NCBI GenBank assembly: GCA_903875425.1
Contig: CAIQWC010000043.1
Coordinates: forward strand, 2,354-66,353
DNA: 64,000 nucleotides
Source of the DNA: an uncultured Actinomycetes bacterium
GTDB lineage: Bacteria > Actinomycetota > Acidimicrobiia > Acidimicrobiales > RAAP-2
Direction of reading: 5' to 3'
A model generated the notes under the pieces. That model did no database searches and was not told where the DNA came from. It was given only the letters and a program-made list of their open reading frames with translations. Position numbers and translations under genes: made by a program. Positions 1 through 64,000 of the stretch are shown here, one piece after another (positions within the stretch are counted from its first letter, which is position 1; each line of letters starts with the position of its first letter).

Positions 1-1085
1 CGAAGGCCAGTGGCTACCTTCAAGAGTCGGGAATTATTGGAGAAGTTCTGATTGCCGATAACGGGAGCACGGACGGCAGCCAAGAAATCGCTCGCTCGCT
101 AGGCGCGCGTGTGGTCGAGGTTCCCTCTCGGGGCTACGGCAATGCACTCATCGCCGGGATTAACGCCGCTGAGAGTGAGTTCATCGTTATGGGCGATGCT
201 GATGATTCCTACGATTTTTCAAACCTCGACTCCTACATGGCCGCGTTGCGCTCAGGAAGCGACCTCGTAATGGGGAATCGCTTCAAGGGAGGAATCGCTC
301 CTGGAGCCATGCCGATCCTGCACCGTTACCTCGGCAATCCTGTGCTGTCGTTCATCGGACGATTATTTTTTAAGTCCAAGATTGGTGATTTTCACTGCGG
401 TCTAAGAGGCTTTCGTAGAGAATCAATTCGGGATCTGAGTCTCCACTCTGGGGGGATGGAGTTTGCTAGCGAAATGGTCGTCAAGGCCGAGCTGTCGTCA
501 CTCAAGATCATGGAGGTCCCTACTACCTTGCGCCAAGACGGTCGTAGCCGCCCCCCTCACCTCCGAACGTGGAGGGATGGATGGCGCCACCTTCGGTTCT
601 TACTGCTCTATAGCCCTCGATGGTTATTTTTCTACCCAGGCTTATTTTTAATTTTCACCTCATTGCTTGGTGGCATCTTGATTGAAACCGACAAACTGAC
701 GCTTGGTAACGCGCGATTCGGCATAGATAGCTTGGCAGTGGACGCAGCGCTCCTGATTATTGGCGTCCAAGCAGTCTTGTTTTCAGTGCTCACGCACGTC
801 TACGGAGAGCAAGCAGGATTTCTCCCACCCACAAAACGAGTTCATTCGTTTCGATCCGTATTCTCGCTGGAGTCAGGAGTTGGCATTGGTTCGGGACTCA
901 CCCTTATTGGTTTCGCACTCTTGGTTACGGCCTTCGTTGTTTGGCAGCACGCTGGATTTAGTTCACTCAACGTGGTTAGCCAGATGCATCTTGTGATTCC
1001 AGCCGTGACGTTGCTGGTGCTCGGTGTGCAGATCGCACTCTCGAGCACGTTCATGGGGATCTTGCTCATCAAACATCATGATTGA
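1..1085 (+). CDS. Family 2 glycosyltransferase (polyprenyl-phosphate sugar synthase-like) with C-terminal transmembrane helices; 5' end lies outside the window
   Basis: Frame 3 is open from base 3 (KASGYLQESGIIGEVLIADNGSTDGSQEIARSLGARVVEV) and runs into track ORF 111..1085. GT2 hallmarks are ADNGSTDGS, MGDADDSYD (DxD) and GDFHCGLRGF. The last ~140 aa form about four hydrophobic helices. Confidence 0.8.
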   Translation, partial: KASGYLQESGIIGEVLIADNGSTDGSQEIARSLGARVVEVPSRGYGNALIAGINAAESEFIVMGDADDSYDFSNLDSYMAALRSGSDLVMGNRFKGGIAPGAMPILHRYLGNPVLSFIGRLFFKSKIGDFHCGLRGFRRESIRDLSLHSGGMEFASEMVVKAELSSLKIMEVPTTLRQDGRSRPPHLRTWRDGWRHLRFLLLYSPRWLFFYPGLFLIFTSLLGGILIETDKLTLGNARFGIDSLAVDAALLIIGVQAVLFSVLTHVYGEQAGFLPPTKRVHSFRSVFSLESGVGIGSGLTLIGFALLVTAFVVWQHAGFSSLNVVSQMHLVIPAVTLLVLGVQIALSSTFMGILLIKHHD

Positions 1086-2745
1086 ACAACCCGGATCTCA
1101 CCTCGAAGCACGGCGCCTGACCCGACGCGAGATCCAGGCCGGGCTTGGGAGCGATCTATCGGCGCCGGGAAAGTTGGCAGCATCGGCTGGGAGGCCTCAG
1201 ATGCTTCGCTTCGAAGTCGTTGATTTTTTGATCATCGAGATTGCCGCCATCGTGCTGCGAACGTGGATGTGGGCGACCGAAGCTGGTGTTTGGTATTTCC
1301 CAGACTCAAACATCTACATCTACGCGCATCAGTTTCCCGTTTACGCGTCGTCTCGTCCTGGCGCTATTTCAACGCTGTGGTACGACGTCACTTTTGGCGT
1401 CTTTGATGCTCGCGCGTTGGTGGTGGCGCAGTTCATTGCCGGCCTTATCGCGGTCGCGATGATCTACGATCTGCTACGAAGGCTTGTTCATCGCTACGCA
1501 GCGCTAGCGGGTGGATTGATCTTTGCTCTGTTTCCGATGGTCGCTATTTATGAGCGTACGGTGATGGCCGAAGCTTTTGCGCTTGATTTCCTCGTCGCTG
1601 GGTTTTGGACGCTCGCCGTGAGTTTTATGGCCCGATCATGGTGGATCCGACTCCCCGCGATAATTCTTGCTTTGGGATCGTTTGGAGTCGCCGCGGTGCT
1701 TCGATCCGCACTAGTCATACCGACCATTGCGGTAATTGTCGTCGGAAGTGTGGTCTGGTTAGTCAGAGAGCAAGGTCGACGGCTGCAACCCTTAGTAGTA
1801 GGACGAAGCCTTGCCGCCCTGGTACTAGGCGGACTTTTATTCGCAGCGCCCCTGGAAGCACAAATGAACACGGCACAAACTTCAGTGGGTCTGCATACTC
1901 TTAACCCGTTGACCGGATCTTTTCTCGCTGCTCGATGGACCAAGATCATCCCCTGCACTTCCGAGAAGGCTACCTTGCGACTGGTTAAGCGCAGCTTGAA
2001 ACAACTCTGTCGCGATAAGCGATTCACCGAACAAGTACCCGGGTATTCGATGAACTTGGTTTGGTACGCGAAAACGCCTATTGGTAAGACCGTATTTGTT
2101 AATCATCACTTCGCACAAACCCAGCAAGAACTTCAGGCCATTGCCATGAAAGCCATCGAACAGCATCCTGGCTTCGTAGCATCGAGTATGGCAGCGGTAG
2201 TAGCGAACGAACTTTTTTCCACCCCGTACCTTGATGCAGTTGATTACAACAACGGATATAAACTCTTTGCTTACTCCTCCTACCGACATCATCCAGCGGT
2301 GTTGAAGGAGTTCCTGCAGGTCAATGTCAAACCAGCGAAAGGCACTAACCGTCTCTTACAGTCAATGGCGATTTCTACTGCACGTTGGCCCCAATATTTA
2401 TTCTGGGTAGTTCTCGCTGGATTGCTGGTCCGAAGTGCATGGTGGCTGCAAGGTGTTCTCAGAAGGACGCGACACACGGTCACGAGAGATCCAGAGCAGA
2501 GTGCTTATCTCTGGGGACGGTGGGCAATGGTGTTAGCTGCGTGGATCTTTTTGTTTGCGTATGTTCTCGGTATCGCATTTAGCGCATTTGCCGTCTTTCG
2601 CTACAACCTGATGCTTCTACCCTCACTGATGATTTTGCTTACCTGCGTATGGACGAGACCGGTAGTCCTGAACGCTGGGGAGCACCATGGGGACGACCGA
2701 AGCGATTCGCATAATTCAGTGCATCGAGTGGCGAACAGTAGTTGA
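1078..2745 (+). CDS. Polytopic membrane protein, possibly a GT-C-type glycosyltransferase (function uncertain)
   Basis: Track ORF 1024..2745. The in-frame ATG at 1078 overlaps the upstream stop (ATGATTGA). It has many hydrophobic segments, a ~170-aa soluble loop and C-terminal helices. The functional guess rests only on topology and the adjacent GT2. Confidence 0.5.
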   Translation: MIEQPGSHLEARRLTRREIQAGLGSDLSAPGKLAASAGRPQMLRFEVVDFLIIEIAAIVLRTWMWATEAGVWYFPDSNIYIYAHQFPVYASSRPGAISTLWYDVTFGVFDARALVVAQFIAGLIAVAMIYDLLRRLVHRYAALAGGLIFALFPMVAIYERTVMAEAFALDFLVAGFWTLAVSFMARSWWIRLPAIILALGSFGVAAVLRSALVIPTIAVIVVGSVVWLVREQGRRLQPLVVGRSLAALVLGGLLFAAPLEAQMNTAQTSVGLHTLNPLTGSFLAARWTKIIPCTSEKATLRLVKRSLKQLCRDKRFTEQVPGYSMNLVWYAKTPIGKTVFVNHHFAQTQQELQAIAMKAIEQHPGFVASSMAAVVANELFSTPYLDAVDYNNGYKLFAYSSYRHHPAVLKEFLQVNVKPAKGTNRLLQSMAISTARWPQYLFWVVLAGLLVRSAWWLQGVLRRTRHTVTRDPEQSAYLWGRWAMVLAAWIFLFAYVLGIAFSAFAVFRYNLMLLPSLMILLTCVWTRPVVLNAGEHHGDDRSDSHNSVHRVANSS

Positions 2746-2785
2746 GAGGTCTCTTAGACTCTACTGAGTAGTGAGGAAGGATCAC

Positions 2786-3202
2786 ATGGCACGCGTTAAT
2801 ACCTACCTAAATTTCATGGGCAACACCGAAGAAGCGTTCACGTTGTATCAGCGTGCCTTTGGCGGGGAGCTTCGAGGATTAATGCGTTTTGGTGACATGC
2901 CAGAAGGCCCGGGGATTAGCGAGGATGACGAGGACAAGATTCTTCACGTAGAACTCGATATCGTCGGCGGCCATACCCTTATGGCGACCGACATGCTCGC
3001 ATCCATGGGCCACGACCTACGAATTGGTAATAATGTCTCGATTTCGTTAGTGGTCGATAGTCGCGAAGAAGCGGATGAGTTGTACGCAATTCTCAGTGAA
3101 GGTTCAAGCGACGGCACGGGCTTAAGCGAGATGTTTTGGGGATACTGGGGTACTTGTCTCGACCGTTTCGGCATCCGATGGATGTTTACCGTACCCCAAT
3201 GA
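2786..3202 (+). CDS. VOC/glyoxalase-fold protein (PhnB/YjdN-like)
   Basis: ATG at 2786 is preceded by GGAAGGA. The sequence MARVNTYLNFMGNTEEAFTLYQRAFGG...ILHVELDIVGGHTLMATD...MFWGYWGTCLDRFGIRWMF is typical of the PhnB-like VOC family. Confidence 0.7.
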   Translation: MARVNTYLNFMGNTEEAFTLYQRAFGGELRGLMRFGDMPEGPGISEDDEDKILHVELDIVGGHTLMATDMLASMGHDLRIGNNVSISLVVDSREEADELYAILSEGSSDGTGLSEMFWGYWGTCLDRFGIRWMFTVPQ

Positions 3203-4668
3203 CCGAAGATACTGCCTTGCAGGAATTAGACACGGCCCTTCTTGGTCATAGCGATGCTTGGTACCGCCGCACTGACCCCTTTGGGTTGGTCGCCTTCATC
3301 CTCGGATCCATTCCCGGTTTCTTTGTCGTTGGTAATTTTGGCTTTGCCGACGATTACGGCCAAATGTCACTCACTCAGCAACAGATACTTGGCTGGGCAA
3401 AGTCCATGGTGGGTTGTGGACGGCCCGTGCAGTTAGTGGCCCTCGCGATTTGGAAATGCTTCCCCTCGATTAGCGATCTATGGGGTTATCACGTCGTCGC
3501 TGCGCTTGTCGGTGGCCTCTGCGCGTGGACACTCTACGCATTTATTCGCAGTCTTGGGAGAAGCGCTGCGAGTTCGCTCTTTATTGGTCTTGGTTCCTTG
3601 TGTTTAGTCCCCGGTTTCTTAATCCAAATTGCCTGGCTTCAGATGTTCCCGTTTTTACTCGCGTCTGTGGCAAGCATCACCGGAGCGCGATGGCTCATCG
3701 AGGCAAAGCATCGGCCGTGGATTTCAGGACTACTCTTCGCCCTAGCGTGGCTTTGCTATCAGCCTTCAGCGCTCATCGGTATCATCCTGATCGCCGCCAC
3801 CCCTTTTCTCGCCATGAGCGATGTGGCCATGAACTCATGGCGGCAGTTGTGGTGGAGACGCTTAGTGCAAGCCTCGATACCGCTAGCCGTCGCCGGGATA
3901 GCCTCCGTGATCATGGTGAAGATTGCTGTTGCGGCCCACTGGGCCAAGGCGGGCGGTCGCCATCAGTTCTTGGGCAATGTATCGGGCCACATCCATGCAT
4001 GGCTCCATAACCAGTTGCCGATGACCTTTCGACTCTGGAGCCCCTTTGGTCTTTCGCACCGGGTTCTTGTAATCGAATTAATCTTCGGGCTGATAACCGT
4101 AGGGGTGGCACTTCGTCGCCGGCGAGTGCTTGAATCTGTGATTGCTGTTTTGTTCATGGGAGCGGGTAGCTATCTTCTCGCCTTTGCGACTGCCGCCTTT
4201 GACGCAGATGCTCGAGCTCTTGTTGCGTCACAGGTGGCGGTGGCGCTCATGGCGTTGACTGGTATGGCGCTGACGGTTGAATGGGCTCTCGCGCGATGGA
4301 GATCGCTCAGTGTGGCACTGCTCGTGGCCATGAGTGTGCTCCTGAGCGTGCACGCAAGCATGCTGTTGCGTAATGACTACGCCAGGCCCAACAAGGTTGA
4401 ACTCCACCTCATTAGCCAAGCATTGAACTCCAAAAAGTGCAGGAATCTCGACTACATCGTGCTTGCTCATTCGCCGACGTCAGCACTGGGTCCCGCTGAA
4501 GCAAATGAGTTTGGTTCACCGACGACGAAGGCTCCGTGGATGTCACAGAAATTAGTTCAATTGGTCTGTGCTGCGGCAGGAGTTCCCCACCTTGCGCTTC
4601 CGCACGTGGTGAACAGTGTTACTCAACCAGCTCGGACGCTCGATTTCAACACTTTGCTCAATCCTTGA
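3199..4668 (+). CDS. Polytopic membrane protein, GT-C/GtrII-like putative glycosyltransferase (function uncertain)
   Basis: Track ORF 3136..4668. The in-frame ATG at 3199 forms an ATGA overlap with the VOC gene stop. It has more than 10 hydrophobic helices and an acidic FGFADDYGQ motif in the first predicted loop, as seen in GT-C enzymes. Confidence 0.5.
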   Translation: MTEDTALQELDTALLGHSDAWYRRTDPFGLVAFILGSIPGFFVVGNFGFADDYGQMSLTQQQILGWAKSMVGCGRPVQLVALAIWKCFPSISDLWGYHVVAALVGGLCAWTLYAFIRSLGRSAASSLFIGLGSLCLVPGFLIQIAWLQMFPFLLASVASITGARWLIEAKHRPWISGLLFALAWLCYQPSALIGIILIAATPFLAMSDVAMNSWRQLWWRRLVQASIPLAVAGIASVIMVKIAVAAHWAKAGGRHQFLGNVSGHIHAWLHNQLPMTFRLWSPFGLSHRVLVIELIFGLITVGVALRRRRVLESVIAVLFMGAGSYLLAFATAAFDADARALVASQVAVALMALTGMALTVEWALARWRSLSVALLVAMSVLLSVHASMLLRNDYARPNKVELHLISQALNSKKCRNLDYIVLAHSPTSALGPAEANEFGSPTTKAPWMSQKLVQLVCAAAGVPHLALPHVVNSVTQPARTLDFNTLLNP

Positions 4669-4732
4669 GCACCGGCGTAGTGCTTCCTCACCGGCGATTA
4701 GCATGGCGGGCAGTTGATCTCGAGGGGGACCT

Positions 4733-5905
4733 ATGGCACAAGCGTGGTTTGAAACCGTTGCAGAAGCGCAACGTCGAGCTCAAAAGCGCCTCCCCTCTTC
4801 GGTGTACTCGGCGCTGATTGCGGGTTCTGAGAAGGGCCGTAGTTCCTCAGACAATCTTGATGCCTTTGATGAACTTGGTTTTGCCCCTCATGTGGCGAAT
4901 CTTCCCCGAAACCGCGATCTAACGACGACGGTCATGGGTCTCAACCTACCGATGCCGATAGTAATTTCGCCCACGGGGGTTCAAGCCGTTCACCCTGATG
5001 GTGAGGTAGCCGTGGCTCGAGCGGCGGTCGCTCGGGGGATCCCCATGGGTTTATCGAGCTTTGCTTCGAAATCCATCGAGGACGTATCGGCGACCGGTGC
5101 TTCGGTCTTGTTCCAGATGTACTGGTCAGGAACGCGAGATCAAATGCTGGAGCGGCTTGACCGAGCAAAGCGTGCTGGCGCAAAGGCGATCATTGTGACG
5201 CTCGATTGGAGCTTTTCCAATGGCCGAGATTGGGGCAGTCCTTGGATCCCCGATAAGCTTGGTCTCAAGAACATGATCAAGCTTGCACCTCAGGGCTTGA
5301 GCCGTCCGTCTTGGCTGTGGTCTTGGGTCAAGTCAGGAGCGCTACCAACGCTGGGAACGCCCAACATGGCAGCGGCGGGTGAGACGGTCCCGACCTTCTT
5401 CGGTGCTTACTACGAATGGATGCAGACGCCTTTACCCACGTGGGAGGACCTTGCTTGGTTGCGTAGCGCGTGGGAGGGACCTTTCTTAGTAAAGGGCGTT
5501 TGCCGCGTCGATGATGCAAAGCGAGTTCGTGACCTTGGAGCAACAGCCTTATCGGTGTCAAACCATGGCGGTAATAACGTTGACTCGACGCCGTCACCAT
5601 TGCGGGCACTAGCAGCCGTAGTCGACGTAGTGGGTTCAGAGATAGACGTGTTGCTCGATGGCGGTGTGCGTCGTGGTGGCGATGTCGTAAAGGCTGTCTC
5701 GCTAGGCGCGAAGGCAGTCATGATTGGTCGGGCCTATCTCTGGGGACTCGCGGCCAATGGACAAGCGGGTGTCGAAAACGTACTCGATGTGCTCCGATCA
5801 GGTATCGACTCGACCATGACCGGCATCGGGGCAGCTTCTGTTCGTGAACTCAGCCGGGCGGATGTCGTCGCGCCCAAAGACTTCCACCGCTGCTTAGGCG
5901 CCTAA
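4733..5905 (+). CDS. FMN-dependent alpha-hydroxy-acid dehydrogenase/oxidase (LldD/MftD-like)
   Basis: The N-terminus MAQAWFETVAEAQRRAQKRLPSSVYSALIAGSEKG resembles the mycobacterial LldD1/MftD type. It is a TIM-barrel FMN family member (SNHGGNN, LLDGGVRRGGDVVKA). Confidence 0.8.
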   Translation: MAQAWFETVAEAQRRAQKRLPSSVYSALIAGSEKGRSSSDNLDAFDELGFAPHVANLPRNRDLTTTVMGLNLPMPIVISPTGVQAVHPDGEVAVARAAVARGIPMGLSSFASKSIEDVSATGASVLFQMYWSGTRDQMLERLDRAKRAGAKAIIVTLDWSFSNGRDWGSPWIPDKLGLKNMIKLAPQGLSRPSWLWSWVKSGALPTLGTPNMAAAGETVPTFFGAYYEWMQTPLPTWEDLAWLRSAWEGPFLVKGVCRVDDAKRVRDLGATALSVSNHGGNNVDSTPSPLRALAAVVDVVGSEIDVLLDGGVRRGGDVVKAVSLGAKAVMIGRAYLWGLAANGQAGVENVLDVLRSGIDSTMTGIGAASVRELSRADVVAPKDFHRCLGA

Positions 5906-7287
5906 AGCGCCGGTCCCTTTTCAAGCGTCACGACTGAGCTGTGTTGAGATCCGGAGGCGTCAGTCCACAACACCGTAATCTTGGAGCCAGGATGAAAACG
6001 AACCATGAGGTTCGTGAGATCGCCGCTTTGGGCGAGCGCAACGCCGTTCACACGCAAGATTGTTGAGCCATTCCCCATTCCTGCTCGCGCGGCTGGTGAG
6101 TTATCCAGGGCCCCGAGGAGTGGCACGCCAGTGCCCGAGGTCGGTTGAGCGCTTGCTTCGACGCCGAGGAATCCTGTTTCGCCGATGTGGATGGTGTCCG
6201 AGCGTTGACCCGTGGCGATCTGGTGAGCAATTCGGAGAGCTTGATTGATAGGGATGGCGAATCCCTGAGCGGAACCGCTCGAAAATTGGAAACTCGTTGA
6301 TGCCGCGGTATCGATACCAATTATTTTCCCTTGCATAGAGACGAGCGGACCGCCAGAGTCACCAGGTTGAATTGGCGCGTTGGTTTGAATGAGATTGGAG
6401 AGAGTTTCTGCATTGGAACCGTTCCCATCCGTGGCGGTGATGGACTGGTTAAGAGCGGTAATGGAACCGGCGGCGTGCGAAGGGGCACCGCCGACACCAC
6501 CGGCGTTTCCAACGCCAACGATGGATTCACCGACAGCCGCAAAGGAAGAATTCCCAATAGGGTCAACCGCGAGGTTGCTCGCATTTGTCGCTTTAAGGAC
6601 CGCGATATCGCGACTGCGATCGTAGCCAACAATCGTGGCAGCGTAGGTCTTCCCGTCACCAATATCGGTCACGCTCACCGCCGTCGCACCGTCGATGACG
6701 TGATTGTTGGTTAAAATGTAGCCATTCGACGTCAATACGATTCCCGTTCCGGCGGCAGCAGCCTGCTGAAGTCCTATCGTGGTGTTGACGTCGACGAGCC
6801 CAGGGCTGATCGCACTAGCGACAGCGGACACCGCACTCTCGCTTGCTGCACCTTGGCCTGTTTGCGTGCTGGCACTCCCCGACGAGCCTGAAGCACCTGA
6901 ATCCCCTAAGGGGCCGGAGCCTCCACTCGCGCCCCCAAAGGGATTAACGCTCTGACCAGAACTACCAGACGAGGGGCTGAGAGCGCTTTGGTTGCTCGTG
7001 GGCCACAGGGAGTGACCGATCGCCGCTCCGAGTACTAGCGCAGCGGCTACGGCGACAACTCCTATGAGCGTTAAGGCGCGGCGGCCGCGCGGCATTGCGG
7101 CGGCGTGAGCTGGGCCGTGATTCTTTTCTGGAGCCCGAAAGGGGAAATTCGACGTTTGGTCGTCAGCCCAAAGCTCCCAGCTGTTACTCGCCCCCATGAA
7201 AGGCACGGGAGAGGAAGCCGCCTCGTCCGAAGGTTTGCCTGTGCGGCCGTTGTCATGTGCTTCGAAGGGGTTGTGGTTCTGATCCAT
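5902..7287 (-). CDS. HtrA/DegP-family trypsin-like serine protease with C-terminal PDZ domain, membrane anchored
   Basis: Catalytic triad contexts are LTNNHVIDG (His), SRDIAVLKA (Asp) and IQPGDSGGPLV (Ser). A TM anchor LTLIGVVAVAAALVLGAAIG is followed by a Ser/Gly-rich linker and a PDZ-like C-terminus. Confidence 0.85.
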   Translation of the reverse strand: MDQNHNPFEAHDNGRTGKPSDEAASSPVPFMGASNSWELWADDQTSNFPFRAPEKNHGPAHAAAMPRGRRALTLIGVVAVAAALVLGAAIGHSLWPTSNQSALSPSSGSSGQSVNPFGGASGGSGPLGDSGASGSSGSASTQTGQGAASESAVSAVASAISPGLVDVNTTIGLQQAAAAGTGIVLTSNGYILTNNHVIDGATAVSVTDIGDGKTYAATIVGYDRSRDIAVLKATNASNLAVDPIGNSSFAAVGESIVGVGNAGGVGGAPSHAAGSITALNQSITATDGNGSNAETLSNLIQTNAPIQPGDSGGPLVSMQGKIIGIDTAASTSFQFSSGSAQGFAIPINQALRIAHQIATGQRSDTIHIGETGFLGVEASAQPTSGTGVPLLGALDNSPAARAGMGNGSTILRVNGVALAQSGDLTNLMVRFHPGSKITVLWTDASGSQHSSVVTLEKGPAL

Positions 7288-7372
7288 GGGTCACCGTGGC
7301 CTTTCTTCGATTTCTCTTCGTCCCATTCAAGCCTGTGTAGCCCTGATTATCAGCGCACAACCTAAGACCTTG

Positions 7373-7882
7373 TTAAGACTTAGAAAGATCCACCTCGACG
7401 ATTGCGCCGGTATCAACATCAAACACGAAACCGCGAAGCCCGGTGTGGCTCAACTCGGGTTCTCCATTGAGGCGGTGAGCGGTAAGGCGTACATTCGCGT
7501 AGACGTCACTGAATGAACCAAATACGCGGTGAGAGGGCTGCTTGGTATCGTCGCTCAGTTCGCTTCGTAAGGATTCCTCGTCGAGCCCTTCGAGACCGCA
7601 GCGCGTGTGTTGGATCACCATAATCTCCCGGGTCCCCAACTTACGCTGAGAGAGAATCAGAGATCGAACGGCGTCATCGGTGTCGAGTCCGCCGGCGTTT
7701 CGGATGATGTGAGCCTCGCCGAGATCGAGGCCCAGGGCGCCAAAAAGATCAAGGCGCGAGTCCATGCACGTCAAGATGGCGAGACGCTTTTGTGGTTCGG
7801 TAGGCAGCTGGCGCACGCCATGGCGTGCCACGTAGTCAGCATTGTGGGATACAAACTCTGAGATGGGATCCATGCCCTCCAT
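7373..7882 (-). CDS. Beta-class carbonic anhydrase
   Basis: Zn-ligand motifs CMDSRLD and HTRCG. The track ORF extends to 7936, but internal ATGs at 7882/7873 (the latter behind GGAGGG) avoid overlap with the divergent gene. The start is uncertain. Confidence 0.8.
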   Translation of the reverse strand: MEGMDPISEFVSHNADYVARHGVRQLPTEPQKRLAILTCMDSRLDLFGALGLDLGEAHIIRNAGGLDTDDAVRSLILSQRKLGTREIMVIQHTRCGLEGLDEESLRSELSDDTKQPSHRVFGSFSDVYANVRLTAHRLNGEPELSHTGLRGFVFDVDTGAIVEVDLSKS

Positions 7883-7934
7883 TATGATGGAACAGCGAAG
7901 TGCTCGTAGGTGCCCAGTCGGTAACCTTAGAGGC

Positions 7935-8519
7935 ATGGAGCTCCTTGGACGAATTGATCCCTCCCTGCCCCTCCTTGTGGTGGCTGTTGCGCTCGAGGCT
8001 CAAGAGATTCATACCGATTTACCAATTTTGATCACCGGGGTCGGCAAAGTGGCATCGGGCCAAGCCATCATGGAGACGCTCGCCGGCTTACCCCAAACGC
8101 ATCGCCCGAAGCAGGTGATTAACCTCGGCACGGCCGGTGCTCTCGTCGACGACATTGAGGGTACCCATGTTATTGGTCGTGTCCTTCAGCACGATCTTGA
8201 CGGCGTCGCTATCGAAGCGTTGACGGGAGAAAATCCAACGCCTGACCTAGTCCTTGGAAACGGACCAACGCTGGCGACTGGTGATCGATTTATTTCACGC
8301 CAACGCGATAGAGAACAGCTAGCCCGTCGTGCACAACTCGTGGATATGGAGGGCTACGCAATAGCCAGCGCAGCCCACCGTCTTGGTATTAGCGTGACCT
8401 TGGTTAAGCACGTAAGTGACCGCGCTAACGAAGCCGCTGCGGGGATATGGGCTGACGTTGTTACGACGTGTAGTCGTCACTTAGGAATATGGCTCCAAGA
8501 GCAGAACTTTGCTTTATAG
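7935..8519 (+). CDS. PNP_UDP_1-family nucleosidase (MTA/SAH nucleosidase or futalosine hydrolase-like)
   Basis: ITGVGKVASG, NLGTAGAL and VDMEGYAIASAA motifs. The start is taken at ATG 7935 (MELLGRID). The track ORF starts at 7842. Confidence 0.6.
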   Translation: MELLGRIDPSLPLLVVAVALEAQEIHTDLPILITGVGKVASGQAIMETLAGLPQTHRPKQVINLGTAGALVDDIEGTHVIGRVLQHDLDGVAIEALTGENPTPDLVLGNGPTLATGDRFISRQRDREQLARRAQLVDMEGYAIASAAHRLGISVTLVKHVSDRANEAAAGIWADVVTTCSRHLGIWLQEQNFAL

Positions 8520-8533
8520 AAAGGCCGATAGCT

Positions 8534-8872
8534 ATGGATCACCACCACGTCAGCGACGAACTTCGGGAGTCAGGAAAGAACCTTCGAGACCTCATTCCTG
8601 AGACCTATCGGGCCTTCGCGGCGCTGAGCCGTGAGGTCATGACGGAAGGAGATCTAGGCCGCGCGACCAAGGAACTGATTGCTCTCGCCATTGCTGCAAC
8701 TCGAGAGTGTGATGGTTGTATCGGCGCGCATGCTCGGAATGCCGTGACGGCAGGACTAACTCGTCAAGAAGTAGCTGAAGCGATGGGCGTAGTCATCCTC
8801 ATGAATGGTGGTCCGGGAACGGTCTGGGGGGCTCGAGCCCTTGAAGCATTCGATCAATACTCGGCGCCTTAG
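8534..8872 (+). CDS. Carboxymuconolactone decarboxylase / AhpD-like peroxidase family protein
   Basis: CxxC motif in the typical context ATRECDGCIGAHA. Small helical protein. ATG at 8534. Confidence 0.7.
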   Translation: MDHHHVSDELRESGKNLRDLIPETYRAFAALSREVMTEGDLGRATKELIALAIAATRECDGCIGAHARNAVTAGLTRQEVAEAMGVVILMNGGPGTVWGARALEAFDQYSAP

Positions 8873-9789
8873 GCGGACTTGGCCAACTCCGTCTTCACTT
8901 CTTCCGAAGGTTCGAAGAGGCCACGCGGCCACGCCCGGGTGACCTTCACCACATTAATTTGGGTGGCGTAGAGAAAGAGTTGCGCGCCAATGTTGAGCCA
9001 GAAAATTAATCCGAGCACTACGGCAAAGAAGCCGTAGATGGCGGTTGTGCGGTGCAGCTGATGCTGAATGAGGTAGCCGCCAAGGTTTTGGAGGATCAAC
9101 CAACCCGTGGCGCCGACTATGACTCCTGAGAGTAATTGGCTTGAACGTACTTCTCGAGGGCTCAGTAGTCTCATTGCCACGTAGTAGGCCAAGAGGTCAA
9201 CAGCCAATGTCGCAGCGCCGATCAAAAAGCGGATCAGCAAGGGGCTGGCGTGAAAAATTCCTGCTTGAGAGACACCGGTAAGCACCGTAGCGGCCACGAC
9301 TGACAAGGCAATGATGCCGAGCAGACCGAGTCCCCGTAGGGTGCGAATGGCAATATTTGGCTCTTCGTGGCGCGGTCGGTGCCATGCTTGGTGAGACGCC
9401 GCCTGTAGCGCCGACGTTAGCCCCAGTGCTCCCCAGAGTAAGAACACGACTGAAGCGATCAGGGCAAAAATATTTCCCCTCTCGAGTGCGTGAATGTTCT
9501 TCGCAATCTGATCTCCAATGACCGGAAAGTCTGCGAGGGCCGAATTGATCAGCCGTCTCGTTGCCGCAGAATTAGTACCCAAGATCATGCCGGCGAAGGT
9601 AATAAATAACAAAAGTAAGGGAAAGACGGAGAGCACACCATAGAAGGTAATGAGGGCGGCATACATAGATCCTCGGGCATCACCATTGCGCTTGATCACC
9701 GCTACAGCGAATGCTGTCGGTCGGAATCGTTGTTGGAATGCATCGAGTCGACGTAGGACCCGTCCTATCGCGGCCGGAGGAAAGGTCAC
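8869..9789 (-). CDS. YihY/BrkB-family inner membrane protein
   Basis: Six hydrophobic helices with the family-typical N-terminal region (FQQRFRPTAFAVAVIKRNGDARGSMYAALITFYGVLSVFPLLLL). The GTG start overlaps the P450 stop (GTGA at 9786-9789). Confidence 0.65.
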   Translation of the reverse strand: MTFPPAAIGRVLRRLDAFQQRFRPTAFAVAVIKRNGDARGSMYAALITFYGVLSVFPLLLLFITFAGMILGTNSAATRRLINSALADFPVIGDQIAKNIHALERGNIFALIASVVFLLWGALGLTSALQAASHQAWHRPRHEEPNIAIRTLRGLGLLGIIALSVVAATVLTGVSQAGIFHASPLLIRFLIGAATLAVDLLAYYVAMRLLSPREVRSSQLLSGVIVGATGWLILQNLGGYLIQHQLHRTTAIYGFFAVVLGLIFWLNIGAQLFLYATQINVVKVTRAWPRGLFEPSEEVKTELAKSA

Positions 9790-11066
9790 CGTTTCACCGC
9801 ATAGTCAAGATGTTTGATGCCGTTGATGAAACTTGACAGTAATCGGTCAGGTTCTGACGTCGCTTCGATACCAGGCATCTGTGTGGAGAGCTCTTGGAAT
9901 ATGGAAGAAATCTCTCGTCGAGCCAAGTGAGCACCGAGGCAGAAGTGTGGTCCAGGCGCACCGAAACCTAAGTGTGGATTGGGGTTTCGTGTGATGTCGA
10001 AGGAATAGGGATCGTCGAAAATATCCTCATCGCGGTTGGCTGAGTTATAAAACATCAAGATTTTGTCACCCTCATGAAAATCAATATCACGAAGGGTGGT
10101 GTCCTTGGTAACGGTTCGACGTATCCAGGTAATGGGCGAAGCCCACCTAACAATTTCTTCAACGGCGGTCGCTTGGTGGGCCTCAAAGTTGGGCCACCAA
10201 AGCTCCCGCTGCTGGGGATAGGTAGTTAGTGCGTAAAGACCGTGGGAAATTGCGGTTCTCGTGGTTTCATTACCGGCCGTCATTAAGAGTACAAAGAATG
10301 AGGAAAGTTCTTGTTGTGTGAGTGAGTCTCCGTCAATGTCAGCTCGCAAGAGTGCAGCAGTAATGTCATCGACATCATCGTTGTTTCGATATTGAACGAT
10401 CTCTTCCATGATGCCAACCATCTCGGCGGCTGCATTAACAAATGCGTTAACGGGGTGGACGCCTTCGGGGATGTACTCAAGATCGGCCATAGCGAGGATG
10501 GTGTTCGACGCCTTCAGCATGGTGACTTCTTCTGAGGGAGGAACACCCATCATCTGGCAAATAACTCTTGTGGGGAAGGGAGCGGCGATATCGGCGACGA
10601 AATCTCCGCCATTACCGTTGGCAAGGGAGGCGACCGTCTCCGCGGCGATTCGTTCAATGGATTGCTCGATTGCCTTGACGCGCTTAGGACTAAATGCGTT
10701 GGCAACAATTCGACGAAGTCGAGCATGACGAGGGTTATCGGTGGAGATCATCCCCGAGAAGTACTCGACCATCTCAGGAGGTAAGTCCAAAATCGATATG
10801 GCACCCTTGCCCGAGCAAAACGTTTCGGGATTTCGTGAGATTTCTGCGATATCTCGGTGCTTGGTGATGGCGTAGTAACCCGAGAGTTCAGGGATAGGGA
10901 GGGGAGAGTCGGGAAAGAAAGGTTCTTCGTAGTAAGAGATGGGTAATTCGGCGCGAAGTCGCGCGAAGGTCGCCTCGCGCTGCTCGAGGGTCTCAGCCCA
11001 AAATGGCATAAAGGATAGGTCAATGCCTTCTAGATGCAACGTGGCGGGATCATTCACAGGCTCCAC
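9786..11066 (-). CDS. Cytochrome P450
   Basis: Haem-thiolate loop FGAPGPHFCLGAHLARRE, I-helix LLMTAGNETT and K-helix EEIVRW. Confidence 0.9.
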   Translation of the reverse strand: MEPVNDPATLHLEGIDLSFMPFWAETLEQREATFARLRAELPISYYEEPFFPDSPLPIPELSGYYAITKHRDIAEISRNPETFCSGKGAISILDLPPEMVEYFSGMISTDNPRHARLRRIVANAFSPKRVKAIEQSIERIAAETVASLANGNGGDFVADIAAPFPTRVICQMMGVPPSEEVTMLKASNTILAMADLEYIPEGVHPVNAFVNAAAEMVGIMEEIVQYRNNDDVDDITAALLRADIDGDSLTQQELSSFFVLLMTAGNETTRTAISHGLYALTTYPQQRELWWPNFEAHQATAVEEIVRWASPITWIRRTVTKDTTLRDIDFHEGDKILMFYNSANRDEDIFDDPYSFDITRNPNPHLGFGAPGPHFCLGAHLARREISSIFQELSTQMPGIEATSEPDRLLSSFINGIKHLDYAVKR

Positions 11067-11117
11067 GTTACCTAGGCTGCGTCGCAGGCGAGTGCCGCCA
11101 CCTCTAGGCTGAAAGCC

Positions 11118-11477
11118 ATGGAGAACACCCCCGTAGGTATCAAAGGAACCGAAATACTCAGCGATACCGTCAGGGCTGAGCGACTCGAAGCGGTCCGAAA
11201 GTTAATCGAAATGCTGCGGCCAGCCGTCCAAGCGGATGGAGGAGATTTAGTTTTAATCTCTGTCGACACCGACGCTGGCATCATTGAAGTACAACTTCAG
11301 GGAGCCTGCTCGAGCTGTGCGGTTAGTTCCTCCACGTTGCAAGGAGGCGTTGAGCGGATTTTGAAGGGAAAGCTTGACTGGGTGACTGAAGTCATCGGGG
11401 GCATCGATGAATCTGAAGACGTTGCCTATTCGGCGTCGCTTGGCATGGGGGGCTGGACGCCGAAGTCGATCAGCTAA
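11118..11477 (+). CDS. NifU C-terminal-domain-like Fe-S cluster scaffold/carrier protein
   Basis: RPAVQADGGDLVLISVD....VQLQGACSSCAVSSSTLQGGVERIL, which is the CxxC NifU/Nfu-type motif. Confidence 0.6.
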   Translation: MENTPVGIKGTEILSDTVRAERLEAVRKLIEMLRPAVQADGGDLVLISVDTDAGIIEVQLQGACSSCAVSSSTLQGGVERILKGKLDWVTEVIGGIDESEDVAYSASLGMGGWTPKSIS

Positions 11478-12730
11478 TGGGGCCAGCAATTCTGAAGGCT
11501 GGGAAACGTACCTTTCGTGCCCTAGGAGTTCGTAACTTCAGGCTGTACTTTGCTGGACAATTAATCTCCATGTCGGGGACGTGGATGCAGATGGTTGCAC
11601 AAGCCTGGCTTGTGCTCAAGATTACGAACTCTGCCGTTTACTTAGGCCTTGTTGTAGCAACACAATTTTTACCCATGTTGTTATTTGGGACATTGGGCGG
11701 TCTAATAGTTGACCGTTCGGCCAAACGCCCCCTCTTGTTTGCTACGCAATCGATCTCGGGACTACTCGCGCTGAGCTTGGCTATCTTGGATGCAACGGGA
11801 CATATTAACGTCACCGAGATTTTCGTCATTGCATTATTGCTGGGGTGTGTCAACGTATTTGACACACCCGCGCGTCAAACCTTCGTGCAAGAGATGGTGG
11901 GGAGAGAACTCCTTCCGAATGCTGTGAGTTTGAATTCCGTCTTGATGAATTCGGGTCGCATTATTGGCCCGGCCATCGCCGGTGGGGTCATCGCTGCGGC
12001 GGGAACCGCAGTGTGCTTCTTTGTGAATGCAGGATCATTCCTCGCAGTCATCGCGGCGCTTGGCCTCATGGATACCGCGGCGCTCACTCCTATTCGTAGA
12101 GAAGTTAAGGGCAAGGGGCAATTAAGAGCCGGGCTGGGGTATGCGTTTCATGATCGCTTACTGCGAAGTGTCCTCATTGCAGTAGGAATCGTTGGTGTTT
12201 TTGTTTTTAACTTCACGGTTTCACTTCCTCTTCTCGTGCGAGAAACCTTCCATGGAAATGCTGCTTCTTACGGTTTACTGATGGCAGGCATGGGCTTGGG
12301 AGCAGTCATTGGCGGTCTCGTGATTGCGCACCGCCAACGTCCCAGTATCAAGATGTTGGTTGTCGTTGGCCTCTTATTCGGGCTTACGACGGCCATGGTT
12401 GGGTTGGCACCAAGCCTGATTATTGCTCAATTCGCTGCGATTTTGATGGGGGCATTCTCCATTGCTTTCGTGTCAACGGCAAACGCAACCTTGCAGATGG
12501 CGTCTCGTGAAGAGATGCGAGGAAGGGTGCTTGCTCTCTTTGCGATTGGCTTCCTTGGGTCGACGCCTATCGGCGCTCCACTCGTTGGCGTGATCAGCTC
12601 GCTCAGTAGCCCTCGGGTAGCTCTGGTGGTAGGTGCGACATCATGCTGGGTAGCCTCAGGCTTGCTGGCGCTGTCAACTCGAGGCCAGACAGGTGAGCAC
12701 CAAGATCAAGATAAGGCCAGACTTTCTTAG
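11477..12730 (+). CDS. MFS transporter (EntS/MFS_3-like)
   Basis: About 12 hydrophobic helices, FRLYFAGQLISMSGTWMQ at the N-terminus and a GGLIVDRSAKRP loop motif. The start overlaps the NifU stop (TAATG). Confidence 0.7.
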   Translation: MGPAILKAGKRTFRALGVRNFRLYFAGQLISMSGTWMQMVAQAWLVLKITNSAVYLGLVVATQFLPMLLFGTLGGLIVDRSAKRPLLFATQSISGLLALSLAILDATGHINVTEIFVIALLLGCVNVFDTPARQTFVQEMVGRELLPNAVSLNSVLMNSGRIIGPAIAGGVIAAAGTAVCFFVNAGSFLAVIAALGLMDTAALTPIRREVKGKGQLRAGLGYAFHDRLLRSVLIAVGIVGVFVFNFTVSLPLLVRETFHGNAASYGLLMAGMGLGAVIGGLVIAHRQRPSIKMLVVVGLLFGLTTAMVGLAPSLIIAQFAAILMGAFSIAFVSTANATLQMASREEMRGRVLALFAIGFLGSTPIGAPLVGVISSLSSPRVALVVGATSCWVASGLLALSTRGQTGEHQDQDKARLS

Positions 12731-14028
12731 TCTTGCTTGGTCTTGGGCTCTTTGGGTAGCCCCAGGGCCCGCTCAGCGACGATGTTGCGCTGTATCTCAG
12801 CAGCTCCACCCCAAATGGTCTCGGAGCGCGAGAAGAAGAACGATGCTTGTAGCTTCGAAACGGGGTAGGACTCGGTACCTTGGAGGTGTCCTGAAATTGA
12901 GGACTCGTTGAGGTCACTGCCGGTCAAAATTTGGCCCTCGGGCCCCAAGAGGTCGATGTAGAGCTCCATGGTGCGACGGTGACTCTCGGACCAGAACATC
13001 TTGTTGCACGCATTCAGTTTTGCGCTGTGATTCGTGCCGTTAATCGCGTCCGTCAGGATGCGGTAACCGTTGATCTCCATAATTTTAATATCGGTCCACG
13101 ATCTGACGAGACCTTGACGGATAATGGGATCGGTGGTGGCGCCGCGATGCTTCGCTACGGCGACGATCTCTTCCCACTCGCTGAGAAAGCGTCGGAATCC
13201 CGTGGTCGAGGATGCTCCACGTTCGAAACCAAGCGTGGTCATCGCAACCTTCCAGCCATTGTTAACACCACCGACCACATTGTCTTTGGGGGCTCGAGCA
13301 TCGGTGAAGAAGACTTCATTGAATTCAGATGATCCGTCGATTTGGGTGATGGGCCTCACCTCAATACCTGTTTGGTGCATGGGAACGAGGATGAAGCTAA
13401 TGCCCGCGTGCTGTGCGGCGTGGTTATCGGTTCTCGCCAGTAGGAACATGTAATCGGCGTACTGGGCTTGTGTAGTCCACACTTTTTGGCCGTTAATGAT
13501 CCACTCTTCACCGTCAAGTACGGCTTGGCAACGCAGCGCCGCTAAGTCACTCCCCGCGTTGGGTTCGGAGAACCCTTGGCACCATGAGGTGCTTCCTTGC
13601 AAGATACCGGGAAGAAACTCTTTCTTCTGTGCTTCGGTGCCCCACTCCAAAAGTGTCGGACCAACAAGCGTGTCGCCAAAAAAATCTGCGCGCAGCGGTG
13701 CGCCAGCCCGAGCGAACTCCTCGGAAACCACGACTTGTTCAATTAAATTCAGTCCTTTGCCTCCGTACTCCTTTGGCCAATTGGCACAAATCCAACCGCC
13801 TCGGAATAATTCCTGAACCCAGGCTTTGTTAAAAGCGCTACGTTCAGATTCGGACATCTCGAATCCCTCATCGAACCAGCCATGGGGAAGGTGATCAATC
13901 AACCACTGACGGACGTCAGCCCTCAACGCTTCGGTGCTCGCTGGATAGGACAAATCCACCTTATGGAGCGTAGCGACCCAAACTGGAATCTGCCCTAAGT
14001 TGCCGTCAGGGCGATATCGGGGGAACAT
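12727..14028 (-). CDS. Acyl-CoA dehydrogenase (FadE-like)
   Basis: WPKEYGGKGL, WCQGFSEPNAGSDLA and C-terminal IWGGAAEIQRNIVAERALGLP. The track ORF reaches 14187, but that N-terminal extension looks non-native. ATG 14028 is chosen and the start is uncertain. Confidence 0.75.
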   Translation of the reverse strand: MFPRYRPDGNLGQIPVWVATLHKVDLSYPASTEALRADVRQWLIDHLPHGWFDEGFEMSESERSAFNKAWVQELFRGGWICANWPKEYGGKGLNLIEQVVVSEEFARAGAPLRADFFGDTLVGPTLLEWGTEAQKKEFLPGILQGSTSWCQGFSEPNAGSDLAALRCQAVLDGEEWIINGQKVWTTQAQYADYMFLLARTDNHAAQHAGISFILVPMHQTGIEVRPITQIDGSSEFNEVFFTDARAPKDNVVGGVNNGWKVAMTTLGFERGASSTTGFRRFLSEWEEIVAVAKHRGATTDPIIRQGLVRSWTDIKIMEINGYRILTDAINGTNHSAKLNACNKMFWSESHRRTMELYIDLLGPEGQILTGSDLNESSISGHLQGTESYPVSKLQASFFFSRSETIWGGAAEIQRNIVAERALGLPKEPKTKQD

Positions 14029-14083
14029 AGAGCCATTCACAGTACAAATGGGGTAGGTAGGTCCCCGAGGTCGGAGAGCCCCC

Positions 14084-15460
14084 GTGTCCCGTTCGATCGC
14101 AGCGATCGTTAAAGAAATCAAGGAGTCTGCGCAGCGAAGCGCAGAGATTGTCATTCCACAACGGATCCCGCCCCGCCCTGCGCGCAACGGGGGGAGTCGT
14201 GTTGCTTTCCTCTGCTATCGCGGTAATCCAACCTGCGGCGGTCAAGGCGTCTATACCCGTCATCTGACGAGAGAGCTGGTGGCCCTAGGTCACAGTGTGG
14301 AAGTTTTCGCCGGACCTCCTTGGCCGCAACTCGATGAAGGCGTTGGGTTCACAGCGGTGCCAAGTTTGGATCTCTACCGTGACCCTGATCCCTTTCGTAT
14401 TCCCATGCCTCGCGAATTTAAAACTCGTGAAGATGTCGAAGAGTTCGCCATAATGCTCACTGCAGGATTCGGCGAACCGCTGACCTTCTCGCACCGCGTT
14501 GAAAAGATTTTGAGGTCTCGGCGTGATGAGTTCGACATCGTCCACGATAATCAGTGTCTTGGAAACGGGATTTATGATTTAGTTCGTGACGGCTGGCCAC
14601 TACTTCAAACCTTGCACCACCCCATTACGGTGGATCGCTCAATTGCGCTCGATCACGCCGAATCGTGGCAACAGAAGTTAGGTACGCGGCGTTGGTTCGG
14701 TTTTCTCCGTATGCAAGCGAGGGTTGCTCGAAAAATGCCCGCGATCTTGACCGTGAGCCACAACTCTAAGATCGATATTCATACACAACTCGGTGTCGAT
14801 CTCGACAAGATCACCGTGGTGCCCGTCGGTGTTGACCATGATGTCTTTACTCCTCAAGATGATGTGGCCAAAATCAAAGGTCGCATTATGGTGACCTCCT
14901 CGTCGGACGTACCGATGAAAGGACTCGTACCGCTGCTCGAAGCGGTAGCCGCATTGCGCACGGAACGAACGCTCAGCGTCACCTTGATTGGCCGCCCCCG
15001 ACCCCATGGCCGCGTCGCGAAGGCCATCGAGCGCCTCGGTCTGACCGACATAATCACTGAAATTTCAGGGGTTAGCGATGCAGCATTAGCTCGTCTCTAC
15101 GCAGAAGCCGAAGTCGCGGTAGTCCCTTCGCTCTATGAGGGTTTTAGTCTTCCCGCCATTGAAGCGATGAGTTGCGGAGTTGCGGTTGTGGGAACTACCG
15201 GAGGGGCTATCCCTGAAGTTGTCGGAGTGAACGGTCAAACCGGGTTACTCGTCGAACCCGATAACGCTGAGGCGCTCCGCCACGCCATCGAGACGGTGCT
15301 CGATGACGAAGTACTTCGCAATGCGCTCGGTGCGGCCGGCCGAGAACGGGTCATTCGTCGCTTCACCTGGCAGGTAACGGCTCGGGGCACCGCTGCTTGC
15401 TATGACGCAATTCTGAGGGGCCTGCCGCTTCCCGATGCGGTTGACTTTGAATCATGCTGA
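14084..15460 (+). CDS. Family 4 (GT-B, group 1) glycosyltransferase
   Basis: N-terminal GGQGVYTRHLTRELVALGHSVEVF and C-terminal EGFSLPAIEAMSCGVAVVGTTGGAIPEVV (E-x7-E region). The exact start is uncertain. Confidence 0.8.
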   Translation: MSRSIAAIVKEIKESAQRSAEIVIPQRIPPRPARNGGSRVAFLCYRGNPTCGGQGVYTRHLTRELVALGHSVEVFAGPPWPQLDEGVGFTAVPSLDLYRDPDPFRIPMPREFKTREDVEEFAIMLTAGFGEPLTFSHRVEKILRSRRDEFDIVHDNQCLGNGIYDLVRDGWPLLQTLHHPITVDRSIALDHAESWQQKLGTRRWFGFLRMQARVARKMPAILTVSHNSKIDIHTQLGVDLDKITVVPVGVDHDVFTPQDDVAKIKGRIMVTSSSDVPMKGLVPLLEAVAALRTERTLSVTLIGRPRPHGRVAKAIERLGLTDIITEISGVSDAALARLYAEAEVAVVPSLYEGFSLPAIEAMSCGVAVVGTTGGAIPEVVGVNGQTGLLVEPDNAEALRHAIETVLDDEVLRNALGAAGRERVIRRFTWQVTARGTAACYDAILRGLPLPDAVDFESC

Positions 15461-16170
15461 CCGCTAATTTCGATCGCTTAGGCCTTCACGATGGCGACCG
15501 GGTTCTCGACCTGGGGTGCGGATTCGGCCGACATGCCTTCGAGGTTGCCCGAAGAGGGGCTGCGGTCGTGGCCGTCGATCCTGGCCAGGATGAGACCACC
15601 TCGGCTTCGGCGACCTTTGCGGCAATGGCGCAAGCAGGCGAGATAGCCCCGACAACACCCGTATCGGTATTGCGTGGCGACGGCTTACACCTACCCTTTG
15701 GCGACGGCAGTTTTGATCGCGTCATATGTTCAGAGGTACTCGAACACATCAGTCACGATGACGTAGCGATTGCTGAGCTTGGTCGTGTCCTGCGTGTCGG
15801 CGGAACGATGGCCGTGACCGTACCGAGATTTGGTCCCGAGTGGGTGAACTGGCTGATCTCTGACGAGTATCACGAGACGCCCGGTGGTCATGTGCGGATA
15901 TATCGGCGAGCAGGCCTAGTCGCCAAACTTGGCCGTGCCGGCCTTCGAGTTACGAGTCATGATCACGTCCATGGACTACACAGTCCCTACTGGTGGCTCA
16001 AATGTCTCGTTGGGGTTAGCAACGAGCACCATGGCTTAGTCAAGTTGTACCACCGCTTTTTAGTGTGGGACATCATGAAGCGCCCGGCCTTGACAAGGTG
16101 GTTGGAACGGATACTCTCACCAGTGATGGGTAAGTCCCTCGTGATCTATGTCGTTAAGGAGGCTTCGTGA
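15454..16170 (+). CDS. Class I SAM-dependent methyltransferase
   Basis: Motif I VLDLGCGFGRH and a post-I acidic residue. DRVICSEVLEHI is typical of Methyltransf_11. It overlaps the GT4 stop. Confidence 0.8.
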   Translation: MLTANFDRLGLHDGDRVLDLGCGFGRHAFEVARRGAAVVAVDPGQDETTSASATFAAMAQAGEIAPTTPVSVLRGDGLHLPFGDGSFDRVICSEVLEHISHDDVAIAELGRVLRVGGTMAVTVPRFGPEWVNWLISDEYHETPGGHVRIYRRAGLVAKLGRAGLRVTSHDHVHGLHSPYWWLKCLVGVSNEHHGLVKLYHRFLVWDIMKRPALTRWLERILSPVMGKSLVIYVVKEAS

Positions 16171-17243
16171 CGGCGTTGACGGGTCGAATCCCTGAGGTTC
16201 CAGATATCTTGAGCGCCGCCGAGCTCACCGCTACGGTCGACCATCTGGTGGGCCTTCAGCTCCCCTCTGGAATGGTGCCCTGGTTTGATGGTGGACATAG
16301 TGATCCCTGGAATCACGTAGAGGCAGCGATGGCGTTCTCGGTCGGAGGCCGAGATGCGGAAGCCCAAGCAGCGTTTACTTGGTTGCGCGATCGACAGCTT
16401 GGTAACGGAAGTTGGTTCAACTACTACCGCGCCGAAGGAGTTAAGGACCAGCGTATCGATACCAACGTCTGCGCCTATGTAGCTGTTGGCCTGTGGCACC
16501 ATGCGCTCGCGACGGATTCCCACGACGTTCTCGTAGCGAATCTTGCCATGCTGGAATCAGCCATTGATTTTGTTCTCGCCCACCAACGCCGTGATGGAAC
16601 GATTGCGTGGTCTATTGACGCCACGGGAAAAACTGAGAACTATGCACTCTTGACTGGGAGTTCATCGATATTGCTTTCCCTAAGGTGTGCTGTGGCAGCC
16701 GTGGAAGCATTGGGTTTAGCTCGACCTGATTGGGAGTTGGCAGCAAGTCGGTTGGCCCATACCATTGCGCATCACCCCGGAGCCTTCGCTCCTAAACGTG
16801 AATTCGCTATGGACTGGTACTACCCGGTACTTTCTGGGGCCCTGACGCAAGAAGCAGGCCAGCAGCGTATCGAGCGTTACTGGGACGAATTTGTTATGGA
16901 TGGCTTAGGAGTTCGCTGTGTGTCGACCGAGCCGTGGGTGACTGCTGCGGAGACTGCTGAACTGGTCATCACCCTGAATGCGCTCGGCCACCAAGACCTC
17001 GCACAGGGACTTTTTGCGACGTCGAAAGCGCATCGGCGACTCGACGGTTCCTATACGACGGGCTTGGTCTATCCCAGTGGGATAAGTTTCCCGTCGGATG
17101 AAGCCACCAGCTATACCGCAGCGGCAGTGGTACTTGCCGCCGATGCACTGAGCCGCGCTAGTGGCGCATCAGGAGTTCTGGCGGGTGAGCACCTTCCTGG
17201 CGTGCTTGACCTTGACGGTGGGCAATGCAGCCACCGTCACTAA
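16167..17243 (+). CDS. Alpha/alpha-toroid protein (prenyltransferase/squalene-oxidase-repeat-like); function unknown
   Basis: Repeated aromatic/Gly motifs (QLPSGMVPWF, QLGNGSWFNYY, QRRDGTIAWS, RRLDGSYTTG) spaced as in terpenoid-cyclase/prenyltransferase-type repeats. It has a 4-nt overlap with the upstream methyltransferase. Confidence 0.45.
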   Translation: MTALTGRIPEVPDILSAAELTATVDHLVGLQLPSGMVPWFDGGHSDPWNHVEAAMAFSVGGRDAEAQAAFTWLRDRQLGNGSWFNYYRAEGVKDQRIDTNVCAYVAVGLWHHALATDSHDVLVANLAMLESAIDFVLAHQRRDGTIAWSIDATGKTENYALLTGSSSILLSLRCAVAAVEALGLARPDWELAASRLAHTIAHHPGAFAPKREFAMDWYYPVLSGALTQEAGQQRIERYWDEFVMDGLGVRCVSTEPWVTAAETAELVITLNALGHQDLAQGLFATSKAHRRLDGSYTTGLVYPSGISFPSDEATSYTAAAVVLAADALSRASGASGVLAGEHLPGVLDLDGGQCSHRH

Positions 17244-17246
17244 GCC

Positions 17247-17888
17247 TCAGGTAGTTCGGCGCAAGACTCGAAGACTGCCACAGCGATCGACGTCGCAGAA
17301 TGCCCGACTGCTGCGTGCTGCTTGGTATATCTCATAGGGTGGTCGACCACCATCCGCGGGATTTTCGAAGACATCGTGAATGGCCAGGTAACCATGCGGC
17401 GCCACCTTAGGGATCCAGGCCCGGTAATCAGCCCACGCAACGTCGCTGCCATGGCCTCCATCGATGAAGAGCAGATCAAGGGGTGTGGTCCACTGTCGAG
17501 CGACGTGGGTTGATTCGCCAACGATACCAATGACCGTGTCTTCGAGGTGGGCTGTTGCAATGGTGCGCTGAAAATGGGGGAGCGTGTTGAGACGACCATC
17601 GATGGGGTCGAGAAGTTCTTCGTCGAAGTATTCCCAACCGACTTGGTTTTCCTCTGAGCCATGGTGGTGATCCACGCTGAAAACGGTGGCTCCGGTCTCT
17701 TCGGCGCCAGTACCTAGGTAGACGGCAGATTTTCCACACCATGAACCGATCTCGAGCAAGACCGCATGCTTACGTTCACGGCCTACGCGACGAGCAAGAT
17801 CCAAGAGGTGGTAACCCTCATCGTCGGGCATGAAGCCCTTGGTCGCCCGTGCAAGAGCAATGAGATGACGTGTTCTTGGTGATTCCAT
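17247..17888 (-). CDS. Class I SAM-dependent methyltransferase (Methyltransf_24/CmcI-like)
   Basis: LLEIGSWCGKSAVYLG (motif I), LLFIDGGHG and YLAIHDV. Confidence 0.65.
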   Translation of the reverse strand: MESPRTRHLIALARATKGFMPDDEGYHLLDLARRVGRERKHAVLLEIGSWCGKSAVYLGTGAEETGATVFSVDHHHGSEENQVGWEYFDEELLDPIDGRLNTLPHFQRTIATAHLEDTVIGIVGESTHVARQWTTPLDLLFIDGGHGSDVAWADYRAWIPKVAPHGYLAIHDVFENPADGGRPPYEIYQAARSSRAFCDVDRCGSLRVLRRTT

Positions 17889-17892
17889 GAGA

Positions 17893-18486
17893 TCAGCGTA
17901 CGAAAATCGCGACCAGGCTGTAGATGCCGAATCCCGCCAAGATCACGCCACCACCTTTGCGAATGGCGGAAAGGGGCAAAACACGCAACAGGGCGCGACC
18001 CGAGAGTGCGGCAATGCCCGAGATGGCAATCAGGGCACAGCTCCCAGCGATGAATACGGTGAGAATATCGTGGCTCTTGGCTACGAAGTTAATGACGAGC
18101 AATTGAGTCAGGTCGCCAAATTCGCCAATGAAAATAACGAGAAATGCGGAACCGGCGACCCGCAAAAAGCTACCCAGGCTCTCGTGGTCAGCAGCTTCTT
18201 CACCCCTTTCCTCCTCGTGTTTCTCAGGAATGAAGAGGAGGTAGAACGCTCCTCCCAAAAAGAGCACCGTCTCAAAAATCAAGACGACGCGATGGGGTAG
18301 GAGCAAGATGAGTCTGCCGGCTACGCAACTCAAGGCCACTTGCGCTACAAAGGCTGAGCCAGCGCCTAGCCATACTGCTCGAGAGTTGGACCGTGACCCC
18401 ATGACCAGGGTGGCGATCATGGTCTTATCTGGCAGCTCCGCTACGAAGAGAACGGCAAAGACCGTACCGAAGAGGGCGAGGTTCAC
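17893..18486 (-). CDS. GDT1/TMEM165 (UPF0016) family cation (Mn2+/Ca2+) transporter
   Basis: Two copies of the family signature E-x-G-D-[KR]-[TS]: AELPDKTMIAT and GEFGDLTQLLV. Six hydrophobic helices. The GTG start overlaps the pepN stop (GTGA, 18483-18486). Confidence 0.7.
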   Translation of the reverse strand: MNLALFGTVFAVLFVAELPDKTMIATLVMGSRSNSRAVWLGAGSAFVAQVALSCVAGRLILLLPHRVVLIFETVLFLGGAFYLLFIPEKHEEERGEEAADHESLGSFLRVAGSAFLVIFIGEFGDLTQLLVINFVAKSHDILTVFIAGSCALIAISGIAALSGRALLRVLPLSAIRKGGGVILAGFGIYSLVAIFVR

Positions 18487-21008
18487 GCGGTGAATGTCTC
18501 GAGAATCTCACGCAGGCGAGGCGCGAGACGTTCCGCCATTGCCGAGCGGTTCTTGAGCCGCTCGATGCCTTGCACAACCGTGCGCTGGCCGACGGTAAGC
18601 GGGTGTGCTTCTAAGAATGCGGCGATCTCGTTGGCCTTAGCGGGCGTCGTGACGATTCGTGAGACCCCCATCACCATCCGTGAATGTGCATCGATGGGGA
18701 AGCGGTTCAAGGTCTCCTCCCAGCGCGACTGCAACAGGGAGAAAATTTCGAGGCCATTGACCCGGTTGCCTAAGAGTGCGCCTACTTCGTAGGGGGCATC
18801 TTGAGTTCGAATGTCGTCGCTAAAGCACGCTTCAAAAGTCCGGCGGGCTAAGGCTGGATCATCAAAGGCGCTGAGGGCACCGAGGTAGCGTTGCTCGGAC
18901 TGTGGATCCTTGGCCGATTTAAAGCGGCGGAACATCTCGTCGTAGTCACCGGCGCGACCCACTGCCGCCACGATGCTAACGATGGCACTTGCAAGATCTC
19001 CTTGAAGGTCACCGGCGTCGAAACGCTTGAGTGCTTCGGTACGAATTTCTTCATCAGCCCCGATAGTTCCCAACACGCTAATGACTTGAGCTCGAAGTGA
19101 AGGGATCGTTTCGTTCTCGCCGATGCTTGCTTCCCAGCCAAGCTTCTCGAACTTAGGGCGCATAATTCGCGTGGCCGCATTGCGCACGAGGTGGCGTTGG
19201 GTGTCGTCGGCCATGCGGTTGAGGCTGGACAAGGCTTCAGCTACGACCGACCAGGTAGCGGTTTGATCGCTGCTGCTCACCACGAGGCACAAACTCAGGA
19301 AGTCCGCGAGATCCACCTTCCCCGCTTGAGCGGCTGCCCAGGTGTCGGCGACCAGGGTTGCCTGCTCGAGGTCCGTGAGATCGGAGAAGTGAGCAATGAT
19401 CTCAGCGAGTTCCGTTGAGCCATAAGCGGTGCGGTAGACACCCCATCCGCCAGCATTGACGACCGTTGCGGGGGCTACGGCAAGCGCAGCCGTGCCGAGG
19501 ACGTGACGAGTGATCTCGGATCCTCCGAGGGGGCGAGTCAGGAGGGGGACTTGCCACTGCTCTCCAATGGAAGAGGCTCCCGAACTGGGTGCGAAGGAGA
19601 AGGGGCTTTGGCTAATACTCCCACCTTCGACGCTGAGAACGGGGTGGCCACCTTGGAGGATCCAGGTGTTCATGATCTCACGCACTGGTTCGCCCGAACT
19701 CTCCTCGAGCGCGTCCCAAAGATCATTGGTAACCGTGTTGGCGTAGGAGTGCTTGCTTAGGTAGCGACGGATCCCACCGCGGAACACGTCCTCGCCAAGG
19801 TACTGCTCCAGCATCCGTAAGACGGAACCTCCCTTTTCATAGGTCAGCAGATCAAACATCCCGCGAGCATCTGCGGGGGAGACGACTTCGAATTCGATGG
19901 GTCGGGTTGCGTGGAGTCCGTCAACGCCCATGGCCATTTCCCGGCTGATACCAAAACTTACCCAGCGCTTCCAGTTCGGACGGAAAGCATCACAACATTT
20001 GGTTTCCATGAAGGTGGCGAAGGCTTCGTTTAACCAGATTCCTTCCCACCAGTCCATCGTGACGAGGTCGCCGAACCACATGTGGGCAATTTCGTGAGCA
20101 ACCACGTCGACAACGCGCTCAACCTCAACTCGCGACGCCGTCGCTGGATCAACGAGAAGAGCCGTTTCACGGAAGGTAACGCAACCAAGATTTTCCATGG
20201 CTCCAAAGGCGAAGTCGGGAATGGCTACGAGATCGAGCTTGTCACCCGGATACGCGATACCAAAGTACTCAGAGAAGTAACGCAATGAGAATTCTGCAAT
20301 CTCTAACGCGAAAGGCGCAAGCGTGCCCTTGCCCTTGGGGTACACCACCCGCACCGGAACCCCGTCGACGTCGACAGCATCGGTGGCTTCAAAGGGGCCA
20401 ATCACAAAAGCAACGAGGTAGGTAGACATGACCATGGTGGGTGCGTAGGTGACAAGCTTGGTGCCGTCCCCCGGACGCACCTCACTGAGGACGGGGCTGT
20501 TTGAGTAGGCCTCGAGGTGTTCGGGAACGATCAGGGTGATGTCGAAGCGCGCTTTCTTGGCTGGCTCGTCGAAGCAGGGAAACGCGCGGCGCGCATCGGT
20601 GGCTTCCATTTGCGAGGTTGCAATCGTTTGAGTGACGCCGTCAGGGTCGAGGTAGGTGGACCGGTAGAAGCCAGTAAGTAAGTCATTTAAAATTCCTGAG
20701 AACTTGATCGCTAAGGTCGCAGTGCCAACGCCGATGGTCGATCCGGTACGTAGGCTTGCTCGCTCAGTCTCGGCGTCAAGGCTTGCCGTACAGGGTGCTT
20801 CACTACCGTCTTCATGGATAAGCACTATGTCATGGAAGACGAGATCGATTGCGTTCAGGACAATCGCATCTACTTCGGTGACGATCTCGAGGTCAATCTC
20901 GACGTAACCGTCGAAGGTCGCTGTTTCGAGGTGAGGGGTCAAGGTGAGCGCGTAGCGACGCGGCAAGACGTCATCGCTAAGGCGGTAAGGGTTCACGGCA
21001 ATAGGCAT
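18483..21008 (-). CDS. pepN: Aminopeptidase N (M1 family)
   Basis: GAMEN exopeptidase motif (FGAMENLGC), the zinc motif HEIAHMWFGDLVT plus WLNEAFATF, and a length of 841 aa. Confidence 0.9.
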   Translation of the reverse strand: MPIAVNPYRLSDDVLPRRYALTLTPHLETATFDGYVEIDLEIVTEVDAIVLNAIDLVFHDIVLIHEDGSEAPCTASLDAETERASLRTGSTIGVGTATLAIKFSGILNDLLTGFYRSTYLDPDGVTQTIATSQMEATDARRAFPCFDEPAKKARFDITLIVPEHLEAYSNSPVLSEVRPGDGTKLVTYAPTMVMSTYLVAFVIGPFEATDAVDVDGVPVRVVYPKGKGTLAPFALEIAEFSLRYFSEYFGIAYPGDKLDLVAIPDFAFGAMENLGCVTFRETALLVDPATASRVEVERVVDVVAHEIAHMWFGDLVTMDWWEGIWLNEAFATFMETKCCDAFRPNWKRWVSFGISREMAMGVDGLHATRPIEFEVVSPADARGMFDLLTYEKGGSVLRMLEQYLGEDVFRGGIRRYLSKHSYANTVTNDLWDALEESSGEPVREIMNTWILQGGHPVLSVEGGSISQSPFSFAPSSGASSIGEQWQVPLLTRPLGGSEITRHVLGTAALAVAPATVVNAGGWGVYRTAYGSTELAEIIAHFSDLTDLEQATLVADTWAAAQAGKVDLADFLSLCLVVSSSDQTATWSVVAEALSSLNRMADDTQRHLVRNAATRIMRPKFEKLGWEASIGENETIPSLRAQVISVLGTIGADEEIRTEALKRFDAGDLQGDLASAIVSIVAAVGRAGDYDEMFRRFKSAKDPQSEQRYLGALSAFDDPALARRTFEACFSDDIRTQDAPYEVGALLGNRVNGLEIFSLLQSRWEETLNRFPIDAHSRMVMGVSRIVTTPAKANEIAAFLEAHPLTVGQRTVVQGIERLKNRSAMAERLAPRLREILETFTA

Positions 21009-21046
21009 GCGTTCAGGCTATCGGTAGAGGGCCTAGCCTGACCGTC

Positions 21047-22081
21047 GTGAGTATTACCGTTCCCGTATCCCTTAGCCCGCGCCCACCAGTATTCCTCGAT
21101 GTTGTCGGCATCGGTTCTCCCCTGCTTGATATCGTGGCGAGGAGCGACGATGCCCTCTTGGAGCGCTTGGGCCTCGCCAAGGGTTCCATGACCCTGGTGG
21201 ATCGCGACGCGGCTGAAGCGATTCACGCCTCCATGGGTACGACGATCCAAGTGTCAGGTGGCTCGGCTGCTAATACCGTGGCCGGTATCGCTAGCTTGGG
21301 CGGCGCGGCTGGATTCATCGGTCGTATCGCTGACGACGAGGTTGGCGCCCTGTTCTCCCATGACATCTCGGCTATCGGCGTTGAATTCGAGGCTGCCGTT
21401 GTCCCTGCTACCCACGAGGGATCGGGGCGATGCCTGGTAATGGTAACTGACGATGCACAACGCACGATGGCGACGCACCTTGGGGTTGCTAACGGTTTTG
21501 CTCCCAGCGATCTCGATATCTCCATCGTAGAGCGCAGCCAAATTACCTATTTGGAGGGTTATCTCTTCGATCAGCCTCCGGCCAAAGATGCGATGCGCGC
21601 GGCCGTTGCGGCAGCCCATGAGGCAGATGGATCGGTGGCAGTTTCGCTTTCAGATCGTTTCTGTGTAGAACGCCATCGACAAGATTTTCTCACCTTGATT
21701 GAAGAAGAGGCGGAACTACTGTTCGCGAATGAAGACGAAATCAAGGAGCTCTTTGAAACACGTTCAACCGAGGCGGCCCTCGATGCACTCGAGCAGATCG
21801 GCATCGTAGCTGCGATCACCCTTGGCGCGAAGGGCTGTGTTGTCGTAACGCCTTCGGGGCGAATCGACGTAGCGGCGGTGAACGTCGCTGAGGTGGTTGA
21901 CACCAATGGCGCGGGCGATCTCTTTGCCGCGGGTTTTCTATACGGAATGACCCATAACTATGATCCCGCTCGATCTGGCGAACTTGGTGCCCTGTGTGCG
22001 AGTGAAGTTATTGGTCACCTTGGAGCTCGCCCGCAGAGAAATTTACGCGACCTCGCCCTCGAAGCTGGCCTGCTCGACTAG
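21047..22081 (+). CDS. PfkB-family carbohydrate/adenosine kinase
   Basis: The C-terminal DTNGAGDLFAAGFLYG signature and the N-terminal GSPLLDIV are adenosine-kinase-like. Confidence 0.75.
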   Translation: MSITVPVSLSPRPPVFLDVVGIGSPLLDIVARSDDALLERLGLAKGSMTLVDRDAAEAIHASMGTTIQVSGGSAANTVAGIASLGGAAGFIGRIADDEVGALFSHDISAIGVEFEAAVVPATHEGSGRCLVMVTDDAQRTMATHLGVANGFAPSDLDISIVERSQITYLEGYLFDQPPAKDAMRAAVAAAHEADGSVAVSLSDRFCVERHRQDFLTLIEEEAELLFANEDEIKELFETRSTEAALDALEQIGIVAAITLGAKGCVVVTPSGRIDVAAVNVAEVVDTNGAGDLFAAGFLYGMTHNYDPARSGELGALCASEVIGHLGARPQRNLRDLALEAGLLD

Positions 22082-22176
22082 GGGAGCCTGACGGTACCTC
22101 GTTTCACTAAGGGTTGACGATCCCCGTGGACTCATAAGTCGCAACACTCCTAGGCGGTGACGGAGGGACTCTCGAC

Positions 22177-23076
22177 CTACTCAGTTTCGTTAGCGGCGCG
22201 CTGGGCATCCAAGATCGCATCAATCTCGCGAGCCTTCTCCTCTTCCGATTTCATCCAGGTGTAGGCGACGGGCCCCATGGCGATGAGCATCAAGAAGTCA
22301 CCACCTATCCACATAAGCGCCCCGCCAGTATGAAGATCGCTAAGGATGCTCGGCCCCCAGGTTCGCTGCATCTCAGCGAGCGCTGGCACCGTATTGTGAC
22401 CACTCATAGCCAACGCGAGGCCGGTGAAGGTGTCGACGGGTACTGCTAGGGCCAAGAAGACTAAGCGCTGCCCTGGGCCAAGAGGGTGGCGCATGGGTTC
22501 GATACCCACGACCGGCCTCCAGAACAAGTAGCCCACGATTAAGAATCCAAGTTGCTCAGCGTGGTGTACCCACAGGTGTTCCATCATCACGTTCAATAAT
22601 CCGGTGAGATGGGTAACAGGGATAAAGACTGCGTAGCAAGCAAACCCAACTATGGGGCGACCGAGGAACTCTCCAACCTTCGATGAGGCGAGGTGATTGA
22701 CGAATTTGCCAAGTATCCCTGGACACGCTTCGAGGAATAACTGTAAGGGTGCACCCATTGCAAAGAGTGCTGATGAGAGCATGATTAATAAGAGGTGTTG
22801 GATCATGTGGTCGCTAAAGAGCGTCATGTCATAGGTGCCAATTGCTGACTGCGTTGCAAACAAGACACACAGCAGCGCCACGATGGTGATGACGGAGCGC
22901 TTGAGGCTCCAAGCCTTACCCGTGAGGGTCTCCCAGCGCTTGGCTAAGGCGAAGTACGTAATTGCGTAGAGCACCATCAAGAGGATGGGGACCCACGCTA
23001 CACTGACTTCGAGGGCCGTTTTCCAACTCAGGGGTGCTGGAATTGGCATGGCATCCATGGCCAAGATCAAGGACAT
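22177..23076 (-). CDS. Cytochrome c oxidase assembly protein (Caa3_CtaG family membrane protein)
   Basis: Polytopic, with the HMIQHLLLIMLSSALFAMGAP motif typical of Caa3-type CtaG. The track ORF extends to 23178. An internal ATG (23076/23058/23049) is more likely, so the start is uncertain. Confidence 0.6.
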   Translation of the reverse strand: MSLILAMDAMPIPAPLSWKTALEVSVAWVPILLMVLYAITYFALAKRWETLTGKAWSLKRSVITIVALLCVLFATQSAIGTYDMTLFSDHMIQHLLLIMLSSALFAMGAPLQLFLEACPGILGKFVNHLASSKVGEFLGRPIVGFACYAVFIPVTHLTGLLNVMMEHLWVHHAEQLGFLIVGYLFWRPVVGIEPMRHPLGPGQRLVFLALAVPVDTFTGLALAMSGHNTVPALAEMQRTWGPSILSDLHTGGALMWIGGDFLMLIAMGPVAYTWMKSEEEKAREIDAILDAQRAANETE

Positions 23077-23136
23077 GCCTTGAACGCTACAAGGCCAACC
23101 CCTACCCACCAATTCGCTAGGTAGGCTGAGAGTCTG

Positions 23137-23508
23137 ATGAGTAGCAAGTGGTTCTCCGGTCGCGCCCTGCGCATACACGTACTTTCTTTACTTTGGATTG
23201 CTCTGTGTGCGGGTGCAGCCTGGTGGCAGATTTCTCGGGCGGTGGGGGGAAATGCCTTGTCTTGGGTTTATGCCATCGAGTGGCCCGTTTTTGCCGGTGC
23301 GGGAATTTACGTCTGGTGGCATCTACTCAACACAGCTCCCGTTACAGCGCAAGAGCGCGAGGAGCGTCGGGTACTTGAAGAAGAACTACGAGCACAAGCA
23401 CAGGCATCGAAACGACGCCCCGAAGATGAAGACGATGCCTTGCGTGCTTATAACGACCACCTAGCCACCTTGGCCGATAATGATCGATCACAAAAGGAAC
23501 AGCCATGA
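23137..23508 (+). CDS. Hypothetical small membrane protein (two TM helices, charged C-terminal tail)
   Basis: The ORF has two hydrophobic helices (VLSLLWIALCAGAAWW, WPVFAGAGIYVWW) and an ATGA overlap with the downstream DUF3817 gene. No family was recognised. Confidence 0.4.
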   Translation: MSSKWFSGRALRIHVLSLLWIALCAGAAWWQISRAVGGNALSWVYAIEWPVFAGAGIYVWWHLLNTAPVTAQEREERRVLEEELRAQAQASKRRPEDEDDALRAYNDHLATLADNDRSQKEQP

Positions 23509-23837
23509 CGGAAATAAAGCAACTTCCAACCGCGCTCAAGCTCTATCGAGCCATGTCCTTCGCGGTAGGCACCATGCTCTTAATTTTTTGTGTCTTTATT
23601 ATCCTGCGGCATGGTTTTGGCATTGGCGCCAAAGCAGAGGGCGTCGTGGCTCAGATCCATGGCTTGCTTTACATGGTCTATTTGGCCACCGTATTAAACG
23701 TCTGGCTCAAGTTGCGACCTAATGGCTGGAAGATCGTAGGCATGATTTGCGCCGGTTTTATTCCCTTCCTTGCCTTCTTCGTCGAGCGTTCGACGGTCGC
23801 CTCACTCGCTAGCTTGGCATCGAGCAACAACGAGTAA
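23505..23837 (+). CDS. DUF3817-family integral membrane protein
   Basis: LKLYRAMSFAVGTMLLIF...IHGLLYMVYL...GFIPFLAFFVER matches my recollection of the DUF3817 pattern. Confidence 0.55.
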   Translation: MTEIKQLPTALKLYRAMSFAVGTMLLIFCVFIILRHGFGIGAKAEGVVAQIHGLLYMVYLATVLNVWLKLRPNGWKIVGMICAGFIPFLAFFVERSTVASLASLASSNNE

Positions 23838-23902
23838 CCCGACAGACGCGACGGGGGTTTCGTTAGGAAAGGTAAGGAGGCTTGGGTGCGGGGGCCAAAG
23901 GC

Positions 23903-23989
23903 CTAGCCGCGACCGCCGCAGTTCGGCTTCTTGCCGTGGTTGGCCTTCTTCTTGGCCCGGAGCTTGCGCTTAACAGTTCGCTTCGACAT
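23903..23989 (-). CDS. 50S ribosomal protein bL37 (28 aa; too short for the ORF track)
   Basis: The reverse strand reads ATG TCG AAG CGA ... TAG = MSKRTVKRKLRAKKKANHGKKPNCGGRG. It is extremely basic, with the ANHGK[KR]PN core that I recall for actinobacterial bL37. No clear SD. Confidence 0.55.
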   Translation of the reverse strand: MSKRTVKRKLRAKKKANHGKKPNCGGRG

Positions 23990-24009
23990 AAGACATGTCA
24001 TGTTAGTCA

Positions 24010-24906
24010 ATGGATCGCCCCTCTGTTCCCGGCGTCGAGCGTGGGTCGTGGGAATATGGAGCGGTGAGCGGAATCTTGGCCCTGGTGGGCACCCCTATTG
24101 GCAATCTGGGCGATATCAGCCCGCGGGCGGCTCAGGCCCTAGCCGACGCTGACCTGATTTGTTGTGAGGATACGAGGCGAACAAGAACGCTCCTGAGCGC
24201 GCTAAACATTCCAGCCGGGTCCCGATTGATCTCCCTCCACGAGCACAATGAACAAGCCAAGGCTCAGCGAATCGTCGATCGAGTCAAGGCTGGTGATTCC
24301 GTGGTTGTTGTCTCCGATGCGGGGATGCCCGGCATTTCTGATCCTGGGTCGATACTCGTCGCCGTTGCCGCCGAGCAAGGCTGTGGGGTAACGGTGATTC
24401 CCGGACCCTCGGCTGTTCTCGGGGCCCTGGTTATTTCGGGACTTCCTTCGGAGCGTTTCGTGATGGAGGGCTTTTTACCGAGAAAAGGCCGCGAGCGCCG
24501 AAGCGTGCTTGAGGATCTCAGTCGCGAAGGTCGCACCAGCGTCATCTTTGAATCGCCACACCGTCTCGTTGACACCTTGAAGGACTTAGCAAGTCTTGGC
24601 AACCCAGAACGATTAGCTGTCGTGGTGCGCGAATTAACGAAAATCCACGAAGAGGTACGTCGAGGCAGCCTCACCGAGCTCGTCGCGCACTTCTCAGAAT
24701 CACCGCCTCGCGGAGAAATCGTGCTCATCCTCAGGGGGTCAGAGTCCGAGCCTAAGCGGACCATCGAAGACGCAGAGATTATCGACCATCTCAATGATTC
24801 GCTAGCGGCGGGCATGTCTAAACGAGATGCTGCATCCGCGGCAGCCGCCGAACTGAAGGTGCCTCGAAGCCGGGCCTATGAGCTGGCCTCCTCTCTACCC
24901 CGCTAA
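24010..24906 (+). CDS. rsmI: 16S rRNA (cytidine1402-2'-O)-methyltransferase
   Basis: LVGTPIGNLGDIS, CEDTRRT, SDAGMPGISDPG and FESPHR. An alternative in-frame GTG start at 24064 would leave room for divergent promoters. Confidence 0.85.
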   Translation: MDRPSVPGVERGSWEYGAVSGILALVGTPIGNLGDISPRAAQALADADLICCEDTRRTRTLLSALNIPAGSRLISLHEHNEQAKAQRIVDRVKAGDSVVVVSDAGMPGISDPGSILVAVAAEQGCGVTVIPGPSAVLGALVISGLPSERFVMEGFLPRKGRERRSVLEDLSREGRTSVIFESPHRLVDTLKDLASLGNPERLAVVVRELTKIHEEVRRGSLTELVAHFSESPPRGEIVLILRGSESEPKRTIEDAEIIDHLNDSLAAGMSKRDAASAAAAELKVPRSRAYELASSLPR

Positions 24907-24921
24907 TCGCCGGTACGATGC

Positions 24922-26460
24922 TTGATCGTGGGTCGCTTCTACATCACAACCCCCATCTACTACGTCAACGACGCTCCGCACATGGGGACGTCGTACACCA
25001 CCGTTAACGCTGATGCCATTGCCCGTTGGCATCGCCTGATAGGTGACGAAACCAAATTTTTAACCGGAACCGACGAACACGGCATGAAGATCGCTGAGAC
25101 CGCGGAACAGCACGGCATGTCTCCGCAATCTTGGACTGACGCCACGGCTGCTCGATTCGAAGATGCTTGGTCAACGCTCAACATCTCAAACGATGACTTC
25201 ATCCGCACGACGCAGGCCCGTCACTACGAAACCGTAGGGACCTTCCTTACCAAGATTTACGAGAACGGCTTTATCCGGAAAGACACGTATCGCGGTCTCT
25301 ACTGCGTGGGTTGCGAGGATTACTACACCGCGGATCAACTGATCGATGGGAAATGCCCCAGTCATAATCGTGTGGTTGAAGAGATGGAGGAAGATAATTA
25401 CTTCTTTGAACTGTCTAAGTTTGAAGATCGCCTCCTTGAATGGTTCGAAGCAAACCCCCAAGCCATTCAGCCAGCGTCGAAGCGCAATGAAGCATTGAGC
25501 TTCATTAAGGGGGGCTTAAAGGACGTCTCCATTACACGAACCTCGATCAGTTGGGGCATTCCCGTCCCATGGGATAGCGATCACGTTTTCTACGTTTGGT
25601 ACGACGCGCTCATCAACTACCTAACGGCCATTGGCTACGGTCGCGATGAGGCGGAGGTTGCGAAGTGGTGGCCGAGCGTTCATCACCTCATCGGTAAAGA
25701 GATCATCCGCTTTCACTGTGTGTGGTGGCCGGCGATGTGTATGGCAGCAGGTATTGATCCGCCTGCCCACGTCTTTGTCCACGGCTGGCTACTCGTCGGA
25801 GGAAAGAAACTCTCGAAATCTATGGCGAACGACGAGACCGCCCCGGTAAAACTGACCGACATCACGCCAGATTCTCTCGTTGAACAATTCGGTGTCGATC
25901 CCGTTCGCTACTACCTTTTGCGCAACACGCCTCTTGGTACTGATGGCGACTTCTCCATTGAGGGCATCACCGATCGCTATAACGCCGACCTTGCGAACAA
26001 CCTAGGCAACTTGGTGGCTCGTTTGGCAACCGTGATTGGATCGAAATCTGGAGGGCTTTCGCCGGCTCCTGATGAAGATTCCGAACTCAAAGGCATTGCC
26101 AACGAGACGGTGGTCCAGGCTCGAGATGCCTGGGAGCGTTTTGCTCCCCAAGAGGGACTCGAGGTCACCTGGCGACTCATTGGTGCTATCAACGCTGCCC
26201 TTGAAGTTGCGGAACCATGGAAAGCCGATCCGGGCCCTCAGGTTGATGCTGTGCTTGGGTCAGCGCTCGAAGCCCTACGAATCGTTACCGTACTGATTAC
26301 AGCTGCGATGCCCGATACTGCTGCGATCATTTGGGAACGCATCGGTCTCGCCGGCCTTCCTGGCGACGGTGGTCTGGAGGCACAAGTTGTGTGGGGGAGT
26401 GCGCCGACGGGTAGGCCAATCTCGAAGGGCGACCCCCTCTTCCCCCGTCGGAAAGACTGA
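24922..26460 (+). CDS. metG: Methionine--tRNA ligase
   Basis: YITTPIYYVNDAPHMGTSYT (HIGH region), KLSKSM (KMSKS) and WGIPVPWD. Start is TTG 24922 or GTG 24928. Confidence 0.9.
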   Translation: MIVGRFYITTPIYYVNDAPHMGTSYTTVNADAIARWHRLIGDETKFLTGTDEHGMKIAETAEQHGMSPQSWTDATAARFEDAWSTLNISNDDFIRTTQARHYETVGTFLTKIYENGFIRKDTYRGLYCVGCEDYYTADQLIDGKCPSHNRVVEEMEEDNYFFELSKFEDRLLEWFEANPQAIQPASKRNEALSFIKGGLKDVSITRTSISWGIPVPWDSDHVFYVWYDALINYLTAIGYGRDEAEVAKWWPSVHHLIGKEIIRFHCVWWPAMCMAAGIDPPAHVFVHGWLLVGGKKLSKSMANDETAPVKLTDITPDSLVEQFGVDPVRYYLLRNTPLGTDGDFSIEGITDRYNADLANNLGNLVARLATVIGSKSGGLSPAPDEDSELKGIANETVVQARDAWERFAPQEGLEVTWRLIGAINAALEVAEPWKADPGPQVDAVLGSALEALRIVTVLITAAMPDTAAIIWERIGLAGLPGDGGLEAQVVWGSAPTGRPISKGDPLFPRRKD

Positions 26461-26466
26461 ACAAGC

Positions 26467-27279
26467 GTGAAGCCGACTTGGTTCGATTCGCACTGTCACC
26501 TCCAAGAGCAGTTTCTAGAAAGCGACAAGCTCGCCACCGCTGAACTCGCGGGGGCGCTTGAGCGTGCTTCCCACGCTGGCGTGAGTGGCCTCGTGGTTGT
26601 TGGTACTGATGAAGCCACGTCTCTCCAGGCAATTGGGCTTGCGGCTGCATCGGCGTCGGGTGATTTCGGCAGTGATGCCCCGACGATCGCGGCTACCGTG
26701 GGGCTTCACCCCCATGATGCGCTAGCGGGTACGGACTGGCTTCGGGACCTTCTCACTGAATACCGATGGTTAATTTCAGGTATTGGTGAGTGCGGCTTGG
26801 ATTACTTTTATGAACATTCGCCGCGCGATATCCAACGCAGGGTCTTTCTAGATCAGATTGCCCTCGCCAAGGAGTACGACCTTGCTCTGGTGATCCACGC
26901 TCGCGACGCATGGGAAGACCTCTTTGATGCGCTTGATGAAGTTGGTTGCCCTGAGCGAACGATTTTGCACTGCTTCACTGGTGGCCCGTCCGAAGCGCAG
27001 GCCTGCGTTGCGCGAGGTATGTACGTCTCGTTCTCAGGCATCGTGACCTTTAAAAATGCAGTCGAAATTCGCGAGGCCCTTCGGATCGTTCCTGATGATC
27101 AACTCCTCATCGAGACTGACGCCCCCTTCTTGGCACCGGTACCGCATCGGGGAAAGAAAAATGAACCGGCCTGGGTGTCGTACGTCGGAGCCTTCGTGGC
27201 AGCTGAGAGAAGCGCTGACGAGTATCGAACGGCTCAGGTGACGATGGCGAACACCAAGGCCGCGTTCCGCCTGACCTAG
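26467..27279 (+). CDS. tatD: TatD-family metal-dependent hydrolase
   Basis: FDSHCHL, GECGLDYFY, VIHARDA, LHCFTG and ETDAPFL. Confidence 0.85.
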   Translation: MKPTWFDSHCHLQEQFLESDKLATAELAGALERASHAGVSGLVVVGTDEATSLQAIGLAAASASGDFGSDAPTIAATVGLHPHDALAGTDWLRDLLTEYRWLISGIGECGLDYFYEHSPRDIQRRVFLDQIALAKEYDLALVIHARDAWEDLFDALDEVGCPERTILHCFTGGPSEAQACVARGMYVSFSGIVTFKNAVEIREALRIVPDDQLLIETDAPFLAPVPHRGKKNEPAWVSYVGAFVAAERSADEYRTAQVTMANTKAAFRLT

Positions 27280-27281
27280 AA

Positions 27282-27296
27282 CCCCTTGATCAGGGG
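27282..27296 (+). terminator. Short GC hairpin just after tatD (weak terminator candidate)
   Basis: CCCCT-TGATC-AGGGG lies 3 nt after the tatD stop and is followed by an A/T-rich stretch, but there is no clean U-tract. Confidence 0.25.
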
Positions 27297-27309
27297 AAAT
27301 AAGAGTTAT

Positions 27310-27338
27310 TTGTACTCTGACCAGTAGATTTATAAATA
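27310..27338 (+). promoter_or_regulatory. Candidate sigma-A-type promoter in the AT-rich island
   Basis: TTGTAC (27310-27315), a 17-nt spacer, then TAAATA (27333-27338). It sits inside what appears, reading by eye, to be the most AT-rich stretch of the window (about 27298-27384). Confidence 0.25.
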
Positions 27339-27387
27339 AAAAGCCCTCTGACCTGAATAGTTACAAAAATTCCACTTTTGTGATTTG

Positions 27388-27449
27388 CACTCCGTGGGGG
27401 GAGTGCCTAGCGTGGCACACGCCCGGTTGGCGAATGGAGGTTCACCAAC
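27388..27449 (+). promoter_or_regulatory. Structured 5' leader with mutually exclusive hairpins upstream of the DPBB wall-protein gene
   Basis: Hairpin 1 is CACTCC-GTGGGG-GGAGTG (27388-27405). Hairpin 2 is GTGCC-TAGCGT-GGCAC (27403-27418) and shares 3 nt with hairpin 1. Hairpin 3 is GTTGG...CCAAC (27426-27449). These are followed by GGAGGAAG and TTG 27463. Confidence 0.3.
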
Positions 27450-27462
27450 GCGGAGGAAGTAT

Positions 27463-28176
27463 TTGGCGGAGAAGGGAATAGTTCTGACACCCAGACATAA
27501 GGGTCAACGGCTCAACCATGGCCGATTGCTTTTGGCCGGTGGGGCCGTCGTCACCTTCGTCGCTGCTCCCTTGGTAATGCTGAGCGCTGCCTCTGGCGTT
27601 GCGAGCAATGCCGTAACCACTCCTTCTAGCGTGGCTCCGCCCGCGCCAACAGGCCCTGCAGCCTTGAGTTCTAGCCCTCGCGTACTGACCATGCGACAGG
27701 TTCAGCTGATGGAAGCCCGCCTTGTTTTACACCGTCAAGCTGCCGCCAAAGCAGCGGCACATGCCCGGATCCGAGCGGCCATCGCGTTGGCTGAGGCGCA
27801 AGCGGCTCGAGCCCAGGCCCTCGCGAACGCCCATGCGGCTGCAGTGCGTCAGGCCCAAGAAGCCGCGGCAGCGATTGCGGCGAGACCAGCGACCCATCAC
27901 CACTCCGCCCCCCACAAGGCGGCTAGGTCAGGCTCGCATCACCGAGTTGGGCTAGCAACCTATTACTACTGGCACAGTGGTCAGTGTGCGAGCCCATGGT
28001 TGCCTCACGGGACGACGGTAACGATTCGCAATAATGCCACTGGAGCTACGGCACGTTGCGTCGTTACCGATACTCAGGGCAATATCCCTGGTCACATTAT
28101 CGATCTCGACCCCAGTGTTTTTACAAAATTGGCCTCTCTCAGCGCCGGGGCTGTCGGGGTTACGATTAGTTGGTGA
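27463..28176 (+). CDS. Secreted/anchored cell-wall protein with C-terminal RlpA-like double-psi beta-barrel (DPBB) domain
   Basis: The C-terminus GLATYYYWHSGQCASPWLPHGTTVTIRNNATGATARCVVTDTQGNIPGHIIDLDPSVFTKLA is DPBB/RlpA-like. It has an N-terminal hydrophobic anchor and an Ala-rich helical middle. The track ORF starts at 27385, but TTG 27463 is preferred because of the GGAGGAAG SD 6 nt upstream. Confidence 0.65.
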   Translation: MAEKGIVLTPRHKGQRLNHGRLLLAGGAVVTFVAAPLVMLSAASGVASNAVTTPSSVAPPAPTGPAALSSSPRVLTMRQVQLMEARLVLHRQAAAKAAAHARIRAAIALAEAQAARAQALANAHAAAVRQAQEAAAAIAARPATHHHSAPHKAARSGSHHRVGLATYYYWHSGQCASPWLPHGTTVTIRNNATGATARCVVTDTQGNIPGHIIDLDPSVFTKLASLSAGAVGVTISW

Positions 28177-28997
28177 CACTTTCGCGCGCAGCGTCGGTAG
28201 CGCTGTTGGCGGAATATGGGTTATCGCCGAAGCGTAAATTCGGCCAAAACTTTCTCTTCGATACCAACACCCTGTCCAAGATCGTTCGGCTTTGTGGCGT
28301 CGGAGAGGGAGATCAGGTTATCGAATTCGGCCCCGGCCTCGGTGCGCTCACCGAGCATCTCCTTGGCGTCGGCGCAACAGTACGTGCGGTCGAAATTGAC
28401 CCAGACCTGATTACCGTTCTCCGTGATCGCCCCGAGTTGGCTTCAGTCACCGTCTTTGAGGCAGATGCAATGAAGGTAGATCTCGATATTGTCGCACCTC
28501 CTGGGGAAGGTCCCTACGATCTCGTCGCAAACTTGCCATATAACGTTGCCACCCCCCTGGTCATGCGAGTGCTGCGAGAAGCACCCCAGATTCGATCACT
28601 CTTCGTTATGGTCCAACTAGAGGTTGCTGAACGACTTGGGGCTAGGCCGGGCGAGGATGCCTACGGTTCGGTCTCGGCACGGCTTCGCTACTGGGCTAGC
28701 GCAACCCTGGTGGGGAAAGTCCCGGCCACGGTTTTTGTGCCCGCTCCCAAGGTGGCGTCGGGTTTGGTCCGTATCGTGCGCTTAGAACAGCCTGCCGTCG
28801 ATCCGGCAATTGCAAACGTCGAGACAATTGAACGGGTGGTTACCATGGCCTTTGGGCAGCGACGCAAGATGTTACGCCGGTCGCTTCAAAGCGTGCTGTG
28901 TGAAGAAGATTTCCTCGCCGCTGGGGTTGATTCTTCACGGCGCCCAGAAGAACTCGATATTGAGGCTTTCGGAGCGCTCGCAGGGAGGTTGCAGTGA
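28170..28997 (+). CDS. rsmA: 16S rRNA (adenine1518/1519-N6)-dimethyltransferase
   Basis: FGQNFLFD, VIEFGPGLGALT and NLPYNVATP. Start is TTG 28170 or GTG 28173 (GTGA overlap with the upstream stop). Confidence 0.9.
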   Translation: MVTLSRAASVALLAEYGLSPKRKFGQNFLFDTNTLSKIVRLCGVGEGDQVIEFGPGLGALTEHLLGVGATVRAVEIDPDLITVLRDRPELASVTVFEADAMKVDLDIVAPPGEGPYDLVANLPYNVATPLVMRVLREAPQIRSLFVMVQLEVAERLGARPGEDAYGSVSARLRYWASATLVGKVPATVFVPAPKVASGLVRIVRLEQPAVDPAIANVETIERVVTMAFGQRRKMLRRSLQSVLCEEDFLAAGVDSSRRPEELDIEAFGALAGRLQ

Positions 28998-29779
28998 GCA
29001 ACTCCGTGCTGCTTCGCGCCCCAGCTAAGTTGACGTGGAGTCTTGAGGTGGGAGGCCGGGCTGCAAACGGCCTCCACCGCATCGATGCGGAGATGATGAG
29101 TATTGACTTATTCGATGAGATAGTCCTTACCCCCGGTGCTTCGGGGCTGACAATCGCTGGTAGCGACGAGACGACCATGTTGGTGCCCGATGATGAGACG
29201 AATCTCGTGGCCCAAGCACTGAACCTCGCAGGTCGCGAAGCTTCCGCGGTCATTACCAAACGCATTCCCGTCGGTGGAGGTCTCGGTGGCGGCTCCTCTG
29301 ACGCAGCAGCGGTGCTGCGATGGGCGCGGTTCGTTGATTATGACCGAGCGCTGAAACTTGGCTCTGATGTGCCCTTCTGTATCAGCGGCGGGAGAGCTCG
29401 GGTTAGAGGATTCGGTGAGGAGGTAGAGGTCCTTCGTCACCTAGATCGTTCCGTGGTGCTGTGCCTCGTTCCCCTCGGCGTCAACACCGCCGCGGTCTAC
29501 CAAGTTTTTGATGAACTCGATCAATCAGGCACCTTGCGTCGAGGTCGTAACGATCTCAGTCACGCGGCCTATCTCGTGGAACCACGTCTTGAGCGTGTGG
29601 CTCAAGAACTTAGCGCTCTGAGTGGCGCTGAAGTGGTGGTCGCAGGATCGGGGTCCACCCTGTTCGTCGAGGGCACGAAGGCGCAACACGGTTTGGGAGG
29701 GATGGACACGCTGTGTGTGGACGGCCTCGAGTGCCGCTTAGTGGAGTGTGTAAGCGTGAAGCCTGAGGATATCGAGTAA
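28994..29779 (+). CDS. ispE: 4-diphosphocytidyl-2-C-methyl-D-erythritol kinase
   Basis: APAKLTWSL at the N-terminus and the GHMP motif IPVGGGLGGGSSDAAAVL. The GTG start overlaps the rsmA stop. Confidence 0.85.
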   Translation: MSNSVLLRAPAKLTWSLEVGGRAANGLHRIDAEMMSIDLFDEIVLTPGASGLTIAGSDETTMLVPDDETNLVAQALNLAGREASAVITKRIPVGGGLGGGSSDAAAVLRWARFVDYDRALKLGSDVPFCISGGRARVRGFGEEVEVLRHLDRSVVLCLVPLGVNTAAVYQVFDELDQSGTLRRGRNDLSHAAYLVEPRLERVAQELSALSGAEVVVAGSGSTLFVEGTKAQHGLGGMDTLCVDGLECRLVECVSVKPEDIE

Positions 29780-29785
29780 CGACGC

Positions 29786-29803
29786 AGGTGCGAAGAAGCA
29801 CCT
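29786..29803. terminator. Hairpin between convergent ispE and bS22 (possible bidirectional terminator)
   Basis: AGGTGC-GAAGAA-GCACCT has a 6-bp stem. It is the only intergenic structure between the two convergent stops. No U-tract. Confidence 0.3.
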
Positions 29804-29817
29804 CTCGAGAATCGTGA

Positions 29818-29919
29818 CTACTTACCTGCTGCGCGACGCTGCCAGCGAGTGGCCTTCAGCATCTTCTTGTGCTTCTTCTTGCGCATGCGCTTGCGGCGCT
29901 TCTTGATTAGCGATCCCAT
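29818..29919 (-). CDS. 30S ribosomal protein bS22 (33 aa; too short for the ORF track)
   Basis: The reverse strand reads MGSLIKKRRKRMRKKKHKKMLKATRWQRRAAGK, nearly the MGS[VL]IKKRRKRM.KKKH[KR]K.L signature I recall for mycobacterial bS22. An AAGGTGG SD lies 7 nt upstream. Confidence 0.7.
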   Translation of the reverse strand: MGSLIKKRRKRMRKKKHKKMLKATRWQRRAAGK

Positions 29920-29938
29920 GAGGGTGCCACCTTACTTG

Positions 29939-30184
29939 CTAGCGCCGGGTAGAGCCAACCCGGCGGTTGGCCTCAACGGCGCTGGCCTTAATGGAAAGCG
30001 CCTGGCGGGGGCATTGCCGCACGGCCATTTCGGCGTGAGCCTTGGCGGCACCAGAGACGGCGCCTCGAATAATGGGGTAGCCCCAAGGGTCAAGAGCGAT
30101 GATTTCAGGTGCGATCTCAGCACAGTGGCCGTAGGCGTCGCACTTAATGGGGTCCACGATGAGGGTGAGGAGTCGCTTGGCCAT
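29939..30184 (-). CDS. Small ferredoxin (single [3Fe-4S]/[4Fe-4S] cluster type)
   Basis: VDPIKCDAYGHCAEIAPE ... AVRQCPRQAL, which is the C-x5-C ... CP pattern of actinobacterial Fdx-type ferredoxins. Confidence 0.65.
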   Translation of the reverse strand: MAKRLLTLIVDPIKCDAYGHCAEIAPEIIALDPWGYPIIRGAVSGAAKAHAEMAVRQCPRQALSIKASAVEANRRVGSTRR

Positions 30185-31449
30185 TAGAAAAGATCCTCCT
30201 GATCGGGTAGGTGTAGATAGGTTTTCGAGCCCACCCGGCCACAGGTACGTGCTTGCTGGTGGGTGGCAAGATCGTCAGCAAAGACCTCAAGCGCAGTACG
30301 TACCATGCGGATGACGCCATCGGGGTGAGCGCAGGCACCGCGCCCCTCGAGCACGTCGGTGAGGTCCAAGATCGATCGGTCAGCCCTAGCACTGTGGCGA
30401 CCCGACGCCAAGGCTTCGAGCTGATCTGCCATGTTGGGTAACCCGAACAAGCAAGGTCCGCACTGCCCGGCTGATTCATTGGCCATCCAGCGAGTAATTC
30501 GAGCTGTTTCGACCAAAGGACAGACGTCGTCGCCGAGGGCGATAATGATGCCCGCGCCGAGGTTGCCTCCAAAAGGTGCCACGCCCGCTACTGAATAGGG
30601 CGCGTCGAGTGCTGCAGCTGATACCCAAGTTCCGCCATAGCCACCGAGCAACAGACCCGATATCGCTCCTTGTGGGTTCGCCAATTGTACGATGTCGGCC
30701 ACCGTAGTACCGAGAGCAATTTCGAAGACGCCAGGGGTTTGGACCGCTCCCGAAACGGTTACCAACGTGGTCTCGGGGGCATGAGCGATGTCCCCCTTTG
30801 CCCACCACGCGCCACCATGTCGAGCAATTAAGGCAACATTGGCACAGGTCTCGGCGTTATCCACAAGGAGAACCCGACTCTTAGCGATCACGGGAGAAGG
30901 CCGAGTAGTGCGGAAGCGAGGTAGGGATACTCCCTCGTCGAGGTAGTGGCCCAGTGCAGTCTCTTCTGAGGCCACGTAGCGACCTTGGGGACGCTCGATC
31001 TCCATGCTGCGTTCTTTGAGACCCCGCCGATCGTTAATGGCTCGCTCCATCAACTGAGCGACACGATCGTTATCATTGGCGATGCAAACCACAACGCGGT
31101 CAGCGTTAATGATGGCGGCAAGCACCTGTGCTCCGTCCAAAATTAGGTGGGGGGCAAAGGTGGCCAGTACCGAGTCCTTTTGACTTGCCGGCTCGCTTTC
31201 CATCAAATTAACTACCATGCGTGCTCGTCGGCGTTGACTGGCTACGTAGGCAACTTTCGTGGCGGTAGGGAAACGACCGCCGCCCCTTCCATCCAAGCCA
31301 GCGGTGGCGAGCTCAGCGAGCATGGCCTCGCTCCATGATGCGTTCGCTTGAGTTGAAGGTACCGCCAGGGTCCCATGGACCTCAAGGTGCTGGGACAAGG
31401 TCAGGGGGCTGGTTGGATTCACTCCTTCCAAGAGTCGATTACCGCTCAT
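30184..31449 (-). CDS. NuoF-like flavoprotein (Complex1_51K / NADH-quinone oxidoreductase-F Fe-S region family)
   Basis: GRGGGRFPTATK (compare GGAGFPTG), VVNLMESEPASQKD (compare CNADEGEPGTFKD), GRYVASEETAL, DNAETCANV and ESAGQCGPCLFG...GACAHPDG (a variant N3 cluster motif whose first Cys is Ala). Confidence 0.7.
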   Translation of the reverse strand: MSGNRLLEGVNPTSPLTLSQHLEVHGTLAVPSTQANASWSEAMLAELATAGLDGRGGGRFPTATKVAYVASQRRRARMVVNLMESEPASQKDSVLATFAPHLILDGAQVLAAIINADRVVVCIANDNDRVAQLMERAINDRRGLKERSMEIERPQGRYVASEETALGHYLDEGVSLPRFRTTRPSPVIAKSRVLLVDNAETCANVALIARHGGAWWAKGDIAHAPETTLVTVSGAVQTPGVFEIALGTTVADIVQLANPQGAISGLLLGGYGGTWVSAAALDAPYSVAGVAPFGGNLGAGIIIALGDDVCPLVETARITRWMANESAGQCGPCLFGLPNMADQLEALASGRHSARADRSILDLTDVLEGRGACAHPDGVIRMVRTALEVFADDLATHQQARTCGRVGSKTYLHLPDQEDLF

Positions 31450-32105
31450 CGCGAGCCTCGCCGTGCCGGCTTAGTTTGGTGATTCTTATTCCGAAGTGAG
31501 CTCACGTGCTCGGCCGCGGCACGGCGATTAAGCATCGTGCTCCCCGGTCCAGTTTTGCCTAATCCGTGGCGTCGCGGTGATTGCCAGATTCGCCACAGTA
31601 GCGACACGCCAACGACGCCTACGCAGATAATGACGAAGAGTTCCATCCACGCAAAACGCATGTCGGTACCAATCATGATGGTGTGAATAACGGCGATGGC
31701 AAAGGATAGGAATGACAGCCAATGGACGAAGCGCCAAGACTCAAACGACATCTTTGCGCGGAGCAAGCTCGTGGCGATGATGGCGATGATGAGGTCTAAG
31801 GCGATGGTACCGAGCGCCACCTTGAGGGGTTTGTACTGCGAGGTAAAGGGAATGACGGCAGAGGCGAGACTGATGTTGACGTAGGAGTCAAGGACTGAGC
31901 CGAGGATGTGAACGACGATGAAAACCACACTGAGCAGGGAGATGCGACGGTGGATCTCCGCAATTGCGAAGCGAGGGACGATACCGTTTCCAATTCGGGT
32001 TGAGGTCGAGATGCCCAGCACCATCACGATCGTTAAGAGTAGGAGTGACACGATACCCGTAGCGCGGGAGGAGTACCAGAGGTAATGCGAGTTCAACGCA
32101 ATCAC
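31446..32105 (-). CDS. Ferric-reductase-like (MsrQ/FRD-type) di-haem transmembrane protein
   Basis: Six hydrophobic helices with two pairs of TM histidines (AEIHRRISLLSVVFIVVHILGS; RFVHWLSFLSFAIAVIHTIMIG). The spacing matches bis-His ligation of two b haems. Confidence 0.7.
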   Translation of the reverse strand: MIALNSHYLWYSSRATGIVSLLLLTIVMVLGISTSTRIGNGIVPRFAIAEIHRRISLLSVVFIVVHILGSVLDSYVNISLASAVIPFTSQYKPLKVALGTIALDLIIAIIATSLLRAKMSFESWRFVHWLSFLSFAIAVIHTIMIGTDMRFAWMELFVIICVGVVGVSLLWRIWQSPRRHGLGKTGPGSTMLNRRAAAEHVSSLRNKNHQTKPARRGSR

Positions 32106-33043
32106 GATCCATCGTCTCCTCTGGGTTCAGCCCAACCACCCACTCGTTCTATAGATCCATCATGTCGCACGAGGCGTGCTTGAGCAGACCGTTGGGCCAA
32201 TTCAAAGATGGCGTCCTCGCCCCAGATGATTGCGGCAGTGCTGAGGGCATTTGCTTCCAGAGTTGTTGGCGCGACCACACTCACTAGGGTCCAAGGCGTT
32301 AGTGCGCTTGCGCCCGTTCGGGGATCAATGATGTGGTGGACTCTTTGGCCTGACCGCTGCCAGCTGCGCACCATGGAGGACGAACTCGCCACCCCGCCCA
32401 TGCTTAGGCTCACGATTTCTGTGATCTCAGCGGCTGCGAGGCCATGTTTAGCGCTCGCGGCGATACCAATAGGCCAACCTCCTGCCGGGGCCGGGCCCGC
32501 AATCCTAAGATCACCGCCAAGATCGACAAGGACGCCACAGCCAAGCTCCGCGGCGATTGCTGTGGCGCTGGCATCGGCCGCGACGGCCTTGGCACTTGCG
32601 CCAAGGTCTATGGTGACCCCCTCGGCCAAGGTGACGAGATGGTCATCGATACCGATTGCCGACCAACCTGGTGCTGGCATCGTCGCTGGAGCAGCGTCGT
32701 CGGTCGCGACTATGGCGTCAAAGTCCCGGTCGTAACCGAGCGCCACGAGGGCACCGAGCACCGTAGGGTCACAGAGCCCATCAGTGAGCTCGTAACCATG
32801 TCTGGCCTGAACCAAGAGTTCCAAAAACCAAGGAGAAGCGCTGAGGGTTCCGGCTGCATTGAGTTGAGAGATCTCGCTATTGGTATCGAAGCGGCTCGCA
32901 GATTTGCTGGTGGCTTCGAGAACGACATCAAGTAACTGTCGCGCTCTGGGGAGTGCCGTACTGTCGGAAGTCGCGATCGCGGCGCTGGTGCCCCAGATGG
33001 AGAAGTGTTCGATTCCCAGGCTGCTGAGCGACGAATCGCTCAC
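32102..33043 (-). CDS. apbE: FAD:protein FMN transferase (ApbE family)
   Basis: SRFDTNSEISQLN, CDPTVLGALVALGYDRDF, DLGASAKAVAAD and VASSSSMVRSW are consistent with ApbE. The GTG start overlaps the upstream stop (GTGA). Confidence 0.75.
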   Translation of the reverse strand: MSDSSLSSLGIEHFSIWGTSAAIATSDSTALPRARQLLDVVLEATSKSASRFDTNSEISQLNAAGTLSASPWFLELLVQARHGYELTDGLCDPTVLGALVALGYDRDFDAIVATDDAAPATMPAPGWSAIGIDDHLVTLAEGVTIDLGASAKAVAADASATAIAAELGCGVLVDLGGDLRIAGPAPAGGWPIGIAASAKHGLAAAEITEIVSLSMGGVASSSSMVRSWQRSGQRVHHIIDPRTGASALTPWTLVSVVAPTTLEANALSTAAIIWGEDAIFELAQRSAQARLVRHDGSIERVGGWAEPRGDDGS

Positions 33044-33477
33044 GAGCCGCCAGTGACGACGACGGGTGCAGGAGCAGGAGCAGGGACCGTCGTAGGAACT
33101 GTTGCCGGAGTGGGTGCAGGAGCTGGGGTCGTGGCTTGGGCAGGCGCAGGAGCTGGCGTCGTGCCCCCGGTCCCCGTTGAACCCGATGGAGCTGGAGTCG
33201 TGCCCCCGGTCCCCGTTGAACCCGATGGAGCTGGAGTCGTGCCCCCGGTCCCCGTTGAACCCGATGGAGCTGGAGTCGTGCCCCCGGTCCCCGTTGAACC
33301 CGATAGCCCGCTCGCACCCTGGCTTGCTGACGCGGAGGTGCTTGAGGTGTTAGCGGTCTTTCCGGCGTAGGCATTCCCGACGAACACGGTCATGAAGCCC
33401 ACCAGGGCAATACTGCCCAGGGTTGCCACCGTGGATGTCGCCTTGATGACTGCATTGCCGTTGATTCGAGATTGCAT
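33040..33477 (-). CDS. Secreted low-complexity Thr/Gly/Pro-rich protein with 4 x 13-aa tandem repeats
   Basis: ATG 33477 lies behind a GAGGA SD. The signal-peptide-like N-terminus is MQSRINGNAVIKATSTVATLGSIALVGFMTVFVGNAYA|GK. Then come (PSGSTGTGGTTPA)x4 and a PAPA/TVP tail. Its stop overlaps the apbE start. The track ORF begins at GTG 33516. Confidence 0.6.
   Translation of the reverse strand: MQSRINGNAVIKATSTVATLGSIALVGFMTVFVGNAYAGKTANTSSTSASASQGASGLSGSTGTGGTTPAPSGSTGTGGTTPAPSGSTGTGGTTPAPSGSTGTGGTTPAPAPAQATTPAPAPTPATVPTTVPAPAPAPVVVTGGS
33149..33304. repeat. Tandem repeat, 4 x 39 nt (in-frame, coding)
   Basis: The units 33149-33187, 33188-33226, 33227-33265 and 33266-33304 read GGAGCTGGAGTCGTGCCCCCGGTCCCCGTTGAACCCGAT. 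Units 2-4 are identical and unit 1 differs at one base (33157). Confidence 0.95.
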
Positions 33478-33544
33478 GGTTTCCTCTTTCGGTTCCCTCC
33501 CAGTATCAGTGGTCACTGTAAGGAAACAATGGGGAATATCTAAG

Positions 33545-33568
33545 AAGCAGTGAAGAATTGCACTGCTT
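33545..33568 (-). terminator. 8-bp hairpin between the two repeat-protein genes (terminator/attenuator candidate)
   Basis: AAGCAGTG-(8 nt)-CACTGCTT. On the minus strand it is followed by CUUAGAUAUU. It lies 43 nt after the stop of the 33611..34171 gene. Confidence 0.35.
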
Positions 33569-33610
33569 GACGGATGCGCTTGCGACTAATTTCGCCTAGC
33601 AGGTCACGAA

Positions 33611-34171
33611 TTAGTCGTCGGAATTACCACCGTGGCCCTCATATGAGGGACTTTGATTTCCAGTCTCGGAATTACCACCGTGGCCCTCATATGAGGGACT
33701 TTGATTTCCAGTCTCGGAACTGCTCTCTGACCCGGTGCTAGAGGATCCCGCTGATTCAGCCGAATTTTGCCCTCCGATACCGCCTTCGACCTTGTTCCCA
33801 GCGTCGTCGCTTCCTTGGGCCGCACTTATATTTGCAGTGGGCGTTGCGCTAGGGGTCTGCTGCGTTTTTGCGATCGCAGCCAGTGGGACATTCCTTGGGG
33901 TGCTCGAAGGAGTCGCCGTCGTGGCTATCGAGCTCGGAACCTTGGCTGGCGTACCAGCACGTGGGCTCTGAATGGACGACGGTGTGCTGCCTGGGGCGGT
34001 ACTCGGCGCCGCACTCGGCGCGGGGGATGTTGTCGCAGCCACTCCTGCCTGCTTGGCGGTGTTGACCTGCCCGGCTAGGACTACCATGACGCCAGCGAGC
34101 ACCACGGCAGCGATGACGGTGGTTGAGGCCGCGGCCTTGCCAACGAGTTTTTTCTTTGAGTAAGCGCCCAT
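33611..34171 (-). CDS. Membrane-anchored, intrinsically disordered Ser/Thr/Ala/Pro-rich protein with C-terminal 2 x 16-aa His-containing repeats
   Basis: A strong SD (AGGAGG) lies 4 nt before ATG 34171. The N-terminus is KKKLVGKAAASTTVIAAVVLAGVMVVLAG (anchor/signal). The remainder is low complexity and ends with (SETGNQSPSYEGHGGN)x2 SDD. Confidence 0.55.
   Translation of the reverse strand: MGAYSKKKLVGKAAASTTVIAAVVLAGVMVVLAGQVNTAKQAGVAATTSPAPSAAPSTAPGSTPSSIQSPRAGTPAKVPSSIATTATPSSTPRNVPLAAIAKTQQTPSATPTANISAAQGSDDAGNKVEGGIGGQNSAESAGSSSTGSESSSETGNQSPSYEGHGGNSETGNQSPSYEGHGGNSDD
33620..33715. repeat. Tandem repeat, 2 x 48 nt, identical (in-frame, coding)
   Basis: 33620-33667 and 33668-33715 are identical (GGAATTACCACCGTGGCCCTCATATGAGGGACTTTGATTTCCAGTCTC). 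The first 4 nt of a third unit follow. Confidence 0.95.
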
Positions 34172-34272
34172 GGTGCCTCCTAACCTCTTGACGTTTCCTC
34201 TCTATTATCCACCAAGGGTTGGCGGAAGAGCCGTCGAAACGATAAGAATTCGCGAAGAATTGATCGTGTCAG

Positions 34273-35619
34273 CTAGGAAATGGTGGGCAAGGTCATGCGC
34301 AGGTGGGCGCCACCACCGGGAACATTGAATGCCTCAATGGATCCGTTTTCGTCCTCGACGACCTCAGCGACGATCGAGAGGCCCAGCCCTGAACCCGGCA
34401 GTGCACGCGCCTCGTCTGATCGGTAGAAGCGGTCGAAGATTCTAGTGAGATCCGTTTCTTTGATACCCGGTCCTTGGTCGATAACGTCCAACACACCATG
34501 TGACAAGGTGACGCGGACGGTTGCGTTATCAGGTGAGAACTTAAGGGCATTGGAAAACAAGTTGGAGATCGCGCGGTGAACACGGTCTCGGTGAATAAAC
34601 ACTTTGGTCGGCTCTAGGTCAGCGTCGAAGGAGATCCCTCGTGCTCGGCCATGGGCGTTAAAGACGTCGACGAGCAACTGAACCATTTCATCGAGATCTT
34701 CCGAGGTCAATATCGAATCTGTCTTGCCCGATCTAGCCAGTTCCGTGATGTCTCCGAGCAGACTGGTCATTTCATCGACCTGCGTCATCACGTCATTGAG
34801 GAGCTGGCGGCGATCATCTTCGCTCAGGCGATCGAACTGTTGGAGCACCTGGGCGTTGGTGCGCATCGACGTCAGTGGTGTACGTAGTTCGTGGCTGGCA
34901 TCGAGGACAAGCTGGCGTTGTTGGATTTGACTTCGGTCAAGTGCCGCGAGCATACGGTTGAAGCTACGTCGGAGACTACCGAGTTCGTCTTTGCCACCCT
35001 CTTCGAGCCGCTGGGTGACGTCAGTGGTTTCCGCTAGTACCTCTATGCCTTCGGTCACATCATTGAGCGGCCGGATAACGAGTCGAGCAACCAGCCAACC
35101 GAAGAAGGCGGCCAGTAAGGTGCCGAGAATTGCGACTCCAAGAAGGGCAATTTCTAAGCGACGGAGCTGATGATCGATGCCGTTGAGCGGTACGGCTAGT
35201 TGCATGACGCCTGTAGTCGTGAGTTGCATACCCTCTTGCTCTTGGTTGATCATTTGCCCAGCGGGTAATGGGATAAGCAGTTCTCGATAGTAAGCACCGT
35301 GGATGGTAACGGTGACATAGACCTCATCGCGGAGGCCATCAGCTACTGATTTAGTAACGGGACCAACGGGGAGTCTGCCAAACGGTGATGACGTCACAAC
35401 GGCGCCACTGGCATCAGCTACTTGGAAGATGGCACCGCCGAGCCCATCAGTGTTGATCTCCGTGGCGCGAGTGATCTGCGTGGCCAATGCCGAGAGAGAA
35501 TCGTCAGCCGACGATACGAGTGAGTTGCGTGCGACGTACCAGGCTCCCGCGCAGGCCACAATCACGGCAAAGGCAACCGCCAGAGAGGTGGCAACAATAA
35601 TTCGGAGTCGAAACGTCAC
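34273..35619 (-). CDS. Sensor histidine kinase (two TM segments, HAMP, HisKA, HATPase_c)
   Basis: H-box [12 protein letters not shown]-box [14 protein letters not shown]1 DQGPGI and G2 GSGLGLSIV. It overlaps the response-regulator stop. Confidence 0.85.
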
Positions 35620-36290
35620 GACTCGCGCAGTGAGTAGCCGATGCCGCGGACTGTCTGGATAAGACGTGCGTCACCGTTATCTTCGAGTTTGCGGCGAAGG
35701 TAGCCCACGTATACAGCGAGCGAATTAGTACCTGAATCAAAGTCGTATCCCCAGACACGATCAAGAATCTGTTCACGGGTCAGTACCTGCCGCGGGTTCT
35801 CTAAGAACATTTCAAGGAGATCGAATTCGATTTTGGTAAGCGGAAATGATCGATCGCCCCGCTTGGCTTCGCGGGTGGCCACATCTAAGGATAAGTCCTC
35901 AAAGCGAAGAAGCTCAGCGCTGGCGCCGGCCATGCGACGGCGGAGTAACGCACGCAGTCGAGCGAAGAGCTCGGCTAGGTCAAAAGGCTTGGGCATGTAG
36001 TCGTCTGCTCCCGCATCGAGCCCCTCAACGCGATCGTCAACGGCGCCTCGGGCGGTCAGCATCAACACGGGTGTCATATCGCCGAGAGAACGTAAGCGGC
36101 GACAAACCTCAAGGCCGTCGATGTCGGGCATTTGGAGGTCAAGAATGACGGCATCAGGCGCTCGCTGACTCAAGATGCGTAAGGCCTCGGTGCCGTTAGC
36201 TGCGAGGTCGACCTCATAGCCCTCGAGAACGAGGGCGCGTCGCAGAGAATCTCGAACTGCTTGGTCATCATCAACGACGAGAATGTTCAC
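35616..36290 (-). CDS. OmpR/PhoB-family response regulator
   Basis: Receiver domain [16 protein letters not shown]...[11 protein letters not shown]...LTARG. Winged-helix output [33 protein letters not shown]. Confidence 0.9.
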
Positions 36291-36430
36291 CGCACGACTC
36301 CTTACCTAGATATAAGCCCGAGGCTAACGGTGTCGGGGCCCTAAGGTTCTCGGTCTTCAGAAGTTCTTAAGCACCTTGTTCCGAGGAGCCTTTGATTATC
36401 CTAGGGTTGTGGGCGCTGTTACAGCGTCAT

Positions 36431-36503
36431 TCGCGGGTAGTTCAATTGGCAGAACAACGGACTTTGAATCCGTACGTTGGAGGTTCGAGTCCTCCCCCGC
36501 GAG
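36431..36503 (+). tRNA. tRNA-Gln (anticodon UUG)
   Basis: Cloverleaf folded by hand. Acceptor TCGCGGG/CCCGCGA (U1-A72), D arm GTTC-AATTGGCA-GAAC, anticodon arm ACGGA-CTTTGAA-TCCGT, T arm GGAGG-TTCGAGT-CCTCC, discriminator G. No encoded CCA. Confidence 0.9.
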
Positions 36504-36549
36504 CGTTTTGTTCCCGGATCTCGTTGGCCACCGGGGGAGAGGTGCATCA

Positions 36550-37644
36550 ATGGGTTCGGTTGCTACGGGCGGACAGCTTGGGGCTGTCATTCTCGCCGCG
36601 GGTGAAGGAACTCGGATGCAATCGCAAATCCCTAAACCGCTCCATGACCTATGCGGGCGAGCCATGGTGCTCCATATTCTCGACGCACTTGCCCCCTTGG
36701 ACGTGGACCGAGTCGTCATCGTCGTCGGTTACCAAGCCGAACGGGTTTGTGCCGCGATAGAGGCGGGAGCTCCCGCTGGCCTTGAACTTCGATTTGTCCA
36801 CCAAGCCGAGCAACGGGGGACCGGGGACGCGGTGCGCCTCGCGTTGGACGCGTTTGATCATTTTCAAGAAAGTGACGACGTTCTCGTTATTCCGGCAGAT
36901 ACACCATTGCTCACCACGGCTACGTTGGTCGCGCTTGTTCGTAGTCACCGCCGCATCGATAAAGCTGTGACTCTACTGAGCGCTACGGTTGCAAATCCGA
37001 CGGGCTACGGCAGAATATTACGGGCGAGCGATGGCCGAATCAGAGGCATTGTGGAGCAGGCCGATGCCAGCCGAGAAGAGCAAGATATCCGCGAGATTAA
37101 TACGTCGATTTACTGCTTCCGGGCTCCGCTCCTTGGTCCGGCGCTGAGGAGGATATCGGCTGGCAACGCCCAAGGTGAGTTGTACCTCACTGACGTCGTT
37201 GGTGTCCTCTTCGATGCCGGCTACCAGACCGATTCGCTCGTCGCCGAGGAACACGAAGTTGCAGGCGTCAATGACCGCACGCAACTTGCTTTCGCGCAAA
37301 GCGTGATGCGTCGCCGAATTGTGTCGGCGTGGCTCGCAAGAGGTATCGCGATGCAGGATCCTGAACGAACCACGATTGATGCTGGCGTGCACCTTCACGC
37401 CGATACACAGCTTCTCGCTGGGACCATGCTGCACGGCAGCACGGTGGTTGGTAGTAGATGCGTCATTGGGCCTAACGCGGTAGTGATGGATGCAATCATC
37501 GGGGATGACGTGGTCATCGAGTCTGCTCGCATAGAGCGAGCCACGATTCATAACGCCGCAAGGGTGGGGTCCTACAGCGTGGTGGGGCCCGGTGCGGTGA
37601 TTGCTGCGGGTGAGGTCGTCGCGCCATTGCGCTCCTTACCCTGA
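36550..37644 (+). CDS. glmU: GlmU-like UDP-N-acetylglucosamine pyrophosphorylase with a truncated left-handed beta-helix domain (365 aa)
   Basis: ATG 36550 lies behind GGGGGAGAGG. The N-terminus is GAVILAAGEGTRMQSQIPKPLH. Hexapeptide repeats occur from about residue 260 of the 365-aa protein, but the ORF stops after roughly 100 aa of beta-helix. It sits between tRNA-Gln and prs. The track ORF start (36376) runs through the tRNA and is rejected. Confidence 0.75.
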   Translation: MGSVATGGQLGAVILAAGEGTRMQSQIPKPLHDLCGRAMVLHILDALAPLDVDRVVIVVGYQAERVCAAIEAGAPAGLELRFVHQAEQRGTGDAVRLALDAFDHFQESDDVLVIPADTPLLTTATLVALVRSHRRIDKAVTLLSATVANPTGYGRILRASDGRIRGIVEQADASREEQDIREINTSIYCFRAPLLGPALRRISAGNAQGELYLTDVVGVLFDAGYQTDSLVAEEHEVAGVNDRTQLAFAQSVMRRRIVSAWLARGIAMQDPERTTIDAGVHLHADTQLLAGTMLHGSTVVGSRCVIGPNAVVMDAIIGDDVVIESARIERATIHNAARVGSYSVVGPGAVIAAGEVVAPLRSLP

Positions 37645-37705
37645 GGTCGCCCAAAGCTCCCGGCGCCAAGGGGTCTCGTTCCTTGCTAGCGTTCCCTGCG
37701 TGGAG

Positions 37706-38671
37706 ATGATTCCGACTCGCCGAATGATCCTGGCCGCTGGCCGTTCGCACCCCGAGTTGAGCGCGAAAATCGCCGCCCACCTTGGCGTCGAGCTCTCAGA
37801 GCCGAACTTAAAGGAATTTGCTAACGGAGAAATCCACTGTCGCTTCGACACCTCGCTTCGTGGCTCAGACGTCTTCTTGATTCAGACACACTGTGAATCG
37901 GTGAATGACTCCATCATGGAGCAGCTCATTATGATTGACGCGGCCAAGCGGGCCTCAGCGAAGCGGATTACTGCGGTGTGCCCTTCGTATGGCTACTCCC
38001 GACAAGATCGCAAATCAACGGGTCGTGAGCCAATCACGGCGAAGTTAGTGGCCGACATGCTTCAAGCAGCTGGTGTCGACCGAGTGATGTCGGTTGACCT
38101 TCACTCTGGTCAAATTCAAGGATTCTTTAACGTTCCCGTGGATCACCTCACGGCCAGTCCAATCATTGAGTCCTACCTTCGTGACAACGTCACCGGTGAC
38201 CTCGTTATCGTCTCGCCTGATGCCGGTCGGGTGAAGGTGGCGGAACGCTACGCCAAGCACTTGGGGGCTGATCTAGCTCTGGTACATAAAACCCGACCTC
38301 GCGGCACCGTCAACCAAGTTGAAGCCTTGCACGTGGTCGGTGAGGTCGAAGGTCGTCATTGCGTAGTGATCGACGACATGATCGATACTGCGGGCACTAT
38401 TTGTGCAGCTGGAGACCTATTGATGAAGTCGGGCGCCAAGGAGATTTGGGCCATGGCGACGCATCCCATCCTCTCGGATCCGGCCGCTGAGCGCTTAAAG
38501 CATTCGGCTTTCTCGCGGGTCGTGGTTACCGATACCCTCCCCATTATCCAAGAGCGTCGCTTTGATGGCCTTGAAATCTTGACCGTCGCCGACGTAATTG
38601 CCCAAGGAATTGACGCGGTGTTCGAGGATAATTCGGTTTCTGAGATCTTCGGTGGCGAAAACCTCGATTAG
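37706..38671 (+). CDS. prs: Ribose-phosphate diphosphokinase
   Basis: FANGEIHCRF, YGYSRQDRK, DLHSGQIQGFF and VVIDDMIDTAGT. Start is ATG 37706 (GTG 37700 or ATG 37724 are possible). Confidence 0.9.
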   Translation: MIPTRRMILAAGRSHPELSAKIAAHLGVELSEPNLKEFANGEIHCRFDTSLRGSDVFLIQTHCESVNDSIMEQLIMIDAAKRASAKRITAVCPSYGYSRQDRKSTGREPITAKLVADMLQAAGVDRVMSVDLHSGQIQGFFNVPVDHLTASPIIESYLRDNVTGDLVIVSPDAGRVKVAERYAKHLGADLALVHKTRPRGTVNQVEALHVVGEVEGRHCVVIDDMIDTAGTICAAGDLLMKSGAKEIWAMATHPILSDPAAERLKHSAFSRVVVTDTLPIIQERRFDGLEILTVADVIAQGIDAVFEDNSVSEIFGGENLD

Positions 38672-38769
38672 GGGTCGGTGGAAGGACCCCTGCTGACGCA
38701 CTAACATGGGACCCCCGTCCGGAGCCTCATGGCTTTGACGAAATCTGCGTGCCAAGGAGCAAGCTCGAA

Positions 38770-39384
38770 ATGTCCGAGATCACCCTCATTGCCAAAACCA
38801 ACCGCGAGACCGGGACGCGCGCTACGCGCCGCCTGCGTCGCGAAGGCCTCATCCCCGCCGTCGTCTACGGACACGGTATGGACCCTGTCTCCGTTGCCGT
38901 CGACGGTCCAGACCTACGCGTCGCCCTCAATGGCGAAGCCGGCCTGAACCAACTCATCGAACTCAACGCGGACGGCAAGAACTACCTTGTCTTAGCCAAG
39001 GTGCTTCAGCGTCATCCCGTCCGTGGCACGCTCCAGCACGTTGACTTCCAGATCACGAGCAGAGACGAAACAGTCGTCGTAGACGTTCCGATCACCGTGA
39101 TTGGCGATGCGGTTGAAGTTCGTCACGCCGGTGGCGCGATTGACCAGATGGTCTACACGATCACCGTTGCTGCTCGACCGGCCGATATTCCTACCAACGT
39201 TGATGTCGACATCTCACACTTGAAGCCTGGCGATATTTTCCGTATCGCTGATCTCGTCTTACCGGCTGGCGTTGGTGCGGTCAGTGACCCTGAGACCGCC
39301 ATCGCCATTGCCCACGGAGCCCGCGCTGAAGAAGTTGAGACCGCTGGCGAGCCCGTCGAGGCGGCTGAGACCGCCGCGGAGTAA
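38770..39384 (+). CDS. rplY: 50S ribosomal protein L25/general stress protein Ctc
   Basis: GTRATRRLRREGLIPAVVYGHG and LQHVDFQ, with an acidic C-terminal tail. ATG 38770 lies 10 nt after AAGGAG. Confidence 0.85.
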   Translation: MSEITLIAKTNRETGTRATRRLRREGLIPAVVYGHGMDPVSVAVDGPDLRVALNGEAGLNQLIELNADGKNYLVLAKVLQRHPVRGTLQHVDFQITSRDETVVVDVPITVIGDAVEVRHAGGAIDQMVYTITVAARPADIPTNVDVDISHLKPGDIFRIADLVLPAGVGAVSDPETAIAIAHGARAEEVETAGEPVEAAETAAE

Positions 39385-39392
39385 TTTAAGTC

Positions 39393-40013
39393 ATGGCGCT
39401 GCGCCGGAGAGGCGCTGAAGAGCGCCAGGGGGACCCCGTCGACCTCTTGGTCGTCGGACTCGGCAACCCCGGTAAGGAATACGAAGGCACCCGGCACAAC
39501 GTCGGAGCCATGACGGTAGAGCAACTCTGCCGCGAACATGGGGCTGTGCTGAAGGTCGAACCTCGTCAACGAGCCGCCCTCGCCATCATTCGTTTAGGCG
39601 ACGCCAAGGTCGCTGTGAGTATCCCCACCACCTACATGAATGAATCGGGAGCAGCGCTCCCAGGATTACTCAAGCGCGTGGGAGTGAGCGACCCGGCGCA
39701 CATCTTGGTTATCCATGATGAGCTTGATCTCGATGCGGGGCGCTTGCAGCTCAAAGCCGGAGGTGGGATTGCTGGCCACAATGGTTTACGTTCCATCAAA
39801 GCGGTCGTCGGAACTGCTGAATTTTTGAGGCTACGTATTGGTGTTGGGAGACCCCCTTCTCGAGAAGCAGGTGCTACTTGGGTGCTATCTCGGGCGAGAG
39901 GTAGCGATCTCGTGGCGATAACGGCGGGTATCAGTGCCGCCTGCGAGGCAGTCGAGCTTGTGGTGTCTCAAGGCCTGGAGCGAGCAATGACGTCGGTTAA
40001 TACTCGTGGCTGA
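39393..40013 (+). CDS. pth: Aminoacyl-tRNA (peptidyl-tRNA) hydrolase
   Basis: LVVGLGNPGKEYEGTRHNVG, YMNESG and GHNGLRS. The true start may be downstream of 39393. Confidence 0.9.
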   Translation: MALRRRGAEERQGDPVDLLVVGLGNPGKEYEGTRHNVGAMTVEQLCREHGAVLKVEPRQRAALAIIRLGDAKVAVSIPTTYMNESGAALPGLLKRVGVSDPAHILVIHDELDLDAGRLQLKAGGGIAGHNGLRSIKAVVGTAEFLRLRIGVGRPPSREAGATWVLSRARGSDLVAITAGISAACEAVELVVSQGLERAMTSVNTRG

Positions 40014-43000
40014 TGCCCCCCTTGGTCTCTTAGCAAAACGAATCGCCAGCAGCGAAGCCATACGTCGCGTTGCGGGAAACGACGGTGCCACGCTCAGCGT
40101 CGCGAGCCAAGCTCAGGCCATCGCGATCGCCGGTCTTAGCCTGGCGAGCGAGGCGAGCTTGTTGGTGGTGTGCGTGACGCAAGCAGACGCCGAAGTGCTC
40201 GCGCATGATCTCAAAGGTTTCCTCGGGGAGGATTCGGGTAGGACCCATGGCCTCAGTGATGCTGCGGTGGCCGTGTTGCCAGCGTGGGATACCCTGCCCT
40301 TCGAGCGGGTGAGTCCCGACGTGGCAACCATGGGGGAGCGCCTCGAGACTCGGCTTCGTATCGAGGGCGATGAAGCGCCAAGCGTGGTGGTGACCTCTAT
40401 GCGCGGAGCCTTACAACTCCTTCCCCACGAAGCGGTGGTGGCGCGGCGCCTCACGAAGGGAACACGCCTTGAGCTTGAAGAGATGGCGACGTGGCTCGTA
40501 GAGCACGGGTATCGTCGAGAGCCCCAAGTTGAACACCGTGGAGAATTCTCTATTCGCGGTGGCATTATCGACATCTTTAGTTCCTCCGCTTCCACACCCT
40601 TGCGCATCGATCTCTTTGGCGACGAGGTAGATCGGCTCTTTAGTTTTGATCCGGGAGATCAACGATCCCGCGACCTAATCCTCGAAGCGGTCATCTTGCC
40701 GGCTCGTGAATTTACTGCCACCCCTGCTATTCGTCAGCGGGCAAGCACGCTCGCTGAGTCGCAAGCGTGGGCAAGTAGCTCACTCCAGCGTCTTGTCGAG
40801 GGCCAGTGCTTCGATGGTATGGAAGGGTTCTTCGGACTCCTTGATCAGGATCGGATTACCGTGACCTCTCTGCTGGGACCACAAGCCAGCATCGTGCTCC
40901 TTGAGCCGACCCGGCTTCGGTCTCGAGCGCTTGAGTTGTTAGATGAAGAAAGGTCACTGGTTACGTCGCTCCTGGAGACCTGGGACGCAAAGGGAATTGA
41001 TACCGCGGCAGTAGGCCTTCACGCCGATCTCGATCAACTCCTGAGCACGAGCGACGCGGTAACGATTTCTATGCCGAGCGCGTCAGAGAATCCCAGTACG
41101 CCTCAGCTAAGTACCGGTTCAATTGAGGTTGTTGCGGGCGACGCCGGTCGTCTTGCTTCTCAAATTATTCGTTGGCGTGACAAAAACTTCCATGTCGTTG
41201 CTTCCGTAGCCACACCACGTTCGGCTGAGCGCTTCATAGAGGTCACCGCCGCCGAAGGAGTGACTGCGCTATCGAGGCAGCTTGTGCCGGCCGACGCTGA
41301 GGTCAGTGTCGTCGTCAGCGGGCTATCGCGCGGATTCGTGCTACCTGAACAAGGTATCGTGGTGCTCGCCGAGTCGGATATCACGGGAAGACGGAGTCCT
41401 CACCGGGCTCCTCGCCCCCGACCCAAGGTGACGACTGGGTTCTTCGATGACCTCGGTGTTGGTAGCTACGTCGTGCATCGCCAACACGGTATTGCTCGAT
41501 TCTCGGGGGTCACAACACGCACCGTGGGCGAAACGACACGCGAATACTTGATCCTCGAGTTCCGTGGCGGTGACCGTATTTACCTGCCGGTTGATCAGAT
41601 CGACATGATTACGCCCTATTCGGCAGGGGATGCGCCAACCTTGTCCAAGATGGGTGGGGCTGATTGGCACCGTACCCGAACCAAGGCTCGATCAGCCGCG
41701 TCAGAGGTTGCTGAAGAACTCGTCGCGCTCTATCGACAACGACTGCTCAGTCCGGGGTACGCATTCCAAGCCGACACACCATGGCAGGCGGAAATGGAAG
41801 CCGCCTTCCCCTACGAGGAAACCCCTGACCAACTCGAAGCCATTATCGCGGTCAAAGCGGACATGGAGGCCGAGCGACCCATGGACCGATTGGTGTGTGC
41901 TGACGTTGGTTTCGGTAAAACCGAGATCGCTGTTCGTGCGGCATTCAAGGCAGTACAAGAGGGTAAGCAAGTAGCGGTCTTGGTCCCAACGACCTTGCTT
42001 GCGAGCCAACATCACCAGGTGTTCTCGGAACGTTTTGGTGGGTATCCCATCACCGTTGCCATGTTGAGTCGCTTTTTGACCGACGTCGAGGCGAGGGAAG
42101 TTCGACAAGCCATGGCAGAAGGCACGGTAGACGTGGTGGTGGGTACCCATCGATTGCTGAGCGAAGATATTACGTTTAAAAACCTTGGTCTCTTGGTGGT
42201 AGACGAAGAACAACGCTTCGGCGTTAATCACAAAGAAGCGATTAAAGCGATGTCGGCTGGCGTCGACGTATTAACCCTGACGGCGAGTCCGATTCCGCGC
42301 ACTCTAGAGATGGCGTTGACGGGTATTCGAGACCTCTCCATGGTGACCACGCCGCCGGCAGATCGACGACCCATCCTTACCTTCGTAGGTGAGCGAGATG
42401 ATCGCGCAATCATTGAAGCCATTCGTCGTGAATTACTTCGTGATGGTCAGGTCTTCTTTGTCCATAATCGAGTCGCCGATATCGACAATGTCGCACGGCG
42501 AGTACGAGAACTCGTTCCTGAGGCTCGCGTAGCCGTTGCCCATGGACAAATGGACGAGGGCAGCCTAGAGCGAGTGGTCATGGACTTTGCCGATCATCAC
42601 GCCGATGTCCTGGTATGCACGACCATTGTTGAGAATGGGATTGACATGCCGACGGTTAATACCTTGATTGTGGATCGTGCCGACTTACTCGGTCTTGGCC
42701 AGCTCCACCAACTCCGTGGCCGGGTGGGGCGCAGTGGTCAGCGTGCGTATGCGTATCTCTTTCATCCTGCCGACATGGTGCTTTCGGAGACTGCCTATGA
42801 GCGCTTACGAACTATTGGTGAAGCAACGGAGTTGGGAAGTGGGTTCAAGATTGCGATGCGTGATCTTGAAATTAGAGGGGCGGGCAATTTGCTCGGTCGA
42901 GACCAGTCAGGACACGTAACCGCAGTTGGCTACGACCTCTACGTACAGATGGTGGCCGAAGCGGTAGCCGAGGCGAGGGGAGACTTCATACCCGAGGTGA

Positions 43001-43452
43001 TTAGCGTGTCGATCGATTTGCCGGGTGAGGCTCACCTGCCCGAGCACTACGTCAGCCAATCCGACGTTCGGATTGAGGCATACCGTCGTCTCTCGGCTGC
43101 GACCACCGATGAGCAAGTCGATGAGATGCGCGAAGAATGGCTTGACCGCTTCGGCCCCCTGCCAGAGGCCGCACAGGGTCTTCTCGACCTTGCGGCTTTG
43201 CGCGTGGCGTGCTTGCGTATCGGTATTCGCGAAATTAGTGTGCTGCCCGCCCGAGTTGGTGGGCGGGCCATTCCCTTGGCTAAAATTTCACCCGTCACGC
43301 TAAAAGCTTCTGCACAAATCAGGGCGCAGCGACTCGTCGGAGACCGTGCCTACGACGAGGAATCCAAGATGCTTCGGGTGGAACTTCGCCCCGAATGGGC
43401 GACGCCAGCTGGTCTCAGGGATCTTCTCGAGCGCCTCGTACCCCTTGGCTAG
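40006..43452 (+). CDS. mfd: Transcription-repair coupling factor
   Basis: 1148 aa. CarD/TRCF RNAP-interacting region (GSYVVHRQHGIARF), helicase motif I GFGKTEIAVRAAF, motif II VVDEEQRFG, and the later LRGRVGRS. Confidence 0.9.
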   Translation: MADAPLGLLAKRIASSEAIRRVAGNDGATLSVASQAQAIAIAGLSLASEASLLVVCVTQADAEVLAHDLKGFLGEDSGRTHGLSDAAVAVLPAWDTLPFERVSPDVATMGERLETRLRIEGDEAPSVVVTSMRGALQLLPHEAVVARRLTKGTRLELEEMATWLVEHGYRREPQVEHRGEFSIRGGIIDIFSSSASTPLRIDLFGDEVDRLFSFDPGDQRSRDLILEAVILPAREFTATPAIRQRASTLAESQAWASSSLQRLVEGQCFDGMEGFFGLLDQDRITVTSLLGPQASIVLLEPTRLRSRALELLDEERSLVTSLLETWDAKGIDTAAVGLHADLDQLLSTSDAVTISMPSASENPSTPQLSTGSIEVVAGDAGRLASQIIRWRDKNFHVVASVATPRSAERFIEVTAAEGVTALSRQLVPADAEVSVVVSGLSRGFVLPEQGIVVLAESDITGRRSPHRAPRPRPKVTTGFFDDLGVGSYVVHRQHGIARFSGVTTRTVGETTREYLILEFRGGDRIYLPVDQIDMITPYSAGDAPTLSKMGGADWHRTRTKARSAASEVAEELVALYRQRLLSPGYAFQADTPWQAEMEAAFPYEETPDQLEAIIAVKADMEAERPMDRLVCADVGFGKTEIAVRAAFKAVQEGKQVAVLVPTTLLASQHHQVFSERFGGYPITVAMLSRFLTDVEAREVRQAMAEGTVDVVVGTHRLLSEDITFKNLGLLVVDEEQRFGVNHKEAIKAMSAGVDVLTLTASPIPRTLEMALTGIRDLSMVTTPPADRRPILTFVGERDDRAIIEAIRRELLRDGQVFFVHNRVADIDNVARRVRELVPEARVAVAHGQMDEGSLERVVMDFADHHADVLVCTTIVENGIDMPTVNTLIVDRADLLGLGQLHQLRGRVGRSGQRAYAYLFHPADMVLSETAYERLRTIGEATELGSGFKIAMRDLEIRGAGNLLGRDQSGHVTAVGYDLYVQMVAEAVAEARGDFIPEVISVSIDLPGEAHLPEHYVSQSDVRIEAYRRLSAATTDEQVDEMREEWLDRFGPLPEAAQGLLDLAALRVACLRIGIREISVLPARVGGRAIPLAKISPVTLKASAQIRAQRLVGDRAYDEESKMLRVELRPEWATPAGLRDLLERLVPLG

Positions 43453-43498
43453 GTGGTGAATCAAGAGGCTCCGAGGGAACCTCTAGTATCGATCCATC

Positions 43499-44599
43499 GT
43501 GAGACGTCTCCTCTTCCCTGTAGTCGCCGTTGTATCCGTGGCCCTTGCTGTTGGTCTGATCCTTGGCTTTAGTGTTCCTTCTAACGCCGCGACCATTGGC
43601 AGTGATGCACTGAGTAACGCTGCATTTCGCACCGAACTCACTACCGTGAGCGCATCGACGCCGTATCTTTGTTACCTCAACGCCTCGTTGCTTTCGAAGT
43701 CCAATGGCCTCAGCGGTCTTGGTCCGGTGTATGCGGCAAATAACAATGGCTGGGCAACTACCTATGCGTCTACCCTGCTTGGCCAACGTGTTGTCGATGA
43801 GACGATTGTGCAGTGGGCGAAGCACCATCCCAACGATCTGGTAGTCACGAAGGCTCAGGCAACCGCAGACCTCATTGCGTCGATGGATGCAGCGATAGGC
43901 ACCGTGGCTGGCTCTTCTTATGCCTGCCAATACACGGGAACTCAGACCTTAGGGAGTATGCCGTCGACCTTTATTAATCAGCAAATTAGCGCTGAACAAG
44001 CGTCGGAGAGTTTTCTCGTGACGCACGGTGGCATTGGTCTTGATACCGCGTCACTCGAGAGGTTCTACGCGCAGAATCTGCGTCGCTTCGACACCATTTG
44101 CGCATCGGGCATTCTTGTTTCCAGCCAGGCGCAAGCTGCAGCACTTCGTACGCAAGTACTCAAGGGAGCGAGTTTTGCTTCCCTGGCGAAGGCCTACTCC
44201 ATAGATAAGGCTTCGGGTGCTAGGGGTGGCGCCTTGGGTTGCTTTGCGCCGCCATCGTCGAGTTACGGCGCTGTGGTGAGTGATTTCCGCGGTGTCGGTG
44301 TCGGTGGCGTTACCAAACCACTACCTTCGGCTCAGGGGACGTATGTGATCTTGATGATGACGAGTCGCGCGCCGAACACCTTTGCCAGCGTTGTTGCTCA
44401 AGTTCGCCAAGCTGCGCTCGGCGCTGATGGCATGAACGCCAAGGCTGCGGCGCAGGCGCTCTTTGTGATGACGCGCATTTCTATTAATCCGGCCTATGGA
44501 TCTTGGAAAGTTAGTGCTGCGGTAAACGGCGTTGTTGTTCCGGTTCTGCCTCCGACGAGTTGGATCCCTAACGCGTCAGTCAATCGACCGTTGGGCTGA
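43499..44599 (+). CDS. Secreted parvulin-type peptidyl-prolyl isomerase (SurA/PrsA-like)
   Basis: Signal peptide MRRLLFPVVAVVSVALAVGLILG...NAA. The C-terminal PpiC-like block is ICASGILVSS...FASLAKAYSIDKASGARGGALGCF...TYVILMMTSR. Confidence 0.6.
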   Translation: MRRLLFPVVAVVSVALAVGLILGFSVPSNAATIGSDALSNAAFRTELTTVSASTPYLCYLNASLLSKSNGLSGLGPVYAANNNGWATTYASTLLGQRVVDETIVQWAKHHPNDLVVTKAQATADLIASMDAAIGTVAGSSYACQYTGTQTLGSMPSTFINQQISAEQASESFLVTHGGIGLDTASLERFYAQNLRRFDTICASGILVSSQAQAAALRTQVLKGASFASLAKAYSIDKASGARGGALGCFAPPSSSYGAVVSDFRGVGVGGVTKPLPSAQGTYVILMMTSRAPNTFASVVAQVRQAALGADGMNAKAAAQALFVMTRISINPAYGSWKVSAAVNGVVVPVLPPTSWIPNASVNRPLG

Positions 44600-44607
44600 G
44601 GTAGAAC

Positions 44608-46008
44608 ATGGCGGGCCGCGTCATAGTGGTTGGGCTTGGGCCGGCCGGCCAAGACTTACTCAGCGCTGCAACGCTGCGCCAGCTCTCAGGGCACCCCCAT
44701 GTGATCTTGCGCACGCGGGTTCATCCGGCTGCCGATGCCTTCCCTAACGCGGAGAGTTTTGATCATCTCTACGAGCAAGCCGAATCCTTTGACCGTCTCT
44801 ACGCAGGAATCGTCGATGACCTTGCCCTCAGGGCCGAGCAATACGGAGAGGTGGTCTACGCCGTTCCGGGCTCGCCTTTGGTGGCGGAGCACACGGTTGA
44901 ACTCTTGCGTCAGCGACCTGATCTTGACGTCATCATCGAGCCGGCTCTGAGTTTTCTCGATCTGTGCTGGAATGCTCTCGAAATCGATCCTGTCGCTAAA
45001 CAAGTACAACTCCTTGATGCGCATCAACTCGGAGACTCGCTTGATTACGGCGGCCCGCTCTTAATTGGACAAACGCACTCTCGCGCAATCTTGAGCGAGG
45101 TCAAGCTCAGTATCGATACCGATATTGCCGGAGATCTCAAGGTGGTCATACTGCACCATCTCGGCCTTCCTGATCAACAGATCCTTTCCTTAGCGTGGAA
45201 TGAACTCGATCACTTTGAAGACGCTGACCACTTGACCTCGCTCTACATCGAGGGCTTGCGCAGCGTGGAGGATGCATCACGTGACCTCGTGGCTATGATG
45301 CGTCGACTTCGAGATGAATGTCCATGGGATCAAAAGCAAACGCATGGTTCCTTGGCCCGACACCTCTTGGAAGAGGCCTACGAGAGTTTGGAAGCGATTG
45401 AAGAACTGAGTCGCTGTCTCGACCAAGGCGATGATTTGAAGCTTGACGCGGCCTATGCCCACGCGGAGGAAGAGCTCGGAGATGTGGTCTTCCAAGTAGT
45501 GTTCCACGCCCACCTCGCAGCCGAGCAAGGCCGCTTTGACCTTGCTCGCGTCTTCGACGGGGTGCGTGAGAAACTCGTCAGTCGTCACCCTCACGTGTTT
45601 GGCGATGCGGTGGCTGAGACCGCAGACGAGGTTGCGAAGCGTTGGGAAGAGATTAAGCGTGAGGAGAAAGGAAGAAACTCGGTGACCGAGGGCATTCCTA
45701 TCGCCTTGCCATCGCTAGCGCGCTACGTGAAACTTTGCCGTAAAGCCGCTGCTATTGGCATGGAAGCGCCCGAACGCGACGCCACGATTGCTCATCTTCG
45801 TCGTAGCCTTGAAACGCTCCACGAGACCACCACGGCTGTCGATGACGCAACGGCTAGTCAGCATGGGGCTGCAGCACGCGATATCGGTGACCTCCTTTGC
45901 GGTGTGGCCGATTTAGCCCACCAACTCGGGGTGGATCCTGAGGAAACACTTCGCCAGCGTGCTTCGATACTGGCTACGGAGATCCAAGATTTCGAGGATG
46001 AGCGCTAA
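44608..46008 (+). CDS. mazG: MazG-family NTP pyrophosphohydrolase fused to an N-terminal tetrapyrrole-methylase-like domain (YabN architecture)
   Basis: The N-terminus VIVVGLGPAG...VVYAVPGSPLVAE is TP_methylase-like. The C-terminus CPWDQKQTH...EEAYESLEAIE...EELGDVVFQVVFHA...RHPHVFG is the MazG core. Confidence 0.8.
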   Translation: MAGRVIVVGLGPAGQDLLSAATLRQLSGHPHVILRTRVHPAADAFPNAESFDHLYEQAESFDRLYAGIVDDLALRAEQYGEVVYAVPGSPLVAEHTVELLRQRPDLDVIIEPALSFLDLCWNALEIDPVAKQVQLLDAHQLGDSLDYGGPLLIGQTHSRAILSEVKLSIDTDIAGDLKVVILHHLGLPDQQILSLAWNELDHFEDADHLTSLYIEGLRSVEDASRDLVAMMRRLRDECPWDQKQTHGSLARHLLEEAYESLEAIEELSRCLDQGDDLKLDAAYAHAEEELGDVVFQVVFHAHLAAEQGRFDLARVFDGVREKLVSRHPHVFGDAVAETADEVAKRWEEIKREEKGRNSVTEGIPIALPSLARYVKLCRKAAAIGMEAPERDATIAHLRRSLETLHETTTAVDDATASQHGAAARDIGDLLCGVADLAHQLGVDPEETLRQRASILATEIQDFEDER

Positions 46009-46067
46009 ATCTGGCACGGTGCCCCAGGTAGAGCTAGTGGTAGCGGTAGCGTTGGTGTCACCATTGA

Positions 46068-47891
<1,824 letters not shown>

Positions 47892-47895
<4 letters not shown>

Positions 47896-48398
47896 TCATG
47901 TGGTCGGCAACGCCGGCCGACGTCGAGCTCGTCACCCGCCTGCTTGGACGTAGCCCGGAGGGTCCCTTCCGTGTCGTGGTGAGGCGAGATGGTCGAGATC
48001 CCGTTGTCATAGAAAACGCCCCTCACTTACTAGATGGCACACCCATGCCGACGCTCTACTGGCTCCTTGATCCCCCCCTTCGTGATGCTGTCAGTCGCGT
48101 CGAAGCAGCGGGAGGTGTCAAGCGCATCCAAGAGATGGTTGATCCAGATCTGGTGGCCGCGGCTCACGATACCTATCGGCGCCGGCGTGAGAGTCTTGTT
48201 GAACGCCATGATCTTCCCCAGCCATCTGGTGGCGTGGGCGGAACCCGTCGTGGCCTCAAGTGTCTTCACGCCCACGTGGCTTACTTCTTAGCGGGGGGCG
48301 ATGATGAGGTGGGTCGCGTGGTAGCTAACGAGGTCAAAGAAGCCTTACTCGGTGTTGCACCGGTGAATGATCTGCCTGTGTCAGGCTCTACGCCGTGA
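47892..48398 (+). CDS. DUF501-domain protein
   Basis: PMPTLYWL and LKCLHAHVAYFLAGGDD are characteristic of DUF501. ATGA overlap on the upstream side and GTGA overlap on the downstream side. Confidence 0.65.
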
Positions 48399-49336
48399 CG
48401 AGCGATTACCGAGCCGCGATCGACTGCGGAACGAACTCGACGAGGCTCTTGATTATCGATAGCCATGGCGTCAGCGTGTTTCGCGACATGAGAATTACAC
48501 GACTCGGCCAAGGCGTTGATGCCACGGGTGAATTAGCTCCAGAAGCGCTGCAGCGAACCCTGAGCGTGCTGCGCGACTATCGCTCCCTTTGTGATTCGTA
48601 CGGCGTGAGCCGGGGGCGCCTTGCTGCCACCTCGGCGGCGAGAGATGCTTCGAATGGCTCTGAATTTCTCGCTGAAGCAAGCCGCATTAGTGGCTTCGAG
48701 GCCGAGATTATCTCGGGCGTTGAAGAAGGCGAACTGAGTTTTGCGGGAGCCATGGCCGACCTAGATTCCTGCGGCGCCGATGATCTGGTGATCGATATTG
48801 GTGGCGGATCCACCGAGATCGTCTTGGTTCGAAACACCGTCTTGAAGGCCTACTCAATGCAGGTGGGCTGTGTTCGGATAACGGAACGCGCCCTCAGCGG
48901 TGATCCGCCAGGGACGGGCGAAGTTGCCGAGGCCAAAGCCCTGATCGCCAGCCAACTCGAACTCGCGATTACGGCCATTCCCGAATTGCTAGCGCTAAAG
49001 CCAGGTAGTCGACTCGTTGGGCTAGCCGGCACGGTCGCCACGCTGAGCATGATTGACCAAGGACGTTTGGTCTACGACCGTGACGAGGTCCATCATCACT
49101 GGTTGAGCGCCGAGCGGATTTCTTATTGGGCTAGCGAACTATCGACTATGCCCGTGGCGAAGCGTATCCTCCTCCCGGGGATGGTCGAGGGCCGTCAAGA
49201 CGTTATTCTCGGCGGTGTGCTCGTTCTCGAAGCAGTACTCACGCGTCTTGGCCTCGATGGTTGTCTCAGCTCAGAAGCCGACATCCTCGATGGTCTTGCT
49301 GCATCGGTGTCCGCGTCCCCGAGCGCTCAGGGCTAG
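48395..49336 (+). CDS. Ppx/GppA-family phosphatase (exopolyphosphatase-like)
   Basis: AAIDCGTNSTRLLI, ATSAARDASN and DIGGGSTE (ASKHA fold motifs). Confidence 0.8.
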   Translation: MTSDYRAAIDCGTNSTRLLIIDSHGVSVFRDMRITRLGQGVDATGELAPEALQRTLSVLRDYRSLCDSYGVSRGRLAATSAARDASNGSEFLAEASRISGFEAEIISGVEEGELSFAGAMADLDSCGADDLVIDIGGGSTEIVLVRNTVLKAYSMQVGCVRITERALSGDPPGTGEVAEAKALIASQLELAITAIPELLALKPGSRLVGLAGTVATLSMIDQGRLVYDRDEVHHHWLSAERISYWASELSTMPVAKRILLPGMVEGRQDVILGGVLVLEAVLTRLGLDGCLSSEADILDGLAASVSASPSAQG

Positions 49337-49370
49337 GCGTTAGGGGTGCCGTAATGGGATCGCAGGAGCC

Positions 49371-50003
49371 ATGGTTATGAGGTTGGGTCGGACGGGAAAC
49401 CCGATACCTTTAAGCAAGCACGGTCGCCGGGTGACGATTCGTACCTTGGATCCGACCGACTATGAGCAGTGGATAGAGATTCGCGAGCGCTGTCGCGATT
49501 GGTTACTGCCTTGGGAGCCGCGCCCGGCCGGAGCGACGTATCCGCCAGAAGATCGTCACAGTTTTGCAAGCCGGTGTGCCATGCGAGAGCGTGAGCGGCA
49601 ACTAGGTGGCGGTTTTGGATTTGGCATCTTCGTTGGACCTCGCCTAGTAGGCGAATTAACCCTCTCTTCGGTAATCCGCGGCCCATTTCAAAATGCAGTG
49701 ATTGGATACTGGATCGATAGCGCCCAAGCTGGAAAGGGCTACGTTCCCGAAGCGGTAGCGGTTACGCTGGCCTACGCTTTTGACGAACTCGGGCTGCACC
49801 GCATCGAGATCGCTATCATTCCGAGTAACGAGCGATCTCGTCGAGTGGTGGAGAAGCTCGATATCCGCTTCGAAGGCGTTGCTCAGCGTTTTTTACAAAT
49901 TAATGGTGTGTGGGAGGACCATGCACGATATGCCATCACGGCCGAGGAATGGCGCGAGCGGCGCGACGAGTTCCTCAAAGACTGGATTCTTCCCGAGCTT
50001 TAG
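49371..50003 (+). CDS. GNAT-family N-acetyltransferase (RimJ/RimL-like)
   Basis: IGYWIDSAQAGKGYVPEAV...LGLHRIEIAIIPSNERSRRVVEKL is typical of the RimJ-type acetyl-CoA binding region. Confidence 0.7.
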   Translation: MVMRLGRTGNPIPLSKHGRRVTIRTLDPTDYEQWIEIRERCRDWLLPWEPRPAGATYPPEDRHSFASRCAMRERERQLGGGFGFGIFVGPRLVGELTLSSVIRGPFQNAVIGYWIDSAQAGKGYVPEAVAVTLAYAFDELGLHRIEIAIIPSNERSRRVVEKLDIRFEGVAQRFLQINGVWEDHARYAITAEEWRERRDEFLKDWILPEL

Positions 50004-50983
50004 TACTCGCTCCCCACGAGTTCGATACTTCGGGCGTAGCGAATTTCAGGGAGCGTGACGACTCGCACGGTACCCGTCTTGAATTCTCGGCGGACGCGAG
50101 CCAACGTTTTAGTAGCCTTCGATTCGCTCAGACCAACAGCCAAGAGCGTGCGTTCTCCGCTTCGCCCGGTAACTAAGGGTGTCGCGATGAGACTAGCGCG
50201 ATAGCAAGCCTCGGAGATTTCTTGAAGGGTGAGAATTTCTGGCGTTTCCAATCCGAGTAGTCGCGGCAACGTGCGAGAGCTTCGGACCCTGGCGAGATCC
50301 CCGAGCATCTGCAGCGAGTCTTTGGCCAGCCGCAGGTGACTTCCCGAAACATCTCGCCAATCCACGCTGACCTCGAAGGGGTTAACACCGAGGCTCGAAG
50401 CTCGGACCAAGAGTTCGACATCGAAGGCGAAGCGTTGGGTCGACACGAGGTGAAAGAGCACCTTGGCCCATGAGGTCTGCATCCCTTTCCACCCACACTG
50501 GGTGTCACGAAGGCTGACGGATGAAACGCTGCGAACCAGTGCGTTGAACGTACGGCTGGCACACGTGCGTAGCGCCGTTTCGTAATCTACGTAACCCTTC
50601 AATGCTCGCGAGCCGACACAGAGTCGGTGCATTACCAAGGCGTCGAGCATCTCGGGGAACTGCCTAGGATCGATAGCGAAGTCGGCATCAGTGAAGATCA
50701 CCAGCGGCGTCTCGACGGCAAAGATTCCTCGGCGCACCGCCGCCCCCTTACCCTGATTGCGTTCGAGAGATAAGAGTTTTCCGTGAGGAAGTTGTCCAAT
50801 AAGCCCTTGTGCGACCTCAGCCGTATCGTCCTTGGACCCGTCATCGACGTAGAGCAGCGCAGTGGTTTCGAGGTCGACCCGACCCTCTTCGGCGGCGGCG
50901 AGAAGCCGAGCAAAGCCGGTTTTAAGCCGTTCTCCTTCGTTGTGGGCGGGTATCACGATGGTGGCCCGGGGTATGGTCGTCAC
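50000..50983 (-). CDS. Family 2 glycosyltransferase (polyprenyl-phosphate hexosyltransferase-like) with a ~100-aa C-terminal extension
   Basis: VIPAHNEGERL, YVDDGSKDDT, NQGKGAAVRRG and FTDADF (DxD). Confidence 0.75.
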   Translation of the reverse strand: MTTIPRATIVIPAHNEGERLKTGFARLLAAAEEGRVDLETTALLYVDDGSKDDTAEVAQGLIGQLPHGKLLSLERNQGKGAAVRRGIFAVETPLVIFTDADFAIDPRQFPEMLDALVMHRLCVGSRALKGYVDYETALRTCASRTFNALVRSVSSVSLRDTQCGWKGMQTSWAKVLFHLVSTQRFAFDVELLVRASSLGVNPFEVSVDWRDVSGSHLRLAKDSLQMLGDLARVRSSRTLPRLLGLETPEILTLQEISEACYRASLIATPLVTGRSGERTLLAVGLSESKATKTLARVRREFKTGTVRVVTLPEIRYARSIELVGSEY

Positions 50984-51083
50984 GATGGCACATCAGAAGG
51001 CATGTCTGAAAAGATACTCATGTATTCTTTGGATCTGGTTTCGCTAAGGACTATTGTGCTTTTACTCGTGTTATGACGAGGAC

Positions 51084-51156
51084 GGGGGCGTAGCCCAATG
51101 GCAGAGGCAGGGCGCTTAAACCGCCTCCAGTGAGGGTTCGAGTCCCTTCGCCCCCA
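51084..51156 (+). tRNA. Atypical tRNA with anticodon UAA (nominally Leu) but class-I shape (5-nt variable loop)
   Basis: Folded by hand. Acceptor GGGGGCG/CGCCCCC, discriminator A, D stem GCC/GGC (3 bp, C13/A22 mismatch), anticodon arm GGGCG-CTTAAAC-CGCCT, variable CCAGT, T arm GAGGG-TTCGAGT-CCCTT. 73 nt, no encoded CCA. Confidence 0.65.
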
Positions 51157-51186
51157 CTAAATAGTCAATTTCAGGCCCATTACGGC

Positions 51187-52026
51187 GTGAGGGTGGGCAG
51201 TCACCCTGTATCGTGGTCACCCGTGGCACAGAGCCCTACAGGCAAAGCAGTATCGAAGGTCGCTTCCACCGGCGGCGGGCGCACCTATCGAGCACAACGT
51301 CCAAACACGTATTACGCGGTTCTGGTCGTTATCGTGGTGCTGGGCCTGGCCTCAGTCGTCGCTGCCCGTTCGAGTTACAAAAATGGCGCCGTGACGACGA
51401 CGAGCGCTGCTTCGCTTCCTCAAGCAGGTACCACCACCTACGCTGCGCTGGCTTTTGATTTCTGTGGTGTCTTGCAGCCAACACTCCCCGCGGCACCTGT
51501 GGCATTGTCGTCCATTCAGGTGATTGGAAACGGTGTTATCAAGATTGCTCCTAAGGATGCAACGACGGCTGGATCTAATTCCACGATGGCGTTGGTTGCC
51601 AAGGGTTACCCGGGATTAAAGTTGAGTGCTACGTCGGTTTCATATCCCTCGAACGCGATAAGCAATGCTTCGGTCACCTACAAGAACGGTGAAACATGCC
51701 CAGCGGGTACGCCTGACGCGGGTAAAACGGCTCAAGTTGGCGCAGCGCTGTGGTCAAGCTTCGTGTCTAAGACCCCGGTGATTAATGCGAACCCGGCAAG
51801 CGCACACGTGCAGGGAAGCTCGCTGATCACGGTTTCCTTTGTTCCTTCTGGCGCCACGGTATTGCGTCCTTCGCAAGCGTCGATTACTCAAATGCTGAAA
51901 GAAAACGCGGGAAGTGTAGCGACGACGTCGACGTCGACGTCGACGTCGACGACCTCGACCACCACGTCTCCGTCAACAACGACCACGACGATGGCACGTA
52001 CCTCCACAACTACCAAGCAGGGATAG
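51187..52026 (+). CDS. Membrane-anchored extracytoplasmic protein with a Thr/Ser-rich C-terminal tail; function unknown
   Basis: Track ORF 51130..52026 begins inside the tRNA. In-frame GTG candidates are at 51187, 51193 and 51223, so the start is uncertain. TM anchor YYAVLVVIVVLGLASVVAA, a ~170-aa ordered-looking domain, then TSTSTSTSTTSTTTSPSTTTTT. Confidence 0.5.
   Translation: MRVGSHPVSWSPVAQSPTGKAVSKVASTGGGRTYRAQRPNTYYAVLVVIVVLGLASVVAARSSYKNGAVTTTSAASLPQAGTTTYAALAFDFCGVLQPTLPAAPVALSSIQVIGNGVIKIAPKDATTAGSNSTMALVAKGYPGLKLSATSVSYPSNAISNASVTYKNGETCPAGTPDAGKTAQVGAALWSSFVSKTPVINANPASAHVQGSSLITVSFVPSGATVLRPSQASITQMLKENAGSVATTSTSTSTSTTSTTTSPSTTTTTMARTSTTTKQG
51921..51953. repeat. Palindromic hexanucleotide microsatellite (GACGTC)x4 with flanking GAC triplets, coding
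   Basis: 51924-51947 is GACGTC x4 (each unit is self-complementary) within GAC GACGTC... GAC GAC. It encodes the (TS)n tail. Confidence 0.8.
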
Positions 52027-52029
52027 GCC

Positions 52030-53040
52030 GTGAAGGCCATCGTCTTGGTGGGTGGTGAAGGAACGCGTATGCGTCCCCTCACCTATACGACACCGAAGCA
52101 GTTACTGCCGCTGCTCGGGTCACCAATTTTTGAGGACGTGGTGCTCCACTTGGCCGCCCATGGCATTGATGAAATCATCTTGTCGCTTGGCTACCTACCC
52201 AATGCGTTCATTGAGCACTACCCGAAGGGTGAATGCCGGGGGGTGCGTCTTCACTACGTGGTTGAACCGAAGCCGCTAGACACTGCTGGCGCCGTTCGTT
52301 TTGCAGCTGAAGGCTTTGTCACCCATGACACCTTTGTGGTGGTCAACGGAGATGTCTTGACTGACCTAGATCTCACCGCATTGATCAGCTTCCACCGCAG
52401 GTCAGGTGCGCAAGGGACGATTGCGCTGCACCCCGTGGCGGATCCTTCGCGCTTTGGCGTAGTACCCACCGACAGCGCTGGCCGCGTGATCGCCTTTGTG
52501 GAAAAACCTGCTCGCGATGAGGCTCCCACAAACTTGATTAACGCCGGAACCTACGTGTTCGAATCTTCAGTCTTGGATCGCATCCCCTTGGGCGAGCGAG
52601 TCTCCATTGAGCGCACTACCTTCCCCGAGATGGTGCGTGATGGTCAGTTATTTGCCAAAGCCGATGAGTCCTATTGGCTGGATACGGGGACGCCTCAGTC
52701 CTATCTCCAGGCGCACGATGATTTACTCTCAGGCCGTCGGCAAGGGGCCCAGGACCTCGTAAATGGCTCCTATATTGCCGACGACGCTCAGGTGGGCGCG
52801 GCCAGCGTCTCAGCGTCATCGGTGGGCTCCGGCAGTATTTTGGGGATTGGGGTCAAGGTTTTCAACTCGGTGTTGCTGCCAGGGGTCCATCTGGAGGATG
52901 GTTGCACCGTTGAGAACTCCATTCTTGGCAAGCACGTCCGCGTTGGTGCCGGAAGCACCATTCGTAATGGATCCGTAGTGGGCGATGGGGCGGCGGTGTC
53001 GGCCGGTGTCACGATTGACGCAGAGAAGGTAGAAGCGTGA
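52030..53040 (+). CDS. Sugar-1-phosphate nucleotidyltransferase (mannose-1-phosphate guanylyltransferase-like) with C-terminal hexapeptide repeats
   Basis: MKAIVLVGGEGTRMRPLTYTTPKQLLP (G-x-G-T-R-x-x-P-x-T), NGDVLTD and EKP. GTG start. Confidence 0.8.
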   Translation: MKAIVLVGGEGTRMRPLTYTTPKQLLPLLGSPIFEDVVLHLAAHGIDEIILSLGYLPNAFIEHYPKGECRGVRLHYVVEPKPLDTAGAVRFAAEGFVTHDTFVVVNGDVLTDLDLTALISFHRRSGAQGTIALHPVADPSRFGVVPTDSAGRVIAFVEKPARDEAPTNLINAGTYVFESSVLDRIPLGERVSIERTTFPEMVRDGQLFAKADESYWLDTGTPQSYLQAHDDLLSGRRQGAQDLVNGSYIADDAQVGAASVSASSVGSGSILGIGVKVFNSVLLPGVHLEDGCTVENSILGKHVRVGAGSTIRNGSVVGDGAAVSAGVTIDAEKVEA

Positions 53041-53993
53041 CGGCTCGGGTGCTGGTAACAGGAGGAGCCGGATTCATTGGCTCGACACTTGTTGACCGCC
53101 TGATCGCCGAAGGGTACGAGGTCGACGTTATCGATGATCTCTCAACGGGGAAGCTGGCAAATCTCGCTGAGGCTCGAAAGACGGGACGGCTGAATTTTCA
53201 TCAGCTCGATATTCGAGGTGAATCAGTAATTGGCCTTATTGAACGTCGACGCCCCGAGGTGATTTTTCATCTCGCAGCCCAGGCTGACGTACGCGTTTCT
53301 GTGGAGAGACCCTCATTCGACGCGGCTGTCAATATTCTTGGGTCGATCAACATCATGGAGGGTGCGCGCTTGGGCGGTACCCGACGCATTGTCGCCGCAG
53401 CGTCGGGCGGTACGCTCTATGGCGAGCCGGCCGATGAAGATATCCCTACGCGAGAAACGGTAGAACACCACCCATTATCACCGTACGGTGTTTCTAAGAA
53501 ATCCATGATCGACTATCTGGCCGCGTACCGCGCCTTGCACAACGTTGAGTACGTAGCCCTCGCTCTGGCCAATGTGTATGGCCCACGCCAGGACCCCCAT
53601 GGCGAAGCTGGGGTGGTAGCGATCTTTGCTGAGCGCCTACTTCGGGGCCATGAGGTCAAGATTTTCGGTGATGGCGAACAGACTCGTGACTTTGTTTACG
53701 TCGACGATGTCGCAGATGCATTCGTGCGCGCCAGTGAGCGCTCTGGCGGTCTTGTAATCAATATCGGGACGGGTTCGGAGACTTCCGTAAATGAGCTCTA
53801 TGACGCGATGGCCTCATCCCTGGGTGTGACGACACCAGCGTTCAAGGCTCCTGCACGGATCGGAGAGATCAATCGCAGTTGTCTTGATGTCGCTCGGGCC
53901 AAGATGCAACTGGATTGGATGTCGTGGACCACGATCGAGGAGGGCACCTCCGCGACGATCGAGTTCATCCGCCAGCAACTTGCTCAAGCTTAG
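53037..53993 (+). CDS. NAD-dependent epimerase/dehydratase (UDP-glucose 4-epimerase-like SDR)
   Basis: VLVTGGAGFIGSTLV Rossmann motif and catalytic YGVSKKS (YxxxK). 4-nt overlap with the upstream gene. Confidence 0.8.
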   Translation: MTARVLVTGGAGFIGSTLVDRLIAEGYEVDVIDDLSTGKLANLAEARKTGRLNFHQLDIRGESVIGLIERRRPEVIFHLAAQADVRVSVERPSFDAAVNILGSINIMEGARLGGTRRIVAAASGGTLYGEPADEDIPTRETVEHHPLSPYGVSKKSMIDYLAAYRALHNVEYVALALANVYGPRQDPHGEAGVVAIFAERLLRGHEVKIFGDGEQTRDFVYVDDVADAFVRASERSGGLVINIGTGSETSVNELYDAMASSLGVTTPAFKAPARIGEINRSCLDVARAKMQLDWMSWTTIEEGTSATIEFIRQQLAQA

Positions 53994-53996
53994 GTA

Positions 53997-54719
53997 CTAG
54001 CGGAATAAGTCACCTTCGGGCGCGCGGACAACGTAGTCAACGACCGATCCTTCGCCGAACCAAGAATCAGGACAGCCTCTAATGATGGCAGCCGGGACCC
54101 CTGTTGCTTTGCCCATAACTAGTTCAGCGGCAGCGCATAGCTCATCAACAATGCAAACCTCGGTGGCTTCGAGGAGACGCCCATTGGCGTCGTAGGAGCC
54201 GCGCAAGTCCAAGATGGGTTTGATTCCGGAGCCACCGATGGCTACGTCGCAGACACCATTTCGCCATGCTCGGCCAAAGGTGTCGGATATCAAAACACCG
54301 ACCTCAACCCCGAGACTGCGCTGTAGCGCTCCGCGGAGTTTGCGCGCGGATCGATCGGGATCTACGGGAAGTAGCGCGGCCGTGCCATCATCCACGTTAG
54401 AAAGATCGACACCGGCGTTCGCACAGACGAAACCGTGTTCGGTCTCCACAATGACCAAGTCGCCTCGCCTACGAAGGACCCGCTTTGAGAGTGAGAGGAC
54501 AAGGTCACGCTTGGCAGCGCTGTCGCTGTGATCAAGGTAAACAATTTGTCCCTCGGCCTTGGATACGATCTTCTGGGTAACGACGAGGACGTCACCGTTA
54601 CGCAAGCGCTGATCGTCGGGCAGGGTGTTGAGTCCCGTAAGTAAGCCTTCGTGTAAGTCGTCGCCGATACCAATTTCACCGACGCCTTCAACGGGAATAA
54701 GCATGATGGCACTAGGCAT
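53997..54719 (-). CDS. cofE: Coenzyme F420-0:L-glutamate ligase, single-domain (240 aa)
   Basis: VVTQKIVSKAEG, CANAGVDLSN, SDTFGRAWRNGVCDVAIG and DELCAAAELVMGKATGVPAAIIRG. No C-terminal nitroreductase-like domain. Confidence 0.8.
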   Translation of the reverse strand: MPSAIMLIPVEGVGEIGIGDDLHEGLLTGLNTLPDDQRLRNGDVLVVTQKIVSKAEGQIVYLDHSDSAAKRDLVLSLSKRVLRRRGDLVIVETEHGFVCANAGVDLSNVDDGTAALLPVDPDRSARKLRGALQRSLGVEVGVLISDTFGRAWRNGVCDVAIGGSGIKPILDLRGSYDANGRLLEATEVCIVDELCAAAELVMGKATGVPAAIIRGCPDSWFGEGSVVDYVVRAPEGDLFR

Positions 54720-55635
54720 TCAAGACTGCTTCCGCGAGTGCCCGAGATATGGGACCGCCATCCATGATGGTGTCGGTGACAATACAGGTCATACCGAGCG
54801 CTTCGATAGCACCAGCAAGGTCGGCATCGGCGTGGTCGATCACGATGCTCGAGGCTAGATCCTGATAGAGGGTGGCCACACCAAAGGCGCTGGCCTCAAA
54901 ACCCAGTTCGCGCATAAGCCGGTCGGCGGGACCTTTGAGGGCGTTACCTCCCACGATGGGGGAGACACAAACCACCTGATCGCGCTTGGCCTGAAGGAGT
55001 TCGCTAACCCCCGGGATGGCCAGGAGTGGGCCAATAGAGACGAGGGGATTGGAGGGAGCGATCACAACGCGACTGGCCGCGGCGAGGGCCGATCGAGCTT
55101 GGTCAGTCAAGGTGGCTTCTTGGGCGGCCGAAAGATCAATGTGGCTAATGACCACATCGTGGTGAAACTTGACGAAGTATTCTTGGAAACTTATCGATGC
55201 TCCCATGCTCGTGGTGAATCGCGTGGGCATGAGATGGTTCGTCGCCGGCAACAAGGTCACAGGGCTACCGAGCTTGCTAGTGAGCTCAGCGGTTATCGTG
55301 GTGAGATCTGCTCCCTGAGCCAGGCGTTGGGTTCGGTAGAGGTGGGTAGCGAGGTCACGATCGCCGAGGCTGAACCAAGCTTCCCCTCCCAAAATTTCCA
55401 ACTCCTTCATCACTCGCCACGTTTCACCGGTGAGACCCCAGCCCGTCTCTTGGTTATTCAGTCCTGCCAGGGTGTAGGTAATGGTGTCAAGGTCCGGACA
55501 GATGCGCAGTCCGTGAAGGTCTAGGTCGTCCCCGGTATTCACGAGGCCGAAAAATTCCGAGGTATCGAGTACTTGAGATAGGGCGGCGAGTATCCTCGCC
55601 GCCCCGACTCCTCCGCTGAGGACGCACGTAGTCAT
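54712..55635 (-). CDS. cofD: 2-phospho-L-lactate (or EPPG) transferase
   Basis: LSGGVGAARIL, VNTGDDLDLHGLRICPDLDTITYTLAG and SNPLVSIGP. Confidence 0.85.
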   Translation of the reverse strand: MTTCVLSGGVGAARILAALSQVLDTSEFFGLVNTGDDLDLHGLRICPDLDTITYTLAGLNNQETGWGLTGETWRVMKELEILGGEAWFSLGDRDLATHLYRTQRLAQGADLTTITAELTSKLGSPVTLLPATNHLMPTRFTTSMGASISFQEYFVKFHHDVVISHIDLSAAQEATLTDQARSALAAASRVVIAPSNPLVSIGPLLAIPGVSELLQAKRDQVVCVSPIVGGNALKGPADRLMRELGFEASAFGVATLYQDLASSIVIDHADADLAGAIEALGMTCIVTDTIMDGGPISRALAEAVLNA

Positions 55636-55667
55636 GCGTTGAGGTTAGGGGAGGAGCGCTAGGTTCG

Positions 55668-56492
55668 ATGTCGATGGATATTTCATCCCTGTTCGGCACA
55701 TGGCCCGGGGAGCACCATGCCCTCGTAGGCCTTGACCTGTCGGGCCCTAAGCCTGAGGCTTTCCTCAGCTTGGGCGATAGCCAAGAGCACTACGCCTTAG
55801 CCTCGATAACCAAAGTGATCTCGGCGATGACACTCATGAGTGTGGTTGATGAGGGCTACGCCACGCTCGACGATGTCATCGATGATCGAGGCGTAACGCT
55901 TCGCATGGCGCTGAGCCACGCCGGTGGTTACGCGCCAGATACAGGGCGAATCTTGGCTGAGCCAGCGACCCGTCGAATCTATTCAAACCATGGCTACCTG
56001 GTTGCCGCTGAGCACGTGGCGTCGCAGCTTCGAACCCCCTTCGCGCAGCTGGTATCGGAGCACGTACTGGGACCACTTTCGATGAGCGAGACCACCAGTG
56101 ATGCGCATCCTGCCTACGGGGCCTTCGGTACGGTGGGTGATCTGAGTGTGTTGGTTCACGCACTGCTACATCCGCAGTTGCTGAGCGAGATGGCTCTATC
56201 AGCATTACGTAGTGTTCAGTATCCCGAGCTTGTCGGCGTGCTTCCCGGTTTTGGTCGTATGAATCCCTGTCCGTGGGGGGCGGGAGCCGAGGTTAAAGGT
56301 TCAAAGGTTCCTCACTGGAGCGGTGAAGCCTTCGGAACTGAATCCTTTGGACATTTTGGTCGTGCTGGCGGCTTTATTTTGGTAGACCCCACGACGTTGC
56401 TTGGAATTGTCGCCCTCGGCGACGTGGACTTTGGACCGTGGGCCGCACAGTTGTGGCCAGAGCTTACCGACGCGGTAGCCGCGCTGGCCTGA
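55668..56492 (+). CDS. Serine hydrolase (beta-lactamase/transpeptidase-like fold)
   Basis: SxxK motif in ASITKVISAM, with a later YSNHGY (YxN-like). Confidence 0.6.
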   Translation: MSMDISSLFGTWPGEHHALVGLDLSGPKPEAFLSLGDSQEHYALASITKVISAMTLMSVVDEGYATLDDVIDDRGVTLRMALSHAGGYAPDTGRILAEPATRRIYSNHGYLVAAEHVASQLRTPFAQLVSEHVLGPLSMSETTSDAHPAYGAFGTVGDLSVLVHALLHPQLLSEMALSALRSVQYPELVGVLPGFGRMNPCPWGAGAEVKGSKVPHWSGEAFGTESFGHFGRAGGFILVDPTTLLGIVALGDVDFGPWAAQLWPELTDAVAALA

Positions 56493-56532
56493 GGCTCCCT
56501 CATTGGCTCGGCGTAGATGCGAGAATGGAGCC

Positions 56533-57669
56533 ATGGTAAACGAGGAGATGTCGGCATTACCTCGTGTTGGCATCGATGCAACGGCGCTCTTGGGGCAGCC
56601 TACCGGTGTTGGCGTTTTCACTCGAGAACTCGTGCGTGCGCTAGCCGAGCGGAACCACGTTTCCCTTAGCGCCTTCGCGGTGAGTTGGCGACGGCGAGGA
56701 GAATTGGTGGGCAAGGTTCCCGCATCAGTTTCGCTGGAGCAACGAGCGATGCCGGCTCGGCCGCTCAAAGCTTTGTGGGCGCGTAGCGAGTTACCAAGTA
56801 TCGAGTCCTTCGTAGCGGATCTCGATGTCGTTCACGGCACCAACTTTACGGTGCCCCCTGCACGTCGATCGGGGAGAGTAGTTACGGTCCATGATTTAAC
56901 GTGCCTTCGTTACCCTGAAATGTGTCAACGTGACACGCTTCGCTACCCGGCACTCATTAAACGTGCCCTACGTCACGGAGCGATCGTGCACACGCCATCG
57001 GCCTATGTGGCCAACGAAGTGTGCGAGTACTTCGGCGTCGGCCACGACCGAGTGGTAGCAATTCACTCAGGGGTGCCGACGGCGCCAGCACCCGACTATC
57101 AGGCTGCCCGTGCTTTGCTTGGCGATGCGTGGCCCTATGTGATTTCCATTGCTACGGCCGAGCCTCGGAAGGATCTCCCGGGTCTCATTACTGGATTCGA
57201 TCGTGTCGCCGACGACGATAAAGACCTACGGCTTGTACTCGTAGGCCCTCAAGGCTGGGGCAGCCCAGCGCTTGAGCGAGCGATGGATTCCGTACGCCAT
57301 CGTGATCGGATTATGCAAACTGGATTTGTAGCGGATGCGACCCTGGCTGCGCTCATTGAGGGCGCACGGGTATTGGCCTACCCGTCGATCTATGAAGGCT
57401 TTGGCTTCCCGCCCTTGAGTGCCATGGCTCTTGGGGTGCCCGTGGTCGCGACCAAAGCGGGTTCACTCGATGAGGTAGTGGGCGGGGCAGCCCTGATGGT
57501 TTCTGTCGGCGATTCCGAAGCGCTGAGCGAGGCACTTATGGTTGCGGCACGTGACGAAGCGCAGCGCTCGATTCTTATCGCGGCAGGCTACGCGCGGGTT
57601 CAGGATTTTTCCTGGGACTCGACCGCGGCAAGTATGGAACAACTGTATCGACGGGCGGCTGCCCAATGA
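56533..57669 (+). CDS. Family 4 glycosyltransferase
   Basis: VGIDATALLGQPTGVGVF at the N-terminus and YEGFGFPPLSAMALGVPVVATKAGSLDEVVG at the C-terminus. The start is uncertain (TTG 56503, ATG 56533 or ATG 56548). Confidence 0.75.
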   Translation: MVNEEMSALPRVGIDATALLGQPTGVGVFTRELVRALAERNHVSLSAFAVSWRRRGELVGKVPASVSLEQRAMPARPLKALWARSELPSIESFVADLDVVHGTNFTVPPARRSGRVVTVHDLTCLRYPEMCQRDTLRYPALIKRALRHGAIVHTPSAYVANEVCEYFGVGHDRVVAIHSGVPTAPAPDYQAARALLGDAWPYVISIATAEPRKDLPGLITGFDRVADDDKDLRLVLVGPQGWGSPALERAMDSVRHRDRIMQTGFVADATLAALIEGARVLAYPSIYEGFGFPPLSAMALGVPVVATKAGSLDEVVGGAALMVSVGDSEALSEALMVAARDEAQRSILIAAGYARVQDFSWDSTAASMEQLYRRAAAQ

Positions 57670-58730
57670 GGCGCGTCATCATTGGGGTGGAGCAGTTACG
57701 CCAGCGTATTCCGGGCGGGATAGGCACCTATACGCGAGGCCTCCTCACAGGCTTAGCGGCGTTGCGTGATCCAGACTTTTCCTTTGTCCGTTTTGCTTCT
57801 AAAGGTTCGCGGCCCGATTCTTTGGCTGAGGGCGATTTTCCCCTCGTGACTTCGTCGTTAAGTCATCGGCTACAAATTCGCGCTTGGACGTGGGGACTAG
57901 GGTCATTCCCCGACGACGGCGATATCGCGCACCTTTGCTCATTCGCTGCGCCAATGGGGAGCAAGATGCCGAGTACGGCCATGGTGCACGACGTGTCGTG
58001 GCGGCGATTTCCTGAGCTGACCACTGCACGAGGTCGGCGGTGGCACGAGCGCCAACTCAAGCGACTCCTCGAATCATCCGCGACACTATTGGTTCCTTCG
58101 ACGAGGGTTCGCGATGACCTTACCGACGGAGGTGTTTCGGCGCATCGCATCACCGTGATTGGAGAGGGTGCTGATCACTTACCCGCACCCGATCGTGACG
58201 CAGCGAGAACGCTTCTCGCTCAACATGGCATCAGTGCCGCCTTCATTATTTGCGTTGCGACCTTGGAACCAAGAAAGAACTTGGTGCGACTGATTGAGGC
58301 TCATGCCAAGGCTCAGGCTCAGGGACTCGCTACACCCCTCGTCATCGTTGGACCTCGAGGGTGGGGTGCTGATCTCGCTCGTGAGAATACTGTTGTTATT
58401 GAAGGGCACGTCAGCCCCGACGTGCTCGCGGGGCTCTACGCCGAGGCCGCGCTGTTGGCCTACGTTCCGGTGGAAGAAGGATTTGGCTTACCCCCCCTTG
58501 AGGCCCTGTGGCAGGGAACGCCAGTTTTGGCTTCAACGGCGACCCCGAGCGTCGAAGGTAGCAAATCGGTGATTGTCGTTGACCCCCTCGACATCGACGC
58601 TATCGCTCGCGGACTAAGCGATGGTATCGAGCAAGCAGCGGAGTTGGCTGCTGGCGCACATCAGGCTGTACAAGCGCGTACCTGGCGTAGGGTCGCCGAG
58701 CACCATACGGCGATTTGGCGGAGTTTCTAG
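57666..58730 (+). CDS. Family 4 glycosyltransferase
   Basis: GGIGTYTRGLL at the N-terminus and EEGFGLPPLEALWQGTPVLAS at the C-terminus. ATGA overlap with the upstream GT4. Confidence 0.75.
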   Translation: MRRVIIGVEQLRQRIPGGIGTYTRGLLTGLAALRDPDFSFVRFASKGSRPDSLAEGDFPLVTSSLSHRLQIRAWTWGLGSFPDDGDIAHLCSFAAPMGSKMPSTAMVHDVSWRRFPELTTARGRRWHERQLKRLLESSATLLVPSTRVRDDLTDGGVSAHRITVIGEGADHLPAPDRDAARTLLAQHGISAAFIICVATLEPRKNLVRLIEAHAKAQAQGLATPLVIVGPRGWGADLARENTVVIEGHVSPDVLAGLYAEAALLAYVPVEEGFGLPPLEALWQGTPVLASTATPSVEGSKSVIVVDPLDIDAIARGLSDGIEQAAELAAGAHQAVQARTWRRVAEHHTAIWRSF

Positions 58731-59869
58731 TGGCCTATCGAGTGGGCCTTGATCTTTCGGCAGTCCCCGCACGACCAGCTGGTGCTGGTCGCTACTGCGT
58801 GGAGCTCGCAAAACAGTTGGATGCCCACGACATTGTTTCGTTAACGGCTATTACGAGACGCAATGATCAAGATCGCTGGGGTGGCATGCTGCCACATAGT
58901 GATCGCTTAGCCATAGTGCCTAATTCGCGGCCTATGCGGCTGCTCTATGAACAGCTTCGACTTGGTAGCCGGGCTGACCGAATGGGTCTGGACGTTTATC
59001 ACGGTCCCCATTATTCGTTACCGGCCCGACTATCGATCCCGATGGTGGCGACCATCCACGACTTGACCTTCTTTGATCACCCCGAGGTACACGAACAATC
59101 CAAAGTTCTCTACTTCCGCGGGGCTATCAAGCACGCGGCCAACCATGCCGCCGGGGTGATTTGCGATTCCGAACGCACGGCTCGACGGCTCAGTGAACTC
59201 TTCGATGTTGCAGGTGGCGTCACCGTGGCCGAACTTGGGATCGACCATGGTCGTTTTGCCCCTAGTCAAGACCATGAACAAGATGCTCGCTTACTGCATG
59301 GTGTTGGCGTTGACCTTGAGCGGCCACTCATGGTGTGCGTGGGTACCCTAGAGCCCCGAAAGGGCCTTACTACCTTGCTCGACGCCTTTGAGGCGCTCGC
59401 TCTGCATCATAAGACGGTTGAGCTCGTCATGGCGGGCCAACGGGGCTGGAATCTCGGTGAGTTTGACGCTCGGCTGGCTGCGTCTCCGTCGCGTGAGCGC
59501 ATCCGTGTTCTCGGCTACGTCGAAGATCCCGTGATTCCTGCGCTCTATCGACGCGCTACCGCAGTGATCTACCCCTCCATCGATGAAGGTTTTGGCCTTC
59601 CCGTAGTGGAAGCACTCGCGTGCGGAGCGATGGTCATTACTACCCAAGACTCAGTGATGGCCGACCTTGCTGGTTCAGCGGCGTGCTACGTACCCGCGCG
59701 CGATACTGAGGCGTTGAGCCAAGCCATGCGTGACGCCCTTGATCTCGGTTCACAACAGCGAGCTGACATCGCCCATGACGCACAAGAGCGCGCCCAGCGC
59801 TACACCTGGGCGAGGTGCGCGGAGGCCACGATGGGTGCCTATGCCAAAGCTATGGCGACTAACAGCTAG
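58730..59869 (+). CDS. Family 4 glycosyltransferase
   Basis: RPAGAGRYCVEL at the N-terminus and DEGFGLPVVEALACGAMVITT at the C-terminus. Start is GTG 58730 (shares one base with the upstream stop) or ATG 58715. Confidence 0.75.
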   Translation: MAYRVGLDLSAVPARPAGAGRYCVELAKQLDAHDIVSLTAITRRNDQDRWGGMLPHSDRLAIVPNSRPMRLLYEQLRLGSRADRMGLDVYHGPHYSLPARLSIPMVATIHDLTFFDHPEVHEQSKVLYFRGAIKHAANHAAGVICDSERTARRLSELFDVAGGVTVAELGIDHGRFAPSQDHEQDARLLHGVGVDLERPLMVCVGTLEPRKGLTTLLDAFEALALHHKTVELVMAGQRGWNLGEFDARLAASPSRERIRVLGYVEDPVIPALYRRATAVIYPSIDEGFGLPVVEALACGAMVITTQDSVMADLAGSAACYVPARDTEALSQAMRDALDLGSQQRADIAHDAQERAQRYTWARCAEATMGAYAKAMATNS

Positions 59870-59898
59870 TCCCGGTAGAACCGATAACCTTCCTACCC

Positions 59899-60783
59899 AT
59901 GCGAGCACTGATTACTGGGGGGGCAGGCTTCGTCGGGGCTCATCTCCGGGCTCACTTAGAAACCTTGGGAGATGAGGTCATCGTCACCGACCTCGAGGTT
60001 GACATCACCGATGCTCACGCCATCGCCAAGGTCGTGGCGTCGACGGCACCGAATGCGATCTATCACTTAGCGGCGATGAGTCATGTCGGTGAATCGTGGG
60101 ATACCCCCAGCACTGTGTTGAGTGTCAACGTTATTGGGACCGCTAATGTGCTGGCTGCTGCTCGCCGTGCAGAGGTTGAACGTGTTCTCATTACAAGCTC
60201 AGCCGACGTCTACGGCGCTGTGACCAAAGAACAACTACCCCTCACCGAGGACGCGGCACTAGCACCTGCTAACCCCTATGCCGCCTCGAAAGCCGCCGCC
60301 GAGATCATTGCTTTGCAGGCGTGGCGTAGTTTCGAACAAGGCGTGATCATCGCCCGTCCGTTCAACCACATCGGCCCTGGTCAGTCTCCACGCTTTGCGG
60401 TAGCTGGCTTGGCGGCGCGCCTTGTTGAAGCGAAACGAACGGGGGCGGGCACGCTCTCGGTCGGCAACCTGGCGGCTCGGAGAGATTTCACTGATGTCCG
60501 AGACATCGTGACTGGCTACCGGACATTGATCGAGACAGGAACTCCTGGTGAGATCTACAACCTGTGTTCAGGACATGACGTTTCGCTGGCGGAGATTGTG
60601 GAACGTTTGCAGGTGGTCGTGGGAACTCACGTTGAGCTCACGACTGATCCAGAACTACTGCGGCCTCTCGATACTCCGGTGCTACGAGGAGACGCAAGCA
60701 AGATCCATGACGCCCTAGGTTGGCGGCCGACCATCGATCTTGCACAATCACTCAGCGATATTGTCGCTGAGTTCGAGCGCTAA
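59899..60783 (+). CDS. NAD(P)-dependent sugar-nucleotide reductase/epimerase (GDP-6-deoxy-D-mannose reductase Rmd-like SDR)
   Basis: ALITGGAGFVGAHL, SSADVYG, YAASKAAAE (YxxxK), RPFNHIGPGQ and RRDFTDVRD. Confidence 0.7.
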   Translation: MRALITGGAGFVGAHLRAHLETLGDEVIVTDLEVDITDAHAIAKVVASTAPNAIYHLAAMSHVGESWDTPSTVLSVNVIGTANVLAAARRAEVERVLITSSADVYGAVTKEQLPLTEDAALAPANPYAASKAAAEIIALQAWRSFEQGVIIARPFNHIGPGQSPRFAVAGLAARLVEAKRTGAGTLSVGNLAARRDFTDVRDIVTGYRTLIETGTPGEIYNLCSGHDVSLAEIVERLQVVVGTHVELTTDPELLRPLDTPVLRGDASKIHDALGWRPTIDLAQSLSDIVAEFER

Positions 60784-61236
60784 CTAAAGCTCGGAGGCTT
60801 CTTGCGGAGCAGCCGCCTCGGAACTATCCGCGCTCGGTATCACCTTGTCGCGAATCTTCCCGCGGACCTCGGTACCGGTTTCGCGAGCTTTTCGCACGAC
60901 TTCGGCTGCACGTTCTGGAAGGCGGCCCTCAGCGGTCGCCACGGCTTCTTCAACTTTCGAAATCAGTGCTTCAACGCGTGAATCGGCCTGAAGGGCAAAA
61001 TCTTTAACACGAGTCTGCGATTCGCTAGGTAGTTTCTCAAAGAAAGCCTTCGCTTGACGTTGAATCTTGGCAGCACCCATGAGACCAAAACCGATTGCCG
61101 TATTGGCGGTGTCCTTGGCTTTGGAGGCCATCTCAGCCGCTGAGGGGGACGCGTCGCCCATCTTCGCCGCAGCGGCGCCTGCGGCATCGCTGAATCGCTG
61201 TTTGGCGCTTGCGCACCGGTCATCGTTCGTGTTCAT
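60784..61236 (-). CDS. Hypothetical helical, Ala/Lys/Glu-rich protein (no TM segment)
   Basis: A strong SD (AAGGAG) lies 6 nt before ATG 61236. The 150-aa ORF has an amphipathic-helix-like composition. No family was recognised. Confidence 0.5.
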   Translation of the reverse strand: MNTNDDRCASAKQRFSDAAGAAAAKMGDASPSAAEMASKAKDTANTAIGFGLMGAAKIQRQAKAFFEKLPSESQTRVKDFALQADSRVEALISKVEEAVATAEGRLPERAAEVVRKARETGTEVRGKIRDKVIPSADSSEAAAPQEASEL

Positions 61237-61351
61237 GGCTGACTCCTTATGCTCTTAGCCTCGAGAGCGCTTCGATGCAAAGTATAGCGATTGTTAAACG
61301 TTAGCAAGCACCCAAGAAGCGGTCATTTCGAGAACTAACCTCGGGAGCCTG

Positions 61352-64000
61352 ATGGAGAGCCAGGTACCCGCAGTTGTCGCCCTTGTGGTGGCGGCAGAAC
61401 CCGACAGTCTGTTGGCTGCCACGCTGAGCACGCTAGCTGCCCAAGATTACCCCGCCTTAAGCATTCTGGTTGTTAGCAGTTCTAGGGAAGCCGACATCGA
61501 AGCACAGGTGGCGCGAAGTGCTCCCGGGTCCTACGTCAGCCGAGTTCCTGAGAATCGGGGATTCGGCGCAGCAGTCAACCATGGATTGGCACAAATCGAA
61601 GGAGCCGATTTCGTTCTGGTCTGTCACGATGATGTCAGTGTGGCACCCAATGCTGTGTCGGCGATGGTGGAGGAGAGTTTCCGCTCCAACGCTGGCGTAG
61701 TGACTCCCAAGGTGGTTACCTATGCCGACCATCGAGTCTTGCTGCACGTCGGCCAAGCGGTTGACCGATTCGGAACTCTCGTAGAGCGAGTTCAGCAAGG
61801 GGAGGTAGACCAAGGTCAACATGATGCCGTCCGAGATGTGTTTGTCGCTCCTGGCGGCGTGACGCTGTTTCGAAAAGATTTACTAACTACCTTGAAGGGC
61901 TACGACGAGCGCTACGTGGCGCTTGGTGATGATCTTGAAATTTCTTGGCGCGCTCACCTGCTTGGTTCTCGAGTTGTGTGTGCACCCTCAGCGGTGATCG
62001 CTCACGCCGAGCGACTGGGCTCGGGCTTTGCAGCGCTACCGGCTCCCGCTGGCGAAACGCAGCAACTTAGTCGTGAGCGGCTCTATCGTCGCAACGAACT
62101 ACGTAGCTTGTGGCTCTACTGGGGGACCGCGGCACGAATTTGGACCTTGCTCCTGCTTGCCCTGTTTAATGTGGCGGAAATCGTTGTTGCAGTGTTTGGT
62201 ACGGATATCGAACGGGCAATCAATATTCGAGAATCTTGGCGCGCCCTATGGCGTGAGAGAAAAACCAATCACGAGGCTCGGAAGCAGATTCGTATCTTGC
62301 GGACGATTTCTGACCACGCCATTCACAAGCAGATGACGCCTGGTCCGGTTCGGCTCCGTCGTTTTATCGTGGCCTTAGCTCGACATGGCTTTGACGTGGC
62401 GCGAGGAGCACTAGTTCCTGAGGAACATACTGAAGATAGTGCGAGTAGCAGCTTTGGTGGAGCGTTCAGCGATGATGAGACCTTCGACGAACTTGACGAA
62501 CTTGCTGAACGAAGCGCACGACGCAGACGTTGGGGATCGGCTCAAGCGCTCAGCGTCCTCACTGTGGTGATCGCGGCAGCATTTGCCTTAGGTTCGCGCA
62601 ACCTTCTCGGAGCGCGCTTACCCATGATTGGACAATTAATACCGCTTCGATCGTGGGGCGCAATGTTCCATATGGTGACGGGTTCGTGGCAGAGTGCTGG
62701 CCTCGGAACTACAGCGCCAGGACATCCGGGTTACGCCGTGATCTTCTTGCTAGGGATTCTTACCCTTGGCCATGTTGGCTTCGTGATTCGAACCTTGCTC
62801 CTCGTTTCACTTCCCTTCGGCGCCATTGGCGTCGCTCGCTTGATTGGACCGATCGCGACGGGAAGAGCGCGGGTGCTTGCTGGAGCCACCTACTTGGCTA
62901 CCGGCCTAGGCATCAACGCCATAAGCGCGGGATCCGTGAGTACAACCTTCGCGCTCGGGGCCATGCCGTTCTTGCTACGACGAGTGCTTCGTCTTGCCCG
63001 GGTAGCGCCTTTCGACCAGTCGTTTAGTCCTAAAACTCGCGTTGGAACTCGTGGATGGAGAATGTCGGCGACTGGTCAAGCCGCTTCGCTTGCGCTGCTT
63101 TTGACCGTCGTTGGCGCCATTAGCCCCGCTACGATCCCGGTCCTTGAGATCGCGGCGCTCAGCGTCTTGTTCCTTGGTTTGGTTTTGAGTCCTGGAGAGG
63201 CATTCGTCGGCCAAGGTCGTATCGCGAGCGCAGTGATCGGCTCACTGGTTTTGTTGGCGCCCCTGACCATACCGGGGCTCGTCAGCGGATCTGGCTTCTT
63301 GGGTATTTTTGGAACCGCGCAGGCTTCGTGGGCATCTCCGGGCTTCGGAGGTCTCCTTCGCTTTGCGACGGGTCCCTTTTCCGTCAGTTGGGCTGCGTGG
63401 CTTATTCCGGCTGCCGCTACCTGCGCGCTCTTATTAGTTCGAGAGGAACGCTTCGTCCTAGCAACTCGTCTCGCAGCCATCGCGGCCGTTTCGTATTGCT
63501 TCAGTGCTTTGGTGGCGCGCGATGTCATGGGCAACTTTGCACCGACGCTCAGCGTGGCCCTTGCCCCCGCCGCCGTCGGTGTTGCCTGTTTGAGCGGCCT
63601 CTTGGTCTCCGCGTTTGAGTTCGACATCCAATCCTTACACTTTGGCTGGAGACAGGTGATGGCCGTGGGCGGCATTATCGCAGCCATTGTGGGACTTGTG
63701 CCCTTCGTGCTGGCGGTGGGAAATGGTCGTTGGCAGTTAGCGACGACGGGATACGGAGACTCATTAAGCTTTGTTTCAAGCAGCCTGCGACCGGGGGACC
63801 GGGTTCTATGGCTGGGGCAGCCTTCAGCAATTCCCGCCGCCAGTTGGTCGGTCAATAAGGATCTGGCATGGGCTACGACCACCGAGGGTCTGTCGGGACC
63901 AAGCAACCTTTTCAATCCCGCCAGTGCGACTGCCGCATCACAGATTACGGGTCCTATCAAGCAGGCCCTAGCTGGTCGAACGGTGACGCTTGGACACTTG
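61352..64000 (+). CDS. Family 2 glycosyltransferase fused to a very large polytopic membrane domain; 3' end outside the window (absent from the ORF track)
   Basis: I translated it manually from ATG 61352 (GGGAG SD). The reading frame shows no stop through base 64000 (883 codons). N-terminus VVALVVAAEP...AQDYPALSILVVSS...ENRGFGAAVNHG...VLVCHDDV (GT2, DxD). From about residue 400 onward there are many hydrophobic helices. Confidence 0.7.
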   Translation, partial: MESQVPAVVALVVAAEPDSLLAATLSTLAAQDYPALSILVVSSSREADIEAQVARSAPGSYVSRVPENRGFGAAVNHGLAQIEGADFVLVCHDDVSVAPNAVSAMVEESFRSNAGVVTPKVVTYADHRVLLHVGQAVDRFGTLVERVQQGEVDQGQHDAVRDVFVAPGGVTLFRKDLLTTLKGYDERYVALGDDLEISWRAHLLGSRVVCAPSAVIAHAERLGSGFAALPAPAGETQQLSRERLYRRNELRSLWLYWGTAARIWTLLLLALFNVAEIVVAVFGTDIERAINIRESWRALWRERKTNHEARKQIRILRTISDHAIHKQMTPGPVRLRRFIVALARHGFDVARGALVPEEHTEDSASSSFGGAFSDDETFDELDELAERSARRRRWGSAQALSVLTVVIAAAFALGSRNLLGARLPMIGQLIPLRSWGAMFHMVTGSWQSAGLGTTAPGHPGYAVIFLLGILTLGHVGFVIRTLLLVSLPFGAIGVARLIGPIATGRARVLAGATYLATGLGINAISAGSVSTTFALGAMPFLLRRVLRLARVAPFDQSFSPKTRVGTRGWRMSATGQAASLALLLTVVGAISPATIPVLEIAALSVLFLGLVLSPGEAFVGQGRIASAVIGSLVLLAPLTIPGLVSGSGFLGIFGTAQASWASPGFGGLLRFATGPFSVSWAAWLIPAAATCALLLVREERFVLATRLAAIAAVSYCFSALVARDVMGNFAPTLSVALAPAAVGVACLSGLLVSAFEFDIQSLHFGWRQVMAVGGIIAAIVGLVPFVLAVGNGRWQLATTGYGDSLSFVSSSLRPGDRVLWLGQPSAIPAASWSVNKDLAWATTTEGLSGPSNLFNPASATAASQITGPIKQALAGRTVTLGHL

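Follow-up and report, generated by a model that had tools for sequence, protein, structure and literature searches.

Gene clusters that combine apbE with an MsrQ-like gene have been described as putative NAD(P)H-driven exporters, 31 of the clusters being of a variant with a NuoF-like protein (Meheust 2021, eLife, PMC8238504). ApbE recognises the motif D-x-x-[ST]-G-A-[ST], in which a D-to-A change has a minor effect; a 7-residue terminal tag is enough for flavinylation, with the terminus as the best placement, and ApbEs located in the cytosol, with cytosolic substrates, are known (PMC12052999). In the engineered Flavin-tag, a terminal [ST]-G-A-[ST] peptide suffices for FMN attachment and a signal-less ApbE works in the cytoplasm (PMC12052999, PMC9400968); in the cytosol of E. 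coli, flavinylation of a C-terminal tag was complete (PMC9400968). Motif-bearing unstructured C-terminal extensions have also been proposed for FMN_red proteins (PMC11334425).

The locus analysed here lies in a 64-kb stretch of actinobacterial DNA, referred to as the window. Its module is of a type already known and is not new as such, because the published MsrQ-like model already includes a NuoF-like variant. The novel element of the operon is ORF A, a conserved family of anchored, disordered proteins.

A translationally coupled operon and its neighbourhood

An ORF check of the window found the five minus-strand ORFs that the earlier note had chained together at 29939-33477, and re-reading bore out both their coordinates and all four junction sequences. 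The order is ORF A, ApbE, MsrQ-like cytochrome b, NuoF-like flavoprotein and small ferredoxin, with start/stop overlaps at every joint: GTGA at 33040-33043 holds the ORF A stop and the ApbE GTG start, a second GTGA at 32102-32105 the ApbE stop and the MsrQ-like GTG start, ATGA at 31446-31449 forms the MsrQ-like/NuoF-like joint, and TAATG, with the common base 30184, joins the NuoF-like and ferredoxin genes. The five genes are a real, translationally coupled actinobacterial operon (Table 1). The Pfam scan returned ApbE, Ferric_reduct, Complex1_51K and NADH_4Fe-4S, in agreement with the earlier note, and placed the ferredoxin in Fer4_15.

Table 1. Features of the operon and its conserved neighbours in the window
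Feature	Position	Strand	Details
OmpR-type response regulator	35616-36290	-	Pfam; adjoins operon in relatives also
HAMP/HisKA sensor kinase	34273-35619	-	Pfam; best NCBIfam match heavy-metal sensor kinase subfamily, below cut-off
ORF A, anchored disordered protein	33040..33477	-	145 aa; ATG at 33477, AGAGGA before ATG
ORF A hydrophobic anchor	33370..33438	-	~residues 14-36, TSTVATLGSIALVGFMTVFVGNA, then AYAGKT; hydropathy scan
39-nt tandem repeat in ORF A	33149..33304	-	4.0 copies, encodes SGSTGTGGTTPAP; TRF, 99% matches
ORF A C-terminal motif PVVVTGGS-COOH	33043..33066	-	family consensus [PA][TSV][VTA][TV][ST]G[GQA][ST] + 0-3 residues
ApbE-like FAD:protein FMN transferase	32102..33043	-	313 aa; PF02424
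MsrQ-like (Ferric_reduct) cytochrome b	31446..32105	-	219 aa; PF01794
NuoF-like NAD(P)H-binding flavoprotein	30184..31449	-	421 aa; PF01512 + PF10531 + PF10589
Small single-cluster ferredoxin	29939..30184	-	81 aa; PF13459 Fer4_15

The ApbE-MsrQ-NuoF-Fdx order was found on one strand at 72 of 80 species-level Actinomycetota loci, and since it recurs in so many species-level genomes the arrangement is more than chance. The ferredoxin gene directly follows the NuoF-like gene at nearly all loci, and at most of them the translation of apbE is coupled to that of ORF A. The regulator/kinase pair (34273..36290) is a conserved neighbour and a possible regulator of the operon. This neighbourhood bears on the idea that the cytochrome is a classical MsrQ-type donor to an MsrP-like reductase, or a NOX-like superoxide generator, rather than an exporter of electrons to environmental acceptors, with ApbE and ORF A as incidental companions. 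The homologues are indeed routinely annotated as YedZ/MsrQ haem-binding subunits, and a cytosolic flavin reductase feeds E. coli MsrQ (cited in PMC8238504). I nevertheless consider this explanation very unlikely: no msrP/YedY-like or other reductase gene is present in the operon or its conserved neighbourhood, and ApbE and ORF A are not incidental, because they are kept in 72 and about 70 of the 80 loci, respectively.

The electron-transfer core

The NuoF-like protein matched Complex1_51K (6.4e-27), SLBB (6.1e-7) and NADH_4Fe-4S (2e-16) and aligned to Nqo1 (2fug_1, E=9.8e-38), including the FMN/NADH motifs, while its TIGR01959 score of 177.7 bits was far under the cut-off of 558.65. In its N3 motif, ESAGQCGPC as against ESCGKCTPC of T. 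thermophilus Nqo1, the first Cys is replaced by Ala. This replacement had been noticed before and is present, but it is no oddity of this protein: A327 is invariant in a 30-sequence family alignment, as are C310, C330, C333, C373, H375 and C403, and the predicted Fe-S ligand set is atypical. The ferredoxin matched Fer4_15 (PF13459) at 4.6e-8, with conserved columns at C15 and C21 (82/82 each), C58 (81/82) and P59 (82/82), the third Cys being that of a Cys-Pro pair at about residue 57/58. With three Cys that vary hardly or not at all, a [3Fe-4S]-type cluster is suggested.

The MsrQ-like protein matched PF01794 Ferric_reduct (1.8e-9, 38.1 bits) from Pfam model position 1 onwards. Its four His, placed in two helices, were invariant in 78/78 homologues and are the predicted ligands of an inner haem (H52/H128) and an outer haem (H66/H141), so that the two His pairs of the earlier reading stand; the six helices do not, as five TM helices are predicted, N-out/C-in by the positive-inside rule applied to the loop charges, with a basic cytoplasmic C-tail. 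In long MsrQ-like variants an additional TM would put a beta-domain on the outer side, a hint at a partner site there, and this possible docking domain is confined to the long variants and absent from the window's protein.

ORF A as a candidate flavin carrier

The Pfam scan gave no FMN_bind match at E<=1 in the five proteins or in three neighbours (a 186-aa protein, the histidine kinase and the response regulator), which agrees with the earlier statement that no such domain is encoded in or beside the operon, and HMM searches turned up no known flavinylation-target domain. Across 88 loci, flanks included, no D..[ST]GA[ST] motif of the FMN_bind type was found in a plausible reading frame, and the families of the NuoF-like protein, the MsrQ-like protein and Fdx have no conserved [ST]GA[ST]-type motif. 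There were no nqr/rnf genes among the scanned proteins of the window, and a further ApbE target may be encoded outside it.

ORF A had been regarded as purely low-complexity secreted filler that occupies the acceptor slot but could not itself be the acceptor. The protein is not low-complexity throughout. No Pfam family was found in ORF A or its homologues, and yet homologues of the same architecture occur at about 70 loci in Acidimicrobiia, Thermoleophilia and Actinomycetes, each with an N-terminal motif rich in basic residues, a single TM helix, a linker of Thr/Ser/Ala/Pro/Gly that varies between members, and a C-terminus that is conserved. In the window each 39-nt copy of the repeat encodes TGGT and SGST. 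Among strains with 100% identical ApbE the repeat is present in 1, 3, 5 or 7 copies, with identical termini and a reading frame that stayed intact across the changes in copy number at all seven loci read. Across the family, the 25 residues that precede the helix include 3-9 Lys and Arg, with few behind it; because the basic residues are N-terminal of the helix, ORF A is predicted to be N-in/C-out with an extracytoplasmic tail. The family linkers are uncharged, Thr/Ser/Pro-rich and 47-172 residues long, and such linkers are typical of extracytoplasmic spacers.

A [ST]-G-[GAQ]-[ST] motif was found within the last 8 residues of 56/71 ORF A homologues, while composition-preserving shuffles gave an expectation of 1.8 +/- 1.3 (maximum 8 in 2000); inside the proteins, the frequency of [ST]G[GAQ][ST] was 0.6%. 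Both Gly positions use all four Gly codons, and ORF A is the sole motif-ending ORF of at least 70 codons in the window. The window's protein finishes VVVTGGS, whereas canonical ends are SGATS (L071) and SGAS (L073, L022, L087), with TGAS in an L007/L008 paralogue; most members have Gly or Gln at the canonical Ala position and are missing the Asp. A further 13/71 homologues have the Cys-flanked variant C..[ST][PA]SG...C., which fits the flavinylation motif poorly, and in three of them (L021, L029, L032) no Ser/Thr follows the SG. That the motif merely reflects the ribosome-binding site of apbE was considered and rejected, because the motif is retained without an adjoining apbE: where ORF A precedes MsrQ (L022, L045, L053, L079, L087), where it comes after Fdx (L061, L076), and in a paralogue upstream of a response regulator. 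The substrates DUF2271 and DUF3570 were found by similar reasoning, from a gene with a conserved motif that adjoins an orphan apbE. Contrary to the earlier view, ORF A, with its conserved, ApbE-motif-like end (SGAT/SGAS in some members), is probably itself the missing flavin carrier, a candidate ApbE substrate and natural flavin tag on a leash.

I therefore favour, at roughly an even chance of being correct, a two-haem transmembrane module that is supplied by NAD(P)H, belongs with the MsrQ-like flavinylation-associated systems and carries its flavin on the ORF A C-terminus. The NuoF-like protein, with FMN and one Fe-S cluster of unusual ligands, would oxidise NAD(P)H in the cytoplasm and reduce the small three-Cys ferredoxin, from which electrons would pass to the inner haem and from the outer haem to a flavin carried by the Ser/Thr at the ORF A C-terminus (...VVVTGGS-COOH) rather than by an FMN_bind domain. 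ORF A, with its disordered linker of variable length, would be held beside the cytochrome by its single N-terminal helix, and the tethered flavin would deliver electrons to an extracytoplasmic acceptor, e.g. Fe(III), quinone-like compounds or O2. This direction of electron flow, proposed in the earlier note as NAD(P)H to FMN/Fe-S, ferredoxin, haems b and the outside, fits the domains, the invariant His, the predicted topology and the published model.

ApbE itself matched PF02424 (2.8e-48, 165 bits) and 1vrm_A (E=7e-22), and H237, S221 and K152 are invariant in the family. A family-invariant Asn265 stands where the three solved ApbEs compared have Asp; as that Asp belongs to the catalytic/Mg site that has been proposed (PMC12052999), the activity could differ from that of the solved enzymes. 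No signal peptide or lipobox was found on ApbE at any family locus, and the in-frame space upstream of apbE goes down to 2 codons in relatives. With a signal-less ApbE and a predicted extracytoplasmic ORF A tail, the compartments of enzyme and target are predicted to disagree, unless modification precedes export. ApbE would in that case move FMN from cytoplasmic FAD onto the tail while this is still unfolded, ahead of export or in its course, for which I know of no precedent.

The conflict would disappear if ORF A were flavinylated with its tail in the cytoplasm (N-out/C-in or uninserted), alongside the remaining soluble components, which are all cytoplasmic; the flavin would then shuttle electrons from the NuoF-like protein and ferredoxin to the inner haem, and the outer haem would reduce the acceptor. 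I consider this reading very unlikely as well, given the strong N-in/C-out prediction from the basic residues, the spacer-like linkers and the outside beta-domain of the long MsrQ-like variants.

It is possible, though on the unlikely side, that the same core operates with an ORF A that is not flavinylated. ApbE would then have another role in the cytoplasm, with a target elsewhere, a motif-less site in the NuoF-like or MsrQ-like protein, or a function as FAD-handling or FMN-loading factor, and ORF A would be structural, its helix replacing, for example, the first TM of classical MsrQ and bearing a cell-wall-spanning spacer, with the C-terminal SGG[ST] as a binding or processing epitope. The missing export signal, Asn265, the precedent of cytosolic ApbEs with cytosolic substrates, the poorly fitting Cys-loop variants and a five-helix core that begins at model position 1 are all consistent with this, as are L053, L056 and L063, which keep ORF A and its motif with no apbE within 6 kb. 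On the other side, neither the core proteins nor the flanks of the 88 loci offer another motif, the ORF A terminus is an exact ApbE motif in several members and close in most, the coupling of apbE to ORF A is widespread, and a helper that splits FAD seems needless where FMN is already present.

Comparison with described systems

The operon shares with the MsrQ-like clusters of Meheust 2021 an apbE adjoining the gene of a two-haem membrane protein of PF01794, a module in the cytosol that binds NAD(P)H (the NuoF-like PF10589 partner in the 31 clusters), a mainly actinobacterial distribution and a proposed flow by which electrons of NAD(P)H reach an extracytosolic flavin. Unlike them, it lacks a substrate gene of the FMN_bind, DUF2271 or DUF3570 type, that slot being taken by a disordered protein with a short end motif; it adds a single-cluster ferredoxin, and its ApbE is signal-less, a class of genes that was discarded in that study (PMC8238504).

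E. coli MsrQ(YedZ)-Fre and the eukaryotic NOX/FRE/STEAP proteins share the bis-His helical di-haem core and the transmembrane transfer of electrons supplied by an NAD(P)H flavoprotein in the cytosol, but the core here has five predicted TM helices instead of six, the donor is NuoF-like plus ferredoxin in place of Fre or a fused FNR-like domain, an MsrP partner is absent, and the core is accompanied by ApbE and ORF A. Listeria FmnB/PplA/Ndh2/EetAB is likewise a monoderm system with ApbE-type flavinylation of a surface-tethered protein and outward electrons. PplA, however, is a lipoprotein with folded FMN_bind domains, FmnB is extracytosolic and requires exported FAD, and the electron source is the quinone pool rather than a haem protein fed by NuoF-like protein and Fdx.

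For ORF A itself, the FMN_red proteins associated with ApbE (Huang/Meheust et al. 2024; PMC11334425) also bear the motif on a disordered C-terminal tail and not in an FMN_bind fold, but that tail sits on a flavoprotein that is folded and has a flavin pocket of its own, whereas ORF A has no folded domain. No description of a natural counterpart of the Flavin-tag (Tong, Fraaije et al.; PMC12052999, PMC9400968) was found in the literature. The tag and ORF A have in common a short, unstructured terminal peptide of the [ST]-G-A-[ST] type; the tag is an artificial sequence (GVDGLSGATLTS) that includes Asp and Ala, while ORF A mostly ends in [TV][ST]GG[ST] or SGQ[ST], without the Asp.

Layout and conservation of the operon

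The five minus-strand ORFs, which span 29939-33516 when the longest ORF A start is counted, are chained by the junctions GTGA, GTGA, ATGA and TAATG, exactly as an earlier note made from the sequence had described, the ORF A/apbE junction being a 4-nt overlap. Pfam scans agreed with the families that this note had assigned to the four redox proteins, and they bore out its remark that FMN_bind is missing in and beside the operon, with no match to this domain at E≤1 in the operon proteins and their neighbours. Its observation is confirmed, with minor corrections.

Table. Features of the operon and its surroundings in the window
Feature	Coordinates	Strand	Remarks
PMT_2-type glycosyl/mannosyltransferase	1024-2745	plus	
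Cytochrome P450	9786-11066	minus	
GDT1-family cation antiporter	17893-18486	minus	
CtaG caa3 assembly factor	22177-23178	minus	
33-aa ORF	29818-29919	minus	MGSLIKKRRKRMRKKKHKKMLKATRWQRRAAGK; 20 nt downstream of ferredoxin stop
Ferredoxin	29939-30184	minus	Pfam Fer4_15
NuoF-like	30184-31449	minus	Pfam Complex1_51K, SLBB, NADH_4Fe-4S
MsrQ-like	31446-32105	minus	Pfam Ferric_reduct (E=1.8e-9)
ApbE	32102-33043	minus	Pfam match
ORF A	33040-33477	minus	ATG preceded by AGAGGA; longest ORF from GTG at 33516
39-nt tandem repeat in ORF A	33149-33304	minus	unit of 13 residues, SGSTGTGGTTPAP; 4 copies
186-aa protein	33611-34171	minus	second TM-anchored low-complexity protein, between sensor kinase and ORF A
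48-nt tandem repeat in 186-aa protein	33613-33719		2.2 copies, encoding ETGNQSPSYEGHGGNS
tRNA-Gln (ttg)	36431-36504	plus	between response regulator and glmU
tRNA-Leu (taa)	51084-51157	plus	

ESAGQCGPC is the signature of a large family that includes the NuoF-like protein, and a pattern scan covering one genome per GTDB species gave at least 596 matches that encode a relative (596 of 600 among the matches listed). The best 80 of these 596 came from Acidimicrobiia, Solirubrobacterales, Gaiellales, Streptosporangiaceae, Catenuloplanes and Actinocatenispora, and 72 of the 80 loci kept the order ApbE-MsrQ-NuoF-Fdx (Fdx, ferredoxin) on a single strand. Among the carriers are the cultured Actinocatenispora rupis NBRC 107355 and Catenuloplanes sp. 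Neighbourhoods on metagenome contigs showed the same core, usually adjoined by an OmpR-type two-component system.

The flanks (tatD, rpf-like, ksgA, ispE ... glmU, prs, L25, pth, mfd, eno) follow the conserved actinobacterial gene order. The 33-aa ORF, which may share a transcript with the operon, encodes a small basic protein of the actinobacterial bS22/COX24_C type (PF08213 in the close relative). The 186-aa protein, which has 170 or 186 aa depending on the strain, was considered as a paralogue of ORF A and dropped because no similarity between the two was detected; an ORF A-type terminus is absent from it. The two tRNAs were the only RNA elements in the window, with no FMN riboswitch or other element upstream of the operon, and promoter and terminator scans gave background levels only. 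As tRNA-Gln lies within the longest possible glmU ORF (from 36376), that ORF extends too far upstream.

The redox proteins and the ApbE enzyme

The MsrQ-like protein had been described as a six-helix protein in the earlier note, but its loop charges predict five TM helices and an N-out/C-in topology: loop 1, loop 3 and the C-tail carry 2.9, 1.9 and 5.1 K+R, and the N-terminus, loop 2 and loop 4 carry 1.0, 1.2 and 0.6. H52, H66, H128 and H141 are invariant in 78 of 78 sequences; the pair H52/H128 would hold the inner haem and the pair H66/H141 the outer one. MsrQ/YedZ, in contrast, has six TM helices and the periplasmic reductase MsrP/YedY as its partner; neither the operon nor any conserved neighbourhood examined contained an msrP-like gene.

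About one in eight relatives have a long variant of the MsrQ-like protein with a sixth TM helix and a C-terminal domain of ~115 residues (P0195; e.g. L035 4703-5974, L062, L079 and L084, the L numbers denoting homologous loci in other genomes or metagenome contigs). AlphaFold2 confidently predicted an eight-strand beta structure for this domain (pLDDT 74-90), for which no Pfam family and no significant PDB match were found, the best weak matches being streptavidin/calycin-like barrels. Its topology would place the modelled domain on the outside, as a possible docking site, but the MsrQ-like protein of the window has no such domain.

Residues 33-396 of the NuoF-like protein align with T. thermophilus Nqo1 (E=9.8e-38), and its FMN/NADH-binding domain is recognisable both by PF01512 (6.4e-27) and by GRGGGRFPT, ESEPASQKD and SEETAL, which align to Nqo1 motifs. 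The replacement of the first N3 cluster Cys by Ala, already pointed out in the earlier note, falls on Ala327 in this alignment, while C330, C333 and C373 are kept. Since Ala327, C310, H375 and C403 are invariant across the family, the atypical Fe-S ligand set is a family trait. Complex I NuoF differs in its four-Cys N3 motif and its association with nuoE and nuoG, neither of which adjoins the NuoF-like gene, and TIGR01959 gave 177.7 bits, below the cut-off of 558.65 that defines the NuoF equivalog. Three Cys are conserved in the ferredoxin (two invariant, one in 81 of 82 sequences), a pattern typical of 3Fe-4S-type single-cluster ferredoxins.

ApbE matches nearly the whole of PF02424 (E=2.8e-48, 165 bits, model positions 3-258 of 266) as well as 1vrm_A (7.1e-22), and it conserves HHIIDPRTG. 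H237, S221 and K152, invariant in 72 of 72 homologues, correspond to the catalytic His and Ser (Vc His257, Ser241) and the FAD-binding Lys, the V. cholerae residues having been assigned from motif alignment and a review (PMC12052999). As a putative FAD:protein FMN transferase, ApbE would attach FMN to a target Ser/Thr. One position departs from the pattern of conserved residues: 71 of 72 family members have Asn265 where three solved ApbEs with displayed alignments have the Asp of the A-D-A-L-S/A-T motif (Vc Asp285, Mg site), which is part of the proposed catalytic/Mg site (PMC12052999).

The window ApbE starts 18 residues ahead of the Pfam domain, and a check of the upstream space across loci found no signal peptide in it or in its relatives. 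The in-frame space upstream is down to 2 codons in L021 and L029 and ~20 codons in L015, L016, L065 and L087; with so little room and no export signal, the enzyme looks cytoplasmic. A single frameshifted or fused ORF A-ApbE protein, which would supply a signal anchor, was rejected because the frames differ, the stop-to-start spacing varies with overlaps of up to ~40 nt, and the two genes are non-adjacent in several loci. Asn265 and the missing signal peptide may mark a distinct ApbE subfamily.

The ORF A family and its C-terminus

ORF A had been taken for a mere low-complexity filler of the acceptor slot; it turned out to represent a family that is conserved and bears an ApbE-like tag at its end. 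In relatives, what lies upstream of apbE is always a gene for an ORF A-type protein, with an N-terminal basic motif (consensus RD..a.R[VI]RR.T), a single hydrophobic helix, often with a PG motif after it, and a linker of 47-172 residues (median 74) rich in Thr, Ser, Ala, Pro and Gly. No Pfam match was found in ORF A or its homologues. The extreme C-terminus is conserved: 56 of 71 distinct homologues have [ST]-G-[GAQ]-[ST] within the last eight residues, compared with 1.8 ± 1.3 (maximum 8 in 2000) in composition-preserving shuffles and an internal frequency of 0.6%. The terminal consensus is [PA][TSV][VTA][TV][ST]G[GQA][ST], followed by 0-3 residues. Four of the 56 carry SGA[ST], the canonical ApbE motif (SGATS in L071; SGAS in L073, L022 and L087), and one homologue (L059) has a D-x-x-S-G-G-S terminus. 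The window's own protein, the only ORF of ≥70 codons with such an end in the 64 kb, finishes in ...APVVVTGGS, with both hydroxyl positions and the Gly present, Gly in place of Ala, and no Asp.

A by-product of the Shine-Dalgarno sequence or start overlap of apbE could conceivably yield an SGG[ST] end. This was rejected because the motif is also kept where ORF A precedes MsrQ (L022, L045, L053, L079, L087), where it follows Fdx (L061, L076), and in paralogues, and because all four Gly codons are used at both Gly positions, so that selection acts at the protein level. The idea that ORF A is spurious, a chance reading frame in GC-rich DNA, was likewise dismissed: its N-terminal motif, its TM helix and its C-terminal end are all conserved, and the repeats vary in frame. 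Codon-position GC was uninformative.

The 13-residue repeat varies between metagenome strains of the window's species (L089-L096), which have 1, 3, 5 or 7 copies and ApbE proteins that are 100% identical. It stayed in frame, with identical termini, in seven of the seven loci read. Variation in repeat number with fixed ends is what one would expect of a spacer with important ends. The flavinylation-like pattern also recurs inside each unit, as TGGT and SGST. Automatic gene callers missed ORF A in these contigs or called an ORF on the opposite strand (92-118 aa) in its place, and they called it correctly in one of the eight; the family is consequently unannotated and largely absent from protein databases.

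Two variations on the family were seen. A Cys-flanked terminus, C..[ST][PA]SG...C., occurs in place of SGG[ST] in 13 of 71 homologues (L015-L017, L021, L023-L025, L028-L032, L044; e.g. TTTCYTTPSGTVTCL); the loop could form a disulfide, and as some members lack Ser/Thr after SG, a different chemistry is possible. The remaining 2 of 71 termini are near-misses. The sister lineage has an additional ORF A-like paralogue, encoded upstream of its response regulator gene (L002 3314-3628; L007/L008 about 3278-3646). The N-terminus of this paralogue is basic, and it has a TM helix and a low-complexity tail that ends in ...KTGGS (L002) or ...KTGAS (L007/L008). The two-component system of that lineage is thus flanked on both sides by ORF A-type genes, an arrangement without equivalent in the window.

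ORF A as a candidate ApbE substrate

To my knowledge, the known targets of covalent flavinylation by ApbE are all folded domains (FMN_bind, NqrB/RnfD, DUF2271 and DUF3570; Flavodoxin_4 and FMN_red have been proposed as well). For DUF2271 and DUF3570, recognition came from the reasoning that applies to ORF A, namely an orphan apbE beside a gene with a conserved motif, and ORF A does lie beside its cognate apbE, directly upstream of it in most loci. There is roughly an even chance that the ORF A tail is an ApbE substrate and carries a tethered flavin. The ApbE motif is D-x-x-[ST]-G-A-[ST], of which seven residues are enough and work best at a terminus; changing D to A had a minor effect, and G-to-A and A-to-V changes still allowed ~50% flavinylation (PMC12052999). 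ApbE-associated FMN_red proteins have been proposed to carry the motif on an unstructured C-terminal extension (PMC11334425), the same arrangement as that proposed here for ORF A.

The main rival reading, in which ApbE has its target elsewhere and ORF A plays a structural part, is less likely but keeps an appreciable probability. Pfam and NCBIfam searches and motif scans of the window returned neither FMN_bind nor another target, a Pfam survey of 20 further window proteins detected neither Nqr or Rnf nor FMN_bind, DUF2271 or DUF3570, and the flanks of 88 loci held no D..[ST]GA[ST] in a plausible reading frame. Several features nonetheless speak against a tethered flavin: the active site is divergent, with Asn265 for Asp (His237 and Ser221 being invariant), most ORF A termini have Gly or Gln in the Ala position, and some Cys-loop termini have no hydroxyl residue after SG. 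Moreover, ApbE looks cytoplasmic whereas the ORF A tail is predicted outside (3-9 K+R before the helix), so that flavinylation would be needed before or during export. I know of no cytosolic ApbE with an exported substrate. Cytosolic ApbEs as such have been described (PMC12052999). A twin-Arg directly before the helix in 43 of 64 homologues hints at Tat export of ORF A in some clades; as a way of reconciling cytoplasmic flavinylation with export, a Tat signal was rejected for the window's clade, which lacks RR, and it stands as a sub-hypothesis for other clades.

A possible, rather than a probable, reading is that a domain-less, membrane-anchored disordered protein is an unrecognised class of ApbE substrate and offers a tethered-flavin route through the cell wall. 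The signal-less ApbE would attach FMN in the cytoplasm to the C-terminal [ST]-G-[GAQ]-[ST] of ORF A, and the TGGT/SGST units of the window's 13-residue repeats may also carry FMN. Export of the modified protein would follow, and the flavin, on a leash whose length is tunable (1-7 repeats between strains), would take electrons from the outer haem of the MsrQ-like protein through the actinobacterial cell wall. No paper on a domain-less tethered natural ApbE substrate, or on the ORF A of this operon, was found in the literature.

If true, the substrate range of ApbE would grow to include a natural target that is just a disordered tether with a terminal peptide, which would help to account for some of the remaining orphan apbE genes and provide a natural precedent for the engineered Flavin-tag. 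Flavinylation would be separable from the compartment where the flavin works, which raises the question of how an unfolded chain bearing a cofactor is exported, and at least several hundred Actinomycetota species would have a haem-plus-tethered-flavin route for extracellular or assimilatory reduction. According to record titles, many uncultured Acidimicrobiia, Thermoleophilia and Actinomycetes that carry the operon come from metagenomes of peatland, permafrost and freshwater. In such habitats the extracellular reduction of iron and humic matter is important, and the operon could therefore mark an unrecognised electron-export capacity.

Comparison with known flavinylation systems

The electron-export interpretation of the earlier note was reasonable, but the module type itself had already been published: MsrQ-like flavinylation clusters are widely conserved in Actinobacteria, 31 clusters have a NuoF-like partner, and NAD(P)H was proposed as the cytosolic donor (Meheust 2021, PMC8238504). 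Electron export is therefore the standard reading for such clusters. A loosely relevant case is Bifidobacterium, where growth under limiting iron was linked both to apbE and to a ferric reductase that has an FMN-binding domain (PMC5449479).

The operational definition of Meheust 2021 for an MsrQ-like flavinylation-associated system was applied to the operon. A PF01794 gene (38.1 bits, cut-off 28) overlaps the adjacent apbE (PF02424, 165 bits), and the cytosolic NAD(P)H-binding module, defined as a fused PF00175 or a NuoF-like PF10589 protein, is represented by PF01512 and PF10589 in the overlapping downstream gene. These parts are shared with the published clusters, from which the operon differs in that its proteins, like the ORF A homologues and the 20 other window proteins scanned, gave no Pfam match at E≤1 to FMN_bind, DUF2271 or DUF3570. 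Regarding signal peptides, ApbE has none and ORF A, which lies outside the recognised substrate families, has an N-terminal hydrophobic anchor. Meheust 2021 kept only those ApbE and FMN_bind genes for which a signal peptide was predicted (PMC8238504), a filter that probably excluded most of the present family.

The new part is the ORF A family with its terminal ApbE-like tag, paired with a signal-less ApbE of the Asn265 type. In the E. coli cytosol, an ApbE without a signal peptide fully flavinylated a tag of 12 residues at a C-terminus (PMC9400968). In that engineered Flavin-tag the terminal peptide is artificial, whereas ORF A carries a natural terminal motif and is a candidate for the same modification.

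Follow-up and report, generated by a model that had tools for sequence, protein, structure and literature searches.

The first gene of a five-gene cassette on the minus strand of the window (the whole stretch of 64,000 nucleotides analyzed here) encodes a small, domain-less protein, the tail protein, which, judging from sequence comparison, is fairly likely to be a "natural flavin-tag", that is, a substrate predicted to be flavinylated by the ApbE encoded next to it. The proposed FMN attachment site is its terminal residue, Ser145, within the C-terminal element P-V-V-V-T-G-G-S-COOH (33043..33066, minus strand). The cassette consists, in this order, of the genes for the tail protein, ApbE, an MsrQ-like dihaem protein, a NuoF-like protein and a ferredoxin, which are translationally coupled.

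The Tail Protein Gene and Its Product

The gene (33040..33477, minus strand) runs from an ATG at 33477 to a TGA at 33040-33042 and its translation yields 145 residues, made of a basic N-terminus, a hydrophobic helix and an uncharged, disordered tail ending in T-G-G-S. The N-terminus reads MQSRINGNAVIKATSTVATLGSIALVGFMTVFVGNAYAGK, and it is followed by LSGSTGTGGTTPA, three copies of PSGSTGTGGTTPA, a PA/TVPT tail and VVVTGGS immediately before the stop. A Shine-Dalgarno-like AGAGGA (33482..33487, minus strand) can be seen 4 nt 5' of the ATG and, at the other end, the stop overlaps the GTG start of apbE in the tetranucleotide GTGA (33040-33043). The ORF, its composition and this overlap confirmed what had been proposed in an earlier, sequence-only reading of this DNA: a secreted-type, Ser/Thr-rich small ORF at 33040-33477 whose stop overlaps the apbE start. 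An ortholog from the same genus (genome G001; E=1.1e-14) has its start and its end in common with the tail protein and, since both begin with MQSR, ATG 33477 is favored over GTG 33516. In the first 36 codons, the substitutions between the two genes amount to 12, 6 and 15 at codon positions 1, 2 and 3, position 2 being the lowest. The 145-residue ORF is a real gene, the first of the cassette. GC content by codon position did not discriminate between frames in this low-complexity DNA, and a promoter and terminator scan of 29600-34400 remained at chance level. The earlier suggestion that the frame of another ORF (32928..33374) could be the conserved one failed, as relatives keep the frame of the 33040-33477 ORF.

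The hydrophobic core (33376..33432, minus strand; residues 16-34, TVATLGSIALVGFMTVFVG), a signal anchor or a signal peptide, has a Kyte-Doolittle mean of 1.89 over its 19 residues. AlphaFold2 predicted a single helix spanning residues 2-42 and coil for the rest, with pLDDT below 50 at residues 43-106. The tail that follows the helix comprises 112 residues, 89% of them S, T, G, A or P and 0.9% D, E, K or R, the family medians being 72 residues, 80% and 5.8%. No folded carrier domain was detected: the protein gave no family at cut-off in Pfam and NCBIfam scans, and the AlphaFold2 model contains only helix and coil. A search of 5.8 billion protein clusters returned no match at E<=1e-3, and neither the exact 145-residue form nor the 158-residue form was present in the protein collection, which therefore yielded neither a variant from the same species nor a public name. 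Nevertheless, the N-terminus aligned in register with the N-terminal profile of the family described below (hhalign, P=2.8e-4), although its basic motif is degenerate (IKATS versus RVRRxTR in the family). In 61 of 64 relatives, net positive charge is higher in the flank preceding the helix than in the one following it (median +4 versus 0), a bias that predicts an N-in/C-out topology; in the 145-residue protein this bias is weak (+2 before the helix, +1 after it).

A Motif Conserved at the Extreme C-Terminus

The related loci were retrieved with an alignment of five ApbE sequences, and a filter requiring a helix and a low-complexity tail left 76 candidates, in 51 of which the motif lies exactly at the C-terminus and in 13 of which it lies 1-4 residues away. 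What these 64 related cassettes share is the basic N-terminus, a single hydrophobic helix and the ending [ST]-G-[GAQ]-[ST]; the tail of the family is of low complexity, poor in charge and about 30-130 residues long. In the 51 exact relatives, S/T at position -4, G at -3 and S/T at -1 are invariant (51/51 each), position -8 is P or A in 43 cases, and position -2 is occupied by G (24), A (17), Q (8) or V (2). Besides the helix, the family displays a juxtamembrane RDxAxxRVRRxTR on the cytoplasmic side and an H-E-x-P-G-H element after the helix. Scans of the small proteins of seven relatives against Pfam and NCBIfam gave nothing above cut-off, and no description of this class of proteins was found in the literature or among the Pfam and NCBIfam models.

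In a tail of this composition, short S/T-G-x-S/T strings arise often, and the weight was therefore placed on positional conservation alone. Of the 4613 ORFs with 80 or more residues in this genome, just 2 end in the motif, one of them being the tail protein gene. The small ORF immediately 5' of apbE ends in [ST]-G-x-[ST] in about 22 of the 27 loci from the genus and the family (endings read by eye), and among 80 loci from across Actinomycetota and Dormibacterota, 40 have the motif as their very last residues. Eight more paralogous cassettes mostly have the same ending, often as T-[ST]-G-A-[ST] followed by 2-5 residues. Among relatives, the Gly of the motif is encoded by all four Gly codons and its hydroxyl residues by Thr codons and by Ser codons of both families, and the differences from G001 at the motif positions are synonymous. 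This variety of codons indicates selection on the protein and, as far as comparative sequence data go, the C-terminal motif was thus shown to be under protein-level selection. The notion that the C-terminal G-G might be a ribosome-binding or slippery site for apbE was rejected: besides the variety of codons, the motif is retained where a gap of 45-132 nt separates the small ORF from apbE, as well as in second paralogs that apbE does not follow, so that it is no artefact of a ribosome-binding site or of the overlap.

The minimal motif recognized by ApbE comprises seven residues, with the modified Ser/Thr in the last position, and it functions as a tag at protein termini; in a model protein, changing D to A had a minor effect, G to A and A to V left about 50% flavinylation, and Ser was accepted (PMC12052999). 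The T-G-G-S of the tail protein (residues 142-145) matches the core of this motif, [S/T]-G-A-[S/T], except for G instead of A in the third position. The residue preceding the target Ser is thus Gly and not Ala, and relatives use Q, V or S there as well. The full D-x-x-[S/T]-G-A-[S/T] is not found, since the protein ends in V-V-V-T-G-G-S and the position of the Asp is occupied by V, S, H, P, Q or T in the family. The sequence-only reading had considered the protein a possible ApbE target through its repeats; the idea of a target is strongly supported for the extreme C-terminal T-G-G-S, which is conserved across relatives, but not for the repeats.

The Tandem Repeats as a Probable Variable Spacer

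Upstream of this motif, four tandem 39-nt units (33149..33304, minus strand), encoding (P/L)SGSTGTGGTTPA, probably form a recently expanded spacer. Tandem Repeats Finder reported period 39, 4.0 copies, 99% matches and a score of 305 for 33149-33304. Read in the coding direction, the first three units are identical and the fourth departs from them by one base (ACT to ACG, a synonymous Thr change), so that both procedures agreed with the earlier count of four units with one base difference in total. The accompanying claim of four near-perfect protein repeats held at the DNA level, while the protein, as its sequence reads, contains three perfect units and one starting with L. The copy number of four is that of the assembly, a draft in 46 contigs with the appearance of a metagenome bin. 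None of the three minus-strand frames is interrupted by a stop within the repeat.

The 13-residue repeat is missing from the same-genus ortholog, the small protein has 99 residues in G001 versus 145 here, and the spacer is unalignable even within the genus. In a related genus, metagenome loci whose DNA is 99.7% and 97.4% identical differ solely by in-frame tail indels of 60 and 111 nt. The unalignable spacer and these indels support in kind the proposal that the spacer varies in length by repeat slippage.

The 145-residue protein contains five matches to [ST]G[GAQ][ST], at residues 64, 77, 90, 103 and 142, and its four internal ones exceed the 1.05 expected from composition, an excess due to the copying of one unit. 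In relatives, 23 internal motifs were observed versus 21.1 expected for shuffled composition, and 48 of 64 have none. These figures did not support the suggestion that ApbE acts on the protein at several sites, namely at the repeated SGST/TGGT elements. Since relatives show no enrichment of internal TGGT-type motifs, the four 13-residue repeats look like a recent in-frame expansion of a spacer rather than a conserved target themselves.

ApbE and the Remaining Genes of the Cassette

The ApbE gene (FAD:protein FMN transferase; 32102..33043, minus strand; Pfam ApbE, 2.8e-48), which is present as a single copy in the genome, encodes 313 residues without a signal peptide. The ApbE domain begins at residue 19, and residue 18 aligns to residue 27 of T. 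maritima TM1553 (1vrm); by these observations and the lack of an upstream start codon in its frame, the protein is not of the extracytosolic type, with a signal peptide or lipobox, of the clusters described by Meheust et al. 2021. An extension of ApbE in the 5' direction through the repeat was discarded because its frame contains no start codon upstream of 33043. The next gene (31446..32105, minus strand) overlaps the apbE stop by 4 nt and encodes an MsrQ-like, ferric-reductase-type membrane protein (Ferric_reduct, 1.8e-9; 38.1 bits versus a cut-off of 28). Its translation contains one H-x13-H and one H-x12-H pair, which, from what is known of the NOX/FRD superfamily, we take to denote a dihaem protein. 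It is followed by the gene for a NuoF-like NADH-binding FMN/4Fe-4S protein (30184..31449, minus strand; Complex1_51K, 6.4e-27; NADH_4Fe-4S, 2e-16; SLBB, 6.1e-7), which matched the NCBIfam nuoF_fam model with 2.5e-52, under the cut-off of that model, and is the predicted cytoplasmic electron input. The start of the last gene (29939..30184, minus strand) shares one base with the stop of the NuoF-like gene, and from the Cys pattern of its 81-residue product we infer a small ferredoxin-like protein.

The tail protein gene is linked to apbE, here by an overlap, and more than 70 related loci repeat this two-ORF layout; the spacing between the two ORFs ranges from -132 to +34 nt, and their relative frames are mixed. 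Genes for MsrQ-like, NuoF-like and ferredoxin proteins were present in all 45 motif-bearing loci for which 3.5-kb flanks were available.

The nature of the ApbE substrate was also approached by searching the genome (1.6 Mb, 97.7% complete) for other candidates. The whole genome gave no FMN_bind (PF04205) match at E<=1; DUF2271, DUF3570, NqrB/RnfD and Flavodoxin_4 were not found in it either, and its one FMN_red protein has no C-terminal extension. FMN_bind was also missing in most of the 28 relatives with ApbE that were inspected. Just four long ORFs of this genome contain the motif D-x-x-[ST]-G-A-[ST]. Among motif-bearing candidates, neither a metallo-hydrolase-like HxHxDH site nor FtsH looks like a target, nor does a GNAT-like protein (DAITGAT), which is cytoplasmic; the HHIIDPRTGAS of ApbE was rejected as being the conserved signature of the enzyme itself. 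The NuoF-like protein was likewise dismissed, its VSGAV having no terminal hydroxyl residue.

A Proposed Mechanism

In the proposed mechanism, ApbE would pass FAD's FMN moiety to the terminal Ser145 of the adjacently encoded tail protein, and the flavinylated protein would be the flavin carrier otherwise missing from the operon. Because ApbE has no signal peptide and the predicted topology puts the tail outside, the model requires flavinylation before export, or the export of ApbE by another route. The lack of a signal peptide makes it most likely that the modification would occur in the cytoplasm, ahead of the translocation of the unfolded tail; cytosolic ApbEs exist (PMC12052999). With the tail outside (N-in/C-out), the flavin at its tip would take electrons that pass from NADH to the NuoF-like protein and the ferredoxin, and then to the two haems of the MsrQ-like protein, and it would hand them on to an extracytoplasmic acceptor. 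The repeats would bring the part that follows the helix to its 112 residues, against a family median of 72. A bolder version of this mechanism, which we put forward tentatively and regard as possible but doubtful, envisages that the FMN-loaded, fold-less peptide is exported unfolded and acts as a membrane-anchored, wall-spanning "fishing line" between the MsrQ-like haems and external acceptors, with its reach set by the in-frame gain and loss of repeats. In that version, loading with FMN in the cytoplasm would make a supply of FAD outside the cell unnecessary.

Alternative Explanations

The composition and predicted topology of the tail protein are those of a mucin-like, exported Ser/Thr/Pro-rich region, and it might be a glycosylated envelope spacer without flavin, structural or protective in its role and adjacent to apbE by co-regulation only. 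The composition of the tail (89% S/T/G/A/P, 0.9% charged), its variable length and the four PMT_2-type (PF13231) glycosyltransferase matches in the genome fit this explanation. We consider it unlikely, since it leaves unexplained the strict linkage to the apbE cassette and the invariant C-terminal S/T-G-x-S/T under protein-level selection, it does not account for the target of an orphan ApbE, and PMT (PF02366) was not found in the genome at E<=0.1. Glycosylation of the spacer and flavinylation of its tip are in any case compatible, not mutually exclusive. It also appears quite unlikely that the C-terminal motif is an ApbE pseudo-substrate or an MsrQ-like binder, so that the protein would hold ApbE at the membrane or assemble a complex instead of carrying flavin at its end. 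The conservation of RDxAxxRVRRxTR and H-E-x-P-G-H in the family does suggest protein-protein contacts, and ApbE has no membrane-targeting signal; but the hydroxyl residue is kept at the last motif position in 51 of 51 relatives, as a true acceptor would show, the genome offers no other candidate substrate, and a docking partner would have no need for a long, uncharged spacer.

A chain bearing up to five flavins, at the terminal site and at the four TGGT elements of the repeats, would be in line with the five motif matches and the internal excess in this protein (4 versus 1.05), and multi-flavinylated proteins with several FMN_bind domains are mentioned in PMC10339131. Such a disordered multi-flavin string is very unlikely, considering that the internal motifs of relatives stay close to the shuffled expectation (23 versus 21.1) and are absent from 48 of 64, that the same-genus ortholog has no such repeat, and that the internal sites precede TPA rather than the end of the chain. 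Finally, it is hardly credible that the small ORF is no independent gene, whether as a frameshifted or mis-assembled N-terminal leader that would give ApbE a signal peptide and a linker, or as an ORF arisen by chance in the GC-rich DNA of the repeats. Three open minus-strand frames over the repeat, the draft state of the assembly and the fact that ApbE usually has a signal peptide, which the small ORF would provide, could be adduced in its favor. Opposed to it are the recurrence of the two-ORF layout (over 70 loci, at spacings of -132 to +34 nt and in mixed frames), the want of a start codon in the ApbE frame 5' of 33043, the indels between near-identical loci, all of them in frame with the small ORF, and the low substitution count at codon position 2 versus G001 (12/6/15).

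Comparison with Known Systems

The preferred reading, a natural flavin-tag modified by ApbE, can be set against several described systems. The engineered Flavin-tag is, like the tail protein, a short unstructured terminal peptide without a flavin-binding fold, consisting of a 7-12-residue recognition peptide that a signal-less cytoplasmic ApbE flavinylates in E. coli (PMC12052999; PMC9400968). However, the tag is artificial and NqrC-derived (GVDGLSGATLTS; minimal D-x-x-[ST]-G-A-[ST]), whereas the tail protein is natural, lacks the Asp, carries G where the tag has A (Q or V among relatives) and ends with the motif, its modification being a prediction. FMN_red is flavinylated on a C-terminal extension that is unstructured (Huang et al. 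2024; 10.1101/2024.03.13.584918 / PMC11334425), and it likewise combines a motif on a disordered C-terminal segment with a gene adjoining apbE; its tail, in contrast, folds back onto the flavin site of a globular domain, which the tail protein does not have.

The survey of Meheust et al. 2021 (PMC8238504) retained only components with a signal peptide or lipobox and left 4% of the apbE genomes without a substrate. It noted 31 MsrQ-like clusters of a NuoF-like subtype, typically with a gene for an FMN-binding domain, for which NAD(P)H was proposed as the cytosolic donor in transmembrane electron transfer (PMC8238504). The cassette described here likewise brings together apbE, a PF01794 cytochrome and a NuoF-like (PF10589) protein. 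It differs from those clusters in that the genome has no FMN_bind, ApbE has no signal peptide and the first gene encodes a domain-less protein, of which that survey makes no mention (PMC8238504). The small exported protein of the DUF3570 apbE clusters (PMC8238504) similarly shows its strongest conservation in a redox-relevant motif at the extreme C-terminus, but this is a Cys-pair motif in a defined Pfam family, with DUF3570 as the flavin carrier. The proposal also resembles the swinging-arm carriers (lipoyl, biotinyl and phosphopantetheinyl domains), in which a covalent cofactor on a flexible tether moves between partners. Those carriers have a folded attachment domain and operate in the cytoplasm or within complexes. 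The tether of the tail protein, by contrast, is disordered over its full length, and its predicted location is extracytoplasmic.

Implications

To our knowledge, ApbE has been found to attach flavin only to folded carrier domains and to tails folding back onto a flavoprotein. If the reading proposed here is true, a natural substrate consisting of a membrane anchor, a disordered spacer and a terminal motif of four residues would represent a novel type of redox-cofactor carrier. Its existence would explain some of the "orphan" apbE genomes of the 2021 survey (PMC8238504), and it would supply the missing acceptor for the NuoF-like subtype of the MsrQ-like electron-export clusters. It would also raise a question of cell biology, namely by which route a protein modified by a cytoplasmic enzyme makes its way outward, and the natural variants TGGS, SGAS and TGQS would be ready test cases for the specificity of ApbE and for shorter flavin tags. 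The cassette is retained in a streamlined genome of 1.6 Mb and occurs in up to several copies in larger genomes of Actinomycetota, which suggests that it is of physiological importance; its role may lie in iron reduction or in other extracytoplasmic redox chemistry.

The small gene and its operon

The tandem repeat at 33149-33304 (Tandem Repeats Finder: period 39 nt, 4.0 copies, 99% matches, score 305) lies within an ORF that runs on the minus strand from ATG 33477 to TGA 33040 and encodes a protein of 145 aa. As the sequence-only reading had claimed, the four units differ at a single base: read along the coding (minus) strand, units 1-3 show no difference, and unit 4 carries one synonymous change, ACT to ACG. 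The ATG at 33477, and not GTG 33516, was taken as the start because it is preceded by a Shine-Dalgarno-like AGAGGA (33482-33487, minus strand) and because the MQSR start is common to the same-genus ortholog. The product begins with a short basic N-terminus and a hydrophobic core (residues 16-34, Kyte-Doolittle 1.89), continues with LSGSTGTGGTTPA, three copies of PSGSTGTGGTTPA and a Pro/Ala/Thr/Val stretch, and terminates in VVVTGGS-stop. AlphaFold2, run without an alignment, predicted one helix (2-42) and otherwise no secondary structure; pLDDT stays under 50 across residues 43-106.

The gene is the first of five minus-strand genes chained by overlaps of 1-4 nt, and the reported overlap of its stop with the apbE GTG (GTGA, 33040-33043) was read again in the sequence. 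The other four encode ApbE, the FAD:protein FMN transferase (32102-33043 (-), Pfam ApbE 2.8e-48), a membrane protein of the ferric-reductase/MsrQ-like type that has H-x13-H and H-x12-H pairs (31446-32105 (-), 38.1 bits vs a cut-off of 28), a NuoF-like protein (30184-31449 (-); Complex1_51K, SLBB and NADH_4Fe-4S) and, last in the chain, an 81-aa ferredoxin-like protein (29939-30184 (-)). In a 2021 survey that retained only components with signal peptides, 31 MsrQ-like clusters carried a NuoF-like protein, an FMN-binding-domain gene being typical of such clusters, and 4% of the apbE genomes remained without a substrate (PMC8238504).

The window ApbE is predicted to have no signal peptide: its Pfam domain starts at residue 19, residue 27 of T. 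maritima TM1553 falls opposite residue 18 in an alignment, and the frame stays open upstream across the repeat, yet offers no ATG, GTG or TTG before 33043. Cytosolic ApbEs exist (PMC12052999). This is the single ApbE of the host genome (1.61 Mb, 46 contigs, 97.7% complete), in which FMN_bind, DUF2271, DUF3570 and NqrB/RnfD had no match at E<=1 and Flavodoxin_4 none at E<=0.01. In FMN_red, the flavin is attached to an unstructured C-terminal extension (10.1101/2024.03.13.584918); the one FMN_red of the host lacks this extension, the part modified in Lactococcus. The host therefore has an ApbE without a substrate of known kind.

Immediately upstream, the tail-protein genes adjoin a paired sensor kinase and response regulator (34273-36290 (-)). 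In the same-genus relative G001 and the neighbouring-genus G013 lineage (loci L003, L004, L132 and L133), the kinase again occupies the upstream side, which suggests a conserved co-location and possibly regulation. At 33611-34171 (-), a second anchored, disordered protein, 186 aa long and containing a repeat of 48 nt x 2.2 (33613-33719), sits where G001 has a second tail-tag paralog (end FSGGS); it ends in ...SYEGHGGNSDD, a flavinylation-type ending being absent or altered, and the family relative L008 has a similar end, ...ATSGDD.

A conserved C-terminal motif

ApbE moves the FMN part of FAD onto the last Ser/Thr of D-x-x-[S/T]-G-A-[S/T]; seven residues are enough, and termini are the best place for tags (PMC12052999), terminal flavin tags having also been described elsewhere (PMC9400968). 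Ser is accepted, mutation of D to A has a minor effect, and G-to-A and A-to-V mutants keep about half of the flavinylation (PMC12052999). For 40 relatives, the apbE loci were examined in the frame that terminates where apbE starts. In G001, two small ORFs of 99 and 165 aa were seen at this place; they start MQSRRNGNAIIK... and MRSRNNGSKAIK..., combine a single hydrophobic helix with a Ser/Thr-rich tail, and finish in ...AVSGGS and ...AFSGGS; the 13-aa repeat is absent from both. The G013 small ORF ends in ...TTTGGS, and other family members end in TGGS, SGGS, TGAS, SGAS, TGQS or TGVS (about 22 of 27 loci, endings read by eye).

An ApbE-alignment scan, with one genome per species, added 80 loci, mostly from Acidimicrobiia, the rest from Solirubrobacterales, Gaiellales, Nocardia, Mycobacterium, Streptomyces, Amycolatopsis and Dormibacterota. 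Exactly half of these (40/80) have a C-terminal [ST]-G-x-[ST], and about 12 more have it set back from the end by 1-4 residues. When a hydrophobic helix and a tail with at least 60% small or polar residues were required, 76 candidates remained from 108 loci, 51 with the exact motif and 13 with a near-terminal one. Counted from the C-terminus, the 51 exact cases have P/A at -8 (43 cases), S38/T13 at -4, G51 at -3, G24/A17/Q8/V2 at -2 and S45/T6 at -1.

Larger relatives (G009, G011, G019, G021 and G033) have between two and four apbE loci in each genome. Eight further, more divergent paralog loci examined from them (L140-L147) all include an MsrQ-like gene, six also NuoF-like and ferredoxin genes, and most a helix-plus-tail protein before apbE, whose motif is often a canonical T-[ST]-G-A-[ST] followed by 2-5 residues. 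The tails of these divergent copies contain a coiled-coil-like Ala/Gln/Leu segment. A variant tail class (L057, L065, L083, L093 and L119) has a Cys-bracketed end, C-x-[ST]-[ST]-[PA]-S-G-x3-4-C-x-COOH, instead of [ST]-G-x-[ST]-COOH; a disulfide there, which is likely, would fit an extracytoplasmic tail. A weak second element, L-[QH]-x-P-x-Q-[AP]-P, occurs 10-25 residues before the motif in 8/64 relatives, among them Streptomyces, Amycolatopsis, Solirubrobacterales and Dormibacterota members (for example L112, L123, L114 and L089); the window protein has PAPAQATTPAP at a comparable place.

Several observations bear on whether the motif arises by chance or from the gene overlap. Among the 4613 host ORFs with 80 aa or more, only 2 terminate in [ST]G[GAQ][ST], one being the small gene and the other looking off-frame. 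Gly codons at the motif positions in relatives are mixed (GGC 19, GGA 14, GGT 9, GGG 9), both Ser codon families and Thr codons are used, and the window (ACT GGC GGC TCG) and G001 (TCG GGT GGC TCA) differ synonymously. The motif is also kept where 45-132 nt separate the end of the small ORF from apbE, and in second paralogs whose next gene is another small ORF and not apbE. The constraint therefore acts on the peptide, and a ribosome-binding or slippery sequence was discarded as the cause.

Two further matches concern motif scans. The conserved ApbE signature HHIIDPRTGAS (residues 240-246, 32305-32325 (-)) fits D-x-x-[ST]-G-A-[ST] and is a predictable false positive. A GNAT-like cytoplasmic protein on another host contig (G000 C37:8778-9482 (-)) contains a perfect NqrC-like flavinylation heptad, D-A-I-T-G-A-T-L; this, the only other non-housekeeping full-motif match in the host genome, was judged a chance match.

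Probable N-terminal anchor and variable spacer

Neither Pfam nor NCBIfam has a model above cut-off on the window protein or on the small proteins of seven relatives. An alignment of 24 relatives (A3) gave the N-terminal consensus RDxAxxRVRRxTR, then the helix, then H-E-x-P-G-H, with which the window N-terminus aligns in register (IKATS/VRRTTR, NAYAGK/HFYPGH; hhalign P=2.8e-4); the family is homologous at this end also. The cytoplasmic juxtamembrane motif and the post-helix element are degenerate in the window lineage (SRINGNAVIKATS; G-N-A-Y-A-G-K). Median net charge is +4 before the helix and 0 after it in 64 relatives, the pre-helix flank being the more positive in 61; the window protein shows a weak bias (+2 vs +1). 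These flanks and the charge-poor Ser/Thr/Pro tail predict an N-in/C-out topology. The signal-peptide cleavage at AYA|G proposed earlier seems less likely: since the post-helix element has no A-x-A site in most relatives, an uncleaved anchor is tentatively preferred.

Beyond the helix, tails span 31-131 residues in relatives (median 72; window 112), with 80% S/T/G/A/P (window 89%) and 5.8% charged residues (window 0.9%). A metagenome scan with a conserved ApbE N-terminal peptide recovered three contigs close to the G013 locus (L004 vs L132, L133 and L138). The first shows 99.7% identity over 1440 nt and a sole 60-nt indel, the other two 97.4% identity and a sole 111-nt indel; both indels are in frame inside the tail and leave the N-terminus and TTGGS end untouched. 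The histidine-kinase gene beside the tail gene is unchanged at these loci. This is direct evidence that spacer length varies in frame in the sister lineage, and at the sequence level it shows the small-ORF frame to be read through to the terminal motif. The window repeat is apparently a spacer. The idea of a length-variable spacer is borne out in the sister lineage; the 13-aa repeat itself is not kept in G001.

Proposed function and alternatives

We infer that the small protein is probably the flavin carrier of the cassette, which would be modified on its last residue, Ser145. Electrons would then pass from NADH through the NuoF-like protein and ferredoxin to two haems, the tethered flavin and an external acceptor. 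The simplest way round a signal-less ApbE would be cytoplasmic flavinylation, after which the short chain, still unfolded, would be exported post-translationally.

The suggestion that the repeated SGST/TGGT elements are multi-site ApbE targets fared poorly: internal [ST]G[GAQ][ST] motifs in 64 relatives number 23 vs 21.1 expected from shuffled tails, 48 have none, and the four internal TGGT of the window (1.05 expected) are in excess because one unit was copied. Extra flavins on the repeats are accordingly quite improbable. A glycosylated spacer devoid of flavin agrees with the tail and is at odds with the motif, the apbE linkage and the orphan enzyme, and we consider it unlikely. ApbE or the MsrQ-like protein may dock at RDxAxxRVRRxTR and H-E-x-P-G-H; that the small protein is itself a docking or assembly partner seems unlikely. 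A non-gene or split ApbE leader, for which the upstream ApbE frame is open but has no start codon, is very improbable.

Should the flavin-carrier reading be correct, the case would be a variant within ApbE flavinylation, which is already known; in the literature searched we found no description of domain-less, tail-motif ApbE substrates, and neither Pfam nor NCBIfam has a model for them. Cytoplasmic flavinylation before export, if true, would spare FAD export. What is added here is a member from a streamlined genome of 1.6 Mb whose tail a near-perfect 4 x 39-nt repeat has recently extended, and sister-lineage evidence that such tails alter their length in frame.

What the first reader, a model, noticed from the sequence alone, without database searches (positions are those of the whole stretch)
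51084..51156. Class-I-shaped tRNA carrying the Leu anticodon UAA
Seen in the sequence: a 73-nt cloverleaf has a perfect 7-bp acceptor stem (GGGGGCG/CGCCCCC) and discriminator A73. The T loop is a canonical TTCGAGT. The anticodon loop is C-U-UAA-A-C, so with U33 and A37 in place the anticodon is unambiguously UAA. The variable loop is only 5 nt, and the D stem has 3 Watson-Crick pairs plus a C13/A22 mismatch.

Established knowledge: bacterial tRNA-Leu, like tRNA-Ser and tRNA-Tyr, are class II tRNAs with a long variable arm. The actinobacterial UUA decoder (the bldA type) is one of these.

Inference: this gene could be any of the following:
- an unusual short-arm tRNA-Leu;
- a tRNA of another identity that has acquired a UUA-reading anticodon (recoding or mistranslation potential);
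- a tRNA used outside the ribosome, for example by aminoacyl-tRNA-dependent transferases in envelope or peptide biosynthesis (it sits among glycosyltransferase and envelope genes);
- a decaying tRNA gene.

UUA codons are used in genes of this window, for example at 61457-61459.
Basis: partly seen in the sequence, partly recalled or inferred. Interest (0 to 1): 0.6.

Follow-up and report, generated by a model that had tools for sequence, protein, structure and literature searches.

The report
Short-armed leucine tRNA of Actinobacteria
This is a real, conserved leucine tRNA for the codon UUA that lacks the usual long side arm; short-armed leucine tRNAs were shown in Streptomyces in 2019 to be charged with leucine, so this gene is an ordinary member of an unusual but known kind.

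Summary
The 73-nt gene at 51084-51156 (+) is a genuine tRNA: ARAGORN calls Leu(UAA) and Rfam tRNA scores 55.7 bits.

It is not peculiar to this genome. The organism is an Acidimicrobiales actinobacterium. The same short-arm tRNA with anticodon UAA occurs in 33 of 36 genomes of its family, with compensatory stem changes. A scan of public genomes with only its D-arm signature gave 123 tRNAs, mostly from Actinomycetota. Of these, 121 carry a leucine anticodon (UAA, CAA, UAG, CAG or GAG).

No long-arm tRNA-Leu(UAA) was found in this genome or in a 99%-complete relative, so this is the only UUA reader found. UUA is common here, at 7 per 1000 codons and in 83% of genes. It aligns with leucine exactly as the other five leucine codons do.

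Type I tRNA-Leu charged by a single LeuRS is published for Streptomyces coelicolor (Fan et al. 2019, PMC6614811). This scan has already reported the same thing on many other genomes.

Points specific to this locus:
- Short-arm and long-arm UAA genes occupy the same chromosomal place in sister families.
- The single LeuRS lacks the leucine-specific domain (LSD) that the Streptomyces study found critical.

Recoding, non-ribosomal use and decay are not supported.

The parts
51084..51156 (+). Type I (short variable loop) tRNA-Leu(UAA) gene, 73 nt, CCA not encoded
   Evidence: ARAGORN; Rfam RF00005 at 55.7 bits; conserved in 33 of 36 family genomes
51084..51090 (+). Acceptor stem, 5' strand GGGGGCG. 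It pairs with 51149-51155 (CGCCCCC). The discriminator A73 is at 51156.
   Evidence: Sequence. Pair 5-68 switches G-C to A-U and pair 6-67 switches C-G to U-A among relatives.
51093..51108 (+). D arm GCCC-AAUGGCAG-AGGC: a 3-bp stem closed by a C13/A22 mismatch, with A14, A15 and the GG of the D loop
   Evidence: Sequence. The long-arm Leu tRNAs of the same genome have the same layout, GCGG...ACGC with G13/A22.
51110..51126 (+). Anticodon arm GGGCG-CUUAAAC-CGCCU; anticodon UAA at 51117-51119, flanked by U33 and A37
   Evidence: Sequence; ARAGORN; the loop is invariant in 30 relatives apart from position 38
51127..51131 (+). 5-nt variable loop CCAGU. U48 could pair with A15.
   Evidence: Sequence. 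The variable loop is 5 nt in 148 of 158 distinct short-arm Leu tRNAs, and 124 of them end in AGU.
51132..51148 (+). T arm GAGGG-UUCGAGU-CCCUU
   Evidence: Sequence; Rfam alignment
44608..50003 (+). Context only. This upstream cluster anchors the locus by gene order: a MazG-domain gene, enolase, a small ORF, DUF501, Ppx/GppA and a GNAT acetyltransferase.
   Evidence: Pfam. The same cluster lies upstream of short-arm Leu(UAA) genes in G033, G011 and G043, and of long-arm Leu(UAA) genes in G045, G049, G040, G046, G054 and G050. Enolase, DUF501 and ppx also lie near the short-arm Leu(UAA) gene in many Actinomycetes.

Best explanation
The gene encodes the organism's ordinary UUA-decoding leucine tRNA in the 'type I' architecture, with a 5-nt variable loop in place of a long arm. 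The genome's single bacterial-type LeuRS charges it with leucine, and it is used on the ribosome. LeuRS does not read the anticodon or need the long arm. It relies on core and elbow features that this tRNA keeps: U8-A14, A15/U48, the D-loop GG, the T loop and A73. The tRNA belongs to the same kind as the type I tRNA-Leu(CAA) of Streptomyces coelicolor.

Shown here:
- It is a conserved tRNA.
- It is the only UAA-anticodon tRNA found.
- UUA means Leu in this genome.
- There is one LeuRS.

Inferred, not shown: leucylation by this particular LeuRS, and expression.
For: 1. It is a real tRNA.
2. It is conserved in 33 of 36 genomes of the family, each a different genus, always with anticodon UAA. Compensatory changes occur in the acceptor, anticodon and T stems.
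3. A public-genome scan with the D-arm signature, unconstrained at the anticodon, returned 123 tRNAs. Of these, 121 carry a Leu anticodon: UAA 72, CAA 18, UAG 17, CAG 10, GAG 4. A body found only with the anticodons of both leucine codon boxes is what a Leu identity read outside the anticodon predicts.
4. Across 158 distinct sequences the stems are 94-100% paired and A73 is present in 157 of 158.
5. This genome (97.7% complete) has long-arm Leu CAG, GAG, CAA and UAG but no long-arm UAA. In relative G033 (99% complete, 45 tRNAs) the nine long-arm tRNAs are Leu UAG/GAG/CAG/CAA, Tyr and four Ser, so it also has no long-arm UAA. A pattern for long-arm UAA tRNAs found none in the 36 family genomes, yet found them in 12 sister families.
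6. UUA is common: 3300 codons, 7.05 per 1000, in 1101 of 1324 crude genes.
7. TTA positions have a Leu consensus in homologues at 48%. The other five Leu codons give 46-53%. TTA at 47085-47087 encodes the invariant Leu of the enolase [10 protein letters not shown] motif.
8. There is one LeuRS, matching TIGR00396 at 952 bits, with no second copy.
9. Fan et al. [quoted passage not shown]
Against: - There is no direct evidence of expression or charging for this gene.
- The LeuRS here lacks the leucine-specific domain that the Streptomyces study found necessary for type I charging. The published mechanism therefore cannot simply be carried over.
- The genome is a 46-contig assembly missing some tRNAs, such as Ser-GCU and Ala-UGC. 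Absence of a long-arm Leu(UAA) rests on the family-wide pattern, not on this genome alone.
- D-arm conservation in the public set is partly built in by the search pattern.
Confidence: 0.9

Rival explanations
1. The tRNA has a non-leucine identity and has acquired a UUA-reading anticodon, so UUA is recoded or mistranslated. Known examples of this kind are tRNA-ProX of Streptomyces and the nematode nev-tRNAs.
For: The class I shape and the AAUGGCAGA D loop superficially resemble Gly, Gln and Asn tRNAs of the same genome. Charging has not been measured.
Against: - UUA aligns with Leu just as the other five Leu codons do, including an invariant enolase Leu.
- The same body carries only Leu anticodons in 121 of 123 public hits.
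- It has A73 and a 3-bp D stem with a 13/22 mismatch, like the long-arm Leu tRNAs.
- No extra aaRS paralogue lies next to it.
- It is the only UUA reader found, in a genome where 83% of genes use UUA.
Confidence: 0.03
2. The tRNA is dedicated to a non-ribosomal aminoacyl-tRNA-dependent transferase in envelope or peptide biosynthesis, as suggested by the neighbouring glycosyltransferase and sugar-nucleotide genes.
For: A GT2 glycosyltransferase, an NTP transferase and an epimerase flank the gene.
Against: - The immediate neighbours are not conserved even within the family. What is conserved is the enolase-DUF501-ppx-GNAT anchor, shared across the phylum and with the long-arm Leu(UAA) genes.
- No other UAA-anticodon tRNA is available to serve the ribosome.
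- The elbow is canonical, with the D-loop GG and a UUCGA T loop.
- No Fem, L/F-transferase or cyclodipeptide synthase gene is adjacent.
Confidence: 0.02
3. It is a bldA-like regulatory tRNA, in which a rare UUA codon gates expression of a small set of genes.
For: It has the same anticodon as bldA and comes from the same phylum.
Against: UUA is not rare here. It makes up 7% of Leu codons and occurs in 1101 of 1324 genes, including enolase, RpoB/C and the aaRSs. S. coelicolor has only 145 UUA codons (PMC6614811).
Confidence: 0.03
4. It is a decaying tRNA pseudogene or an assembly or sequencing artefact.
For: There is a C13/A22 mismatch in the D stem. CCA is not encoded. The minimum-free-energy fold alone does not give the exact cloverleaf.
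Against: - The mismatch is conserved in 154 of 158 relatives (partly built in by the search pattern). It mirrors the G13/A22 of the long-arm Leu tRNAs.
- The covariance score is 55.7 bits.
- The same gene appears in 33 independent assemblies, with compensatory changes.
Confidence: 0.01

Closest known systems
Type I tRNA-Leu(CAA) of Streptomyces coelicolor (Fan, Huang, Ji and Wang, Nucleic Acids Res 2019; PMC6614811)
   Same: It is an actinobacterial tRNA-Leu with a 5-nt variable loop, U8-A14 and A73. It coexists with long-arm tRNA-Leu isoacceptors and a single leuS gene. It shares the D-arm signature that retrieves CAA, UAA, UAG, CAG and GAG short-arm Leu tRNAs across Actinomycetota.
   Different: - The isoacceptors are reversed: here UAA is the short-arm form and CAA is long-armed, whereas in S. 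coelicolor CAA is short and UAA (bldA) is long.
- The LeuRS here has 817 aa and lacks the LSD. ScoLeuRS is longer, and its LSD was needed for type I charging.
- UUA is a common codon here.
bldA, the tRNA-Leu(UAA) of Streptomyces
   Same: Same anticodon, same phylum, and the same role of decoding UUA as leucine.
   Different: bldA is a type II tRNA with a 17-nt variable arm and reads a very rare, regulatory codon. This tRNA is type I and reads a housekeeping codon.
Metazoan mitochondrial tRNA-Leu(UUR)
   Same: It is a type I tRNA-Leu with anticodon UAA and A73.
   Different: The mitochondrial tRNA has relaxed D and T loops and its own LeuRS. ScoLeuRS does not charge it. The tRNA here has a canonical bacterial elbow.
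Long-arm (type II) tRNA-Leu(UAA) of sister Acidimicrobiales families
   Same: It has the same anticodon loop, CUUAAAC. It sits in the same place downstream of the enolase-DUF501-ppx-GNAT cluster. The G050 copy shares 81% of comparable positions, including the T arm GAGGG/CCCUC.
   Different: - The variable arm is 13-19 nt instead of 5 nt.
- Position 9 is G instead of A.
- The D stem is GCGG/ACGC instead of GCCC/AGGC.

Membership tests
Type I tRNA-Leu of Actinobacteria (Fan et al. 2019) | Cloverleaf tRNA carrying a leucine anticodon | tested here: met
   ARAGORN Leu(taa) and Rfam tRNA at 55.7 bits
Type I tRNA-Leu of Actinobacteria (Fan et al. 2019) | Short variable loop of 5 nt; the paper found the length, not the bases, to matter | tested here: met
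   CCAGU at 51127-51131; the loop is 5 nt in 148 of 158 relatives
Type I tRNA-Leu of Actinobacteria (Fan et al. 2019) | U8-A14 tertiary pair and a canonical D/T elbow | tested here: met
   U8, A14, the D-loop GG and UUCGA are present in the sequence. This shows the bases are present, not that they interact.
Type I tRNA-Leu of Actinobacteria (Fan et al. 2019) | Coexists with type II tRNA-Leu isoacceptors and a single LeuRS in one cell | tested here: met
   Four long-arm Leu tRNAs; one leuS at 952 bits, with no second copy
Type I tRNA-Leu of Actinobacteria (Fan et al. 2019) | Leucylated by the cognate LeuRS | not testable with these tools
   Indirect only: UUA aligns with Leu and this is the only UUA reader found
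Type I tRNA-Leu of Actinobacteria (Fan et al. 2019) | Type I charging depends on the LSD of LeuRS. This describes the published mechanism and does not define the tRNA itself. | tested here: not met
   The LeuRS goes from ...TQGMIR straight to MDGSKMSKS. About 57 residues of the Thermus LSD (578-636) have no counterpart.
bldA-type regulatory tRNA-Leu(UAA) | The cognate UUA codon is very rare and confined to auxiliary genes | tested here: not met
   3300 UUA codons, in 83% of crude genes including core genes
Recoding or mistranslating tRNA (tRNA-ProX, nev-tRNA type) | The codon read by the tRNA aligns with an amino acid other than its standard meaning | tested here: not met
   TTA has a Leu consensus at 48%, against 46-53% for the other Leu codons
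Non-proteinogenic tRNA for cell-wall or peptide transferases | Redundant with a proteinogenic isoacceptor of the same anticodon | tested here: not met
   No other UAA-anticodon tRNA in G000 or G033, and none by pattern in 36 family genomes

The most novel reading that the evidence does not exclude
Within this one order, the short-arm UAA tRNA arose in place from the resident long-arm tRNA-Leu(UAA) gene. This would involve arm loss plus remodelling of position 9 and D-stem pairs 12-23 and 13-22 towards the pan-actinobacterial type I signature. The resulting tRNA is charged by a LeuRS with no leucine-specific domain. If so, long-arm to short-arm conversion is recurrent and easy, and the LSD-dependent recognition described for Streptomyces is not the general mechanism.
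Probability: 0.35. Interest if true: 0.35.

Novelty: new member of a known kind. Interest (0 to 1): 0.15.

Why it matters
The finding matters little in itself. It corrects the textbook assumption that all bacterial tRNA-Leu are long-armed, and shows that annotation flags of this kind in Actinomycetota are false alarms.

Two local points may interest tRNA and synthetase specialists:
- Long-arm and short-arm UUA readers occupy the same locus in sister families of one order. This gives a natural series for studying how a class II tRNA becomes class I.
- The LeuRS that must serve both forms here lacks the domain that the only biochemical study held responsible for type I recognition.

Tried and rejected
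- BLAST with a long-arm Leu(CAA) to collect all Leu tRNAs of relatives. It found only the CAA orthologues and was too insensitive. I replaced it with a pattern scan and an Rfam tRNA census of G033.
- Two family hits of the long-arm pattern, in G001 and G017. They are not tRNA-Leu: ARAGORN finds nothing in one and tRNA-Arg(UCU) in the other.
- Single-sequence minimum-free-energy folding. It gives the acceptor and T arms but mispairs the D and anticodon region. The z-score of -2.4 is uninformative for a tRNA.
- Sigma-70 promoter scan around the gene. It found none.
- A link between LeuRS type and tRNA type. The short LSD-less LeuRS occurs in families with either form of tRNA-Leu(UAA), so I found no correlation.
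- Two further papers (PMC3561953, PMC11122139). They say nothing on short-arm tRNA-Leu.

Full report
**1. Observation**

ARAGORN finds two tRNA genes in the window, one of them tRNA-Leu(taa) at 51084-51157. Rfam's tRNA model matches 51084-51156 over its full length at 55.7 bits, against a gathering score of 29, with only the 13/22 pair flagged as non-canonical.

- a 7-bp acceptor stem GGGGGCG/CGCCCCC, and A73;
- U8 and A9;
- a D stem GCCC/AGGC with a C13/A22 mismatch;
- an anticodon loop CUUAAAC;
- a 5-nt variable loop CCAGU;
- a T loop UUCGAGU.

The only error is the example codon. 61457-61459 reads TTA on the plus strand, but it is the TAA stop of a minus-strand ORF at 61457..61822. Genuine UUA codons are plentiful, with 161 in the window's crude gene calls.

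**2. The gene is conserved, not an accident of this genome**

The genome holding the window has 1.61 Mb in 46 contigs and is 97.7% complete. A DNA search of 60 relatives found the same gene at 89-96% identity in 33 of 36 genomes of the family, each from a different genus. It also found it in a few other families of the order.

All 30 copies I extracted are called tRNA-Leu(taa). Aligned by structure, they show compensatory changes:
- acceptor pair 5-68, G-C to A-U;
- acceptor pair 6-67, C-G to U-A;
- anticodon stem, GGGCG/CGCCU to GGGUG/CACCU or GAGCG/CGCUU;
- T stem, GAGGG/CCCUC to GUGGG/CCCAC.

The anticodon loop and the C13/A22 mismatch stay fixed. This rules out a pseudogene or an artefact.

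**3. The body is a leucine body**

The long-arm Leu tRNAs of the same genome have U8 G9, a D stem GCGG/ACGC (three pairs plus G13/A22), the D loop AAU(N)GGCAG, and A73. The short-arm gene has the same layout with A9 and GCCC/AGGC.

I scanned one genome per species of the public collection with that D-arm signature plus a class I spacing to the T loop. The anticodon was left free.

The 123 tRNAs in those records carry UAA (72), CAA (18), UAG (17), CAG (10) and GAG (4). Two more have an odd loop that ARAGORN reads as AAA. So 121 of 123 carry an anticodon from one of the two leucine codon boxes, and none carries an anticodon for another amino acid. This is what is expected of a tRNA whose synthetase ignores the anticodon.

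The hosts are mostly Actinomycetota: Mycobacterium, Nocardia, Gordonia, Rhodococcus, Corynebacterium, Arthrobacter, Microbacterium, Amycolatopsis, Nocardioides, Ilumatobacteraceae and Acidimicrobiales. A minority are Planctomycetota, Poribacteria, Rokubacteria, Myxococcota and others. The nearest copies are labelled Acidimicrobiales or Acidimicrobiaceae (L105, L140, L176), which places the organism.

Across 158 distinct short-arm sequences:
- every stem position is 94-100% paired, with many pair types;
- A73 is present in 157;
- the variable loop is 5 nt in 148.

The D-arm figures in that set are biased by the search pattern.

**4. It is the only UUA reader found, and UUA means leucine**

ARAGORN on the whole genome gives 42 tRNAs. 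Long-arm Leu CAG, GAG, CAA and UAG are present, and a long-arm UAA is not.

A few tRNAs are missing from this draft (Ser-GCU, Ala-UGC), so I checked two other ways:
- A pattern for a UAA anticodon followed by a long arm and a T loop found no true hit in the 36 family genomes. It did find long-arm tRNA-Leu(UAA) in 12 sister families.
- In relative G033 (99% complete, 7 contigs), Rfam finds 45 tRNAs. The nine long ones are Leu UAG, GAG, CAG and CAA, Tyr, and Ser UGA, CGA, GGA and GCU.

UUA is frequent. There are 3300 codons, or 7.05 per 1000, making up 7% of Leu codons and occurring in 1101 of 1324 crude genes. These include RpoB, RpoC, EF-G and the aaRSs.

In tblastn alignments of this genome's proteins to loci from other taxa, I excluded subject TTA codons and required at least three homologues per position. 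The consensus residue at 124 TTA positions is Leu in 48%. The figures for TTG, CTT, CTC, CTA and CTG are 46-53%, with the same V, I, A and M spectrum (the cruder version is).

A concrete case is TTA at 47085-47087. It encodes the Leu of the enolase motif [10 protein letters not shown], which is Leu in all three solved homologues shown. Recoding is therefore excluded for practical purposes.

**5. The charging enzyme**

The genome has one bacterial-type LeuRS (contig C3:3635-6088, 817 aa, TIGR00396 at 952 bits) and no second copy.

Aligned to the solved Thermus, Neisseria and E. coli enzymes, it passes from ...TQGMIR directly to MDGSKMSKS. The leucine-specific domain, Thermus residues about 578-636, is absent.

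The same short enzyme is found throughout the family and in many sister families, whatever form their tRNA-Leu(UAA) takes. Other families have a LeuRS of about 930-990 aa.

**6. What is known**

Fan et al. (Nucleic Acids Res 2019, PMC6614811) described S. coelicolor as having four long-arm tRNA-Leu and one type I tRNA-Leu(CAA) with a 5-nt variable loop. They showed that:
- the single LeuRS leucylates both types;
- the length of the variable loop and U8-A14 matter;
- the LSD of ScoLeuRS confers type I charging.

The kind is therefore known and biochemically validated. That paper treats it as rare. The scan in section 3 shows it is widespread in the phylum, and with the UAA anticodon more often than CAA.

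Earlier reports of this scan reached the same verdict on other genomes. I found the paper and the distribution independently before reading them.

**7. What is specific to this locus**

Upstream of the gene lie a MazG-domain gene, enolase, a small ORF, DUF501, Ppx/GppA and a GNAT acetyltransferase. A GT2 gene follows on the other strand.

The same cluster precedes two kinds of gene:
- the short-arm Leu(UAA) gene in G033, G011 (own family) and G043 (another family);
- the long-arm Leu(UAA) gene in G045, G049, G040, G046 and G054, and in inverted orientation in G050.

Enolase, DUF501 and ppx also lie near the short-arm Leu(UAA) gene in many Actinomycetes. The two forms are thus positional counterparts.

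I compared positions outside the type-diagnostic D stem and position 9. Beyond its own clade, the closest body is the long-arm Leu(UAA) of G050, at 81%, with the same T arm and a similar acceptor stem. Short-arm tRNAs of other Actinomycetota reach at most 74%.

This hints at conversion in place within the order. But 47 positions cannot settle the direction, and gene conversion is an alternative.

In sister genome G042 the roles are reversed: UAA is long-armed and UAG short-armed.

**8. Verdict**

This is a genuine, functional, conserved type I tRNA-Leu(UAA). It is the housekeeping UUA reader of an Acidimicrobiales bacterium and a new member of a known kind. Interest is low. The LSD-less LeuRS and the long/short pair at a single locus are the only points worth a specialist's second look.

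Noticed in passing
True in-frame TTA codons include 47085-47087 and 47139-47141 in enolase.
   Followed up: yes
G000 contig C3:3635-6088 (outside the window; locus L218): The single LeuRS (817 aa) has no leucine-specific domain between QGM and KMSKS. The same short form occurs across the family and in many sister families, while other families of the order have a LeuRS of about 930-990 aa.
   Followed up: partly
L208 (G042:C1, tRNA at 5237-5312) and L212 (tRNA at 7956-8041): A 100%-complete sister genome has the reverse arrangement: a short-arm tRNA-Leu(UAG) and a long-arm tRNA-Leu(UAA). Ilumatobacteraceae and Amycolatopsis records also carry short-arm UAG forms.
   Followed up: partly
L092, L112, L132, L135 (Nocardiopsis); L129, L179 (Streptosporangiaceae); L116, L184: These are short-arm Leu-type tRNAs with an unusual anticodon region ...CCCCCUAAAAGGG.... 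The loop reads either as C33 followed by UAA or as anticodon AAA. ARAGORN calls two of them Phe(aaa).
   Followed up: no
L091 (Planctomycetota MAG, 3557-3778) and L171 (Pseudomonadota MAG): Each record has a tandem array of three short-arm Leu-type tRNAs with different Leu anticodons, outside Actinomycetota. Single copies occur in Poribacteria, Rokubacteria, Myxococcus, Nostoc, Chitinophaga, Elusimicrobia and Acidobacteriota records. Whether they sit on mobile elements was not checked.
   Followed up: no
L047 (G017:C5, tRNA at 1451-1525) and L055 (G011:C1, tRNA at 1162-1254): Relatives carry a tRNA-Ile(UAU) and a 93-nt tRNA that ARAGORN calls Ser(AGA).
   Followed up: no
window 51130-52026: The ORF as listed starts at a GTG inside the tRNA gene, so its real start is probably downstream. 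It has no Pfam match, but it has homologues next to the tRNA in a few relatives (L003, L008, L011, L216, L217).
   Followed up: partly
G000 whole genome: The draft lacks tRNA-Ser(GCU), Ala(UGC), Arg(CCU) and Pro(CGG) and has two tRNA-Ser(CGA). The gaps are probably assembly gaps.
   Followed up: no
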